Virus genome (UHGV): UHGV-2044750 | Reading direction: 5' to 3' (one strand) | From: a virus | DNA length: 27,057 nt | Part shown: in pieces, positions 1-27,057 of the stretch | Position numbering within the stretch: the first letter of the stretch is position 1 | Layout: each line of letters opens with the position of its first letter | The notes under the pieces: model-generated | Databases searched by the model: none | What the model was told of the DNA's origin: nothing | What the model saw: only the letters and a program-made list of their open reading frames with translations | Position numbers and translations under genes: made by a program

Positions 1-142
1 CTTCGGCGGGTTTTTGTTTTTATTTTCAACGCGTTTGAAGTTCTGGACGGTGCCGGAATAGAATCAAAAATACTTAAGTAGCGCGCAGGGATAAGAGGGA
101 TGGTCCCTTAAAGGGGAGAGCTAATTATCCGGAAGGATTCTG

Positions 143-394
143 ATGATGAACATCGAAGAACTGCGTAAAATTTTTTGTGAAGATGGCCTCTATGCTGTGT
201 GCGTTGAAAATGGAAATCTTGTTAGTCATTACCGCATTATGTGTTTGCGAAAGAATGGGGCTGCGTTAATTAATTTTGTGGATGGTCGAGTGACAGACGG
301 ATTTATCTTGCGCGAAGGTGAGTTTGTCACTTCATTACAGGCACTGAAAGAGATCGGAATAAAAGCAGGCTTTTCAGCTTTTGCAGAAGAATAA
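143..394 (+). CDS. Hypothetical protein (83 aa), nin-region small ORF
   Basis: ORF with GGAAGGA Shine-Dalgarno about 8 nt upstream of ATG 143; no function recognised. Confidence 0.55.
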   Translation: MMNIEELRKIFCEDGLYAVCVENGNLVSHYRIMCLRKNGAALINFVDGRVTDGFILREGEFVTSLQALKEIGIKAGFSAFAEE

Positions 395-460
395 ACTCAT
401 CTACAATCTTGCGCGGGGCTGAACTCCCGCTGAGTAACACCGTGCCACCGGAGAAAACCG

Positions 461-739
461 ATGGCACGCAACGTAAAATATTACAATTCTGATAATTCGC
501 CCGTTCTTGTCTGCACGCACGAGCGGTATTCTCACGCATTCAAGTCTGAATGGTTCCAACACCCTCCATGCACTGAAGAGCAGGCTGAATGGATAATTCA
601 GTGTTACCGCAGGCGCGGATACGAGGTTAAGAAAGCCCTTAGCCTCGACTACCGTCACTGGATAATCTCAGTCAGATTGCCTTACTCCGAACGCCCACCA
701 CGTGCGTCCCGCACTTTCCAGCAACGGATCTGGAGGTAA
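461..739 (+). CDS. Hypothetical protein (92 aa); may be a separate small gene or a frameshifted N-terminal part of the downstream DUF968 gene
   Basis: ATG 461 preceded by GGAGAAAA SD; its 3' end overlaps the next ORF in another frame; C-terminal 20 aa look low-complexity. Confidence 0.4.
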   Translation: MARNVKYYNSDNSPVLVCTHERYSHAFKSEWFQHPPCTEEQAEWIIQCYRRRGYEVKKALSLDYRHWIISVRLPYSERPPRASRTFQQRIWR

Positions 740-1790
740 CGTGCGGGTATTACTTAGACCTGTTCTGGTGCCTGAGCTTGGGCTGGTGGTCCTTAAGCCG
801 GGCCGTGAATCCATACAGATATTTCATAATCCTCGAGTGCTGGTGGAACCGGAACCAAAAAGCATGCGTAATCTGCCATCCGGAGTCGTTCCTGCCGTTC
901 GCCAGCCGCTGGCGGAAGACAAAACATTGCTGCCGTTTTTTAGTAACGAACGGGTGATTCGTGCTGCTGGCGGTGTTGGCGCATTGTCTGACTGGCTATT
1001 ACGTCATGTTACATCCTGCCAGTGGCCTAATGGCGATTACCATCACTCTGAAACAGTCATTCACCGTTATGGTACCGGCGCAATGGTGTTGTGTTGGCAC
1101 TGCGACAACCAACTGCGTGACCAGACATCGGAATCACTGGAGCTGCTTGTTCAACAAAATCTGACAGCATGGGTGATTGACGTCATCCGTCACGCAATAA
1201 GCGGTACGCAGGAGCGGGAATTATCTTTGGCTGAATTATCCTGGTGGGCGGTCTGCAATCAGGTGGTGGATGAACTACCTGAGGCTGTATCGCGTCGTTC
1301 GCTGGGATTACCAGCGGAAAAAATCTGCTCGGTGTACCGCGAAAGCGACATCGTACCGGGAGAGCAGACCGCCACCAGCATATTGAAACAACGCACAAAA
1401 AATCTTGCACCGTTGCCTTACGCCCACCAGCAACAAAAAACACCACAGGAAAAGACGGTGGTAAGCATCACCGTTGATCCGGAGTCTCCGGAATCCTTCA
1501 TGAAACGACCTAAACGTCGCCGCTGGGTAAATGAGAAATACACACGCTGGGTAAAGACACAGCCGTGTGCGTGTTGTGGTAAGCCAGCGGACGATCCTCA
1601 TCATCTGATTGGTCATGGTCAGGGTGGAATGGGAACAAAATCCCACGATATTTTCACGCTACCGCTGTGTCGGGAGCATCACAACGAGCTTCATGCGGAT
1701 CCGCTGGCGTTCGAAGAAAAGCATGGTTCCCAGGTTGATTTAATTTTTCGTTTTCTTGATCACGCTTTTGCAACCGGCGTGCTCGGGTAA
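702..1790 (+). CDS. DUF968-like prophage protein with C-terminal HNH-type zinc-finger motif
   Basis: C-terminus CACCGKP...DPHHLIGHG...CREHHNELH is an HNH-like Cys/His motif; sits immediately upstream of rusA as in lambdoid nin regions. GTG start at 702 is uncertain; ATG 864 is an alternative. Confidence 0.6.
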   Translation: MRPALSSNGSGGNVRVLLRPVLVPELGLVVLKPGRESIQIFHNPRVLVEPEPKSMRNLPSGVVPAVRQPLAEDKTLLPFFSNERVIRAAGGVGALSDWLLRHVTSCQWPNGDYHHSETVIHRYGTGAMVLCWHCDNQLRDQTSESLELLVQQNLTAWVIDVIRHAISGTQERELSLAELSWWAVCNQVVDELPEAVSRRSLGLPAEKICSVYRESDIVPGEQTATSILKQRTKNLAPLPYAHQQQKTPQEKTVVSITVDPESPESFMKRPKRRRWVNEKYTRWVKTQPCACCGKPADDPHHLIGHGQGGMGTKSHDIFTLPLCREHHNELHADPLAFEEKHGSQVDLIFRFLDHAFATGVLG

Positions 1791-1802
1791 AAGAGGTTAC
1801 TG

Positions 1803-2162
1803 ATGCGTATAGAGTTTGTTTTGCTTTACCCGCCGACGGTGAACACCTACTGGCGACGTCGTGGCAGCACATATTTTGTATCAAAAGCCGGTGAGCGTTA
1901 TCGCCGGGATGTGGCACTTATTGTTCGCCAGCAGCGGCTGAAATTAAACCTGTCCGGAAGGCTGGCGATAAAGATTATTGCCGAGCCACCGGATAAGCGC
2001 CGCCGTGACCTGGACAATATTCTGAAAGCGCCGCTGGATGCGCTGACGCATGCGGGGGTGCTAATGGACGATGAGCAGTTTGATGAAATCAATATTGTAC
2101 GTGGTCAGCCAGTATCTGGTGGACGGCTGGGTGTGAAGATTTACAAAATTGAGAGTGAGTGA
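1803..2162 (+). CDS. rusA: Crossover junction endodeoxyribonuclease RusA (Holliday junction resolvase)
   Basis: 119 aa; motifs YPPTVNTYWRR and DKRRRDLDNILKAPLDAL match the RusA family; AAGAGG SD 6 nt upstream of ATG. Confidence 0.9.
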   Translation: MRIEFVLLYPPTVNTYWRRRGSTYFVSKAGERYRRDVALIVRQQRLKLNLSGRLAIKIIAEPPDKRRRDLDNILKAPLDALTHAGVLMDDEQFDEINIVRGQPVSGGRLGVKIYKIESE

Positions 2163-2170
2163 GCGTAAAT

Positions 2171-2701
2171 ATGATATATCCGGAAATTACAGGCAAAAGC
2201 GGCGAACATTTACGCCTGAACACGCTGGAAGCAGTCTGGATCCAGGGGAAATTACGGATGTGGGGGCGGTGGTCGTATATCGGTGGGGGTAAATCCGGAA
2301 ATATGTTTAACCGGTTACTGGTTTCGAAAAAGCTGACGAAAACAGCAGTTAATGAGGTTTTACGCAGCATGAAGAAATCCGGGCTGGAAAAACCGGAACT
2401 TGAGGCATTTTTTCGGGATATGACCAGAGGGAAGCAGAAGAGCTGGTTGTCACATTGTACAGACACAGAGGCGTTGATTATTGATCGCGTTATCAGTGAG
2501 GTGCTTGGGGAATATCCCGGGCTAATCAATATTCTCCGGCAAAGGTACGAAGGACGGGGAATGAGTAAGAGAAAAATGGCAGAATGTTTAAATCGTACTC
2601 ACCCGGAATGGTGTTTCAGCACATGTGAGAAACGTATTGCAGGTTGGTTAGCCGTGGCTGAACACATGCTTTATGTACCTATGCACGATTCATTTCGATA
2701 A
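2171..2701 (+). CDS. Q: Late-gene antitermination protein Q (Q-like)
   Basis: Position directly after rusA and before a terminator, as for Q in lambdoid phages; Cys/His-containing C-terminal region. Family assignment is from synteny plus weak recognition. GTG 2159 is an alternative start. Confidence 0.55.
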   Translation: MIYPEITGKSGEHLRLNTLEAVWIQGKLRMWGRWSYIGGGKSGNMFNRLLVSKKLTKTAVNEVLRSMKKSGLEKPELEAFFRDMTRGKQKSWLSHCTDTEALIIDRVISEVLGEYPGLINILRQRYEGRGMSKRKMAECLNRTHPEWCFSTCEKRIAGWLAVAEHMLYVPMHDSFR

Positions 2702-2797
2702 AAAAAGCTTGCTTTTTTACGCAGAAACAGCTTGAATTCCTGTAAGCTTCGCAAAGCTGTATCGCGAGGCGAAATGCAAGTTTTTTCGCACAAGGAA

Positions 2798-2819
2798 GCC
2801 ACCGGAAGGTGGTTTTTTT
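2798..2819 (+). terminator. Rho-independent terminator downstream of Q (candidate tR')
   Basis: Stem CCACC / GGTGG with GGAA loop followed by a 7-T run. Confidence 0.5.
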
Positions 2820-2942
2820 GTGTCCGTAATATACAGCAGCGCAATAAATTCGCTGGTGGTTATTAATACCGTTCTTTCAGGTTGCTGGCTTTTTCGACAA
2901 GAGTTATTGGTGTGTCACGTTAACCGGAAAAGGGAAAAAGAC

Positions 2943-3140
2943 ATGCTGAAACAGCAGGATATGACAGAAACCGCCAGAGTGGTGTTTAATGAATTAAGCG
3001 TTACCGACCCGGCGACAGTCGGGGAGATTGCGCAGAATACTTACCTTTCACGCGAACGCTGCCAGTTAATACTGACCCAGCTGGTTATGGCGGGTCTGGC
3101 AGACTATCAGTTTGGTTGTTACAGACGCCTTCAGTCCTGA
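2943..3140 (+). CDS. Small winged-helix protein (65 aa), PapI/FaeA-like
   Basis: ATG 2943 with AGGGA SD 7 nt upstream; the segment TVGEIAQNTYLSRERCQLILTQLVMAGLA resembles the PapI/FaeA helix-turn-helix pattern. The fold assignment is a pattern-based inference. Confidence 0.45.
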   Translation: MLKQQDMTETARVVFNELSVTDPATVGEIAQNTYLSRERCQLILTQLVMAGLADYQFGCYRRLQS

Positions 3141-3167
3141 AGGCTTTTTTATTTGTGGTAAATGGGC

Positions 3168-3198
3168 GGCTGGTGGGTGTAAGGGGCACCCACCAGCC
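3168..3198 (+). promoter_or_regulatory. Perfect 12-bp stem-loop between the small wHTH ORF and the methyltransferase
   Basis: GGCTGGTGGGTG (3168-3179) and its exact reverse complement CACCCACCAGCC (3187-3198), 7-nt loop; no T-run follows on the + strand. Confidence 0.35.
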
Positions 3199-3290
3199 AT
3201 CTGCTCATGCGTTGGGTTCACAAGCAAACCTCAGGCCCACTGCTTTGCGCAAAAGCAGAATGAGCCTATCAGAGACAGGCTTAATGATCC

Positions 3291-4340
3291 ATGCTTAATA
3301 CTGTAAAAATATCCAGTTGTGAGTTAATCAACGCCGACTGCCTGGAATTTATGCGGTCGTTACCCGAAAATTCTGTTGACCTGATAGTCACGGACCCGCC
3401 GTACTTCAAAGTGAAACCCGAGGGCTGGGATAACCAGTGGGCGGGTGATGAAGATTACCTGAAGTGGCTGGACCAGTGTCTTGCGCAGTTCTGGCGGGTG
3501 CTGAAACCTGCCGGAAGTCTTTACCTGTTCTGTGGCCATCGTCTGGCATCTGACACCGAAATCATGATGCGTGAGCGGTTTAACGTGCTGAACCATATCA
3601 TCTGGGCAAAGCCGTCCGGACGCTGGAACGGGTGCAACAAGGAAAGCCTGCGGGCGTATTTCCCCGCCACAGAGCGCATTCTGTTCGCAGAGCATTATCA
3701 GGGGCCGTATCGTCCGAAAGATGCCGGGTATGAGGCGAAGGGTAGGGCACTGAAACAGCATGTGATGGCCCCGCTGATTGCTTACTTTCGTGATGCGCGC
3801 GCTGTCCTGGGGATAACGGCAAAACAGATTGCAGATGCCACAGGAAAGAAAAACATGGTGTCGCACTGGTTCAGTGCCGGTCAGTGGCAGCTGCCGAACG
3901 AAAGCGATTATCTGAAATTACAGGCACTGTTTGCCCGGGTGGCAGAAGAGAAGCATCAGCGGGGTGAACTGGAAAAGCCCCACCACCAGCTGGTGGATAC
4001 GTATGCCTCTCTGAACCGACAGTATGCGGAGCTGCAGAGTGAATATAAGCATCTGCGGCGGTATTTTGGTGTGACGGCGCAGGTGCCGTACACGGATGTG
4101 TGGACACATAAACCGGTGCAGTTCTATCCCGGGAAACATCCGTGCGAAAAACCGGCAGAAATGCTGCAGCAGATAATCAGCGCAAGCAGTCGTCCGGGTG
4201 ACCTGGTTGCAGATTTTTTTATGGGCTCAGGTTCAACGGTAAAAGCGGCACTGGCGCTCGGGCGTCGTGCAATTGGCGTTGAGCTGGAGACTGAACGTTT
4301 TGAGCAGACAGTCAGGGAAGTTCAGGATTTAATCGTTTGA
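3291..4340 (+). CDS. DNA methyltransferase, beta-class (N6-adenine or N4-cytosine), orphan (no adjacent restriction gene)
   Basis: DPPY catalytic motif near the N-terminus (LIVTDPPYF) and AdoMet-binding motif near the C-terminus (DLVADFFMGSGST), i.e. beta-class motif order; 349 aa. Confidence 0.9.
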   Translation: MLNTVKISSCELINADCLEFMRSLPENSVDLIVTDPPYFKVKPEGWDNQWAGDEDYLKWLDQCLAQFWRVLKPAGSLYLFCGHRLASDTEIMMRERFNVLNHIIWAKPSGRWNGCNKESLRAYFPATERILFAEHYQGPYRPKDAGYEAKGRALKQHVMAPLIAYFRDARAVLGITAKQIADATGKKNMVSHWFSAGQWQLPNESDYLKLQALFARVAEEKHQRGELEKPHHQLVDTYASLNRQYAELQSEYKHLRRYFGVTAQVPYTDVWTHKPVQFYPGKHPCEKPAEMLQQIISASSRPGDLVADFFMGSGSTVKAALALGRRAIGVELETERFEQTVREVQDLIV

Positions 4341-4389
4341 AACGGATGAGATTGCAGAATTAATTTCGCACCATTATTATTCTGGTCCC

Positions 4390-4465
4390 GGCCCTTTAGC
4401 TCAGTGGTGAGAGCGAGCGACTCATAATCGCCAGGTCGCTGGTTCAAATCCAGCAAGGGCCACCA
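4390..4465 (+). tRNA. ileZ: tRNA-Ile (anticodon CAU, lysidine-type AUA reader)
   Basis: Cloverleaf folded by hand: 7-bp acceptor stem GGCCCTT/AAGGGCC, anticodon loop CTCATAA, T-loop TTCAAAT, 3' CCA encoded; closely resembles E. coli tRNA-Ile2. Symbol from the Stx-phage ileZ-argN-argO trio. Confidence 0.85.
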
Positions 4466-4472
4466 TCACATA

Positions 4473-4549
4473 CCGCCATTAGCTCATCAGGAAAGAGCGC
4501 CAGCTTTCGAAGCTGGTTGCGCGGAGTTCGGGTCCCCGAAGGCGGTCCA
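4473..4549 (+). tRNA. argN: tRNA-Arg (anticodon UCG) with one mismatch each in acceptor and T stems
   Basis: Anticodon stem CCAGC/GCTGG with loop TTTCGAA; acceptor CCGCCAT/AAGGCGG has an A-A mispair; T-stem has an A-C mispair; CCA encoded. Symbol is tentative, by order in the trio. Confidence 0.65.
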
Positions 4550-4562
4550 TTATCTGTATCCT

Positions 4563-4639
4563 GCGTTGTTAGCTCAGCCGGACAGAGCAATTGCCTTCTA
4601 AGCAATCGGTCACTGGTTCGAATCCAGTACAACGCGCCA
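4563..4639 (+). tRNA. argO: tRNA-Arg (anticodon UCU, reads AGA)
   Basis: Perfect acceptor stem GCGTTGT/ACAACGC, anticodon loop CTTCTAA, T-loop TTCGAAT, CCA encoded. Symbol is tentative, by order in the trio. Confidence 0.85.
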
Positions 4640-4654
4640 CACTTATTTTCCCTG

Positions 4655-4679
4655 GCTCGCTTTTGCGGGCTTTTTTTTT
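4655..4679 (+). terminator. Rho-independent terminator after the tRNA cluster
   Basis: 6-bp stem GCTCGC/GCGGGC (one G-U pair), TTTT loop, followed by a 9-T run. Confidence 0.55.
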
Positions 4680-4875
4680 AAATGTCTCACAATTCAGGCG
4701 GTTGACTGTTGTCTGGTTTGCGGGGAGTTTGTTAAAAGAAACTGGCATGGTGAATCCCCCTGTGCGGAGGGGCAATCAGCGAGTAGGTATATGGGATAAT
4801 CGCGGATTCAGGTGCTGGTACTGAATTCACCGGGAGGCACCCGGCACCATGCAATGGCACATAGCGCCACTCTCC

Positions 4876-4910
4876 AGCCCCTCTCCGGAGGGGCTGTTTA
4901 TATTGATTTT
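4876..4910 (+). terminator. Rho-independent terminator
   Basis: Perfect 8-bp stem AGCCCCTC/GAGGGGCT with TCCG loop, followed by GTTTATATTGATTTT. Confidence 0.45.
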
Positions 4911-4930
4911 GTCAGATGTGAGTAAACTCC

Positions 4931-5266
4931 TTATGGACTTTGTTGTTTTAGTCCATAAGGACATATTTGCAGAGTGCAACGGTTATTAAAGCATTCATTC
5001 AATACGTTATCTGTATTTGTAGGGCATTCCTGGCTGTTTTTGATTAAATTCCAGAATGTTTTATTGAATGGTACTACGTTGTAAATGGTTACAGGTAGCA
5101 CTTTGTTATTGAGCATGATACCTGTGTGAGTCAGTGTAAATATACTTTCAGGAGGTAAGAAAGCATCCGATTGATACCAGATTATCAATTTTATTTTACT
5201 CCATATGACTGAAAAAGATATTCCGCATGATGGCTGGATAACTGTATCAATCACAATCCACTTCAT
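4931..5266 (-). CDS. Hypothetical protein (111 aa), AT-rich orphan ORF at the stx-equivalent locus
   Basis: Minus-strand ORF with AAGGAAA SD about 5-7 nt upstream of ATG; stop codon lies inside an 11-bp perfect inverted repeat (4929-4960); low GC relative to flanks; no family recognised. Confidence 0.5.
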
Positions 5267-5526
5267 TTAGTTTCCTTGTTTATGCCTTGCTGGTGATGTT
5301 CTGAAAAGTATAAATGATATTTTTGATTGTAAACCATAGAGCAGAATTATTTTTCTGATGTTGTTTATTGTTTATTTAAATGCAGGGTGGTTTATATCTC
5401 GTCTTGTAGTTTATCCATGCATATCTGCTTGATGATGAGGTTTTTATTTAAGGTATGGTTTTGTGTTTTTTCTGTATTACATGTCAGGTATTTTAAAGAA
5501 TTATTTTTCAGATGGTGGAAAGAACC

Positions 5527-7377
5527 ATGGCATTTAAACACTATGATGTTGTCAGGGCGGCGTCGCCGTCAGATCTTGCGGAAAAGCTGACACATAAACT
5601 GAAAGAAGGCTGGCAGCCGTTTGGTAGTCCGGTGGCCATAACCCCTTATACCCTGATGCAGGCGATTGCAGCAGAAGGTGATGTGGTCGTCAGTGGTGCA
5701 ACTGAGCCAGAGTGGTACTACGTCATCGTACTGGCCGGGCAATCCAATGCCATGGCTTATGGTGAAGGGCTTCCGCTTCCGGATTCATACGATGCGCCCC
5801 ATCCGCGCATTAAGCAACTGGCCCGTCGTAACACAGTGACTCCCGGTGGTGAAGTATGCGTATTTAACGACATCATTCCTGCTGACCATTGTCTGCATGA
5901 TGTTCAGGATATGAGTACGATTAACCATCCCCGGGCTGACCTGAGCAAAGGGCAGTACGGCTGTGTCGGACAGGGCTTACATATTGCCAAAAAACTGCTT
6001 CCGTATATCCCTAATAATGCGGGGATCCTGCTGGTACCATGCTGTCGTGGTGGTTCGGCATTCACCCAGGGCACGGAGGGGACATTCAGCGAGTCCACGG
6101 GGGCCAGTCAGGATTCGGCTCGCTGGGGAGTGGGTAAGCCGTTATATCAGGATCTGCTTTTCCGCACGAAGGCAGCATTGCAGAAAAACCCGAAAAACGT
6201 TTTGCTGGCGATATGCTGGATGCAGGGGGAATTCGATATGACGAATGCCAGTTACGCCCAGCAGCCAGCAGCATTTCTTGCAATGGTACAGCAGTTCCGT
6301 GCTGACTTTGCCGGGCTGGCGGCGCAGTGTCACGGTGGAAGTCCGGCATCAGTCCCCTGGATTTGTGGCGACACGACATACGCGTGGAAACAAGAACACG
6401 GTACGCAATATGAAGTGGTATATGGTGCATATAAAGGTAAAGAATCCCAGCAGATTTATTTTGTTCCCTTTATGACCGATGGTAGCGGAGTTAATACACC
6501 GACAAACAACCCGTCAGAAGATCCTGATATTGCCGGGTCTGGTTATTACGGTTCGGCATCCCGAACGAACAAAAACTGGGTATCATCAAATCGCCCGACG
6601 CATTTCAGCTCATGGGCGCGTCGTGGCATTATTCCCGATCGTATGGCAACTGCTATTCTGAACGTAGCCGGTCGCACCTTAGCCTTCATTAGTGGTAAGG
6701 CACCGGAAATCAAACCCTCGCCCGGCGGCGACACGCCATCGGGGCCGTCTGAAGATGCATCCGTACGCACAATCTCCCTGTTGCCGACAGCCGGAGATGC
6801 TGCTGCGCAGGGCTGGAGCATTAAGAATGGCGGAATTCAGTTGTCAGATGGTGTATTTAAGATCACCAAGCAGAGCAATAAAACCTGGTCCCTGATGCAT
6901 CCGGTGGATGACGCAATTACCCTGCTGACACAGGGCGGCAGACTGACCTGTAAGTTCCGCCTCTCAGGCGCACTGACCAACAATCAGTTCGGGCTGGGGA
7001 TTTATCTGTATACGGACGCTCCCGTTCCTGATGATGTGGCGATGACGGGTACTGGTAATCCGTTCCTGATGTCTTACTTCACTCAGACCACTGACGGCAG
7101 AGTGAATCTGATGCATCACAGGAAAGCCGGAAACACGAAGCTGGGGGAGTTCGGCGATTACGGTAACGACTGGCAGACGCTGGAGCTGGTGTTCACCGCC
7201 GGCAGTGCCACGGTTACTCCGAAACTGAATGGAGTGGCTGGCCCGGCATTCCAGGTTATAAAAGACAGTCTGACACTGGGACTGAATGCGCTGACGCTGA
7301 CGGATGTTACAAAAAGTGCAGCGTATGGCGTTGAGATAGAAAGTCTGGTGCTGGAGATAAATGCACCGGCAGCATAA
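5527..7377 (+). CDS. nanS: Prophage sialate O-acetylesterase, NanS-p type (DUF1737 N-domain plus SGNH/SASA esterase domain)
   Basis: N-terminus MAFKHYDVVRAASPSDLAEKL (DUF1737-like) and esterase block LAGQSNAMAYGEG (GQSN motif); about 616 aa; sits between the tRNA cluster and the lysis genes as nanS-p does in Stx-type prophages. The upstream in-frame ATG 5512 lacks an SD. Confidence 0.85.
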   Translation: MAFKHYDVVRAASPSDLAEKLTHKLKEGWQPFGSPVAITPYTLMQAIAAEGDVVVSGATEPEWYYVIVLAGQSNAMAYGEGLPLPDSYDAPHPRIKQLARRNTVTPGGEVCVFNDIIPADHCLHDVQDMSTINHPRADLSKGQYGCVGQGLHIAKKLLPYIPNNAGILLVPCCRGGSAFTQGTEGTFSESTGASQDSARWGVGKPLYQDLLFRTKAALQKNPKNVLLAICWMQGEFDMTNASYAQQPAAFLAMVQQFRADFAGLAAQCHGGSPASVPWICGDTTYAWKQEHGTQYEVVYGAYKGKESQQIYFVPFMTDGSGVNTPTNNPSEDPDIAGSGYYGSASRTNKNWVSSNRPTHFSSWARRGIIPDRMATAILNVAGRTLAFISGKAPEIKPSPGGDTPSGPSEDASVRTISLLPTAGDAAAQGWSIKNGGIQLSDGVFKITKQSNKTWSLMHPVDDAITLLTQGGRLTCKFRLSGALTNNQFGLGIYLYTDAPVPDDVAMTGTGNPFLMSYFTQTTDGRVNLMHHRKAGNTKLGEFGDYGNDWQTLELVFTAGSATVTPKLNGVAGPAFQVIKDSLTLGLNALTLTDVTKSAAYGVEIESLVLEINAPAA

Positions 7378-7589
7378 TAAAAAAAGCCAGCGCCCTCTCT
7401 GAAGGACGCTGGCTAAAACGGGTAGATGTACTTCACATGATACTTATACTTGGCAGTACATTTTCTGACAGACAGTGACGGATGTTGTCAAGATATTGTG
7501 TCATTTATAACCTGAATCAGGGGTTGGCCGGAATGTTATCTGGCATTTTTAGCAGAGCCTGAATGCCATAATCACGGCTCCCGGCGTTG

Positions 7590-7626
7590 GCCGTCAGTGG
7601 GTGACACTGGCGGCTTTTTTGTTTTT
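7590..7626 (+). terminator. Strong rho-independent terminator immediately upstream of the lysis cassette
   Basis: 10-bp stem GCCGTCAGTG/CACTGGCGGC (one G-U pair), 5-nt loop, followed by TTTTTTGTTTTT. Confidence 0.55.
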
Positions 7627-7670
7627 CTTTACTTTCATTTTCTGTCGGCGGTGACGGAGACATACATCAG

Positions 7671-7877
7671 ATGGAAAAAATCACAACAGGTGTGTCATAC
7701 ACCACGTCAGCGGTGGGGACGGGATACTGGTTACTGCAGCTGCTGGACAAAGTCTCTCCGTCCCAGTGGGTGGCAATAGGTGTGCTGGGGAGTCTGCTGT
7801 TTGGCCTGCTGACGTATCTGACAAACCTTTATTTCAAGATTAAAGAAGATAAGCGCAAGGCTGCGAGAGGTGAATAA
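7671..7877 (+). CDS. S: Class II holin (pinholin), phage-21 S21 type
   Basis: 68 aa with two TM segments; the C-terminal part ([20 protein letters not shown]) matches my recollection of S21; GGAGA SD 10 nt upstream; stop overlaps the endolysin start (TAATG). Confidence 0.85.
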
Positions 7878-8377
7878 TGCCTCCATCATTACGAANNNNN
7901 NNNNNNNNNNNNNNNNNNNNNNNNNNNGCTGTTGCCATAGCGTCTGTGCTCATCACTGGTCCGAGTGGTGACGATGGCCTGGAAGGTGTCAGCTACATAC
8001 CATACGAAGATATCGTTGGCGTATGGACTGTATGTCACGGACACACCGGAAAAGACATCATGCCCGGTAAAACGTATACCGAAGCAGAATGCAAAGCCCT
8101 CCTGAATAAAGACCTTGCCACGGTCGCCAGACAAATAAACCCGTACATCAACGTCGATATACCGGAAACAACGCGCGGCGCTCTTTACTCGTTCGTTTAC
8201 AACGTGGGCGCTGGCAATTTCAGAACATCGACGCTTCTTCGCAAAATAAACCAGGGCGATATCAAAGGCGCATGTGATCAGCTACGGCGCTGGACATACG
8301 CTGGCGGTAAGCAATGGAAAGGGCTGATGACTCGCCGTGAGATTGAGCGTGAAGTCTGTTTGTGGGGGCAACAATGA
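7877..8377 (+). CDS. R: SAR endolysin (T4-lysozyme-like muramidase, R21 type); N-terminal SAR region partly masked by an N-run
   Basis: MPPSLR...[14 protein letters not shown] signal-anchor-release N-terminus and lysozyme core ([11 protein letters not shown]..., YNVGAGNF); 32 N at 7896-7927 are in frame. Confidence 0.85.
7896..7927. other. Run of 32 N (unresolved or masked bases) inside the endolysin gene
   Basis: Literal n characters in the sequence. Confidence 1.
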
Positions 8378-8810
8378 GCAGAGTAACCGCGATTATCTAC
8401 GTTCTGGTCATCTGCCTCATCGTCTGCCTTTCATGGGCTGTTAATCATTACCGTGATAACGCCATCGCCTACAAAGAGCAGCGCGATAAAGCCACATCCA
8501 TCATCGCTGATATGCAGAAGCGGCAACGTGATGTAGCAGAACTTGACGCCAGATACACAAAGGAGCTTGCTGATGCTAATGCGACTATCGAAAGTCTCCG
8601 TGCTGATGTTTCTGCTGGGCGTAAGCGCCTGCAAGTCGCCGCCACCTGTGCAAAGTCNNNNNNNNNNNNNNNNNNATGGGCAATGGAGAAACCCCAGGAC
8701 TTACAGCAGATGCTGAACTCAATTATTACCGTCTCCGAAGTGGAATCGACAGGATAACCGCGCAGGTTAACTACTTGCAGGAGTACATTAGGACGCAATG
8801 CCTTCGATGA
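8374..8810 (+). CDS. Rz: Rz i-spanin (inner membrane spanin); reading frame is broken across an N-run
   Basis: N-terminus [39 protein letters not shown] is Rz-like up to the N-run; after it the Rz C-terminus ([29 protein letters not shown], stop 8808-8810) continues in a different frame, so the N-run length is not the true length. Confidence 0.75.
8573..8757 (+). CDS. Rz1: Rz1 o-spanin (outer membrane lipoprotein) embedded in Rz in an alternative frame; interrupted by the N-run
   Basis: AAGGAG SD 8 nt upstream of ATG 8573; signal peptide [20 protein letters not shown] with lipobox, then a proline-rich stretch (KSPPPV); after the N-run the frame ending at 8757 has an Rz1-like tail ([13 protein letters not shown]). 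Confidence 0.6.
8658..8675. other. Run of 18 N (unresolved or masked bases) inside Rz/Rz1
   Basis: Literal n characters; both Rz and Rz1 change frame across it. Confidence 1.
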
Positions 8811-8882
8811 TAGCGATAATTTTCCCATTATCTTTTATATGCGTGATTTTAGTTAGTTTTAGTCGCAACACGAATAAAACAG

Positions 8883-8909
8883 AGAACCACCCGCTATACG
8901 AGTGGTTCT
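8883..8909. terminator. Hairpin between convergent Rz and the minus-strand moron gene (likely bidirectional terminator)
   Basis: 8-bp stem AGAACCAC/GTGGTTCT with 11-nt loop; U-rich flank on the minus-strand side. Confidence 0.4.
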
Positions 8910-8926
8910 GATTTACACTTTTGAAA

Positions 8927-9157
8927 CTAAAAGCTAAATACTTGAGCAAGAACAGCTAACGCTGCGCAAAAAGCAGCCCGTTTATTCCATTTACTTTGTA
9001 TTTCAATGGCTTTAAAACAACCCAGTGATGAGAAACTGCCTTGTTCCGTTTTTGGTGGGTGTTCTTTGGAAGATGCAAAACATGAAATAATCCAAAAAAT
9101 GGCGGAAAAAATTCCAAAAATTATTGAAGGCAAATGATGCTCTTTCAAAAACTCCAT
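8927..9157 (-). CDS. Small hydrophobic protein (76 aa), possible lipoprotein, in the position lambda uses for bor
   Basis: Minus-strand ORF convergent with Rz; hydrophobic N-terminus LPSIIFGIFSAIFWIISC ending in a lipobox-like IISC; not similar to lambda Bor by eye. Confidence 0.5.
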   Translation of the reverse strand: MEFLKEHHLPSIIFGIFSAIFWIISCFASSKEHPPKTEQGSFSSLGCFKAIEIQSKWNKRAAFCAALAVLAQVFSF

Positions 9158-9832
9158 GACTTAACTCTCTTAAAAGTTGCTAAACATCGCTCGCAAACAA
9201 GAAAGAAAAGTTCTGTTGCGAGCACTCCACAATTTAAACGCCACACAAGCAGCTATTAGGTGGACGGTTCCAAGATTGCTATCAACTGCCACCCGAATAC
9301 CGTCAAAACTTGACGTCCAACCAAGAATTATTGAGTTGTAAACTCAACGCAATGATCTGGTTGGTATAAATGTGACATATGTCATGAATCGACTAGTTGA
9401 GATAGTCAAGATGGGCTTGCTTGACATCATCACCACAACCGGAGCCAACAATGGCAGATTGCGTTACCCAGATTTGATAAAGGCATTTTAGCCTGACATA
9501 ACTATGCACTGTATCGTCGCCGTATTCCCGCATCAACAGAGACCACAGCCCGAGAGGGAGACTCCTCTGCGCGAGTGTGCGGGGATAATCAAAAACGATA
9601 CACACCGGGGTTTACCGTGTTAACGGAGCGCGGCGTTGTCCCCTCATGGTCGCTGGTCCGGTGCGATGGTGGAAGAAACCGGACGATGTGTTACCTCGCA
9701 AACTCTGTTATGTCATGTGTCTGATTTGTGATTTAAGTCGGATAATTGTCATTGCCATTAAGCAGAGGATTGATGACCGACAGGGCTGCATTGTTAGAAT
9801 AAGACTTATTCTTATCTATGCCGGGAATAAAA

Positions 9833-10159
9833 ATGAAAAGAAATCTTCCGTTAATTATTTTGTTGTCTTCTTTGGTTATGGGCTGTACGCAACATAAAAC
9901 AGATATGCCTCGACAGTTGGTTAAGGCATTACCACAATATCCGGCCTATGCCGCGGCAAATTATATAAAGGGACGGGTTGATGTGAAGTTTGATATTGGT
10001 GCTGATGGTACTGTCACCCGAATTGAGTTTATCCGTTCAGAGCCGCACCATCTGTTTGATGAGCAGGTTGTAAAGGCGATGGCAAAATGGCGATTTGAGA
10101 AGGACAAGCCGCGTAAAGGCGTGAAGAAAACATTTATCTTTAGTCCTTCAGCACCCTGA
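9833..10159 (+). CDS. Lipoprotein with TonB C-terminal-like domain (108 aa)
   Basis: Signal peptide MKRNLPLIILLSSLVMGC with lipobox LVMGC (Thr at +2); the mature part aligns by eye to the E. coli TonB C-terminal domain (YP..A....I.G.V.VKFD...DG.V......S.P...F...V..AM..WR.E..KP). ATG 9818 is an alternative start. Confidence 0.75.
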   Translation: MKRNLPLIILLSSLVMGCTQHKTDMPRQLVKALPQYPAYAAANYIKGRVDVKFDIGADGTVTRIEFIRSEPHHLFDEQVVKAMAKWRFEKDKPRKGVKKTFIFSPSAP

Positions 10160-10669
10160 TTATTTTATCAGAAGTTAATTATCACTCTGTTGCTATTCAG
10201 TACATCCCTGCAGGGTAAAGTCTTGTTTCGCCGGATATGAAGATGAAATATTGTTAGAAGACAGTAGCTACCGGTTCCTGTAACCGAACGTTCATTTCTC
10301 GTTATTTTTCATGCTGGCCGGGCGCAGGTGCTTTGCATCTGTTGCCAGCCTTCTCCTGCAGGCTTCAATAACCCATGCCGAAAAATTACCCGATCCCTTA
10401 CGTTCAAGGGCAATATGGATTTGATTAATCATCTGGTTTGGGAAGCTTTATTTTTTGATGACATTGTGTTTTTCCGTGTTCAGTGCTGCTGATTTGTATT
10501 GTCTTAAGATGTCTTTACGTTAAGTTGACACAGATCAATTAATGCATGACTTGGACAAAATTGATTATTTGTCGTGGTTTTATGGTGTACGTGGGATGTG
10601 TGATGGTATTTATATAAATGATAATTATTATCATTTATTGGGTCCTTTCCGGCGATCCGGCAGGCTACG

Positions 10670-10681
10670 GGGCGGCGACCT
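10670..10681. other. cosN: 12-nt cohesive-end sequence GGGCGGCGACCT (lambda-type)
   Basis: Exact match to the lambda cohesive end; the flanks ...TTTCCGGCGATCCGGCAGGCTACG | and | CGCGGGTTTTCGCTATTTATGAAAATTTTCCGG are close to my recollection of the lambda genome ends. Confidence 0.85.
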
Positions 10682-10721
10682 CGCGGGTTTTCGCTATTTA
10701 TGAAAATTTTCCGGGGAAAAT

Positions 10722-10830
10722 CATGTCGGTACTTCTCGAACATAACTATTTGTTTTTTCTAATATCGAATCCGTAAAAGGTCCGACATGAAAACGCCTAA
10801 AAAAGTCATTTTCGGGCACTTTCATGTCGG
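10722..10830. repeat. Candidate cosB R-site repeats: three copies of a CATGTCGG core (10722-10729 direct, 10782-10789 inverted, 10823-10830 direct)
   Basis: Repeats lie between cosN and the Nu1 start, where lambda has its R3/R2/R1 sites, but with a different sequence; an AT-rich spacer between copies 1 and 2 could hold an IHF site. Confidence 0.4.
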
Positions 10831-10857
10831 CCCCTGTATTTATTGTGAGACTGTTTC

Positions 10858-11377
10858 ATGAAGGTTAATAAAAAGAAACTTGCCGAAATTTTCAACGTGG
10901 ATCCGCGAACGATTGAACGCTGGCAGTCTCAGGGACTCCCTTGTGTCTCCGGAGGTGGTAAGGGCGTTGAATCTGTATTTGATACCGCCATGGCAATTCA
11001 GTGGTATGCGCAGAGGGAAGCTGATATCGAAAATGAAAAACTCCGTAAAGAGGTTGAGGATTACAGGGCTGCCAGTGAGGCAGATCTCCAGCCTGGGACT
11101 ATTGAGTACGAACGCCATCGACTTACGCGTGCGCAGGCCGACGCACAGGAGCTGAAGAATGCCAGAGACTCCGCAGAGGTGGTGGAAACCGCATTCTGTA
11201 CTTTCGTGCTGTCACGGATCGCAGGTGAAATTGCCAGTATTCTTGACGGGATCCCTCTCTCGGTACAGCGGCGTTTTCCGGAACTGGAAAACCGACATGT
11301 TGATTTCCTGAAACGGGATATCATCAAAGCCATGAACAAAGCAGCCGCGCTGGATGAACTGATACCGGGGTTGCTGA

Positions 11378-11403
<26 letters not shown>
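10858..11403 (+). CDS. Nu1: Terminase small subunit Nu1 (N-terminal DNA-binding domain diverged from lambda, C-terminal two-thirds lambda-identical)
   Basis: 181 aa; from about residue 75 ([57 protein letters not shown]...) it matches lambda Nu1 as I recall it; the first ~75 aa are clearly related but diverged. Confidence 0.95.
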
Positions 11404-15084
<3,681 letters not shown>

Positions 15085-15104
<20 letters not shown>

Positions 15105-16404
15105 TCTCCCGCATATTGCCAGCATGGCCTTTAATGAGCCGCTGATGCTTGAACCCGCCTATGCGCGGGTTTTCTTTTGTGCGCTTGCAGGCCAGCTTGG
15201 GATCAGCCGCCTGACGGATGCGGTGTCCGGCGACAGCCTGACTGCCCAGGAGGCACTCGCGACGCTGGCATTATCCGGTGATGATGACGGACCACGACAG
15301 GCCCGCAGTTATCAGGTCATGAACGGCATCGCCGTGCTGCCGGTGTCCGGCACGCTGGTCAGCCGGACGCGGGCGCTGCAGCCGTACTCGGGGATGACCG
15401 GTTACAACGGCATTATCGCCCGTCTGCAACAGGCTGCCAGCGACCCGATGGTGGACGGCATTCTGCTCGATATGGACACACCGGGCGGGATGGTGGCGGG
15501 AGCATTTGACTGTGCTGACATCATCGCCCGTGTGCGAGACATAAAACCGGTATGGGCGCTGGCCAACGACATGAACTGCAGTGCAGGTCAGCTGCTTGCC
15601 AGCGCCGCCTCCCGGCGTCTGGTCACGCAGACCGCCCGGACAGGCTCCATCGGCGTCATGATGGCTCACAGTAATTACGGTGCTGCCCTGGAGAAACAGG
15701 GCGTGGAAATCACGCTGATTTACAGCGGCAGCCATAAGGTGGATGGCAACCCCTACAGCCATCTACCGGGTGATGTCCGGGAAACACTGCAGTCCCGGAT
15801 GGATGCAACCCGCTGGATGTTTGCGCAGAAGGTGTCGGCATATACCGGCCTGTCCGTGCAGGCTGTGCTGGATACCGAGGCTGCAGTGTACAGCGGTCAG
15901 GAGGCCATTGATGCCGGACTGGCTGATGAACTTGTCAACAGCACCGATGCGATCACCGTCATGCGTGATGCACTGGATGCACGTAAATCCCGTCTCTCAG
16001 GAGGGCGAATGACCAAAGAGACTCAATCAACAACTGTTTCAGCCACTGCTTCGCAGGCTGACGTTACTGGCGTGGTGCCAGCGATGGAGGGCGAAAACGC
16101 CAGCGCGGCGCAGCCGGACGTGAACGCGCAGATCACCGCTGCGGTTGCGGCAGAAAACAGCCGCATTATGGGGATCCTCAACTGTGAGGAGGCTCACGGA
16201 CGCGAAGAACAGGCCCGCGTGCTGGCAGAAACCCCCGGTATGACCGTGGAAACGGCCCGCCGCATTCTGGCCGCAGCACCACAGAGTGCACAGGCGCGCA
16301 GTGATACTGCGCTGGATCGTCTGATGCAGGGGGCACCGGCACCGCTGGCTGCAGGTAACCTGGCATCTGATGCCGTTAACGATTTGCTGAACACACCAGT
16401 GTAA
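15085..16404 (+). CDS. C: Head maturation protease / minor capsid protein C
   Basis: GTG start giving (M)TAELRNLPHIASMAFNEPLMLEPAYARVFF..., as in lambda gpC; overlaps the end of B. Confidence 0.9.
15799..16404 (+). CDS. Nu3: Scaffolding protein Nu3 (in-frame internal start within C)
   Basis: In-frame ATG at 15799 (MDATRWMFAQKVSAYTGL...) sharing the C stop, as in lambda C/Nu3. Confidence 0.65.
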   Translation: MDATRWMFAQKVSAYTGLSVQAVLDTEAAVYSGQEAIDAGLADELVNSTDAITVMRDALDARKSRLSGGRMTKETQSTTVSATASQADVTGVVPAMEGENASAAQPDVNAQITAAVAAENSRIMGILNCEEAHGREEQARVLAETPGMTVETARRILAAAPQSAQARSDTALDRLMQGAPAPLAAGNLASDAVNDLLNTPV

Positions 16405-16413
16405 GGGATGTTT

Positions 16414-16746
16414 ATGACGAGCAAAGAAACCTTTACCCATTACCAGCCGCTGGGCAACAGTGACCCGGCTCATAGCGCAACTGCGCCCGGCGGATTGAGT
16501 GCGAAAGCGCCTGCAATGACCCCGCTGATGCTGGACACCTCCACCCGTAAGCTGGTTGCGTGGGATGGCACCACCGACGGTGCTGCCGTTGGCATTCTTG
16601 CGGTTGCTGCTGACCAGACCAGCACCACGCTGACGTTCTACAAGTCCGGCACGTTCCGTTATGAGGATGTACTCTGGCCGGAGGCTGCCAGCGACGAGAC
16701 GAAAAAACGGACCGCGTTTGCCGGAACGGCAATCAGCATCGTTTAA
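16414..16746 (+). CDS. D: Head decoration protein D
   Basis: [41 protein letters not shown]... matches lambda gpD; AGGGA SD upstream. Confidence 0.9.
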
Positions 16747-16766
16747 CCTTACCCTTCATCACTAAA

Positions 16767-16789
16767 GGCCGCCTGTGCGGCTTTTTTTT
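16767..16789 (+). terminator. Hairpin plus T-run between D and E (terminator/attenuator-like)
   Basis: GGCCGC stem / CTGT loop / GCGGC followed by 8 T. Confidence 0.4.
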
Positions 16790-16802
16790 ACGGGATTTTT
16801 TT

Positions 16803-17828
16803 ATGTCGATGTACACAACCGCCCAGCTGCTGGCGGCAAATGAGCAGAAATTTAAGTTTGATCCGCTGTTTCTGCGTCTCTTTTTCCGTGAGAGCTATCC
16901 CTTCACCACGGAGAAAGTCTATCTCTCACAAATTCCGGGACTGGTAAACATGGCGCTGTACGTTTCGCCGATTGTTTCCGGTGAGGTTATCCGTTCCCGT
17001 GGCGGCTCCACCTCTGAATTTACGCCGGGATATGTCAAGCCGAAGCATGAGGTGAATCCGCAGATGACCCTGCGTCGCCTGCCGGATGAAGATCCGCAGA
17101 ATCTGGCGGACCCGGCTTACCGCCGCCGTCGCATCATCATGCAGAACATGCGTGACGAAGAGCTGGCCATTGCTCAGGTCGAAGAGATGCAGGCAGTTTC
17201 TGCCGTGCTTAAGGGCAAATACACCATGACCGGTGAAGCCTTTGATCCGGTTGAGGTGGATATGGGCCGCAGTGCGGCGAACAACATCACACAGTCCGGC
17301 GGCACGGAGTGGAGCAAGCGTGACAAGTCCACGTATGACCCGACCGACGATATCGAAGCCTACGCGCTGAACGCCAGTGGCGTGGTGAATATCATTGTGT
17401 TTGACCCGAAAGGCTGGGCGCTGTTCCGTTCCTTCAAAGCCGTCAGGGAGAAGCTGGATACCCGTCGCGGCTCTCATTCCGAACTGGAGACAGCGGTAAA
17501 AGACCTGGGCAAAGCGGTGTCTTATAAGGGAATGTATGGCGATGTGGCCATCGTCGTGTATTCCGGACAGTACGTGGAAAACGGCGTCAAAAAGAACTTC
17601 CTGCCGGACAACACGATGGTGCTGGGTAACACTCAGGCACGCGGTCTGCGCACCTATGGCTGCATTCAGGATGCGGATGCACAGCGCGAAGGCATTAACG
17701 CCTCTGCCCGTTACCCGAAAAACTGGGTGACCACCGGCGATCCGGCGCGTGAGTTCACCATGATTCAGTCAGCACCGCTGATGCTGCTGGCTGACCCTGA
17801 TGAGTTCGTTTCCGTACAACTGGCGTAA
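16803..17828 (+). CDS. E: Major capsid protein E
   Basis: 341 aa near-identical to lambda gpE by recollection. Confidence 0.95.
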   Translation: MSMYTTAQLLAANEQKFKFDPLFLRLFFRESYPFTTEKVYLSQIPGLVNMALYVSPIVSGEVIRSRGGSTSEFTPGYVKPKHEVNPQMTLRRLPDEDPQNLADPAYRRRRIIMQNMRDEELAIAQVEEMQAVSAVLKGKYTMTGEAFDPVEVDMGRSAANNITQSGGTEWSKRDKSTYDPTDDIEAYALNASGVVNIIVFDPKGWALFRSFKAVREKLDTRRGSHSELETAVKDLGKAVSYKGMYGDVAIVVYSGQYVENGVKKNFLPDNTMVLGNTQARGLRTYGCIQDADAQREGINASARYPKNWVTTGDPAREFTMIQSAPLMLLADPDEFVSVQLA

Positions 17829-17869
17829 TCGTGGCCCTTCGGGGCCATTTTCTCTCTGTGGAGGAGTTC

Positions 17870-18256
17870 ATGACGAAAGATGAACTGATTGCCCGTCTTC
17901 AGGAGCTGGGTGAGCAACTGAACCGTGATGTCAGCCTGACGGGAACGAAAGAAGAACTGGCGCTCCGTGTGGCAGAGCTGGAAGAGGAGCTTGATGACAC
18001 TGCCGATCAGGATACCCCTATCAGCCCGGAAAATGCGCTGACCGGACATGAAAATGAGGTTGTATCAGCGCAGCCGGATACCGTGACTGATACGGCTGAT
18101 CTGGTCACGGTTGTGGCACTGGTGACGCTGCATACTGATGCACTTCACGCCACGCGGGATGACACTGTGGCATTTGTGCTGCCGGGAACGGCGTTCCGTG
18201 TCTCTGCCGGTGTGGCAGCCGAAATGACAGAACGCGGCCTGGCCAGAATGCAATAA
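17870..18256 (+). CDS. FI: DNA packaging protein FI
   Basis: MTKDELIARLQELGEQLNRDVSLTGTKEELALRVAELEEEL... matches lambda FI; GGAGGA SD upstream of ATG 17870. Confidence 0.85.
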   Translation: MTKDELIARLQELGEQLNRDVSLTGTKEELALRVAELEEELDDTADQDTPISPENALTGHENEVVSAQPDTVTDTADLVTVVALVTLHTDALHATRDDTVAFVLPGTAFRVSAGVAAEMTERGLARMQ

Positions 18257-18267
18257 CGGGAGGCGCT

Positions 18268-18621
18268 GTGGCTGATTTCGATAACCTGTTCGATGCTGCC
18301 ATTGCCCGCGCCGATGAAACGATACGCGGGTACATGGGAACGTCAGCCACCATGACATCCGGTGAGCAGTCCGGCGCAGTAATACGTGGTGTTTTTGATG
18401 ACCCTGAAAATATCAGCTATGCCGGACAGGGCGTGCGCGTTGAAGGCTCCAGCCCGTCCCTGTTTGTCCGGACTGATGATGTGCGGCAGCTGCGGCGCGG
18501 CGACACGCTGAGCATCGGTGAGGAAAACTTCTGGATAGACCGGGTTTCGCCGGATGATGGTGGAAGCTGTCATCTCTGGCTTGGGCGGGGCGTACCGCCT
18601 GCCGTTAACCGTCGCCGCTGA
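18268..18621 (+). CDS. FII: Head completion protein FII
   Basis: 117 aa matching lambda FII. Confidence 0.9.
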   Translation: MADFDNLFDAAIARADETIRGYMGTSATMTSGEQSGAVIRGVFDDPENISYAGQGVRVEGSSPSLFVRTDDVRQLRRGDTLSIGEENFWIDRVSPDDGGSCHLWLGRGVPPAVNRRR

Positions 18622-18632
18622 AAGGGGGATGT

Positions 18633-19211
18633 ATGGCCATAAAAGGTCTTGAGCAGGCCGTTGAAAACCTCAGCCGTATCAGCAGAACGGCGGTGCCCGG
18701 TGCCGCCGCAATGGCCATTAACCGCGTTGCTTCATCCGCGATATCGCAGTCGGCGTCACAGGTTGCCCGTGAGACAAAGGTACGCCGGAAACTGGTAAAG
18801 GAAAGGGCCAGGCTGAAAAGGGCCACGGTCAAAAATCCGCAGGCCAGAATCAAGGTTAACCGGGGGGATTTGCCCGTAATCAAGCTGGGGAATGCGCGGG
18901 TTGTCCTGTCCCGCCGCAGGCGTCGTAAAAAGGGGCAGCGTTCATCCCTGAAAGGTGGCGGCAGCGTGCTTGTGGTGGGAAACCGTCGTATTCCCGGCGC
19001 GTTTATTCAGCAACTGAAAAATGGCCGGTGGCATGTTATGCAGCGTGTGGCCGGGAAAAACCGTTACCCCATTGATGTAGTGAAAATCCCGATGGCGGTG
19101 CCGCTGACCACGGCGTTTAAACAGAATATTGAACGGATACGGCGTGAACGTCTTCCGAAAGAGCTGGGCTATGCGCTGCAGCATCAACTGAGAATGGTAA
19201 TAAAGCGATGA
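18633..19211 (+). CDS. Z: Minor tail protein Z
   Basis: 192 aa matching lambda gpZ. Confidence 0.9.
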   Translation: MAIKGLEQAVENLSRISRTAVPGAAAMAINRVASSAISQSASQVARETKVRRKLVKERARLKRATVKNPQARIKVNRGDLPVIKLGNARVVLSRRRRRKKGQRSSLKGGGSVLVVGNRRIPGAFIQQLKNGRWHVMQRVAGKNRYPIDVVKIPMAVPLTTAFKQNIERIRRERLPKELGYALQHQLRMVIKR

Positions 19212-19603
19212 AACATACTGAACTCCGTGCAGCCGTACTGGATGCACTGGAGAAGCATGACACCGGGGCGACGCTTTTTGATGGTCGCCCCGCTGTTTTT
19301 GATGAGGAAGATTTTCCGGCAATTGCCGTTTATCTCACCGGCGCTGAATACACGGGCGAAGAGCTGGACAGCGATACCTGGCAGGCGGAGCTGCATATTG
19401 AAGTTTTCCTGCCTGCTCAGGTGCCGGATTCAGAGCTGGATTCGTGGATGGAGTCCCGGATTTATCCGGTGATGAGCGATATCCCGGCACTGTCAGATTT
19501 GATCACCAGTATGGTGGCCAGTGGCTATGACTACCGGCGCGACGATGATGCGGGCCTGTGGAGTTCAGCCGATCTGACTTATGTCATTACCTATGAAATG
19601 TGA
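19208..19603 (+). CDS. U: Tail terminator protein U
   Basis: 131 aa matching lambda gpU. Confidence 0.9.
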
Positions 19604-19610
19604 GGACGCT

Positions 19611-20351
19611 ATGCCTGTACCAAATCCTACAATGCCGGTGAAAGGTGCCGGGACCACCCTGTGGGTTTATAAGGGGAGCGGTGACCCTTATGCGAACCCG
19701 CTTTCAGACGTTGACTGGTCGCGTCTGGCAAAAGTTAAAGACCTGACGCCCGGCGAACTGACCGCTGAGTCCTATGACGACAGCTATCTCGATGATGAAG
19801 ATGCAGACTGGACTGCGACCGGGCAGGGGCAGAAATCTGCCGGAGATACCAGCTTCACGCTGGCGTGGATGCCCGGAGAGCAGGGGCAGCAGGCGCTGCT
19901 GGCGTGGTTTAATGAAGGTGATACCCGTGCCTATAAAATCCGCTTCCCGAACGGCACGGTCGATGTGTTCCGTGGCTGGGTCAGCAGTATCGGTAAGGCG
20001 GTGACGGCGAAGGAAGTGATTACCCGCACGGTGAAGGTCACCAATGTGGGACGTCCGTCGATGGCAGAAGATCGCAGCACGGTGACGGCGACAACCGGCA
20101 TGACGGTGACACCCGCCAGTGCTTCCGTAGTGAAAGGGCAGAGCACCACGCTGACCGTGGCATTCCAGCCGGAGGGCGCAACCGACAAGAGCTTCCGTGC
20201 GGTGTCTGCGGATAAAACAAAAGCCACCGTGTCGGTCAGTGGTATGACCATCACCGTGAAAGGTGTTGCTGCAGGCAAGGTCAACATTCCGGTCGTATCC
20301 GGTAATGGTGAGTTTGCTGCGGTTGCAGAAATCAACGTCACCGCCAGTTAA
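19611..20351 (+). CDS. V: Major tail tube protein V
   Basis: [41 protein letters not shown]... matches lambda gpV; GAGGA SD upstream of ATG 19611. Confidence 0.9.
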
Positions 20352-20366
20352 TCCGGAGAGTCAGCG

Positions 20367-20789
20367 ATGTTCCTGAAAACCGAATCATTTGAACATAACG
20401 GTGTGACCGTCACGCTTTCTGAACTGTCAGCCCTGCAGCGTATTGAGCATCTCGCCCTGATGAAACGGCAGGCAGAACAGGCGGAGTCAGACAGCAACCG
20501 GAAGTTTACTGTGGAAGACGCCATCAGAACCGGCGCGTTTCTGGTGGCGATGTCCCTGTGGCATAACCATCCGAAGAAGACAAAGCTGCCTTCCATGAAT
20601 GAAGCCGTTAAACAGATTGAGCAGGAAGTGCTTACCACCTGGCCCACAGAGGCAATTTCTCATGCTGAAAACGTGGTGTACCGGCTGTCCGGTATGTATG
20701 AGTTTGTGGTGAATGATGCCCCTGAACAGGCAGAGGACGCCGGGCCTGCAGAGCCTGTTTCTGCGGGAAAGTGTTCGACGGTGAGCTGA
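20367..20789 (+). CDS. G: Tail assembly chaperone G
   Basis: 140 aa matching lambda gpG. Confidence 0.9.
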   Translation: MFLKTESFEHNGVTVTLSELSALQRIEHLALMKRQAEQAESDSNRKFTVEDAIRTGAFLVAMSLWHNHPKKTKLPSMNEAVKQIEQEVLTTWPTEAISHAENVVYRLSGMYEFVVNDAPEQAEDAGPAEPVSAGKCSTVS

Positions 20790-21205
20790 GTTTTGCCCTG
20801 AAACTGGCGCGCGAGATGGGGCGACCCGACTGGCGTGCCATGCTTGCCGGGATGTCATCCACGGAGTATGCCGACTGGCACCGCTTTTACAGTACCCATT
20901 ATTTTCATGATGTTCTGCTGGATATGCACTTTTCCGGGCTGACGTACACCGTACTCAGCCTGTTTTTCAGCGATCCGGATATGCATCCGCTGGATTTCAG
21001 TCTGCTGAACCGGCGCGAGGCTGACGAAGAGCCTGAAGATGTTGTGCTGATGCAGAAAGCGGCAGGGCTTGCCGGAGGTGTCCGCTTTGGCCCGGACGGG
21101 AATGAAGTTATCCCCGCTTCCCCGGATGTGGCGGACATGACGGAGGATGACGTAATGCTGATGACAGTATCAGAAGGGATCGCAGGAGGAGTCCGGTATG
21201 GCTGA
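20367..21205 (+). CDS. T: Tail assembly chaperone G-T fusion (product of the -1 frameshift at 20765-20771)
   Basis: T-frame ORF (VFDGELSFALKLAREMGRPDWRAMLAGMSSTEYADWHRFY...) has no independent SD and follows the slippery site, as in lambda. Confidence 0.75.
20765..20771 (+). promoter_or_regulatory. Programmed -1 ribosomal frameshift slippery heptamer GGGAAAG (G to G-T)
   Basis: Heptamer G GGA AAG lies in the G frame 6 codons before the G stop; the -1 frame continues as the T ORF to 21205. Confidence 0.75.
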
Positions 21206-23759
21206 ACCGGTAGGCGATCTGGTCGTTGATTTGAGTCTGGATGAGGCCAGATTTGACGAGCAGATGGCCAGAGTCAGGCGTCATTTTTCCGGTACGGAAA
21301 GTGATGCGAAAAAAACAGCGGCAGTCGTTGAACAGTCAATGAACCGGCAGGCGCTGGCTGCACAGAAAGCGGGGATTTCCGTCGGACAGTATAAAGCCGC
21401 CATGCGTATGCTTCCTGCACAGTTCACCGACGTGGCCACGCAGCTTGCAGGCGGGCAAAGTCCGTGGCTGATCCTGCTGCAACAGGGGGGGCAGGTTAAG
21501 GACTCCTTCGGCGGGATGATCCCCATGTTCAGGGGGCTTGCCGGTGCGATCACCCTGCCGATGGTCGGGGCCACCTCGCTAGCGGTGGCGACCGGTGCGC
21601 TGGCGTATGCCTGGTATCAGGGCAACTCAACCCTGTCCGATTTCAACAAAACGCTGGTCCTTTCCGGCAATCAGTCGGGTCTGACGGCAGATCGCATGCT
21701 GGTCCTGTCCAGAGCCGGGCAGGCGGCAGGGCTGACGTTTAACCAGACCAGCGAGTCACTCAGCGCACTGGTTAAGGCGGGAGTAAGCGGTGAGGCTCAG
21801 ATTGCATCCATCAGCCAGAGTGTGGCGCGTTTCTCCTCTGCATCCGGCGTGGAGGTGGACAAGGTCGCTGAAGCCTTCGGGAAGCTGACCACAGACCCGA
21901 CGTCAGGGCTGACAGCGATGGCACGCCAGTTCCATAACGTGACGGCGGAGCAGATTGCGTATGTTGCTCAGTTGCAGCGTTCCGGCGATGAAGCCGGGGC
22001 ATTGCAGGCGGCGAACGAGGCCGCGACGAAAGGGTTTGATGACCAGACCCGCCGCCTGAAAGAGAACATGGGTACGCTGGAGACCTGGGCAGACAGGACA
22101 GTGCGGGCATTCAAATCCATGTGGGATGCGGTGCTGGATATTGGTCGTCCTGATACCGCGCAGGAGATGCTGATTAAGGCAGAGGCTGCGTTTAAGAAAG
22201 CGGACGACATCTGGAGTCTGCGCAAGGATGATTATTTTGTTAACGATGAAGCGCGGGCGCGTTACTGGGATGATCGTGAAAAGGCCCGTCTTGCGCTTGA
22301 AGCCGCGAGAAAGAAGGCTGAACAGCAGAGTCAACAGGACAAAAATGCGCAGCAGCAGAGCGATACTGAAGCGTCACGGCTGAAATATACCGAAGAGGCG
22401 CAGAAGGCTTACGAACGGCTGCAGACGCCGCTGGAGAAATATACCGCCCGTCAGGAAGAACTGAACAAGGCACTGAAGGACGGGAAAATTCTGCAGGCAG
22501 ATTACAACACGCTGATGGCGGCGGCGAAAAAGGACTATGAAGCGACGCTGAAAAAGCCGAAACAGTCCGGCGTGAAGGTGTCTGCGGGCGATCGTCAGGA
22601 AGACAGTGCTCATGCTGCCCTGCTGACGCTTCAGGCTGAACTCCGGACGCTGGAGAAGCATGCCGGAGCAAATGAGAAAATCAGCCAGCAGCGCCGGGAT
22701 TTGTGGAAGGCGGAAAATCAGTTCGCGGTACTGGAGGAGGCGGCACAACGTCGCCAGCTATCCGCACAGGAGAAATCCCTGCTGGCGCATAAAGATGAGA
22801 CGCTGGAGTACAAACGCCAGCTGGCTGCACTTGGCGATAAGGTCACGTATCAGGAGCACCTGAACGCGCTGGCGCAGCAGGCGGATAAATTCGCACAGCA
22901 GCAACGGGCAAAACGGGCCGCCATTGAGGCGAAAAACCGGGGGCTGACTGACCGGCAGGCAGCGCGGGAAGCCACGGAACAGCGTCTGAAGGAACAGTAT
23001 GGCGATAATCCGCTGGCGCTGAATAACGTCATGTCAGAGCAGAAAAAGACCTGGGCGGCTGAAGACCAGCTTCGCGGGAGCTGGATGGCAGGCCTCAAGT
23101 CCGGCTGGAGTGAGTGGGAAGAGAGCGCCACGGACAGTATGTCGCAGGTTAAAAGTGCAGCCACGCAGACCTTTGATGGTATTGCACAGAATATGGCGGC
23201 GATGCTGACCGGCAGTGAACAGAACTGGCGCAGCTTCACCCGCTCCGTGCTGTCCATGATGACAGAAATTCTGCTTAAGCAGGCAATGGTGGGGATTGTC
23301 GGGAGTATCGGCAGCGCCATTGGCGGTGCTACCGGTGGCGGCGCATCAGCGTCAGGCGGTACAGCCATTCAGGCAGCTGCGGCGAAATTCCATTTTGCGA
23401 CCGGAGGATTTACGGGAACCGGCGGCAAATATGAGCCAGCGGGGATTGTTCACCGTGGTGAGTTTGTCTTCACGAAGGAGGCAACCAGCCGGATTGGCGT
23501 GGGGAATCTCTACCGGCTGATGCGCGGCTATGCCACCGGTGGTTATGTCGGTACACCGGGCAGTCTGGCTGACAGCCGGTCGCAGGCGTCCGGGACGTTT
23601 GAGCAGAATAACCATGTGGTGATTAACAACGACGGCACGAACGGGCAGATAGGTCCGGCTGCTCTGAAGGCGGTGTATGACATGGCCCGCAAGGGTGCCC
23701 GTGATGAAATTCAGACACAGATGCGTGATGGTGGCCTGTTCTCCGGAGGTGGACGATGA
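21198..23759 (+). CDS. H: Tail tape measure protein H
   Basis: 853 aa near-identical to lambda gpH by recollection. Confidence 0.95.
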   Translation: MAEPVGDLVVDLSLDEARFDEQMARVRRHFSGTESDAKKTAAVVEQSMNRQALAAQKAGISVGQYKAAMRMLPAQFTDVATQLAGGQSPWLILLQQGGQVKDSFGGMIPMFRGLAGAITLPMVGATSLAVATGALAYAWYQGNSTLSDFNKTLVLSGNQSGLTADRMLVLSRAGQAAGLTFNQTSESLSALVKAGVSGEAQIASISQSVARFSSASGVEVDKVAEAFGKLTTDPTSGLTAMARQFHNVTAEQIAYVAQLQRSGDEAGALQAANEAATKGFDDQTRRLKENMGTLETWADRTVRAFKSMWDAVLDIGRPDTAQEMLIKAEAAFKKADDIWSLRKDDYFVNDEARARYWDDREKARLALEAARKKAEQQSQQDKNAQQQSDTEASRLKYTEEAQKAYERLQTPLEKYTARQEELNKALKDGKILQADYNTLMAAAKKDYEATLKKPKQSGVKVSAGDRQEDSAHAALLTLQAELRTLEKHAGANEKISQQRRDLWKAENQFAVLEEAAQRRQLSAQEKSLLAHKDETLEYKRQLAALGDKVTYQEHLNALAQQADKFAQQQRAKRAAIEAKNRGLTDRQAAREATEQRLKEQYGDNPLALNNVMSEQKKTWAAEDQLRGSWMAGLKSGWSEWEESATDSMSQVKSAATQTFDGIAQNMAAMLTGSEQNWRSFTRSVLSMMTEILLKQAMVGIVGSIGSAIGGATGGGASASGGTAIQAAAAKFHFATGGFTGTGGKYEPAGIVHRGEFVFTKEATSRIGVGNLYRLMRGYATGGYVGTPGSLADSRSQASGTFEQNNHVVINNDGTNGQIGPAALKAVYDMARKGARDEIQTQMRDGGLFSGGGR

Positions 23760-24085
23760 AAACCTTCCGCTGGAAAGTGAAACCCGGTATGGATGTGGCT
23801 TCGGCCCCTTCTGTAAGAAAGGTGCGCTTTGGTGATGGCTGTTCCCAGCGAGCGCCTGCCGGGCTGAATGCCAACCTGAAAACGTACAGCGTGACGCTTT
23901 CTGTCCCCCGTGAGGAGGCCACGGTACTGGAGTCGTTTCTGGAAGAGCACGGTGGCTGGAAATCCTTTCTGTGGACGCCGCCTTATGAGTGGCGGCAGAT
24001 AAAGGTGACCTGCGCAAAATGGTCGTCGCGGGTCAGTATGCTGCGTGTTGAGTTCAGCGCAGAGTTTGAACAGGTGGTGAACTGA
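23756..24085 (+). CDS. M: Tail tip protein M
   Basis: 109 aa matching lambda gpM; ATGA overlap with the H stop. Confidence 0.9.
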   Translation: MKTFRWKVKPGMDVASAPSVRKVRFGDGCSQRAPAGLNANLKTYSVTLSVPREEATVLESFLEEHGGWKSFLWTPPYEWRQIKVTCAKWSSRVSMLRVEFSAEFEQVVN

Positions 24086-24783
24086 TGCAGGATATCCGGC
24101 AGGAAACACTGAATGAATGCACCCGTGTGGAGCAGTCGGCCAGCGTGGTGCTCTGGGAAATCGATCTGACAGAGGTCGGTGGAGAACGTTATTTTTTCTG
24201 TAATGAGCAGAACGAAAAAGGTGAGCCGGTCACCTGGCAGGGGCGACAGTATCAGCCGTATCCCATTCAGGGGAGTGGTTTTGAACTGAATGGCAAAGGC
24301 ACCAGTACGCGCCCCACGCTGACGGTTTCTAACCTGTACGGTATGGTCACCGGGATGGCGGAAGATCTGCAGAGTCTGGTCGGCGGAACGGTGGTCCGGC
24401 GTAAGGTTTACGCCCGTTTTCTGGATGCGGTGAACTTCGTCAACGGAAACAGCGACGCCGATCCGGAGCAGGAGGTGATCAGCCGCTGGCGCATCGAGCA
24501 GTGCAGCGAACTGAGTGCGGTCAGTGCCTCCTTTGTGTTGTCCACACCGACGGAAACGGATGGTGCTGTTTTTCCGGGGCGTATCATGCTGGCCAACACC
24601 TGCACCTGGACCTATCGCGGTGATGAGTGTGGTTATCACGGTCCGGCTGTCGCGGATGAATATGACCAGCCGACGTCCGATATCACGAAGGATAAATGCA
24701 GCAAATGCCTGAGCGGCTGTAAGTTTCGCAATAACGTCGGCAACTTTGGCGGCTTCCTTTCCATTAACAAACTTTCGCAGTAA
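24085..24783 (+). CDS. L: Tail tip protein L
   Basis: 232 aa matching lambda gpL. Confidence 0.9.
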   Translation: MQDIRQETLNECTRVEQSASVVLWEIDLTEVGGERYFFCNEQNEKGEPVTWQGRQYQPYPIQGSGFELNGKGTSTRPTLTVSNLYGMVTGMAEDLQSLVGGTVVRRKVYARFLDAVNFVNGNSDADPEQEVISRWRIEQCSELSAVSASFVLSTPTETDGAVFPGRIMLANTCTWTYRGDECGYHGPAVADEYDQPTSDITKDKCSKCLSGCKFRNNVGNFGGFLSINKLSQ

Positions 24784-24787
24784 TCCC

Positions 24788-25531
24788 ATGACACAGACAG
24801 AATCAGAGATTCTGGCGCACGCCCGGCGATGTGCGCCAGCGGAGTCGTGCGGCTTCGTGGTGAGAACGCCGGAAGGGGAAAGATATTTTCCCTGCGTGAA
24901 TATCTCCGGTGAGCCGGAGGCGTATTTCCGGATGTCGCCGGAGGACTGGCTGCGGGCAGAGATGCAGGGTGAGATTGTGGCGCTGGTCCACAGCCACCCC
25001 GGTGGTCTGCCCTGGCTGAGTGAGGCTGACAGGCGGCTGCAGGTGCAGAGCGATTTGCCTTGGTGGCTGGTCTGCCGGGGTGAGATTCATAAATTCCGCT
25101 GTGTGCCGCATCTTACCGGGCGGCGCTTTGAGCACGGGGTGACGGACTGTTACACGCTGTTCCGGGATGCTTATCATCTGGCGGGGATTGAGATGCCGGA
25201 CTTTCATCGTGAGGATGACTGGTGGTGTAACGGCCAGAATCTCTATCTGGATAATCTGGAGGCCACAGGGCTGTATCAGGTGCCGTTGTCAGCGGCGCAG
25301 CCGGGCGATGTGCTGCTGTGCTGTTTTGGTTCATCGGTGCCGAATCATGCCGCCATTTACTGCGGCGACGGTGAGCTGTTGCACCATATTCCTGAACAAC
25401 TGAGCAAACGAGAGAGGTATACCGACAAATGGCAGCGACGCACACACTCCCTCTGGCGTCACCGGGCATGGCACGCATCTGCCTTTACGGGGATTTACAA
25501 CGATTTGGCCGCCGCATCGACCTTCGTGTAA
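24788..25531 (+). CDS. K: Tail tip assembly protein K (JAB/MPN plus NlpC/P60-like motifs)
   Basis: MTQTESEILAHARRCAPAESCGFVV... with HSHPGG metal-binding motif; 3' end overlaps the I ORF in another frame. Confidence 0.85.
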   Translation: MTQTESEILAHARRCAPAESCGFVVRTPEGERYFPCVNISGEPEAYFRMSPEDWLRAEMQGEIVALVHSHPGGLPWLSEADRRLQVQSDLPWWLVCRGEIHKFRCVPHLTGRRFEHGVTDCYTLFRDAYHLAGIEMPDFHREDDWWCNGQNLYLDNLEATGLYQVPLSAAQPGDVLLCCFGSSVPNHAAIYCGDGELLHHIPEQLSKRERYTDKWQRRTHSLWRHRAWHASAFTGIYNDLAAASTFV

Positions 25532-26076
25532 AAACGGGGGCCGAAGCTATCCGTGCGCTGGCCACACAGATCCCGGCGTTTCGTCAGAAACTGAATGACG
25601 GCTGGTATCAGGTGCGCATTGCCGGGCGTGATGCAGGTGAAACCGAATTATCTGCCCGTCTTAATGAGCCGCTGGCAAATGGTACCGTGATCCACATCGT
25701 GCCGCATCTGGCGGGAGCTAAAAGTGGCGGTGTGTTTCAGGTGGTGCTGGGGGCGGCGCTGATTGCGGTGGCATGGTGGAACCCTGTGGGCTGGCTGGGT
25801 GCCGCGGCTGTATCGGGCATGTATGCGGCAGGGGCCAGTATGATCCTGGGTGGTGTGGCCCAGATGCTGGCACCGAAAGCCCGGACGTCCACAGCGACCA
25901 GCACGGATAACGGTAAGCAGAACACCTATTTCTCATCACTGGATAACATGGTTGCCCAGGGCAATGTTCTGCCTGTTCTGTACGGTGAAATGCGCGTGGG
26001 GTCTCGTGTGGTTTCTCAGGAGATCAGCACGGCAGATGAAGGGGACGGTGGTCAGGTTGTGGTGATTGGCCGCTGA
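25429..26076 (+). CDS. I: Tail tip assembly protein I
   Basis: MAATHTLPLASPGMARICLYGDLQRFGRRIDLRVKTGAEAIRAL... matches lambda gpI; ATG 25468 is an alternative start. Confidence 0.8.
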   Translation: MAATHTLPLASPGMARICLYGDLQRFGRRIDLRVKTGAEAIRALATQIPAFRQKLNDGWYQVRIAGRDAGETELSARLNEPLANGTVIHIVPHLAGAKSGGVFQVVLGAALIAVAWWNPVGWLGAAAVSGMYAAGASMILGGVAQMLAPKARTSTATSTDNGKQNTYFSSLDNMVAQGNVLPVLYGEMRVGSRVVSQEISTADEGDGGQVVVIGR

Positions 26077-26136
26077 TGCAAAATATTTCATGTGAAACCG
26101 CCTCCGGGCGGTTTTGTCGTTTATGGAGCATGACGA

Positions 26137-27057
26137 ATGGGCAAAGGAAGCAGTAAGGGGCATACCCCGCGCGAAGCGAAGGACAACCTGAAGTCCACGC
26201 AACTGCTGAGTGTGATTGATGCCATCAGCGAAGGGCCGATTGACGGTCCGGTGGATGGATTAAAAAGCGTGCTGCTGAACAGTACGCCGGTGCTGGACAG
26301 TGAGGGGAATACCAATATCTCCGGTGTCACGGTGGTGTTCCGGGCTGGTGAGCAGGAGCAGACTCCGCCGGAGGGATTTGAATCCTCCGGCTCCGAGACG
26401 GTGCTGGGTACGGAAGTGAAATACGACACGCCGATCACCCGGACCATCACGTCGGCAAACATTGACCGACTGCGTTTTACCTTCGGTGTGCAGGCACTGG
26501 TGGAAACCACCTCAAAGGGGGACAGGAATCCGTCGGAAGTCCGCCTGCTGGTTCAGATACAACGTAACGGTGGCTGGGTGACGGAAAAAGACATCACCAT
26601 TAAGGGCAAAACCACCTCACAGTATCTGGCATCGGTGGTGGTGGGTAACCTGCCGCCGCGCCCGTTCAATATCCGGATGCGCAGGATGACGCCGGACAGC
26701 ACCACAGACCAGCTGCAGAACAAAACGCTCTGGTCGTCATACACCGAAATCATCGATGTGAAACAGTGCTACCCGAACACGGCACTGGTCGGCGTACAGG
26801 TGGATTCGGAGCAGTTCGGCAGCCAGCAGGTGAGCCGTAATTATCATCTTCGCGGGCGCATTCTGCAGGTGCCGTCGAACTATAACCCGCAGACGCGACA
26901 ATACAGCGGTATCTGGGACGGAACGTTAAAACCGGCATACAGCAACAACATGGCCTGGTGTCTGTGGGATATGCTTACCCATCCGCGCTACGGCATGGGG
27001 AAACGTCTTGGTGCGGCGGATGTGGATAAATGGGCGCTGTATGTCATCGGCCAGTAC
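26137..27057 (+). CDS. J: Tail tip host-specificity protein J (5' partial; continues beyond window end)
   Basis: MGKGSSKGHTPREAKDNLKSTQLLSVIDAISEGPIDGPVDGLKSVLLNSTPVLD... matches the lambda gpJ N-terminus; open to the window end. Confidence 0.9.
   Translation, partial: MGKGSSKGHTPREAKDNLKSTQLLSVIDAISEGPIDGPVDGLKSVLLNSTPVLDSEGNTNISGVTVVFRAGEQEQTPPEGFESSGSETVLGTEVKYDTPITRTITSANIDRLRFTFGVQALVETTSKGDRNPSEVRLLVQIQRNGGWVTEKDITIKGKTTSQYLASVVVGNLPPRPFNIRMRRMTPDSTTDQLQNKTLWSSYTEIIDVKQCYPNTALVGVQVDSEQFGSQQVSRNYHLRGRILQVPSNYNPQTRQYSGIWDGTLKPAYSNNMAWCLWDMLTHPRYGMGKRLGAADVDKWALYVIGQY

Follow-up and report, generated by a model that had tools for sequence, protein, structure and literature searches.

An anti-adaptor gene, iraL, beside an empty stx insertion point in the late region of a stx-negative lambdoid prophage

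Results

iraL lies between STnc100 and nanS-p

We analyzed positions 4640–5526 of a 27,057-nucleotide stretch of viral DNA (UHGV virus genome UHGV-2044750; the whole stretch is called the window here) and found that this interval is, with a probability of about 0.9, a moron region in the late operon of a stx-negative lambdoid prophage. The small RNA gene STnc100 and the anti-adaptor gene iraL, two known regulators that would both be expressed in the lysogen, lie tail to tail in it, the site that holds stx in Stx-converting phages (slot A, upstream of STnc100) is empty, and iraL sits in a second site between STnc100 and nanS-p (slot B). iraL, the protein it encodes and the action of that protein are already known from earlier work, as is the neighboring sRNA, and roughly one in four complete E. 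coli genomes has the gene annotated; the window itself is of little consequence. As corrected here, the moron hotspot of the late region has two neighboring slots rather than one. The features of iraL are as follows:

4931–5266, minus strand: iraL coding sequence, 111 aa, RssB anti-adaptor of the IraM/IraL family (identity to CFT073 IraL; NCBIfam, PDB and PHROG matches)
5267–5299, minus strand: iraL 5′ UTR with the transcription start at 5299 (published 5′ RACE sequence ACATCACCAGCAAGGCATAAACAAGGAAACCA; PMC4045071)
5307–5333, minus strand: putative iraL sigma-70 promoter, −10 TATACT at 5307–5312 and −35 TTTACA at 5328–5333 (read from the sequence relative to the RACE start)
5334–5526, no strand: AT-rich region (about 30% GC) upstream of iraL, up to the nanS-p start codon (composition)
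4930–4961, minus strand: stable hairpin at the iraL 3′ end, overlapping the stop codon (RNA fold)

Judged by its sequence, the ORF at 4931–5266 is iraL, a known gene that was characterized by experiment in strain CFT073. This assignment follows from the amino acid identity to CFT073 IraL and from the match of the RACE sequence at 5299. The encoded protein is identical at 111/111 residues to WP_000871291.1 of CFT073, which was named IraL by Hryckowian et al. (2014, mBio; PMC4045071), and the coding sequence differs from that of CFT073 at two positions in 336 bp, both synonymous. The window ORF thus falls within the definition of iraL used in that study, at least 95% identity to CFT073 iraL across the full coding region. 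In CFT073 this protein is encoded by C_RS06710, which belongs to a prophage integrated beside potC at the potABCD (potB) locus, and PGAP annotates the ORF under the same accession in many E. coli genomes. The protein matches the NCBIfam family NF007393, 'anti-adapter protein IraM', with 162 bits (cutoff 121) over residues 1–110 of 111, and PHROG 4407 with an E value of 3e-73. A phmmer search against the PDB aligned residues 1–78 without gaps to 8TWD_A, the IraM core with the beta-barrel that binds RssB (E 9.1e-32), and a Pfam scan of the ORF returned no family.

IraL of CFT073 binds RssB and stabilizes RpoS in log phase, as established by immunoblot, stability assay, two-hybrid and co-purification, and its mode of interaction with RssB is distinct from that of other anti-adaptors (PMC4045071). 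Expression of iraL in CFT073 is 1.6 log2-fold higher at 37°C than at 23°C (PMC12890032), and a fur mutant of this strain has higher IraL levels (PMC7157518).

We considered whether the ORF could be IraM proper, the PhoP-activated anti-adaptor of Mg2+ starvation in K-12, carried by another prophage. PGAP and NCBIfam give it the name of IraM, and there is one PhoP-box-like repeat with 1 mismatch at 5362–5378. K-12 IraM (b1160; structure with RssB in PDB 8TWD) is in the same NF007393 family, can be aligned with IraL over its whole length and has the same four conserved cysteines in its tail. However, the two proteins share 61.7% amino acid identity (58.9% according to PMC4045071; 71% nucleotide identity between the coding sequences), compared with 100% to IraL, and IraL has a 4-residue C-terminal extension, QQSP. 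The PhoP-box-like matches, 8 across the window against 4.5 ± 2.2 expected, are not above chance, and the upstream regions of iraL and K-12 iraM have no detectable similarity. K-12 iraM sits by icdC at the e14 boundary, where we found no STnc100, nanS-p or common flanking DNA, and the homology is limited to the coding sequence. The published regulation and RssB-binding mode of K-12 IraM also differ from those of IraL, which acts in log phase through its own type of RssB interaction. We therefore regard IraM proper as a very unlikely identity for this ORF.

The four cysteines of the IraL tail (residues 81, 92, 97 and 102, at about 4961–5026 on the minus strand) are conserved in the allele of Stx phages as well as in K-12 IraM. 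The C-terminal tail that bears them was removed from the crystallized IraM construct and was called less conserved and flexible there.

The putative promoter hexamers of iraL are shared with CFT073

The published 5′ RACE sequence of iraL matches the minus strand of the window from 5299 at 31 of 32 nucleotides, the single mismatch being at 5269. Sigma-70-like −10 and −35 elements have been reported for iraL (PMC4045071), and the hexamers of the putative promoter in the window are the same as those of CFT073. Between −100 and +33 there are three differences from CFT073, at 5269, 5300 and 5327, the latter two in the promoter flanks. Our sigma-70 scan missed this promoter because the 15-bp spacer is outside the criteria of the scan. 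Its two hits were ruled out as the iraL promoter, since they do not agree with the RACE start site. Further upstream, 5334–5526 is conserved with CFT073 and is collinear, at 68% identity, with the region upstream of the ira gene in the Stx2a phage Stx2_EH2201.

At the other end of the gene, RNA folding of 4865–4975 (minus strand) gave a 12-bp stem, with −40.4 kcal/mol for the region and a z-score of −6.0. The hairpin has no U-tract after it and is non-canonical as a terminator, a role which it may have on the strength of the predicted fold. We note that the hairpin encodes the QQSP extension missing from IraM, and that its loop, AAAACAACAA, is C/A-rich as in GcvB target sites, probably by chance.

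The interval also contains a complete STnc100 gene

The original prediction took the whole of 4640–5526 to be an AT-rich cassette that is bounded by two terminators and holds a single minus-strand ORF. The composition bears this out for 4906–5526, where the GC content drops to 32.7% (window mean 53.3%; z = −3.6). The 621-bp stretch with the lowest GC content in the whole 27 kb begins at 4893. The proximal part, 4640–4905, has a normal GC content of 51.9%. The minus-strand ORF is real, but it is not alone, as the interval also holds a plus-strand sRNA gene:

4654–4679, plus strand: intrinsic terminator of the tRNA cluster, a 7-bp stem (hairpin 4654–4671) followed by T9 to 4679 (terminator scan)
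4680–4682, no strand: slot A, the stx insertion point, empty (alignments with 933W and Stx2_EH2201 are unbroken to 4680 and restart at 4683)
4716–4905, plus strand: STnc100-family prophage sRNA gene, full length, including a terminator hairpin at 4875–4896 (Rfam RF02076)

The STnc100 match scored 132.4 bits (gathering score 47; E 6e-30) and covered model positions 1–206. Both terminator hairpins were found where they had been placed, and the region has three terminator-like sites against 1.2 ± 1.0 in shuffled sequences. A homologue of the first hairpin is annotated in 933W as 'possible rho-independent terminator upstream of the stx genes'. The second, at 4875–4896 plus tail in the terminator scan, lies inside the STnc100 gene, and it is thus the terminator of the sRNA itself and no boundary of an AT-rich cassette.

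STnc100 (RF02076) is related to PasD (Zhu, Shabalina and Storz 2026, preprint); the preprint on PasD names neither iraL nor IraM. In phage vB_EcoS-640R1 we observed two diverged STnc100 copies in tandem upstream of iraL, at 5562–5755 and 6031–6219, with an identity of about 72% to each other's counterparts. In place of the trio, the phage has a single tRNA gene, the ileZ homologue with the CAT anticodon.

The backbone is that of an Stx phage without stx

The late region around the interval has these further features:

2159–2701, plus strand: Q-type late antiterminator, DUF1133/Phage_antitermQ (Pfam PF06576, E 1e-110; PF06530, E 1.4e-8)
2820–3140, plus strand: ORF of unknown function
3291–4340, plus strand: N6/N4 DNA methyltransferase (Pfam PF01555, E 3.6e-44)
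4390–4639, plus strand: trio of tRNA genes of the ileZ (CAU)/argN (UCG)/argO (UCU) type (ARAGORN, Rfam tRNA matches)
4390–4465, plus strand: tRNA 1, anticodon CAT (Met according to ARAGORN; the 933W homologue is ileZ; tRNA-Ile according to PGAP)
4473–4549, plus strand: tRNA 2, Arg TCG (ARAGORN)
4563–4639, plus strand: tRNA 3, Arg TCT (ARAGORN)
5527–7377, plus strand: nanS-p, prophage sialate O-acetylesterase (Pfam DUF1737, SASA, DUF6645)
7671–8757, plus strand: lysis cassette with holin at 7671–7877, lysozyme at 7877–8377 and Rz/Rz1 at 8362–8757 (Pfam PF04971, PF00959, PF03245, PF06085)

As the Q-type antiterminator gene is on the plus strand, late transcription runs in the plus direction. Pfam, ARAGORN and Rfam matches together give the late order of Stx phages, Q, methylase, ileZ/argN/argO, STnc100, nanS-p and S/R/Rz, as had been predicted for the genes around the tRNA trio and nanS-p. 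The closest Stx phage is the Stx2a phage Stx2_EH2201, to which the methylase-tRNA block (2845–4680) is 93.8% identical, and more than 150 records of Stx2-converting phages hold a sequence similar to this block. The methyltransferase gene is about 94% identical at the nucleotide level to its counterpart upstream of the tRNAs in Stx2a/2d phages, the tRNA trio with its terminator is 90% identical to the ileZ-argN-argO region of 933W, and the nanS-p start codon at 5527 is homologous to that of 933W and to the PGAP annotation. The prediction that no stx-like ORF is present also held: tblastn with Stx1A/B and Stx2A/B gave hits at E ≥ 1 only, and there is no Stx-like coding potential throughout the window. 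Hence on sequence grounds the backbone of the window is of the Stx-phage type, without stx. Among complete E. coli genomes we did not find the exact mosaic of window positions 1–12000, the best match having 93% coverage at 93% identity; EPEC E2348/69 covers 87% of these positions at 94% identity.

The stx insertion point and iraL are in two different slots

To place iraL relative to stx, we compared the gene orders obtained by local BLAST and Rfam searches:

933W: tRNAs, terminator, stx2AB, STnc100 (plus), AsxR (minus), nanS-p
Stx1 phage 75/02: stx1AB, STnc100 (plus), AgvB-like (minus), nanS-p
Stx2a phage Stx2_EH2201: tRNAs, terminator, stx2AB, STnc100 (plus), ira gene (minus), nanS-p
CFT073: tRNAs, 642-bp DUF3927 segment, STnc100, iraL (minus), truncated nanS-p
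Window: tRNAs, terminator, nothing, STnc100, iraL (minus), nanS-p

Between the equivalents of 4680 and 4683, 933W and Stx2_EH2201 hold stx2AB and its promoter on about 1.33 kb, and CFT073 holds a different segment of 642 bp with DUF3927. In the Rfam maps, the gene immediately 3′ of the toxin B-subunit gene is STnc100, both in 933W and Stx2_EH2201 (stx2B) and in phage 75/02 (stx1B). The late region of a Stx-converting phage has stxAB between the tRNA terminator and STnc100, and in the window nothing stands there. By these alignments, the content of slot A is stx, the DUF3927 segment or nothing, and that of slot B is an anti-sRNA or an ira gene. This layout agrees with the arrangement 'moron CDS, then convergent sRNAs, then conserved ORF' of Tree et al. 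(2014; PMC4104026).

We also observed that three right-hand edges, those of the stx2 block in 933W and Stx2_EH2201, the DUF3927 segment in CFT073 and the empty site in the window, coincide at the sequence TCACAATTCAG (4687–4697), where the STnc100 module starts. This common edge suggests a recurrent recombination boundary.

The original prediction held that the AT-rich segment is a cassette that replaced stxAB in a sole cargo slot between the tRNAs and nanS-p. It was right that the region carries something other than stx, the known gene iraL, which is located beside the stx insertion point and not in it. For the replacement itself one could cite the absence of stx from a backbone of the Stx-phage type and the under-representation of iraL in EHEC/STEC (PMC4045071). 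In addition, a chimeric query of stx1AB, stx2AB and the iraL cassette found no iraL-type cassette beside stx1 or stx2 in 5,426 complete E. coli genomes, the coverage being at most 40%, equal to that of stx alone. However, the stx block maps to 4680–4682, upstream of STnc100, and iraL is downstream of STnc100. Because the stx point is upstream of STnc100 and empty, iraL is no replacement for stx. Moreover, stx2AB and a homologous ira gene occur together, in the same relative positions, in Stx2c/2a phages and in 232 genomes (see below), and the STnc100-ira-nanS-p module is collinear between the window (4683–6660) and Stx2_EH2201 at 68% identity. An alignment that showed the interval to be ordinary conserved backbone of Stx phages had been named as a refutation, and this collinearity shows just that for a class of Stx2 phages. 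We consider a replacement of stx by iraL very unlikely as well.

The reading of iraL as the occupant of slot B can be compared with two known systems. At the CFT073 locus, the 111-aa protein and the promoter hexamers are the same, and the neighbors are likewise the tRNA trio, STnc100 and nanS-p/DUF1737 followed by the holin gene. CFT073 is unlike the window in having a 642-bp DUF3927 segment at the stx site, where the window has nothing, and a truncated nanS-p, which is intact in the window; the two sequences differ at 19 nucleotides over 1,072 bp. The CFT073 potB prophage also contains an IS200 element between Q and the tRNA trio (IS200C transposase gene, 21701–22159), together with a STnc490 match of 146 bits (21568–21691). 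The window has neither of these, and its methylase gene stands there instead.

The second system is the pair of anti-sRNAs AsxR and AgvB of EHEC prophages (Tree et al. 2014, Mol Cell). Like iraL, they occupy slot B, in convergent orientation to STnc100 and opposite to late transcription, and are regulators of host networks expressed in the lysogen. Unlike iraL, they are Hfq-dependent RNAs of 51–60 nt without a protein gene. Neither AsxR (RF02703) nor AgvB (RF02702) had an Rfam match at E ≤ 1 in window positions 2500–8000, and the same Rfam tool detected both in 933W and 75/02.

iraL is widespread and a diverged ira allele adjoins stx2

The iraL coding sequence with its 5′ UTR is present in 1446 of 5,426 complete E. 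coli genomes, and in 1428 of these at least 80% of the interval 4640–5526 is found as a single piece, so the immediate context of iraL is essentially fixed. The least likely of the readings weighed here, that the module is a silent relic in a decaying prophage and AT-rich from relaxed selection, has on its side the degradation of many comparator prophages nearby (for example, the truncated nanS-p of CFT073, and DLI.5a with truncated RusA and methylase genes and without an annotated Q gene) and the two differences from CFT073 in the promoter flanks, but the protein is that of the functional CFT073 allele with synonymous changes only, more than 1,400 genomes carry the cassette at an identity of 95% or higher, the late region of the window is intact from Q to Rz, and K-12 iraM, also AT-rich in both the gene and its upstream region, is functional.

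A tblastn search with IraL returned 46 phage records. Four of these are of the iraL type at 98% identity, and most of the remaining records (about 72–74%) are Stx2c/2a/2k-converting phages, including 2851, 1717, WGPS4/6/8 and F349. Of the roughly 40 Stx2 phage records, most carry no annotation for the ira ORF. In Stx2_EH2201 (LC567829.1) it is at 9426–9749 on the minus strand, downstream of stx2B and STnc100, and encodes a 107-aa protein of the Ira family with 74.8% amino acid identity to IraL and 65.4% to K-12 IraM. The ira genes of 2851, 1717 and Stx2_EH2201 are like iraL in their position from STnc100 to nanS-p and their minus-strand orientation, and unlike it in having stx2AB immediately upstream and in their length of 107 aa.

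The block stx2B-STnc100-ira-nanS-p of Stx2_EH2201 is present in one piece in 232 of the 5,426 genomes. This co-occurrence of stx2 and ira, together with the collinearity described above, indicates that in one class of Stx2 phages STnc100-ira-nanS-p has long belonged to the backbone and has diverged; going by these comparisons, the module is not a recent replacement cassette. The diverged allele of the Stx2 phages is invisible to megablast with an iraL query. A mutual exclusion of iraL and stx, which we had entertained, was dropped, as a diverged ira allele adjoins stx2 in the closest Stx2a phage. The independence of slots A and B rests on this Stx-type allele, because the iraL type was never found beside stx.

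Discussion

The expected working of the locus can be outlined as follows. iraL would be a moron gene with a sigma-70 promoter of its own, which would drive transcription in the lysogen from 5299 along the minus strand, against the late operon. IraL would then bind RssB and prevent the delivery of RpoS to ClpXP, keeping RpoS high in exponential growth, as has been shown for the identical CFT073 protein. In the lysogen, the two plus-strand terminators may shield iraL from convergent transcription of the tRNA and STnc100 genes, and after induction the Q-modified polymerase would be expected to pass both terminators and run antisense across iraL. The AT-rich DNA could also be a target of H-NS-type silencing. 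This would be by extension from iraM, whose upstream DNA is unrelated in sequence and which is reported to be under H-NS regulation (Battesti 2012).

It is conceivable, though rather doubtful, that slot B is a dedicated place for regulators that act in the lysogen, either anti-sRNAs (AsxR, AgvB) or RssB anti-adaptors, always antisense to the late operon. With this orientation, prophage induction would switch such regulators off. The literature searched, which lacked most subscription journals, contained no paper on the position of iraL or IraM relative to Stx prophages and no functional study of the ira allele of Stx2 phages. If this allele is a working anti-adaptor, the Stx2 phages that carry it would raise RpoS in EHEC, tying lysogeny by a toxin phage to the general stress response. 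Travelling with stx2, it could bear on the RpoS-dependent stress resistance of STEC.

Other features of the window

Other features lie in patches of low GC content. A patch after the lysis genes has two minus-strand ORFs of unknown function, at 8469–8828 (phrog_35444) and 8927–9157 (phrog_14357), which are candidates for a second moron cluster. In a low-GC patch downstream of Rz, the plus-strand ORF at 9818–10159 encodes 113 aa with a lipoprotein signal (MKRNLPLIILLSSLVMGC). The PHROGs label of its family is 'Rz-like spanin', but by eye the sequence looks like a protein with a TonB C-terminal domain, and the gene is a candidate for another moron. Finally, a near-perfect palindrome resembling a Fur box (aaatGATAATtATTATCattt) is located at about 10612–10640, in the low-GC patch 10018–10779 and upstream of the small terminase gene (10858–11403).

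Follow-up and report, generated by a model that had tools for sequence, protein, structure and literature searches.

The window considered here, i.e., the whole stretch of 27,057 nucleotides that was analysed (UHGV virus genome UHGV-2044750), is a lambdoid prophage late region. Its 5' part carries, in this order, a DUF968/NinG-like gene, RusA, a DUF1133/Q-like antiterminator, a methylase and tRNA genes, followed by a small open reading frame in antisense orientation that is assigned to iraL below; beyond it lie an esterase gene, a P21-type holin, lysozyme, Rz/Rz1, terminase, and the head and tail genes. The antiterminator at 2159..2701 sets the direction of late transcription. All genes flanking iraL (tRNAs, esterase, holin, lysozyme, Rz) reside on the plus strand and iraL itself on the minus strand, so that the ORF had been correctly described as antisense to late transcription in an earlier, sequence-only reading of this DNA. 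The features on which the following discussion draws are:

2159..2701, plus strand: DUF1133/Q-like antiterminator (Pfam PF06576, 367 bits; PF06530 Phage_antitermQ, 35 bits)
3291-4340, in the late region of the window: DNA methylase
4390..4639, plus strand: three phage tRNA genes with the anticodons CAT, TCG and TCT (ARAGORN, Rfam)
4716..4905, plus strand: STnc100-family sRNA gene (Rfam RF02076, 132.4 bits, gathering score 47, model covered end to end)
4928..4961, minus strand: inverted repeat of 12 bp, perfectly paired, loop of 10 nt (arms 4928-4939 and 4950-4961)
4931..5266, minus strand: iraL coding sequence, ATG to TAA, 111 amino acids (from the ORF list and its translation)
5267..5299, minus strand: iraL 5' untranslated region of 33 nt, its start at A5299 placed by homology to the 5'-RACE end of CFT073
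5273..5277, minus strand: Shine-Dalgarno sequence AAGGA (read from the sequence)
5307..5333, minus strand: iraL sigma-70 promoter (-35 TTTACA at 5333-5328, 15-nt spacer, -10 TATACT at 5312-5307)
5512..7377, plus strand: sialate O-acetylesterase of the NanS-p type, DUF1737/SASA/DUF6645 (Pfam; RefSeq annotation of near-identical loci)

The cargo zone that follows the Q-like antiterminator opens with the tRNA trio; the same trio is found in the potB prophage of CFT073 and upstream of stx2 in an O157 phage. The first of these genes (4390-4465) was called tRNA-Met (CAT) by ARAGORN, whereas RefSeq lists the homologous gene as tRNA-Ile; presumably it is of the lysidine-modified ileX/ileZ type, typical of the tRNA clusters of Stx phages. 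A separate terminator-like hairpin follows the tRNAs at 4654-4671. The esterase gene, part of the late operon, flanks iraL on the side away from the sRNA. Further downstream, a masked stretch of 32 N (7896-7927) falls within the phage lysozyme gene at 7877-8377.

The basic description of the ORF given in the sequence-only reading stood up well. A minus-strand frame of 111 codons is present from ATG to TAA, its good Shine-Dalgarno sequence is represented by AGGA at 5276-5273, 6 nt 5' of the ATG, its AT bias is evident from a GC content of 34.5% in the coding sequence versus 53.3% in the entire window, and the protein indeed contains cysteine, with five residues at C14, C81, C92, C97 and C102. 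The gene is surrounded by an AT-rich island of 25-38% GC that extends from approximately 4900 to 5500.

What did not survive was the view of an orphan ORF of no recognised family. The ORF is almost certainly iraL, a paralog, carried by prophages, of the anti-adaptor gene iraM of E. coli. Its translation is 100% identical (111/111 amino acids) to IraL of the uropathogenic E. coli strain CFT073, WP_000871291.1, the gene of which sits in the prophage adjoining potC and potD (the potB prophage). The coding sequence agrees with CFT073 iraL at 334 of 336 nucleotides, the two changes being synonymous, and solely synonymous changes separate the window copy from the genes of both CFT073 and E2348/69. 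Membership of the iraL clade has been set at 95% identity or more to CFT073 iraL across the full coding sequence (PMC4045071), and the window copy falls within this clade; towards K-12 iraM, identity drops to 71% at the nucleotide and 62% at the protein level. In keeping with this assignment, the NCBIfam model NF007393, "anti-adapter protein IraM", was matched at 162 bits (curated cutoff 121), with residues 1-110 aligning to positions 1-113 of the 114 in the model, and a phmmer search matched residues 1-78 to the N-terminal domain of IraM in PDB 8TWD_A (E=9e-32). By megablast, an 801-bp locus is 99.8% identical in many complete E. coli genomes, and RefSeq labels the protein "anti-adapter protein IraM" in thousands of genomes. 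BLAST and structure prediction, recommended earlier as checks, thus led to CFT073 IraL by identity and to 8TWD_A as the best PDB match of the model.

Other resources contributed less. With hmmscan against Pfam, neither IraL nor K-12 IraM matched a family at E values up to 10, while precomputed tables assign PF11183 to 19 of 20 homologs; we ascribe the mismatch to differing thresholds or library versions and do not count it against membership. The one PHROGs match is phrog_4407, annotated as "unknown function". PDB sequence matches to Kti11/Dph3 zinc-finger proteins (E 0.26-0.9) were dismissed as chance.

In this way, a curated family model and one BLAST search immediately sufficed to identify a small ORF that had passed for an orphan. 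The gene was already known: iraL, formerly ycgW, with the locus name c1429 in CFT073, was found in a screen for sigma-S regulators (Hryckowian et al. 2014, mBio, PMC4045071). IraL raises both the level and the stability of sigma-S in log phase (PMC4045071); the interaction with RssB was documented by a two-hybrid signal and by co-purification, and sigma-S was followed by immunoblot and stability assay in CFT073 (PMC4045071). As the gene has thus been characterised experimentally, its recognition here adds nothing new to that story.

With regard to expression, the promoter candidate proposed earlier proved sound, with both hexamers present at a position that fits the published 5'-RACE start (PMC4045071); a generic promoter scan restricted to spacers of 16-18 nt missed it, the iraL spacer being 15 nt long, a suboptimal length. 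The 5' end mapped by 5'-RACE for the CFT073 gene, which encodes the identical protein, reads ACATCACCAGCAAGGCATAAACAAGGAAACCA (PMC4045071), and 31 of its 32 bases match the window from 5299 downward. Measured from this inferred start, the -10 hexamer occupies positions -13 to -8, leaving a near-canonical distance of 7 nt, and the 33-nt leader that results for the window agrees with the complementing clone of CFT073 iraL, which ended at +33, immediately 5' of the ATG (PMC4045071). Both promoter hexamers are the same in the window, CFT073 and E2348/69, and the identity of the upstream region to CFT073 iraL is well over the 96% used as criterion in PMC4045071. Three regulatory SNPs distinguish the window from CFT073, located at the spacer base directly following the -35 hexamer, at -1, and at +31 beside the Shine-Dalgarno sequence; all three are also found in E2348/69, and hence represent a common allele.

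In a lysogen carrying the gene for the identical protein, iraL is transcribed during exponential growth (PMC4045071). Transcriptomes of CFT073 contain iraL mRNA, the level of which goes up when fur is mutated and upon a shift to 37 °C. Because of the rise in the fur mutant, the promoter was compared by eye with the Fur-box consensus, and at most about 9 of 19 positions matched. A search for PhoP boxes (pattern KGTTTA-N5-KGTTTA) returned a direct repeat with one mismatch, TGTTTATTGTTTATTTA, at 5362-5378 on the plus strand, 63-79 nt upstream of the iraL start. Across the window there are eight matches with up to two mismatches, which is not above the shuffled expectation (mean 4.5), and the site at 5362-5378 lies in a region of 25% GC; it could be a chance match and is taken as a lead only.

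At the 3' end of the gene, the inverted repeat spans the last iraL codons and the TAA stop codon at 4933-4931. It had been described as perfect, 11 bp long and covering the stop; its perfection and position were confirmed, while the length had to be revised to 12 bp. As RNA, the hairpin at 4928-4961 has a calculated energy of -17.5 kcal/mol, and an equally long repeat appeared in just 7 of 5000 mononucleotide shuffles of the surrounding 500 nt. The repeat probably represents a 3' stem-loop of the iraL mRNA. Only three U residues follow it, and the terminator scan found no canonical intrinsic terminator 3' of iraL on its own strand. According to the locus alignment, the repeat is specific for the IraL lineage, as the paralog of Stx2c phages lacks the right arm, which in iraL is supplied by a 28-nt insertion. 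Relative to the same paralog, the ancestral stop codon reads CAA in iraL, adding QQSP, the four-residue C-terminal extension by which the protein also differs from IraM.

The STnc100-family sRNA gene converges on iraL, its terminator ending 26 nt from the iraL stop codon. The 3' end of the sRNA consists of a GC-rich hairpin (4875-4896), followed by TTTATATTGATTTT; the scan returned no other strong intrinsic terminator in the vicinity of iraL, and this one acts on the strand opposite to that gene. The sRNA stretch of the window contains the two qPCR primers that PMC12370729 lists for STnc_100. In STEC, STnc_100 is located 75 nt downstream of stx2B (PMC12370729), and the same STnc100 element lies between stx2B and an IraM paralog in Stx2 phages. 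A 2026 preprint described STnc100 and PasD as related prophage sRNAs, often near an esterase gene, and the window sRNA may be related to PasD of EPEC; an identity with PasD2 of EPEC was considered.

The placement of iraL at the stx-equivalent position, as put forward in the sequence-only reading, calls for some refinement: iraL does lie in the cargo zone, which is bounded by the tRNAs and the esterase, but it adjoins the stx slot instead of occupying it. In the Stx2c and Stx2a phages of O157:H7, the order is tRNAs, stx2A, stx2B, STnc100 sRNA, an iraM-like gene in antisense orientation, and esterase. In the alignment of the window with the Stx2c locus, homology runs from the start of the esterase over the anti-adaptor gene and approximately 250 nt beyond, and ends at the 3' flank of stx2B. 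Given the co-occurrence of the 75% identical paralog with stx2AB in O157:H7 phages, the iraL slot adjoins the stx slot and can coexist with stx; in this window the stx slot is empty. The paralog in question, WP_001303568.1, is encoded by phages 2851, 1717, Stx2a_WGPS and others, and by tblastn it is 72-74% identical in 41 Stx2-converting phages. Its orientation is that of iraL, and so is its slot, with the STnc100 terminator on one side and the esterase gene on the other. On the other hand, it lies beside stx2AB, lacks both the 12-bp repeat and the C-terminal extension, and has a diverged upstream region. A literature search on IraM or IraL in connection with prophages, Stx2 or RpoS brought up no functional study of this Stx2-phage paralog, which is unannotated in most of the deposited phage records. 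Thus, iraL is a classic piece of lambdoid-phage cargo adjoining the stx slot, and the as yet uncharacterised paralog of the Stx2 phages has been left unannotated in many phage records.

Among the known systems, the closest is that of CFT073, which has the identical protein, the same promoter hexamers and the same Shine-Dalgarno sequence. The gene order is shared as well, with an antiterminator, three tRNAs, the STnc100 region, antisense iraL, DUF1737/esterase, holin and lysozyme. There are, however, differences. The antiterminator of the window is of a different type (DUF1133), the esterase gene is intact whereas the CFT073 copy is truncated, and the interval between the last tRNA-Arg and the sRNA (4640-4715) is shorter by approximately 620 bp, as judged from the coordinates. 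A DUF3927 ORF is annotated in CFT073, E2348/69 and DCE7; the window leaves no room for it.

In terms of distribution, blastn returned 1415 E. coli records with a best match of at least 95% identity to the iraL coding sequence, equivalent to about one quarter of the 5426 complete E. coli genomes, and most of the remaining genomes carry iraM, at approximately 71% identity to iraL. A protein-database search with IraL retrieved Escherichia entries only, with every named one being IraM. Among deposited phage genomes, IraL is present at 98% identity in four records, that of vB_EcoS-640R1 and three related ones; in vB_EcoS-640R1, the gene order is Q, tRNA, antisense anti-adapter gene, DUF1737, holin, lysozyme, Rz and Bor. 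The same collection contains one weak match, a Salmonella phage fragment with 34.7% identity to IraL. Nei-Gojobori dN/dS values of 0.10-0.12 versus the Stx2c-phage paralog and 0.16-0.17 versus K-12 iraM, with synonymous sites near saturation in these paralog comparisons, bear out the conservation as a coding gene that had been named earlier as a check.

An AlphaFold2 model of IraL, computed with 16 homologs, consists of a seven-stranded barrel and one helix; its pLDDT values lie at 75-85 over residues 1-76 and fall below 50 in residues 77-111. The top PDB match of this model in Foldseek was 8TWD_A, i.e., IraM in the IraM-RssB complex (E=2.5e-7, target-normalised TM 0.67), followed by 2JSO (prob 1.00), deposited as "Antimicrobial resistance protein". 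We take 2JSO to be PmrD. With 8TWD_A and then 2JSO as its matches, the model reproduces the PmrD-like fold that has been reported for IraM (PMC10844676), and by homology to the crystal structure of IraM with RssB, the N-terminal 78 residues of IraL would adopt a beta-barrel of this PmrD-like type. Three clusters of IraM contacts with RssB were defined in that structure (PMC10844676). Cluster I, which faces the alpha4-beta5-alpha5 surface of the RssB receiver domain and comprises I4, I6, W22, K26 and I42, is identical in IraL at five of five positions. Cluster II, in contact with the C-terminal domain of RssB, retains three of five residues (T13S and L75I in IraL), and cluster III, in contact with the segmented helical linker, two of four (H63N and I64V). 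[quoted passage not shown]

The C-terminal tail forms a second conserved element. Residues C81, P82, C92, C97, I101, C102, P103, Y104 and G105 are kept in 15 of 15 aligned family members, among which C14 is often replaced by serine. In IraL, the invariant tail (residues 81-111, window 4931-5026, minus strand) reads C81-P-x9-C92-x4-C97-x4-C102-P-Y-G, and across the family the pattern is C-x(9-10)-C-x(4-5)-C-x4-CPYG. In IraM, the tail was removed as proteolytically unstable and was called less conserved and flexible (PMC10844676). As far as can be judged from the alignment, the four invariant cysteines point to a metal site or to disulfide bonds, and the tail could be a metal- or redox-sensing module that controls the stability of the anti-adaptor.

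[quoted passage not shown] It differs in its promoter region and in its chromosomal context next to icd; furthermore, iraM is induced via PhoPQ at low Mg2+, in contrast to the log-phase expression of iraL. While IraM contacts both domains of RssB, IraL has been reported on the N-terminal domain only (PMC4045071), and the two proteins are distinguished at the contact sites by H63N, I64V, T13S and L75I, in addition to the QQSP extension. The iraM gene has been described as "on the e14 prophage" (PMC4045071); in the K-12 derivative KLY it is the immediate neighbour of icd, no e14 genes intervening, and is hence placed outside the excisable e14 element. Upstream of iraM, ycgX (DUF1398) has prophage homologs, e.g., ydfO in the CFT073 prophage, which hints at the iraM locus being the remnant of an old prophage. 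PmrD has in common with IraL the small beta-barrel fold (2JSO) and the binding to the receiver domain of a response regulator, yet the identity is 16%, the target is a different one (PmrA), and the cysteine-rich C-terminal tail is missing. The structure 4HN7 has been named as E. coli PmrD (PMC10844676). RssC of Salmonella represents a further member of the same anti-adaptor family, with 49% identity at the gene level (PMC4045071).

Taken as a locus, iraL represents an AT-rich, self-contained moron, equipped with a sigma-70 promoter of its own and a leader of 33 nt, that lies between an STnc100-family sRNA gene and nanS-p. The moron features include its own promoter, a deviant GC content, a position between conserved phage genes, and occurrence in sequenced phages; the proposal of an independently transcribed, convergent cargo gene is thereby upheld, given a promoter of its own and a start placed by homology to that of CFT073, head-on to the late operon. 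The identical protein of CFT073 targets the adaptor RssB, to whose N-terminal receiver domain it binds (PMC4045071). With IraL bound, RssB cannot pass the stress sigma factor sigma-S (RpoS) on to ClpXP, and sigma-S accumulates in log phase without added stress (PMC4045071). By homology with IraM, the barrel of IraL would occlude the alpha4-beta5-alpha5 face of the RssB receiver domain. Most likely, IraL seated on the receiver face that RssB uses for sigma-S would keep sigma-S from ClpXP. For the window copy, RssB binding and sigma-S stabilisation are predicted from the identical CFT073 protein.

An intact copy might nevertheless be silent or irrelevant in this lysogen, either silenced by H-NS or weakened by SNPs, with no measurable effect on sigma-S. 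The three promoter and leader SNPs versus CFT073 would be compatible with such a situation, as would the very AT-rich island, which is typical of xenogeneic silencing, and there is a precedent of sorts in JJ1886, the second copy of which carries a -35 mutation and was left undecided with respect to expression in PMC4045071. Since the promoter hexamers and the Shine-Dalgarno sequence are the same as in CFT073, the allele occurs in E2348/69 as well, and the substitutions in the coding sequence are synonymous only, we regard a silent copy as improbable. Still less probable is a PmrD-like connector that acts mainly on another response regulator or a phage target, its effect on RssB being secondary. 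[quoted passage not shown]

The sequence-only reading had left a choice between a lysogenic-conversion and a defence gene, of which the former, in the sense of a conversion-type moron, remains. Moron positions with their own promoter are frequent sites of defence and conversion genes, and a role as anti-phage defence or toxin gene could be considered on these grounds; yet no defence-protein model of PADLOC matched IraL even at E=1, PHROG 4407 carries no defence annotation, and the protein is identical to a characterised anti-adaptor, so that we attach very little weight to this reading. A chance ORF or non-coding sequence, for which the small size and nothing else would speak, has a negligible probability in view of dN/dS values of 0.10-0.17 across the paralogs with synonymous sites near saturation, the matches to a curated family and to a crystal structure, and the published experiments at the protein level. 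The interpretation as iraL, encoding an anti-adaptor directed against RssB, is therefore retained.

Beyond the action of IraL on RssB, it is conceivable, though we consider it rather doubtful, that the local arrangement acts as a switch coupling the stabilisation of sigma-S to the state of the prophage. Because iraL lacks a canonical terminator and is convergent with the sRNA, read-through past its stem-loop would be antisense to the STnc100-family sRNA. Conversely, and speculatively, upon induction the Q-antiterminated late transcription might continue through the sRNA terminator and traverse iraL in antisense direction, and the anti-adaptor would be shut off in the induced prophage. Equally speculative, the 12-bp stem-loop and, next to it, the terminator hairpin of the convergent sRNA would probably define or protect the 3' end of the mRNA.

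Finally, a minor annotation in the sRNA gene deserves mention. RefSeq lists a pseudogene of 126 nt ("hypothetical protein, incomplete") at approximately 4735-4860 on the minus strand, antisense inside the STnc100 gene. Its 42-residue ORF had no match in Pfam, and the pseudogene is probably an annotation artefact. The same pseudogene annotation is found in the CFT073 locus (23270-23395 of its segment) and in another related locus (6036-6161).

What the first reader, a model, noticed from the sequence alone, without database searches (positions are those of the whole stretch)
8883..9230. Small putative lipoprotein in the bor slot with a structured 5' leader
Lambda carries the lipoprotein gene bor on the minus strand just after Rz. 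Here the same slot holds an unrelated 76-aa minus-strand ORF whose N-terminus looks like a lipoprotein signal peptide (lipobox-like IISC). A long imperfect hairpin (9189-9223, about 13 bp of stem) sits in its 5' leader just upstream of the RBS, and a hairpin (8883-8909) separates it from Rz. Small phage lipoproteins in this kind of position often mediate serum resistance or receptor blocking.
Basis: partly seen in the sequence, partly recalled or inferred. Interest (0 to 1): 0.45.

Follow-up and report, generated by a model that had tools for sequence, protein, structure and literature searches.

The report
Prophage membrane-protein gene in pid slot
The small reverse-strand gene after the phage lysis genes is real, but it encodes a two-helix membrane protein of unknown function rather than a lipoprotein, and it appears to use the same promoter and long hairpin-containing leader as the characterised pid accessory gene of phage P22.

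Summary
A 76-aa minus-strand ORF (8927-9157) lies after Rz. A strong terminator hairpin (8883-8909) follows it and a leader hairpin (9189-9223) precedes it.

The lipoprotein reading fails. The ORF belongs to an uncharacterised family (phrog_14357, about 35-40 clusters, 75-105 aa). In that family 22 of 25 members lack the lipobox cysteine. The n-region has net charge -1, and a second hydrophobic helix ends the protein. AlphaFold2 gives a two-helix hairpin. Charges weakly favour a cytoplasmic loop.

The locus matches the P22 pid moron. Window 9197-9458 is a decayed Terminase_2 terS fragment homologous to the P22 pid promoter and 174-nt 5'UTR, which were mapped experimentally (PMC8835761). By alignment the window has -35 TTGCGT, -10 AATTCT, a TSS near 9317 and a leader of about 160 nt that contains the hairpin. 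The hairpin keeps its pairing through three compensatory double changes. Pid and ORF76 are unrelated proteins.

In 23 other enterobacterial species, most loci carry a different unrelated ORF next to the terS start.

Protein function is unknown. My guess is a role in phage-phage conflict at the inner membrane. Moderately interesting: a new variant of a known kind.

The parts
8927..9157 (-). CDS 'ORF76' (76 aa plus stop). Member of the uncharacterised family phrog_14357. Predicted two-helix (TM1 about 9-27, TM2 about 61-76) inner-membrane hairpin protein.
   Evidence: ORF. PGAP annotates it as WP_157778920.1. Against the Citrobacter ortholog (74% identity), substitutions fall 13/12/26 by codon position and there is one in-frame 3-nt indel. 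Neutral simulation keeps the ORF open in 6.5% of runs, and open with that wobble bias in 0.01%. Family found; PHROG match. AlphaFold2 pLDDT 77.7 with helices 3-27 and 44-75. Hydropathy 2.16 and 2.09 for the two segments.
8873..8909 (-). Rho-independent terminator of ORF76: stem-loop 8883-8909 plus T-run 8873-8882.
   Evidence: Terminator scan finds 12 pairs, 6 of them G-C, with tail CTGTTTTATT. Fold z = -4.57. Coordinates checked. The P22 pid locus has an analogous terminator that was shown to be needed for transcript stability (PMC8835761).
9158..9171 (-). Ribosome-binding region: weak SD AAGAGAG (9165-9171) 7 nt before the ATG. Predicted to pair with codons 3-6 in a local SD/start-sequestering hairpin.
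   Evidence: Sequence. The local hairpin is predicted in both E. coli and C. sedlakii, where an AA to GG change keeps pairing with UU. This rests on prediction only.
9189..9223 (-). Conserved leader hairpin, 32 nt upstream of the start codon. It is the antisense of codons 2-13 of a Terminase_2 terS.
   Evidence: Folds. On the 12-sequence alignment 93.6% of cells pair. Three pairs change on both sides (GC to AU, AU to GC, GC to AU), all in the window lineage where terS is dead; 3 of 500 shuffles reach this. The consensus hairpin folds at -22.1 kcal/mol on the cargo strand against -13.7 on the terS strand.
9317..9352 (-). Predicted promoter homologous to P22 Ppid: -35 TTGCGT (9347-9352), 17-nt spacer, -10 AATTCT (9324-9329), predicted TSS about 9317. 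This gives a 5'UTR of about 160 nt.
   Evidence: Alignment to P22, coordinates. In P22 the -10 is AATCCT at -186..-181, up-mutations C-183A and C-182A lie in it, and dRNA-seq in BTP1 places the TSS at -174 (PMC8835761). Activity in this prophage was not tested.
9177..9458 (+). Decayed Terminase_2 small-terminase (terS) remnant. Its antisense strand supplies the promoter and 5'UTR of ORF76.
   Evidence: The translation carries the LNATQAAIR motif, but the start codon is lost and the frame is broken by 2-, 4- and 1-nt indels relative to intact terS. It is about 82% identical to P22-like phages over 9197-9400 and visibly more conserved over about 9307-9458. Homology ends at the first 8 nt of P22 ORF80. 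The phage's working terminase is Nu1/gpA at 10858-13303.

Best explanation
ORF76 is the cargo of a self-contained accessory ('moron') cassette in the late region of a lambdoid E. coli prophage.

Transcription. It most likely starts at a weak sigma-70 promoter (TTGCGT-17-AATTCT, TSS about 9317) on the antisense strand of a dead terS fragment. It runs through a leader of about 160 nt carrying a conserved stem-loop (9189-9223), then the 76-codon ORF. It stops at a strong intrinsic terminator (8883-8909) before reaching Rz. This shell descends from the same ancestral arrangement as the P22 pid locus. By analogy, expression should be low in a single-copy lysogen and rise with phage genome copy number, as in the carrier state or early after infection. 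Q-antiterminated late transcription running the opposite way should oppose it.

Protein. The product is not a lipoprotein. It is a helical hairpin with two hydrophobic helices joined by a 33-residue polar loop that carries 6 K/R and 3 D/E. Loop-in, termini-out is the weakly favoured orientation.

Function (inferred, not shown). It acts at the cytoplasmic membrane for the benefit of the resident phage. The most likely role is phage-phage conflict: superinfection exclusion or abortive infection at the DNA-entry or membrane-integrity step.

Shown here: coding status, family membership, lack of a conserved lipobox, two-helix model, homology of the shell to Ppid and its 5'UTR, hairpin conservation, terminator.

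Inferred: promoter activity here, expression pattern, topology, biological role.

The confidence of 0.7 applies to the gene, the protein class and the pid-type shell. The proposed biological role alone I put at about 0.3.
For: Coding status and family:
- The C. sedlakii ortholog shows wobble-biased change and an in-frame indel, while the adjacent terS remnant has frame-breaking indels.
- The + strand ORF that shares the same wobble positions is not open in C. sedlakii.
- 22 library representatives and 34 clusters share invariant W22, Q54 and N58.
- phrog_14357 matches 18 of 20 members, best E 1.9e-32.

Not a lipoprotein: (22 of 25 members lack a lipobox).

Fold and hydropathy. Pooled charges over 25 members are loop +145/-109, N-terminus 23/21, C-tail 2/2.

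Shell homology: with the experimental P22 data in PMC8835761 and PMC3573128.

Context of family members:
- They abut an intact Terminase_2 terS at 20-27 nt in L003, L023 and L052. With so small a gap, their promoter should lie inside terS.
- They abut truncated terS stubs with different end points in the window, L017 and L019.

Hairpin. Terminator.

Moron signature:
- GC is 36% in the ORF against 53% for the window.
- Only 11 of 5,426 complete E. coli genomes carry the cassette, while 1,968 share the adjacent Rz end.
Against: - No expression data exist for this locus.
- The promoter hexamers are each only 3/6 to consensus, and the simple promoter scan did not flag them.
- In P22 a fragment starting at -232 lost promoter activity, so sequences further upstream matter. 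The window is homologous only to about -301.
- The whole-leader fold is not unusually stable (z = 0.10).
- All three compensatory pairs come from one lineage. Template-switch 'quasipalindrome correction' could produce them without selection.
- Some intact-terS variants break single pairs.
- Nothing here bears directly on protein function: no PADLOC, Pfam, NCBIfam or PDB match and no significant fold match.
- No member was found in 50,697 sequenced phage genomes by tblastn.
Confidence: 0.7

Rival explanations
1. It is a small outer-membrane or periplasmic lipoprotein, functionally like Bor, Cor or Llp, processed by signal peptidase II at Cys26.
For: IISC fits the lipobox pattern. Cys26 lies in the allowed range and K5 is in the n-region. 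The motif is kept in the closest homolog, C. sedlakii (IVSC). The position after Rz on the opposite strand resembles lambda bor.
Against: 22 of 25 family members have no lipobox Cys. The next-closest homologs read WVCSSF, LWLASAF and LWVMSAF. The n-region has net charge -1. The hydrophobic run before the Cys is long. The 'mature' part would end in a 16-residue hydrophobic helix that is conserved family-wide. AlphaFold2 shows a helical hairpin. No Pfam family reaches threshold.
Confidence: 0.04
2. It is a membrane-damaging toxin (type I toxin-like or holin/SLATT-like pore former) kept silent by its structured leader, by SD sequestration and by antisense late transcription. It would act in abortive infection, lysis timing or post-segregational killing.
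For: The protein is small and has two hydrophobic helices with conserved polar residues (Q54, N58, Q72). The SD and start codon are predicted to be sequestered in both orthologs. The promoter is weak and the leader long. Enterobacterial members are always next to the lysis cassette. One member lies about 650 nt upstream of a CBASS-like SAVED/ThiF operon.
Against: At 76-105 aa with a 33-40 aa polar loop it is larger than typical type I toxins. No discrete antitoxin RNA is evident and Rfam finds nothing. It lacks the charged C-terminal tail of holins. It runs opposite to the lysis genes. The single SLATT_5 hit (E = 0.058, 1 of 20 members) is at noise level. PADLOC finds nothing.
Confidence: 0.15
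3. It modulates host physiology, as Pid does. A small membrane protein would bind a host membrane sensor or transporter during the carrier state or lysogeny, with no direct role in phage defence.
For: It has the same expression shell as pid, whose product derepresses the host dgo operon (PMC3573128). Small membrane proteins that regulate sensor kinases and transporters are well known in enterobacteria (my own knowledge). The slot carries very diverse cargo.
Against: No partner has been identified. The family spans hosts as distant as Pseudomonas, Legionellales and alpha-proteobacteria, always on mobile elements. That favours a generic target over a host-specific one.
Confidence: 0.2
4. The hairpin at 9189-9223 is not a leader element of ORF76. 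It is a leftover of the terS gene, for example a structure that tuned terS translation initiation, or simply an accident of conserved codons.
For: It coincides with terS codons 2-13 and is present in every intact terS examined, whatever the neighbouring cargo. It also folds on the terS strand (-13.7 kcal/mol, z = -3.55). Most variation in intact genes is synonymous.
Against: terS is dead in the window, yet pairing is kept through three double changes. Three G-U pairs make the consensus stem 8 kcal/mol more stable on the cargo strand. In P22 the 5'UTR segment +110..+162, which overlaps the 3' arm of the hairpin, is needed for the second pid mRNA species. Terminase-swapped phages keep at least the first 100 nt or so of terS next to the cargo, with different break points.
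Confidence: 0.2
5. ORF76 is a non-functional or decaying ORF carried along with the terS remnant.
For: The cassette is rare: 11 of 5,426 complete E. coli genomes. The E. coli copies are almost identical, so they carry no information on constraint. An ORF this long arises by chance in 36% of shuffles. The SD is weak.
Against: A family of about 35-40 clusters has conserved motifs across several proteobacterial orders. Divergence from the C. sedlakii ortholog is wobble-biased. The ORF is intact while the neighbouring terS has decayed. The only broken copy, P0003, lies in a locus where many neighbouring genes are called as short fragments, which suggests assembly indels (my inference).
Confidence: 0.05

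Closest known systems
Phage P22 / BTP1 pid moron locus (Cenens 2013, PMC3573128; Wolput 2022, PMC8835761)
   Same: Same genomic slot: antisense, between the lysis genes and the packaging genes, abutting a decayed Terminase_2 terS remnant. The promoter region and most of the long 5'UTR are homologous (window 9197-9458 against P22 L025 1501-1765), including the -35, the -10, the TSS position and the hairpin. Both have a small ORF (76 and 86 aa) followed by a rho-independent terminator.
   Different: The cargo proteins are unrelated. Pid is a soluble helical protein that derepresses dgoRKAT; ORF76 is a hydrophobic two-helix protein. The -10 is AATTCT rather than AATCCT. The last 40 nt or so of the leader, the RBS and the terminator are not homologous. 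The host phage uses a lambda-type Nu1/gpA terminase rather than P22 gp3/gp2.
Lambda bor (and the related iss): lipoprotein moron after Rz
   Same: A small gene on the opposite strand immediately after Rz/Rz1, of the kind expected to be expressed from the prophage, with the architecture of a lysogenic-conversion cassette (my own knowledge of lambda).
   Different: No sequence relationship: no Pfam family reaches threshold. Bor is a true lipoprotein. ORF76's lipobox is not conserved and the protein is a two-helix membrane hairpin.
Small inner-membrane superinfection-exclusion proteins (T4 Imm, HK97 gp15, P22 SieA)
   Same: Phage-encoded, small and hydrophobic, acting or predicted to act at the cytoplasmic membrane. 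T4 Imm is of similar size, about 83 aa with two predicted TM segments (my own knowledge).
   Different: No homology was detected or tested, because I held no reference sequences for them. The function of ORF76 is untested. The resemblance is of kind only.
phrog_14357 (PHROGs v4, 'unknown function')
   Same: ORF76 matches it at E = 1.3e-06, residues 3-73 on profile positions 10-87 of 90. 18 of 20 family members match, best E 1.9e-32.
   Different: The family has no annotation, so membership gives a name and not a function. ORF76 and its nearest relatives are the shortest members, with a loop about 6 residues shorter.

Membership tests
Bacterial lipoprotein (signal peptidase II substrate) | Lipobox [LVI][ASTVI][GAS]C with the Cys within about residues 15-35 | tested here: met
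   IISC with Cys26. A pattern match only.
Bacterial lipoprotein (signal peptidase II substrate) | Positively charged n-region followed by a short h-region | tested here: not met
   MEFLKEHH has 1 K against 2 E, net -1. The hydrophobic run L9-S25 is 17 residues.
Bacterial lipoprotein (signal peptidase II substrate) | The acylated Cys is conserved among homologs | tested here: not met
   22 of 25 aligned family members have no lipobox. Only P0001, P0002 and P0021 have one, and in P0021 the Cys is at a different position, Cys24.
Bacterial lipoprotein (signal peptidase II substrate) | Prediction by LipoP/SignalP; globomycin-sensitive processing | not testable with these tools
   These predictors are not available here, and the processing test needs an experiment.
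Lambda Bor / Iss family | Sequence match to the family profile | tested here: not met
   The Pfam scan gave only a sub-threshold Tmemb_14 hit (E = 0.018, 16.1 bits against a cut-off of 24.8).
phrog_14357 | Significant full-length match to the PHROG profile | tested here: met
   E = 1.3e-06 for ORF76. 18 of 20 relatives match, best E 1.9e-32.
Moron (self-contained accessory cassette in a phage genome, sensu Juhala/Hendrix) | Its own terminator | tested here: met
   12-pair stem plus T-run, z = -4.57.
Moron (self-contained accessory cassette in a phage genome, sensu Juhala/Hendrix) | Its own promoter, independent of the flanking operon | tested here: inconclusive
   Sequence homologous to the experimentally mapped P22 Ppid -35, -10 and TSS. 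Activity was not measured here, and each hexamer is 3/6 to consensus.
Moron (self-contained accessory cassette in a phage genome, sensu Juhala/Hendrix) | Present or absent among otherwise related phages; atypical base composition; opposite orientation | tested here: met
   11 of 5,426 genomes carry it, against 1,968 that share the adjacent Rz end. GC is 36% against 53% for the window. It is antisense to the late operon.
P22 pid locus | Homologous promoter/5'UTR shell in the same slot | tested here: met
   Window 9197-9458 aligns with P22 L025 1501-1765. It includes the shared junction with the first 8 nt of ORF80.
P22 pid locus | Encodes a Pid homolog | tested here: not met
   On inspection the Pid sequence shares neither sequence nor hydropathy character with ORF76. 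tblastn of ORF76 and of P0030 against all phage records finds nothing.
Holin | Small TM protein with a charged hydrophilic C-terminal tail, encoded in the lysis cassette and co-transcribed with the endolysin | tested here: not met
   The protein ends in the hydrophobic helix with no charged tail. It lies on the opposite strand. The cassette already has an S21-type holin at 7671-7877.
Type I toxin-antitoxin | A dedicated antisense RNA antitoxin, and toxicity on expression | not tested
   No Rfam family matches in 8700-10900. The only obvious antisense RNA is the late transcript. Toxicity needs an experiment.

The most novel reading that the evidence does not exclude
The first 200 nt or so of enterobacterial Terminase_2 terS genes may double, on the antisense strand, as a portable expression platform for accessory genes. 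The platform would be a weak Ppid-type promoter plus a conserved hairpin-containing leader.

Dozens of unrelated morons sit 15-35 nt from the terS start codon. They include pid, phrog_14357 and genes for lipoproteins, YodC-like proteins and other membrane proteins. All would be transcribed from inside terS. When a phage swaps its terminase, the cargo keeps a terS stub because the stub is its promoter and leader.

Expression of all these cargo genes would then follow phage genome copy number (carrier state), as shown for pid. Within this reading, phrog_14357 would be a new inner-membrane family involved in phage-phage conflict.
Probability: 0.4. Interest if true: 0.6.

Novelty: new variant of a known kind. 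Interest (0 to 1): 0.42.

Why it matters
The gene is one small moron in a rare E. coli prophage, which includes the prophage in EPEC E2348/69. Three points give it wider use.

- It corrects a tempting mis-annotation. A lipobox-like string is not enough to call a lipoprotein.
- It gives an uncharacterised phage family (phrog_14357) a structural description and a consistent genomic address. That makes the family a tractable candidate for exclusion and defence screens.
- It links the locus to the only experimentally dissected example of this slot, P22 pid. It suggests why pid has an 'exceptionally long 5'UTR': the leader and promoter are the antisense of a terS gene. The same shell appears to serve many unrelated cargo genes.

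If the last point is confirmed, mapped promoter data from one model phage could be transferred to a whole class of prophage accessory genes. It would also explain why terS stubs persist in mosaic phage genomes.

Tried and rejected
- Rfam, at gathering thresholds on the whole window and at permissive E-values on 8700-10900: nothing relevant at the locus.
- Simple sigma-70 scan: it did not flag a promoter upstream of the ORF. The promoter assignment therefore rests on homology to P22.
- Pfam, NCBIfam and PADLOC on 20 family members: only noise-level hits, including Tmemb_14, MARVEL and one SLATT_5 hit at E = 0.058. I rejected the SLATT lead as chance.
- PDB profile search and Foldseek against BFVD: no significant match. 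The afdb50 library was unavailable.
- tblastn of ORF76 and of P0030 against 50,697 phage genomes: no match. Distant blastn of the ORF region found only a 43-nt match to the terminator hairpin in phage Chlobot.
- Genome-contig scan with peptide patterns: no relatives. Viral contigs gave only identical copies.
- + strand 43-aa ORF at 9006-9137, which shares wobble positions with ORF76: rejected as the coding frame because it is not open in C. sedlakii.
- P0003, a 74-aa 'variant': discounted as independent evidence, because many genes around it are called as short fragments.
- Hand search for alternative promoters close to the start codon, for example TTGCGA-16-TTTAAG: not conserved in C. sedlakii, and P22 data show no promoter within -244.
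Full report
**Setting.** The window is the late region of a lambdoid E. coli prophage.
- The 641 bases around the finding are 100% identical to four complete E. coli genomes and 99.8% identical to EPEC E2348/69.
- On the + strand lie a SASA-family esterase (5512-7377), an S21-type holin (7671-7877), the lysozyme RrrD (7877-8377) and Rz with embedded Rz1 (8362-8757).
- After a 2-kb accessory region come the lambda-type terminase genes Nu1 (10858-11403) and gpA (11378-13303).
- The finding lies at the start of that accessory region.

**Observation.**
- The 76-codon minus-strand ORF runs 9157 to 8927. It cannot be extended upstream, because an in-frame TAA lies two codons before the ATG. PGAP annotates it as hypothetical protein WP_157778920.1.
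- The hairpin at 8883-8909 has a 12-pair stem. On the minus strand it is followed by CTGTTTTATT, and it folds far better than shuffles (z = -4.57). It is a good intrinsic terminator for the ORF. No T-run follows it on the + strand.
- The hairpin at 9189-9223 folds at -14.7 kcal/mol (z = -2.75). The 121-nt leader as a whole is not unusually stable (z = 0.10).
- ORF length alone is not evidence. 36% of shuffles of this AT-rich 1-kb stretch give an ORF of at least 76 aa.

**Is it a gene?** Yes.
- A word-indexed search found only three clusters: the E. coli protein itself (586 contigs), a copy with altered reading frame in a locus where many neighbouring genes are called as short fragments, and a 75-aa protein from Citrobacter sedlakii at 74% identity.
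- Against the Citrobacter gene, substitutions fall 13/12/26 on codon positions 1/2/3 (binomial P = 0.007). 19 of the 39 changed codons are synonymous. The only indel is 3 nt.
- In neutral simulations with the same number of substitutions the ORF stays open 6.5% of the time. It stays open with that wobble bias 0.01% of the time.
- The flanking sequence offers an internal control. Over about 130 nt it differs from Citrobacter by indels of 2, 4 and 1 nt.
- A 43-aa + strand ORF (9006-9137) shares the same wobble positions but is not open in Citrobacter.
- An exhaustive HMMER search of 1.84 billion representatives, followed by a profile search, then revealed a family of about 35-40 clusters, 75-105 aa long. 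Members come from Enterobacterales (Yersinia, Pantoea, Hafnia), Pseudomonas, Legionellales and alpha-proteobacteria.
- W22, Q54 and N58 are invariant or nearly so. The family motif is SAxFW ... Q(S/A)KWNxRAA ... Q.
- The family corresponds to phrog_14357, 'unknown function': 18 of 20 members match, best E 1.9e-32, and ORF76 itself matches at 1.3e-06.
- Pfam, NCBIfam, PADLOC and PDB sequence searches and a Foldseek search of viral structures give nothing significant.

**Not a lipoprotein.**
- The string IISC fits a lipobox pattern. The cysteine, however, is present only in the E. coli and Citrobacter proteins, plus one distant member where it sits at a different position.
- 22 of 25 aligned members have no lipobox. 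The next-closest relatives read WVCSSF, LWLASAF and LWVMSAF.
- The n-region MEFLKEHH has net charge -1.
- The hydrophobic segments 9-27 and 61-76 have mean Kyte-Doolittle hydropathy of 2.16 and 2.09, and the second one ends the protein.
- AlphaFold2 with the 25-sequence alignment (mean pLDDT 77.7) gives two long helices, 3-27 and 44-75, joined by a 16-residue loop.
- Pooled over 25 members, the segment between the hydrophobic stretches carries 145 K/R against 109 D/E. The termini are essentially uncharged. In the alignments the K/R lie mostly next to the hydrophobic segments.
- This weakly favours a cytoplasmic loop with both ends facing the periplasm.

**What the 'leader' is.**
- In C. sedlakii the start of the homologous gene lies 27 nt from the start codon of an intact, divergently oriented Terminase_2 small-terminase gene (terS). 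DNA homology with the window continues about 200 nt into that gene.
- The window's 9177-9458 is therefore a dead terS. It keeps the LNATQAAIR motif but has lost its start codon and reading frame. That fits a phage that packages with Nu1/gpA.
- Other family members show the same arrangement:
  - intact terS at about 20 nt in two metagenomic contigs (L023, L052);
  - terS stubs of 31 and 43 codons next to the gene in a Pantoea and a Hafnia prophage that use Sf6-type or Nu1-type terminases.
- In five enterobacterial genera with enough context (Escherichia, Citrobacter, Yersinia, Pantoea, Hafnia) the gene lies antisense to the late operon between the lysis and packaging genes, usually directly after Rz.
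- With only 20-27 nt between the two start codons, the promoter of the small gene should lie inside terS on the antisense strand.

**Link to P22 pid.**
- The terS remnant matches P22-like phages at about 82%.
- In P22 the match is an unannotated terS remnant (L025 1488-1676). Divergent from it and abutting it is pid, annotated 'Pid regulatory protein' in Salmonella phage P6.
[quoted passage not shown] - Its transcription has been dissected (PMC8835761):
  - a weak promoter with an eroded -10, AATCCT, at -186..-181;
  - up-mutations C-183A and C-182A in that -10;
  - a TSS at -174, from dRNA-seq of the identical BTP1 locus;
  - an 'exceptionally long' 174-nt 5'UTR;
  - a second, shorter mRNA species that depends on 5'UTR positions +110..+162;
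  - a rho-independent terminator needed for transcript stability.
- The 2013 paper does not mention terminase at all (0 occurrences). In the parts of the 2022 paper I read, the leader is not linked to terS.
- Aligning P22 with the window places the window's counterparts at -35 TTGCGT (9352-9347; TTGCTT in P22), a 17-nt spacer, -10 AATTCT (9329-9324) and a TSS near 9317. I checked that P22 L025 1631-1636 is AGGATT and that position 1624 aligns with window 9317.
- The predicted leader is about 160 nt and the transcript about 440 nt.
- Homology runs from 9197 to 9458. It ends with the first 8 nt of P22 ORF80. The window's remnant therefore descends from the same decayed arrangement as P22's.
- Pid is a soluble helical protein and ORF76 is hydrophobic. 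The proteins are unrelated, so the shell is shared and the cargo was exchanged.

**The hairpin.** It is the antisense of terS codons 2-13, and it ends 2 nt before the complement of the terS ATG.
- In the consensus of intact genes it folds at -22.1 kcal/mol on the cargo strand (z = -5.9) but only -13.7 on the terS strand. Three G-U pairs become C-A mismatches on that strand. P22 gives -18.0 against -12.7.
- On a 12-sequence alignment 93.6% of cells pair. Sliding the partner by 1-3 columns drops this to 27-54%.
- Three pairs change on both sides (GC to AU, AU to GC, GC to AU); 3 of 500 shuffles reach this.
- All three double changes are in the window, where terS no longer codes. This argues that the stem is maintained for the cargo-strand RNA.
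- Caveats: this is one lineage, and template-switch repair of quasipalindromes could mimic it. Four single changes in intact terS genes break a pair.
- In P22 the hairpin spans transcript positions +94..+134. It overlaps the segment needed for the shorter pid mRNA, and the size of that species (350-400 nt against 476) fits a 5' end at or near the hairpin. I infer that it is a processing or stabilising element. This is not shown.
- A second predicted local stem pairs the weak SD (AAGAGAG) with codons 3-6 in both E. coli and Citrobacter.

**A wider pattern (noticed, partly followed).**
- I scanned one genome per species for a 29-nt piece of the terS 5' end and obtained 23 enterobacterial loci.
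- Most of them carry an ORF divergent from terS, with its RBS 15-35 nt from the terS ATG. The ORFs differ from locus to locus. They include:
  - a classical lipoprotein (L035, MKRWLLIIVMLVISGC);
  - what look like YodC-like proteins (L036, L046);
  - membrane proteins (L030, L037);
  - larger soluble proteins.
- None is Pid or phrog_14357.
- Many of these intact terS genes carry TTGCGT-17-AATTCT at the position of Ppid. The hexamers are the complements of conserved Q-R-N and R-I codons (by inspection).
- The 60 nt or so outside the search pattern are nearly invariant, while the next 100 nt diverge. Ascertainment by the pattern inflates this contrast.

**Mechanism and function.**
- Best supported is a pid-type cassette. 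Transcription is weak, constitutive and dependent on phage copy number. It starts inside the terS remnant, passes a hairpin-bearing leader and the ORF for a two-helix inner-membrane protein, and ends at a strong terminator.
- Late transcription from pR' runs antisense through the whole cassette. It should silence the cassette late in lytic growth (inference).
- The protein's role is unknown. It occurs only on prophages and other mobile elements: antisense in a Pseudomonas prophage early region, next to an integrase and ParA in Methylobacterium, and upstream of a SAVED/ThiF CBASS-like operon in one genome.
- Given that distribution and its membrane location, I favour phage-phage conflict at the inner membrane, at about one chance in three. 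A membrane toxin and a host-physiology modulator are the main rivals.

**Verdict.** The lipoprotein interpretation is wrong. It is a new cargo variant of a known kind of locus, the P22 pid moron, and it encodes a member of an uncharacterised phage protein family. The most interesting by-product is the suggestion that the antisense strand of the terS 5' end is a shared expression platform for many morons. Overall interest is moderate.

Noticed in passing
window 9833-10159 (+): This is the real lipoprotein candidate of the accessory region. It is a 108-aa TonB_C-domain protein (Pfam TonB_C, E = 2.7e-15) with a textbook signal peptide and lipobox, MKRNLPLIILLSSLVMGC. RefSeq annotates it 'TonB family protein'. 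A phage-borne TonB C-terminal domain anchored as a lipoprotein could interfere with TonB-dependent uptake or phage adsorption.
   Followed up: partly
L027-L049 (23 species loci); window 9177-9458: The position divergent from the start codon of Terminase_2 terS genes, and abutting it, looks like a hot-spot for unrelated accessory ORFs: lipoprotein, apparently YodC-like, membrane and larger soluble proteins. The first 100 nt or so of terS are almost invariant at the DNA level across these loci, while the next 100 nt diverge. Part of this contrast comes from using a 29-nt search pattern.
   Followed up: partly
window 9373-9384: A perfect 12-bp palindrome, TGACATATGTCA, lies about 20 nt upstream of the predicted -35. 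P22 has the imperfect TGACATGTGTCA at the same place. The P22 promoter fragment that starts exactly here (Ppid232) had lost activity in PMC8835761. The palindrome or the sequence just upstream of it may therefore be a regulatory site.
   Followed up: no
window 10774-10838 and 10614-10638: A 30-nt imperfect inverted repeat (77% complementary, 5-nt gap) lies just upstream of Nu1. It also produced weak miRNA-hairpin hits on both strands in Rfam. It may belong to the cos region. A perfect 12+12 palindrome, ATAAATGATAAT/ATTATCATTTAT, lies at 10614-10638.
   Followed up: no
window 10292-10432 (-): A second small antisense ORF (46 aa), annotated as a DUF3950 domain-containing protein in RefSeq, lies between the TonB-like gene and Nu1.
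   Followed up: no
window 4390-4636 and 4716-4905 (+): Three tRNA genes are followed by a full-length match to the sRNA family STnc100 (132 bits, E = 3e-29). They lie upstream of the esterase and lysis genes.
   Followed up: no
window about 7895-7930 and 8659-8674: Runs of N (masked bases) interrupt the start of the lysozyme gene and the overlapping Rz/Rz1 region. Translations of these genes therefore contain X stretches.
   Followed up: no
L004 9894-10229; L052 4560-4853: PmrD-family genes (PF11183) sit as opposite-strand inserts upstream of the lysis cassette in related prophages. They are further candidate lysogenic-conversion genes.
   Followed up: no
L022 5001-5252 and 5906-10252: One phrog_14357 member lies co-directionally about 650 nt upstream of a CBASS-like gene set (a SAVED-domain protein, a 448-aa protein and a ThiF/E1-like protein) on an integrase-bearing element. 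This is a single case. It may be coincidence or a hint of a defence-island association.
   Followed up: no

Follow-up and report, generated by a model that had tools for sequence, protein, structure and literature searches.

Results and Discussion

The window analysed here, a stretch of 27,057 nucleotides from the viral genome UHGV-2044750, carries a small prophage gene (positions 9833–10159, plus strand, stop codon included) for a predicted lipoprotein of 108 amino acids, which contains a free TonB C-terminal domain directly behind its signal peptide. Quite possibly, this protein binds to Ton boxes in competition with TonB and thereby damps TonB-dependent import. The open reading frame, placed by the earlier note between the lysis genes and cos, was found at this location, and the identical 327-nt coding sequence is annotated in RefSeq as WP_000828067.1 ('TonB family protein'). 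This accession is also the annotated product of the corresponding locus of E. coli DCE7, where a region of 801 bp is 100% identical to the window.

The start codon at position 9833 is supported by comparison with the allele of phage 21 (70% identical): GGAATAAAAATGAAAAG is common to both sequences, and the alternative ATG at position 9818 is lost through a 13-nt indel just 5' of the start. A ribosome-binding site, GGGAA (9823–9827, plus strand), lies 5 to 10 nt 5' of the ATG, and its counterpart in phage 21, AGGA, is annotated as a ribosome-binding site.

Fold of the TonB C-terminal domain

The predominant part of the protein, residues 26–104 (positions 9908–10144, plus strand), corresponds to residues 153–231 of TonB. 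The protein is matched by the Pfam profile PF03544 (TonB_C) with 57.2 bits at a cutoff of 24.6 (E=2.4e-15), the match that had been expected in the earlier note, and by TIGR01352 with 57.1 bits at a cutoff of 27.1. Chains of TonB C-terminal domains in the PDB are retrieved at an E-value of about 1e-16, and residues 153–230 of E. coli TonB align without a gap at 41% identity. The identity of the domain is far above chance.

An AlphaFold2 model built on an alignment of 38 sequences has a mean pLDDT of 87.9, with values of 97–98 across residues 31–100; a model based on five sequences gave a pLDDT of 59 and was discarded. The domain is composed of a short strand, a helix, two strands, a second helix and a last strand, which is equivalent to β3 of TonB. 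The model can be superimposed on the TonB chains 2gsk_B, 2grx_C and 1u07 with an r.m.s.d. of 1.0 Å (TMt 0.92), 1.1 Å and 1.3 Å, respectively. A Foldseek search against the PDB yielded 11 matches at E <= 0.001, all of which are C-terminal domains of the TonB family, including that of the TonB homologue FusB (r.m.s.d. 1.0–3.0 Å); for the crystal and complex structures from E. coli, Salmonella and P. aeruginosa the r.m.s.d. is 1.0–1.5 Å. In the viral fold library BFVD, no TonB_C-like structure was found, which makes this fold a rarity among the viral proteins catalogued there.

In TonB, the YP motif and the aromatic cluster comprise Y163, P164, F180, F202, W213, Y215 and F230 (as reportedly listed by Ghosh and Postle in 2004); they correspond to Y36, P37, F53, F75, W86, F88 and F103 of the window protein. 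Together with P161 these positions are retained, Y215 being replaced by Phe. Some positions which are implicated in transporter contacts of TonB are changed, namely Q160 to Leu33, R166 to Tyr39 and R158 to Lys31, and these positions vary across the family; moreover, a family-specific Lys is common at the position of TonB V226.

The remaining parts of TonB are absent, as the earlier note had claimed. The 108-residue protein contains no N-terminal transmembrane anchor for coupling to ExbB/ExbD, and with seven residues from Cys18 to the domain it is too short for the proline-rich, periplasm-spanning spacer. Its scores against the five full-length TonB models, NCBIfam PRK10819 equivalogs, are all below cutoff; the best, NF008084, gives 74 bits at a required 315 and is matched over the C-terminal part of the model alone.

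Lipoprotein signal peptide and tether

The sole hydrophobic segment of the protein is the predicted cleavable lipoprotein signal peptide MKRNLPLIILLSSLVMG (residues 1–17), followed by Cys18 (positions 9833–9886, plus strand; Cys18 codon 9884–9886). With Lys2 and Arg3 in its n-region, an h-region free of charges and the lipobox LVMG-Cys18, it conforms to a rule of the PROSITE PS51257 type. The earlier note had described the lipobox and the Thr at +2 correctly; as a small correction, the cysteine to be lipidated is residue 18. Within the family of short lipoproteins with a TonB_C domain, the lipobox and its Cys are invariant in all 13 aligned members. When the rule was applied to 11 members, ten passed, and P0040 (LSAC) failed solely through a Pro at position –4.

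In E. coli, an Asp at +2 serves as Lol-avoidance signal, whereas lipoproteins with other residues are directed to the outer membrane. The +2 residue of the window protein is Thr19, so that no such signal is present, and placement in the inner leaflet of the outer membrane via the Lol pathway is predicted. Ser, Thr or Ala is found at +2 in the aligned short-family members, with Val in the outlying P0174 and Asp in none. Between the Cys and the TonB-homologous region lies a tether of seven residues, TQHKTDM (positions 9887–9907, plus strand); the alignment to TonB starts at P26 (TonB P153), and the pLDDT of the model is low before about residue 26.

Promoter region

A sigma-70 promoter is predicted upstream of the gene (positions 9773–9800, plus strand). 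It combines the –35 element ATGACC with a 16-nt spacer and the extended –10 element TGTTAGAAT, matching the consensus at 9 of 12 positions in addition to the TG motif. The element TGTTAG(A/T)AT is kept in phage 21, in Klebsiella-type and Raoultella alleles and in other homologues, at an equal distance to the start codon. No intrinsic terminator was detected 3' of the gene.

Overlapping the –10 element is a degenerate palindrome resembling a Fur box, GATAAGAATAAGTCTTATT with the core AGAATAAGaCTTATTCT (positions 9798–9816, minus strand), which agrees with the consensus at 13 of 19 positions; only 11 19-mers on both strands of the 27-kb window score at least as high. At the homologous position in most other lineages, similar sites with 14 to 17 of 19 matches lie over the promoter; compared with all 100-nt windows of the respective locus, they rank in the top 0.3–1.6%. 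The family is thereby connected to the TonB/iron regulon, and its promoters may be controlled by Fur. Counting against this prediction, the site in the window is weak, and in the clade of phage 21, the commoner one in E. coli, the position scores 10/19 and has suffered a 13-nt deletion.

Genomic context

The gene is situated in the late region of a lambdoid prophage. Upstream lies the lysis cassette (positions 7671–8810, plus strand), with runs of N masking parts of it. It consists of a class II holin (7671–7877), an endolysin (7877–8377), Rz (8373–8810) and an embedded Rz1 near 8543–8716, and is separated from the TonB_C gene by a gap of about 1 kb. Downstream, 510 bp 3' of the gene, cosN is present as the exact lambda 12-mer GGGCGGCGACCT (positions 10670–10681, plus strand), and terS starts at 10858. 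The order of lysis genes, lipoprotein gene and cos is as described in the earlier note. Its description of the gene as a moron is likewise supported: the GC content is 0.38–0.43 at the gene and 0.51–0.55 in the flanks, and the gene is patchily present among related phages.

A search of positions 8600–11000 against Rfam returned nothing meaningful, and none of the PADLOC defence models matched the 108-residue protein or the three neighbouring small open reading frames. The tail protein J of the full prophage in E. coli DCE7 combines a lambda scaffold with a divergent terminal part of about 150 residues, which is unrelated to the FhuA-type J of HK022. Since the J of the carrier phage is not of this FhuA-binding type, self-exclusion of the carrier via a TonB-dependent receptor, in the manner of Cor and Llp, is not indicated.

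Distribution and selection

The gene is found in 1616 of 5426 complete E. coli genomes (about 30%), in 1612 of them as a full-length copy (at least 80% of its length matched), and in 15 of 50,697 phage records, lambda not being among the 15. It is enriched in prophages of pathogenic E. coli (EPEC E2348/69, Stx phages). The homologue of phage 21, CPT_21_73, a protein of 70% identity, is labelled 'TonB C-terminal domain protein', and wherever the gene occurs its name is a generic one like "TonB family protein". Between the two E. coli clades, represented by the window and the phage 21 allele, dN/dS is 0.13 at a dS of about 1.5, indicating purifying selection. Several members in the databases are frameshifted or cut short at the C-terminus.

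Homologues, for which genomes were scanned with an alignment of five sequences, are short lipoproteins with a TonB_C domain that form a clade of their own in Enterobacterales, encoded in prophages and on chromosomes. The survey of prophage late regions proposed in the earlier note revealed a conserved slot: in Enterobacterales prophages the gene directly follows the spanin genes and precedes the packaging genes, on unrelated backbones that differ in endolysin (phrog_181 or phrog_7) and terminase (phrog_15, phrog_9 or phrog_2). Such a constant slot is typical of a selected accessory gene. Chromosomal homologues outside prophages are present in Raoultella, Klebsiella and Erwinia, and a further homologue occurs in Sodalis. 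Synteny of the chromosomal locus extends over several species of Raoultella and Klebsiella, with ordinary housekeeping genes around it; transporter or iron genes adjoin the chromosomal homologues at none of the loci examined.

The earlier note had not recognised a described system. With respect to function this stands for the open-access papers and preprints covered by our search, which yielded no functional study of gene or protein; nor is the gene mentioned in the genome announcement of phage 21. The gene as such, however, is known, given its label in phage 21 and its frequency in E. coli. New here are the separate clade, the conserved phage slot, the purifying selection and the Fur-box-like promoters of most homologues.

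Proposed function

The mature lipoprotein of 90 residues would consist of the seven-residue tether and a complete TonB C-terminal domain, positioned beneath the outer membrane. Because the transmembrane helix and the periplasm-spanning spacer of TonB are absent, coupling to ExbB-ExbD is impossible and no transport can be energised. The last β-strand of TonB pairs with the Ton box. The likeliest activity of the window protein would be one which the fold has kept, β-strand addition to the Ton boxes of TonB-dependent transporters and of bacteriocins bearing a Ton box. By occupying Ton boxes, the protein would compete with scarce genuine TonB and damp TonB-dependent import. Cells would thus become less sensitive to T1/phi80-like and other TonB-dependent phages, to group B colicins and to siderophore-microcins, but would lose some siderophore and B12 uptake. 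In the lysogen the gene may be expressed from its own extended –10 promoter. If this promoter was ancestrally Fur-repressed, the protein would rise alongside the receptors under iron limitation. During lytic growth, Q-antiterminated late transcripts should express the gene as well. The benefit would lie either in the exclusion of TonB-dependent phages and bacteriocins or in the tuning of iron uptake.

The inhibitory step has a laboratory precedent. TonB fragments exported to the periplasm (residues 33–239, 103–239 and 122–239) inhibit the TonB system, which was attributed to blocked contacts between TonB and its transporters (bioRxiv 10.1101/2020.01.05.895219). Like the window protein, these signal-sequence fusions present an anchorless TonB C-terminal domain, and inhibition by them is the mechanism proposed here; unlike it, they are laboratory-made, soluble, overexpressed and longer, whereas the window gene is natural and encodes a lipid anchor with a minimal tether. 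Periplasmic TonB fragments are also said to have protected cells from phi80 and colicin M in work by Howard et al. in 2001. A natural precedent is provided by Llp and Cor, small phage lipoproteins which block infection by acting on a TonB-dependent transporter from its periplasmic side. By analogy with these cases, the decoy proposed in the earlier note appears plausible.

Several points count against a competitor of TonB. The changes at positions Q160, R166 and R158 may affect contacts with the transporter, and the seven-residue tether may be too short for canonical docking if the N-terminus of the domain faces away from the membrane. A general TonB antagonist would be costly under iron starvation. 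The lack of a match among the PADLOC models, the type of J, the weak Fur-like site of the window and its loss in the phage 21 clade count against it as well. Finally, homologues are conserved at chromosomal loci outside prophages, a hint that their role may be physiological and not phage exclusion.

Alternative explanations

The last point leads to a role in iron uptake rather than defence, in which a Fur-controlled TonB domain tethered to the outer membrane would manage Ton-box occupancy where transporters far outnumber TonB. It might cap or protect idle Ton boxes, favour some transporters or brake uptake, and prophages would carry the gene as a fitness factor for iron-limited lysogens. The molecular step, binding to the Ton box, would be the same as for a competitor, and Fur-box-like promoters in most lineages, chromosomal ones included, as well as the syntenic locus of Raoultella and Klebsiella among housekeeping genes, would be compatible with a homeostatic role instead of pure superinfection exclusion. 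However, a linked transporter or iron gene is found at none of the loci examined, the protein is unable to transduce energy and most E. coli alleles, those of the phage 21 type, have no Fur-like site. We know of no precedent for an iron-uptake factor of this build, and the explanation is considered unlikely. The changed residues at Q160 and R166 and the common Lys at the position of V226 could alternatively reflect re-targeting of the domain to another periplasmic partner, such as peptidoglycan, Lpp/OmpA, ExbD or periplasmic binding proteins, with stabilisation of the envelope or a block of DNA entry or of lysis from without as a result. Contacts of TonB with Lpp/OmpA and with peptidoglycan were reportedly described by Kaserer in 2008. 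The Postle-lab preprint (bioRxiv 10.1101/2020.01.05.895219) names ExbD-TonB contacts as another possible target for soluble TonB domains, although a seven-residue tether to the outer membrane makes it unlikely that ExbD at the inner membrane is reached. With a fold within about 1 Å of transporter-bound TonB, an intact strand equivalent to β3 and a Fur-type regulation that fits the transporter regulon, re-targeting appears improbable.

Position and size of the gene invite three further explanations. The protein shares its size class, its lipoprotein nature and the location between Rz and cos with Bor, both genes being adjacent in phage 21, and a surface-exposed or immunomodulatory lipoprotein of the Bor/Iss kind, devoid of any TonB function, would fit the enrichment in pathogenic E. 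coli prophages. This is distinctly improbable, given that sequence and fold bear no relation to Bor, that the domain is well conserved and serves interactions in the periplasm, and that Sodalis, Erwinia and Raoultella, none of them pathogens of mammals, have homologues too. A lysis accessory protein or o-spanin is suggested by the PHROG label 'Rz-like spanin' of phrog_1267, which the protein matches at E=3e-42, and by the proximity of an outer-membrane lipoprotein gene to the lysis genes. The window, however, already contains a complete Rz with embedded Rz1, and phage 21 has annotated i- and o-spanins; moreover, the gene lies about 1 kb downstream of Rz behind a promoter-like element of its own, and its mature product is a folded domain of 80 residues, in contrast to the short, proline-rich o-spanins. 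On these anatomical grounds identity with a spanin was rejected as extremely improbable, and the label of phrog_1267 was probably transferred from position alone. Equally hard to credit is a functionless remnant of a captured tonB fragment. Some members are indeed frameshifted or truncated at the C-terminus, but this explanation is contradicted by the low dN/dS, the invariance of the acquired lipoprotein signal peptide, the position conserved across phage backbones and genera and the large number of full-length copies in E. coli.

Comparison with related systems

Among the closest known counterparts of the window protein is the C-terminal domain of E. coli TonB (about residues 150–239; PDB-IDs 1U07, 2GSK with BtuB and 2GRX with FhuA), with which it shares the Pfam and TIGRFAM domain, the fold, the YP motif, five aromatic positions and the last β-strand. 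In contrast to TonB, it is a stand-alone, phage-borne domain, predicted to be lipid-tethered to the outer instead of the inner membrane; besides the missing anchor and spacer and the altered contacts, it ends four residues earlier.

Llp of T5 and Cor of phi80, N15 and HK022 are also small phage lipoproteins of the inner leaflet of the outer membrane and act on the periplasmic side of FhuA. No Pfam or PHROG match connects the window protein to either of them, and its TonB_C fold is unrelated. While Llp and Cor block FhuA specifically and by an allosteric mechanism, the window protein would act via the generic Ton box and thus broadly; in addition, cor is located after the tail genes, unlike the window gene. 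In a review of superinfection exclusion from 2024, Cor is the sole entry for TonB-dependent receptors. The bor/iss moron of lambda and phage 21 occupies the same slot between Rz and cos and likewise encodes a small outer-membrane lipoprotein, with moron-like composition and variable presence among lambdoid phages. However, bor is non-homologous, lies on the opposite strand and has a role in serum resistance. The entries CPT_21_73 (homologue) and WP_000828067.1 (same protein) denote members of the present family, their names being annotation labels only.

Implications

If the lipoprotein antagonizes TonB, a very common prophage gene would modulate the sensitivity of its host to phages, colicins, microcins and siderophore-antibiotic conjugates as well as the uptake of iron and B12. 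This would bear on host range in phage therapy, on bacteriocin ecology in the gut and on the efficacy of Trojan-horse antibiotics. It would represent the natural counterpart of a 25-year-old laboratory finding, the dominant-negative periplasmic fragments of TonB, and could serve studies of TonB-transporter recognition as a minimal, membrane-proximal Ton-box binder.

A more far-reaching possibility, put forward tentatively and with some doubt, is that of a natural, phage-spread 'anti-TonB' which iron starvation switches on via Fur and which caps the Ton boxes of many transporters simultaneously. Lysogens would then resist TonB-dependent phages, group B colicins and siderophore-microcins on a broad front, just when the receptors are derepressed. 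Such exclusion would be generic and receptor-independent, unlike that by the receptor-specific Cor and Llp, and other Enterobacterales would have relatives of it on their chromosomes. In view of these homologues and of the predicted Fur control, cells themselves may employ a factor of this kind to cope with the disproportion between TonB and its transporters.

Gene, start codon and signal peptide

The gene at 9833–10159 (plus strand) comprises 108 codons with an ATG start; for identical prophages, RefSeq lists exactly the same coding sequence under the name "TonB family protein" (WP_000828067.1). The block spanning ribosome-binding site and start, GGAATAAAAATGAAAAG, is common to the window allele and the 70%-identical allele of phage 21, and an alternative ATG at 9818 is removed by a 13-nt indel between the two just upstream of 9833. 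This cross-clade conservation, together with the indel, supports the start at 9833. The N-terminus, MKRNLPLIILLSSLVMG followed by Cys18 and Thr19, satisfies the PROSITE-type lipobox rule, in line with an earlier note that had claimed a lipoprotein signal peptide with Thr at position +2. In every aligned family member the lipobox cysteine is invariant, and Asp occurs at +2 in none. From its sequence, the protein is predicted to be processed as a lipoprotein and sorted accordingly.

A TonB C-terminal domain

Residues 26–104 form a TonB C-terminal domain (Pfam PF03544, 57.2 bits against a cutoff of 24.6, E=2.4e-15; TIGR01352, 57.1 bits). A sequence search of the PDB returned only TonB C-terminal domains (E ~1e-16), and BLASTP aligns the protein with E. 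coli TonB without gaps at 41% identity across TonB residues 153–230. The AF2 model, based on a 38-sequence alignment, has a mean pLDDT of 87.9 with 97–98 over the domain, and superposes on BtuB-bound TonB (2gsk_B) at 1.0 Å (TMt 0.92) and on FhuA-bound TonB (2grx_C) at 1.1 Å; 1u07 also superposes. The residues aligned with TonB P161, Y163, P164, F180, F202, W213, Y215 and F230 are kept, and those matching R158, Q160 and R166 are not conserved. Present as well is the final strand of the domain, corresponding to TonB β3, the strand reported to pair with the Ton box of outer-membrane transporters (2GSK, 2GRX).

The 108-aa protein has neither a membrane anchor nor a proline-rich spacer, and all five full-length TonB equivalog models score 50–74 bits, under their cutoffs of 265–448. 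The tether between the lipidated cysteine and the first TonB-homologous residue measures only 7 residues. The mature protein corresponds approximately to TonB 145–235. Open reading frame, lipobox and TonB C-terminal domain as described in the earlier note are all present, and the Pfam and equivalog scores bear out its description of a free domain lacking TonB's anchor and spacer.

Genomic neighbourhood

The window covers late-region DNA of a lambda-like prophage, in which the lysis genes are preceded by three tRNA genes (Met-CAT, Arg-TCG and Arg-TCT; 4390–4639), an IraM anti-adaptor gene (4931–5266, minus strand) and a SASA-family carbohydrate esterase gene (5512–7377), a set of accessory genes typical of lambdoid prophages in EHEC and EPEC. 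The lysis genes encode a class II holin (7671–7877), an endolysin (7877–8377) and Rz with embedded Rz1 (8373–8810). Runs of N at ~7892–7925 and ~8655–8680, visible as X in the translations, break the endolysin and Rz/Rz1 frames; because the identical prophage of E. coli DCE7 has intact genes, these represent masking of the supplied sequence and no real disruption.

From ~8650 to 10900 the GC content falls to 0.37–0.44, versus 0.51–0.55 in the flanks. The lowest-GC part (0.37–0.39) contains a 76-aa hydrophobic open reading frame (8927–9157, minus strand; hypothetical in RefSeq) bracketed by terminator-like hairpins at 8883–8909 and 8961–8977, probably another moron. The same low-GC stretch contains the TonB_C lipoprotein gene and, again minus-strand, a DUF3950 open reading frame. 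The exact lambda 12-mer of cosN is found at 10670–10681; beyond it come terS, at 10858, and then the head and tail genes. Upstream of the TonB_C lipoprotein gene, a block of ~140 nt (9565–9700; 3756–3880 in the phage 21 locus) is ~85–90% conserved between clades that are otherwise 72% identical; it overlaps an open reading frame of 46–49 aa (CPT_21_72 in phage 21, hypothetical) and has no match in Rfam.

The gene product carries the PHROG label "Rz-like spanin" (phrog_1267, E=3e-42). This is contradicted by the complete Rz/Rz1 pair in the window, the annotated i- and o-spanins of phage 21 and the folded domain of 80 residues, and the label appears to be a positional mis-annotation.

Distribution and selection

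Among 5426 complete E. coli genomes, 1616 carry the gene, and in 1612 of these the match extends over 80% or more of its length. Counted by the best match per genome, the window-type allele (≥95% DNA identity) is found in ~414 genomes and a second clade (~72% DNA and 70% protein identity to the window) in ~1200. This second clade is the phage 21 allele, a neighbour of bor annotated as "TonB C-terminal domain protein". Further carriers are Stx1a phages, JLK-2012, ev017 and Perceval, together with a Klebsiella phage whose version is 41% identical; deposited phage genomes contain it in only 15 of 50,697 cases. No similar fold was found in BFVD, a library of viral structures, and PADLOC holds no model that matches the protein. 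All database names for the family are generic. Databases already contain the gene and its domain assignment; a functional description was not found in open-access papers or preprints.

An exhaustive profile-free search over 1.8 billion representatives retrieved a set of short proteins (105–135 aa) that span the whole query and nearly all possess a lipobox. In a rough neighbour-joining tree without bootstrap they form one clade, sister to enterobacterial TonB C-terminal domains. In phage and viral contigs of other Enterobacterales, including the Sodalis prophage and the Klebsiella phage, the gene directly follows the spanin genes and precedes the packaging genes. This slot is constant across differing backbones, irrespective of the type of endolysin (phrog_181 or phrog_7), spanin (phrog_312 or phrog_13) and terminase (phrog_15, phrog_9 or phrog_2). 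In one Klebsiella-type prophage (L109) the TonB_C lipoprotein gene is directly followed by a gene of the Ivy family (inhibitor of vertebrate lysozyme; 6449–6871, Pfam E=7e-19), a further moron of this slot with a protective periplasmic product.

Homologues in Raoultella and Klebsiella sp. (L004, L006, L008 and L009, at ~8000–8330) and in Erwinia (L010 and L013) are situated amid ordinary chromosomal genes (lacZ/lacI-like, DUF1440 (YagU-like), araA, panE). They have no phage genes nearby, so the family is not exclusively viral. The DUF1440 gene next to one Raoultella homologue (L004, 8738–9301) is 61% identical to a moron (L003, 1277–1903) of the Klebsiella phage that also carries the TonB_C lipoprotein gene; this phage may have captured both genes from that chromosomal region. 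A 418-bp contig labelled Modestobacter excelsi (NZ_SJEX01000172.1) encodes residues 1–67 at 70% identity, as the phage-21-type allele would. Its most likely source is E. coli or phage DNA contaminating an actinobacterial assembly.

Comparison of the window allele with that of phage 21 gives a dN of 0.19 and a dS of ~1.5. The resulting dN/dS of 0.13 indicates purifying selection and not a decaying fragment; selection and conservation rule out a dead remnant of tonB.

Promoter-like element and Fur-box-like palindromes

A promoter-like element (ATGACC, 16 nt, TGTTAGAAT, with an extended -10) is located 33 nt upstream of the ATG. Since the gene lies on the late-operon strand, late transcripts under Q antitermination should run through it as well; a scan found no terminator downstream. 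In most lineages a Fur-box-like palindrome (consensus GATAATGATAATCATTATC) 29–37 nt upstream of the start overlaps the extended -10. It matches the consensus at 17 of 19 positions in the Sodalis prophage, at 16 in two Klebsiella-type contigs and Erwinia, at 15 in P0035-type prophages and chromosomal Raoultella, and at 14 in most P0039-type prophages. These 14–17/19 sites, among them 7962–7980 in L012 (Sodalis), 5967–5985 in both L109 and L101, 7972–7990 in L004 and L006, 7916–7934 in L009 and 1609–1627 in L013 (Erwinia), each fall within the top 0.3–1.6% of 100-nt windows of their own locus. In the window the homologous promoter is kept and the palindrome is degenerate (AGAATAAGaCTTATTCT, 9798–9816, 13/19), only 11 19-mers of the window scoring at least 13/19. 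The phage 21 clade retains 10/19, the site being lost through a 13-nt deletion. Since tonB and transporter genes are classic Fur targets, the family looks, from these promoter sequences, as if it ancestrally shared its regulation with the system from which its docking module is copied.

AT-rich palindromes matching the Fur-box consensus at 15–16 of 19 positions also recur just upstream of cosN or the terminase genes in several of these phages (window, 10614–10638; L002, 5036–5060; L109, 7212–7230; L012, 9665–9689; L137, 8830–8848; L003, 8601–8625). That of phage 21 (L002) adjoins the annotated cosQ, and these palindromes may be packaging- or IHF-related rather than Fur sites.

Possible function

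With nothing to couple to ExbBD, the TonB_C lipoprotein cannot energise transport. It retains the docking module, which would be held within a few nm of the periplasmic face of the outer membrane, where Ton boxes emerge. Signal-peptide-exported periplasmic TonB fragments (33–239, 103–239 and 122–239) abolish TonB-system activity, including ferrichrome transport, an effect ascribed by the original authors to blocked TonB–transporter contacts (bioRxiv 10.1101/2020.01.05.895219). This precedent, that of the phage lipoproteins Llp and Cor and the retained docking module lead us to favour, at a little under an even chance, a competitor of TonB that caps Ton boxes. TonB fragments reportedly also protected from phi80 and colicin M (Howard et al. 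2001), and those active are said to be of ~96 residues or more (Koedding et al. 2004). Capping would most likely pay off while receptors are derepressed, by making the cell less sensitive to phages and bacteriocins that depend on TonB.

Several points bear on this proposal. Some TonB contact residues are altered in the alignment, which is a caveat on docking; Leu33, at the position of TonB Q160, does not disqualify the protein, since the Q160L allele of TonB acts as a functional suppressor. With only 7 residues, the tether may not reach far enough for canonical docking, and antagonising TonB in general carries a cost when iron is limiting. The Fur-box-like sites of the chromosomal homologues suggest a possible housekeeping role, the leading alternative, which we regard as clearly less probable than a Ton-box-capping competitor. 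Self-exclusion by the carrier phage is not indicated by its J sequence (36562–39975 in the DCE7 prophage; the window ends inside J), since this bears no relation to the FhuA-type J of HK022 and has a lambda scaffold whose last ~150 aa diverge from lambda. That tip is 95–96% identical to its counterpart in Stx1a/Stx2c phages, Perceval, ev207 and PhiR49_1.

The earlier note's interpretation, a decoy at TonB-dependent uptake, is plausible and now better framed, yet unproven. The protein is plausibly an outer-membrane lipoprotein of the phage-exclusion type; just as plausibly, it is the natural counterpart of the engineered dominant-negative TonB fragments. Llp and Cor are small phage lipoproteins placed under FhuA to exclude competitors, whereas the TonB_C lipoprotein would use a different, generic handle. 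Given the engineered precedent, such a protein is not surprising to TonB specialists; it is widespread, with an unanticipated link to Fur and iron.

Follow-up and report, generated by a model that had tools for sequence, protein, structure and literature searches.

Within the stretch of viral DNA analyzed here (UHGV virus genome UHGV-2044750; 27,057 nucleotides, hereafter the window), a lambdoid Escherichia coli prophage has its cos site and its terminase genes. From left to right the region holds cosQ, cosN, a cosB interval with three repeats and an IHF-like site, the gene for the small terminase subunit (TerS; Nu1/gp1) and the gene for the large subunit (TerL; Table 1). TerS is a member of the Pfam family PF07471 (Phage_Nu1) over the complete profile (positions 1-164/164; E = 6.9e-91, 302.6 bits versus a cutoff of 30), and its N-terminal part has the PDB relatives 1j9i and 6hn7.

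Table 1. Features and mosaic segments of the cos-terminase region, in window coordinates.
Feature	Coordinates	Strand	Sequence or comparison
cosQ (GGGTCCT), packaging-termination subsite	10640-10646	+	identical 7-mer in lambda, phage 21 and all comparators
cosN nicking site	10665-10686	.	exact lambda/21 cohesive-end sequence
lambda-type cosN-cosB segment (I2 region)	10682-10714	+	10687, 10693, 10711 and 10713 all lambda-type
cosB R3, 21-type, TerS binding site (by homology)	10719-10734	+	AATCATGTCGGTACTT; aligns to annotated R3 of phage 21
I1, IHF-like site between R3 and R2	10743-10755	-	AAACAAATAGTTA vs WATCAANNNNTTR, 1 mismatch
cosB R2, 21-type, inverted	10777-10792	-	AAGGTCCGACATGAAA; identical to annotated phage 21 R2 (OL657228 107-122)
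cosB R1, 21-type	10820-10836	+	TTTCATGTCGGCCCCTG vs phage 21 R1 TTTCATGTCGGGCCTTG (OL657228 150-166)
TerS (Nu1/gp1) codons 1-72: winged-HTH DNA-binding domain, predicted 21 specificity group, and short transition	10858-11073	+	181/196 nt and 58/64 aa identical to 21 gp1
TerS codons 73-181: lambda-type part for oligomerisation and TerL binding	11074-11403	+	311/322 nt identical to lambda Nu1
TerL, lambda gpA type	11378-13303	+	633/641 aa (99%) identical to lambda gpA; 67% to phage 21 gp2
Alignment segment, lambda type	10670-10714		lambda 45/45; phage 21 41/45
Alignment segment (cosB), 21 type	10715-10854		lambda 70/142; phage 21 112/141
Alignment segment (5' of TerS gene), 21 type	10855-11050		lambda 119/196; phage 21 181/196
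Alignment segment, transition	11051-11076		lambda 16/26; phage 21 13/26
Alignment segment, lambda type	11077-11398		lambda 311/322; phage 21 192/330 (58%)

The cosQ element, whose role as a termination subsite is described in PMC4669245, is located 30 nt to the left of the nick, which is the same distance as in lambda, phage 21 and every comparator. The 12-nt cohesive end GGGCGGCGACCT occupies 10670-10681. There are no insertions or deletions between cos bp 1 and R3 when the window is aligned with phage 21 or lambda, and this distance of 54 bp is invariant in 91 of 91 contigs among the IMG/VR matches listed. The flank on the left side of cosN (10657-10669) reads CCGGCAGGCTACG, while lambda, phage 21 and the other comparators have CCGACAGGTTACG or a similar sequence. 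Its C at 10665 (GGCTACG rather than GGTTACG) is rare, being found in 5 of 91 related contigs among the IMG/VR matches listed. The record of phage IdasGreatGrand carries a 'hypothetical protein' CDS that runs across the cos site (2794-3072 in that record, corresponding to about 10498-10776 of the window). The same frame is split into shorter ORFs in the window, and the CDS is most likely a spurious call over cosQ, cosN and R3.

The window was aligned with lambda, phage 21 and IdasGreatGrand and scored at the sites where lambda and phage 21 differ. What each part is, and where recombination joined the parts, is read directly from the sequence. The left junction falls at 10713/10715, from which point the informative sites are 21-type, and the right junction falls near 11074, at codon 73 of TerS. 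An initial annotation of this DNA had placed the junctions at 10713 and near residue 75, no more than a few bases or residues away. It had also described cosN and some 45 bp downstream as near-identical to lambda, the N terminus of Nu1 as diverged from lambda (residues 1-64 in our comparison) and cosB as lacking the R-site sequence of lambda, all of which the alignment bears out (Table 1). Its view that Nu1 is lambda-identical from about residue 75 stands in part: the protein is lambda-type from about residue 73, but it is near-identical rather than identical, with two amino acid differences across residues 74-181 (I132L and D181G).

When 10705-11085 was compared with phage records by BLAST, phage 21 (X02501, M81255 and OL657228) was 86.4% identical over 358 bp. 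Lambda is about 79.7% identical over the full 10640-11400, a value that averages across the mosaic. Judged by its sequence, the 21-type module in the window is a diverged sister lineage of phage 21. The transitional stretch at 11051-11076 (protein EVEDYRAAS) matches neither lambda nor phage 21 and is nearer to PhiR5_1 and to the prophage of strain PRO_A-1474. These two have further cosB/TerS variants; in PhiR5_1 the R-like cores are CATGTCAG / GACATC / CATGTCGT and the helix is IRTIDRWQTQ. Variants of the PhiR5_1 and PRO_A type may represent other packaging specificities.

The initial annotation had noted three repeats in cosB in direct, inverted and direct orientation, and a motif scan of the window recovers them as CATGTCGG at 10722-10729 (+), 10782-10789 (-) and 10823-10830 (+). 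A 9-bp core, TCATGTCGG, is common to all three of these upstream copies, with cores at 10721(+), 10782(-) and 10822(+). R3, I1, R2 and R1 are annotated in two independent phage 21 records, and alignment transfers them onto the three repeats and the IHF-like site of the window. By this homology, the repeats are the R3, R2 and R1 terminase-binding sites of phage 21, which have long been known. The tripartite cosB of the phage-21 specificity group has the order R3-I1-R2-R1 and an inverted R2 between directly oriented R3 and R1, and the window shows this arrangement. Neither R sites with the CGTTTCC... core nor the helix IRTIQNWQEQ, which mark lambda specificity, are found in the cosB and TerS of the window. 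On the strength of the alignment to the annotated phage 21 records, the idea of a novel cosB type was rejected.

The individual sites agree closely with their phage 21 equivalents. R3 differs from that of phage 21 (OL657228 50-65) by a single G54A change, which leaves the core at bp 55-63 identical, and A at bp 54 is the base carried by phage 21's own R2 and R1. In the alignment, R3 bp 56 (10725) and bp 59 (10728) are both G as in phage 21, whereas lambda has T56 and C59. The two differences in R1 both fall outside the core. I1 is the sole match to the IHF consensus (one mismatch) in 10660-10870, and it coincides with the annotated I1 of phage 21 (OL657228 74-86). One extra base pair is present between I1 and R2 in the window compared with phage 21.

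The N-terminal domain of TerS is likewise of the 21 type. Its recognition helix (residues 16-26) is identical to that of phage 21 gp1 and includes E20 and S24, where lambda has Q20 and E24. The specificity determinants identified in published work are R3 bp 56 and bp 59 together with TerS residues 20 and 24 (PMC4669245), and all four (G56, G59, E20 and S24) are 21-type in the window. Six differences from gp1 occur within residues 1-64 (K7R, V30A, G32K, G34S, V37I and A55T, with the window residue first). Several of these lie in or beside the wing, which reads SGGGKGVES in the window versus SKGSKGIES in phage 21; Lys35, a minor-groove contact in the wing (PMC9026076), is kept. TerS's C-terminal half and the whole of TerL are both lambda-type, and the lambda-gpA-type TerL agrees with the lambda-type TerS C terminus.

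Membership of the phage-21 specificity group would entail packaging by 21-specific but not by lambda-specific terminase, with more than 1000-fold discrimination. The alignments point very strongly to a packaging-initiation module of phage-21 specificity that resides within an otherwise lambda-type packaging and head region. The packaging-specificity swap of cosB and the Nu1 DNA-binding domain that had been proposed matches the alignments. The novelty implied for it does not survive, since the incoming module is the classic one of phage 21, with annotated R3, R2 and R1 and an identical recognition helix. Known mosaicism of the phage-21 type was the outcome that the initial annotation itself had named as counting against its reading, and alignment to the lambda and phage 21 cos-Nu1 regions gave this outcome. 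Because the module is of the known phage-21 type, albeit a diverged sister allele, it is a case of known lambdoid mosaicism whose sole residual novelty is a possible subtle difference in the specificity or affinity of the window-type sublineage.

A mechanism for this chimera can be proposed if binding, bending and specificity are inferred from what has been published on lambda, phage 21 and hybrids of the two. An IHF bend between R3 and R2 allows a TerS dimer to dock across the bend and position TerL to nick cosN (PMC9026076). According to PMC9026076, which cites Frackman et al. 1985, a lambda-21 hybrid with a chimeric TerS gave the domain map in which the 21 N-terminal half binds cosB-21 and the lambda C-terminal half binds lambda TerL. 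In the window, IHF would bend the DNA at I1, as in lambda and phage 21, and a dimer of the TerS winged-HTH domain would dock on R3 and the inverted R2 across this bend with the assistance of R1. Lambda-type TerL (gpA) would be held by the C-terminal, lambda-type part of the chimeric TerS and, placed in this way, would nick cosN at a distance of 54 bp to initiate packaging. Such a chimeric terminase would package 21-specific rather than lambda-specific DNA. The chimera is self-consistent because the DNA-binding domain was inherited with its R sites and TerL was kept together with the part of TerS that binds it, and 21 packaging specificity is expected on the same grounds.

The window shares with phage 21 (M81255, X02501 and OL657228) the order, orientation and spacing of R3, I1, R2 and R1, the R core TCATGTCGG / CCGACATGA, the cosN-to-R3 distance, the recognition helix with E20 and S24, and 58 of 64 N-terminal residues. 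It differs from phage 21 in that the module has 86% DNA identity (cosB 79%, with changes mostly in spacers), R3 bp 54 is A rather than G, and G32 and G34 in the wing replace K32 and S34. The 45 bp proximal to cosN, the C-terminal 60% of TerS and TerL are moreover lambda-type in the window. Lambda cosB/gpNu1, of lambda specificity, and N15/Monarch, of a third specificity, resemble the window in overall cos architecture and in their Phage_Nu1 family membership (PMC4669245), but their R sites and recognition helices are different; in lambda, R3 is CGTTTCCG with T56 and C59, and the helix is IRTIQNWQEQ.

The closest engineered counterpart is the lambda-21 hybrid hy51. As described in PMC4669245 and PMC9026076, this chimera of a 21 N-terminal half and a lambda C-terminal half (Frackman, Siegele and Feiss 1985) yields viable phage with the specificity of phage 21, and it is still in use as a "21-specific helper" (PMC4669245). 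In the construct as described there, cosB-21 and the 5' part of gene 1 are joined to the 3' part of Nu1 and to lambda gpA, just as they are in the window. However, hy51 is a laboratory construct, whereas the window is a natural recombinant: its 21-type part derives from a sister lineage that has diverged, and the crossover near codon 73 is accompanied by the stretch at 11051-11076 that resembles a third lineage (PhiR5_1 / PRO_A type).

The chimera and its junctions recur in the isolated phage IdasGreatGrand (PP925829), in E. coli O157:H7 prophages (for example DEC4E and ATCC 43890) and in the pig isolate DCE7 (NZ_CP090611), which are 98.8%, about 97.9% and 100% identical to the window over 10640-11400, respectively. 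The window is nevertheless not the DCE7 chromosome: an ungapped comparison at a fixed offset with that locus gave 7,626 mismatches in 27,057 positions, and upstream of cos the best match reached only 94.7% identity, so that another genome is its source. The presence of the arrangement in an isolated phage suggests that it is functional. These records have CDS annotation only ('terminase small subunit') with the cos subsites unmarked. Among 5426 complete E. coli genomes, 541 (about 10%) have a place that covers at least 80% of 10640-11400; this coverage requires the chimera. E. coli prophages commonly carry this natural lambda-21 TerS/cosB mosaic.

In IMG/VR, scanning with a pattern (TGTCGG...CCGACATGA...TCATGTCGG) found the R3-R2-R1 architecture in at least 119 contigs, a result that answers the suggestion that conservation of the repeats be sought in related sequences. 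Among the IMG/VR matches listed, 95 contigs with a full TerS frame were classified: 51 are 21-type throughout TerS, 38 have the chimera of the window (window-type N terminus, lambda-type C terminus), and 6 combine the window-type N-terminal domain and cosB with a 21-type TerS C terminus. The last group is a plausible candidate for the parental lineage of the lambda-type chimera. Between the window and phage 21, 5 of 62 positions in annotated sites have changed versus 24 of 79 positions in spacers (Fisher p = 0.0014), and this deficit of changes in the sites points to purifying selection on them.

These observations have little significance beyond correct annotation, although they do reveal that the laboratory lambda-21 chimera of 1985 has a widespread natural counterpart that includes O157:H7 prophages. 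It would be possible to mark the cos subsites in the records of these prophages. Assignment to the 21 rather than the lambda specificity type also predicts which helper phages, cosmids and cos-carrying PICIs would be packageable by the terminase.

It is improbable that the window-type module instead constitutes a distinct third sub-specificity that cross-reacts incompletely with phage 21. Its DNA identity to phage 21 is 86%, and the IMG/VR matches listed fall into two sublineages that pair wing type with R3 type, one with R3 TCATGTCGG and the window-type wing and the other with R3 TCGTGTCGG and the wing CASKGSKGIESV. The GGG wing in place of KGS, A at R3 bp 54 and the extra base pair between I1 and R2 may also bring about a subtle shift in affinity or specificity. 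This pairing of wing and R3 types is nevertheless what simple shared ancestry would produce, and A at bp 54 already occurs in phage 21's R2 and R1. The recognition helix is identical in 95 of 95 contigs among the matches listed, and R3 bp 55-63, the determinants at bp 56, bp 59 and residues 20 and 24, and Lys35 of the wing are all kept (PMC4669245, PMC9026076). Even a subtle difference is argued against by the identity of the recognition helix and R cores. We see only a slim chance that the window-type sublineage is a functionally shifted 21 variant with, for example, stronger R3 binding or less dependence on IHF. Such a shift, if true, could help to explain why the sublineage has come to sit on lambda-type head modules in about 10% of E. 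coli genomes.

Still less probable than a shifted specificity is that a decaying prophage has left this cos region as a non-functional relic, with its repeats kept by recent descent only. The window is a chromosomal prophage, and E. coli harbors many cryptic lambdoid remnants with Nu1-like genes (nohA and nohD). Against decay of this region, the frames of TerS, TerL, the portal and the downstream head genes are open at full length, the annotated sites are significantly better conserved than the spacers across diverged lineages, and the same region occurs in a plaque-isolated phage. A functional module of phage-21 specificity remains the preferred reading, and other parts of the prophage in the window could be defective.

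A chance clustering of the three CATGTCGG copies, without a role, can be set aside: four matches to this 8-mer in 27 kb are unremarkable alone (4 of 100 shuffles reach four), but none of 1500 simulations of the window under a first-order Markov model gave three copies in 120 bp, their positions and orientations are those of the annotated phage 21 R boxes, and the arrangement is kept in at least 119 independent contigs.

The fourth copy of CATGTCGG is located at 11292-11299 (-), inside the lambda-type part of the TerS gene. It superficially resembles the rR2 site of N15, which sits inside the N15 TerS gene (PMC4669245). A role as a distal R site of this kind was rejected because the copy is surrounded by lambda-type sequence and has no equivalent in the aligned phage 21 sequence, and its occurrence is probably due to chance. 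A full-text literature search for the literal string CATGTCGG returned unrelated primer sequences only.

Several other features of the window were recorded. Downstream of an ORF for a DNA methyltransferase (3291-4340) is a cluster of three tRNA genes (4390-4639, +; Met-like CAT, Arg TCG and Arg TCT). Next come two ORFs, at 4931-5266 (-) and 5512-7377 (+), whose counterparts in related annotated prophages are IraM and a SASA-family carbohydrate esterase. Neither the ORF list of the window nor the annotations of related prophages showed an stx gene. We take this layout of tRNA, methyltransferase, IraM and esterase genes to be typical of Stx-phage late regions. Two runs of N interrupt the lysis-gene region (7896-7927, 32 bases; 8658-8675, 18 bases) and are presumably masked stretches of the source record. 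Lambda uses the interval between lysis genes and cos for bor-like morons, and two small cargo genes are found there in the window (9818-10159, +; 10292-10432, -). One of them encodes a predicted lipoprotein of 113 aa that carries a TonB C-terminal domain (PF03544, E = 2.7e-15), and the other encodes a 46-aa DUF3950 protein (PF13132).
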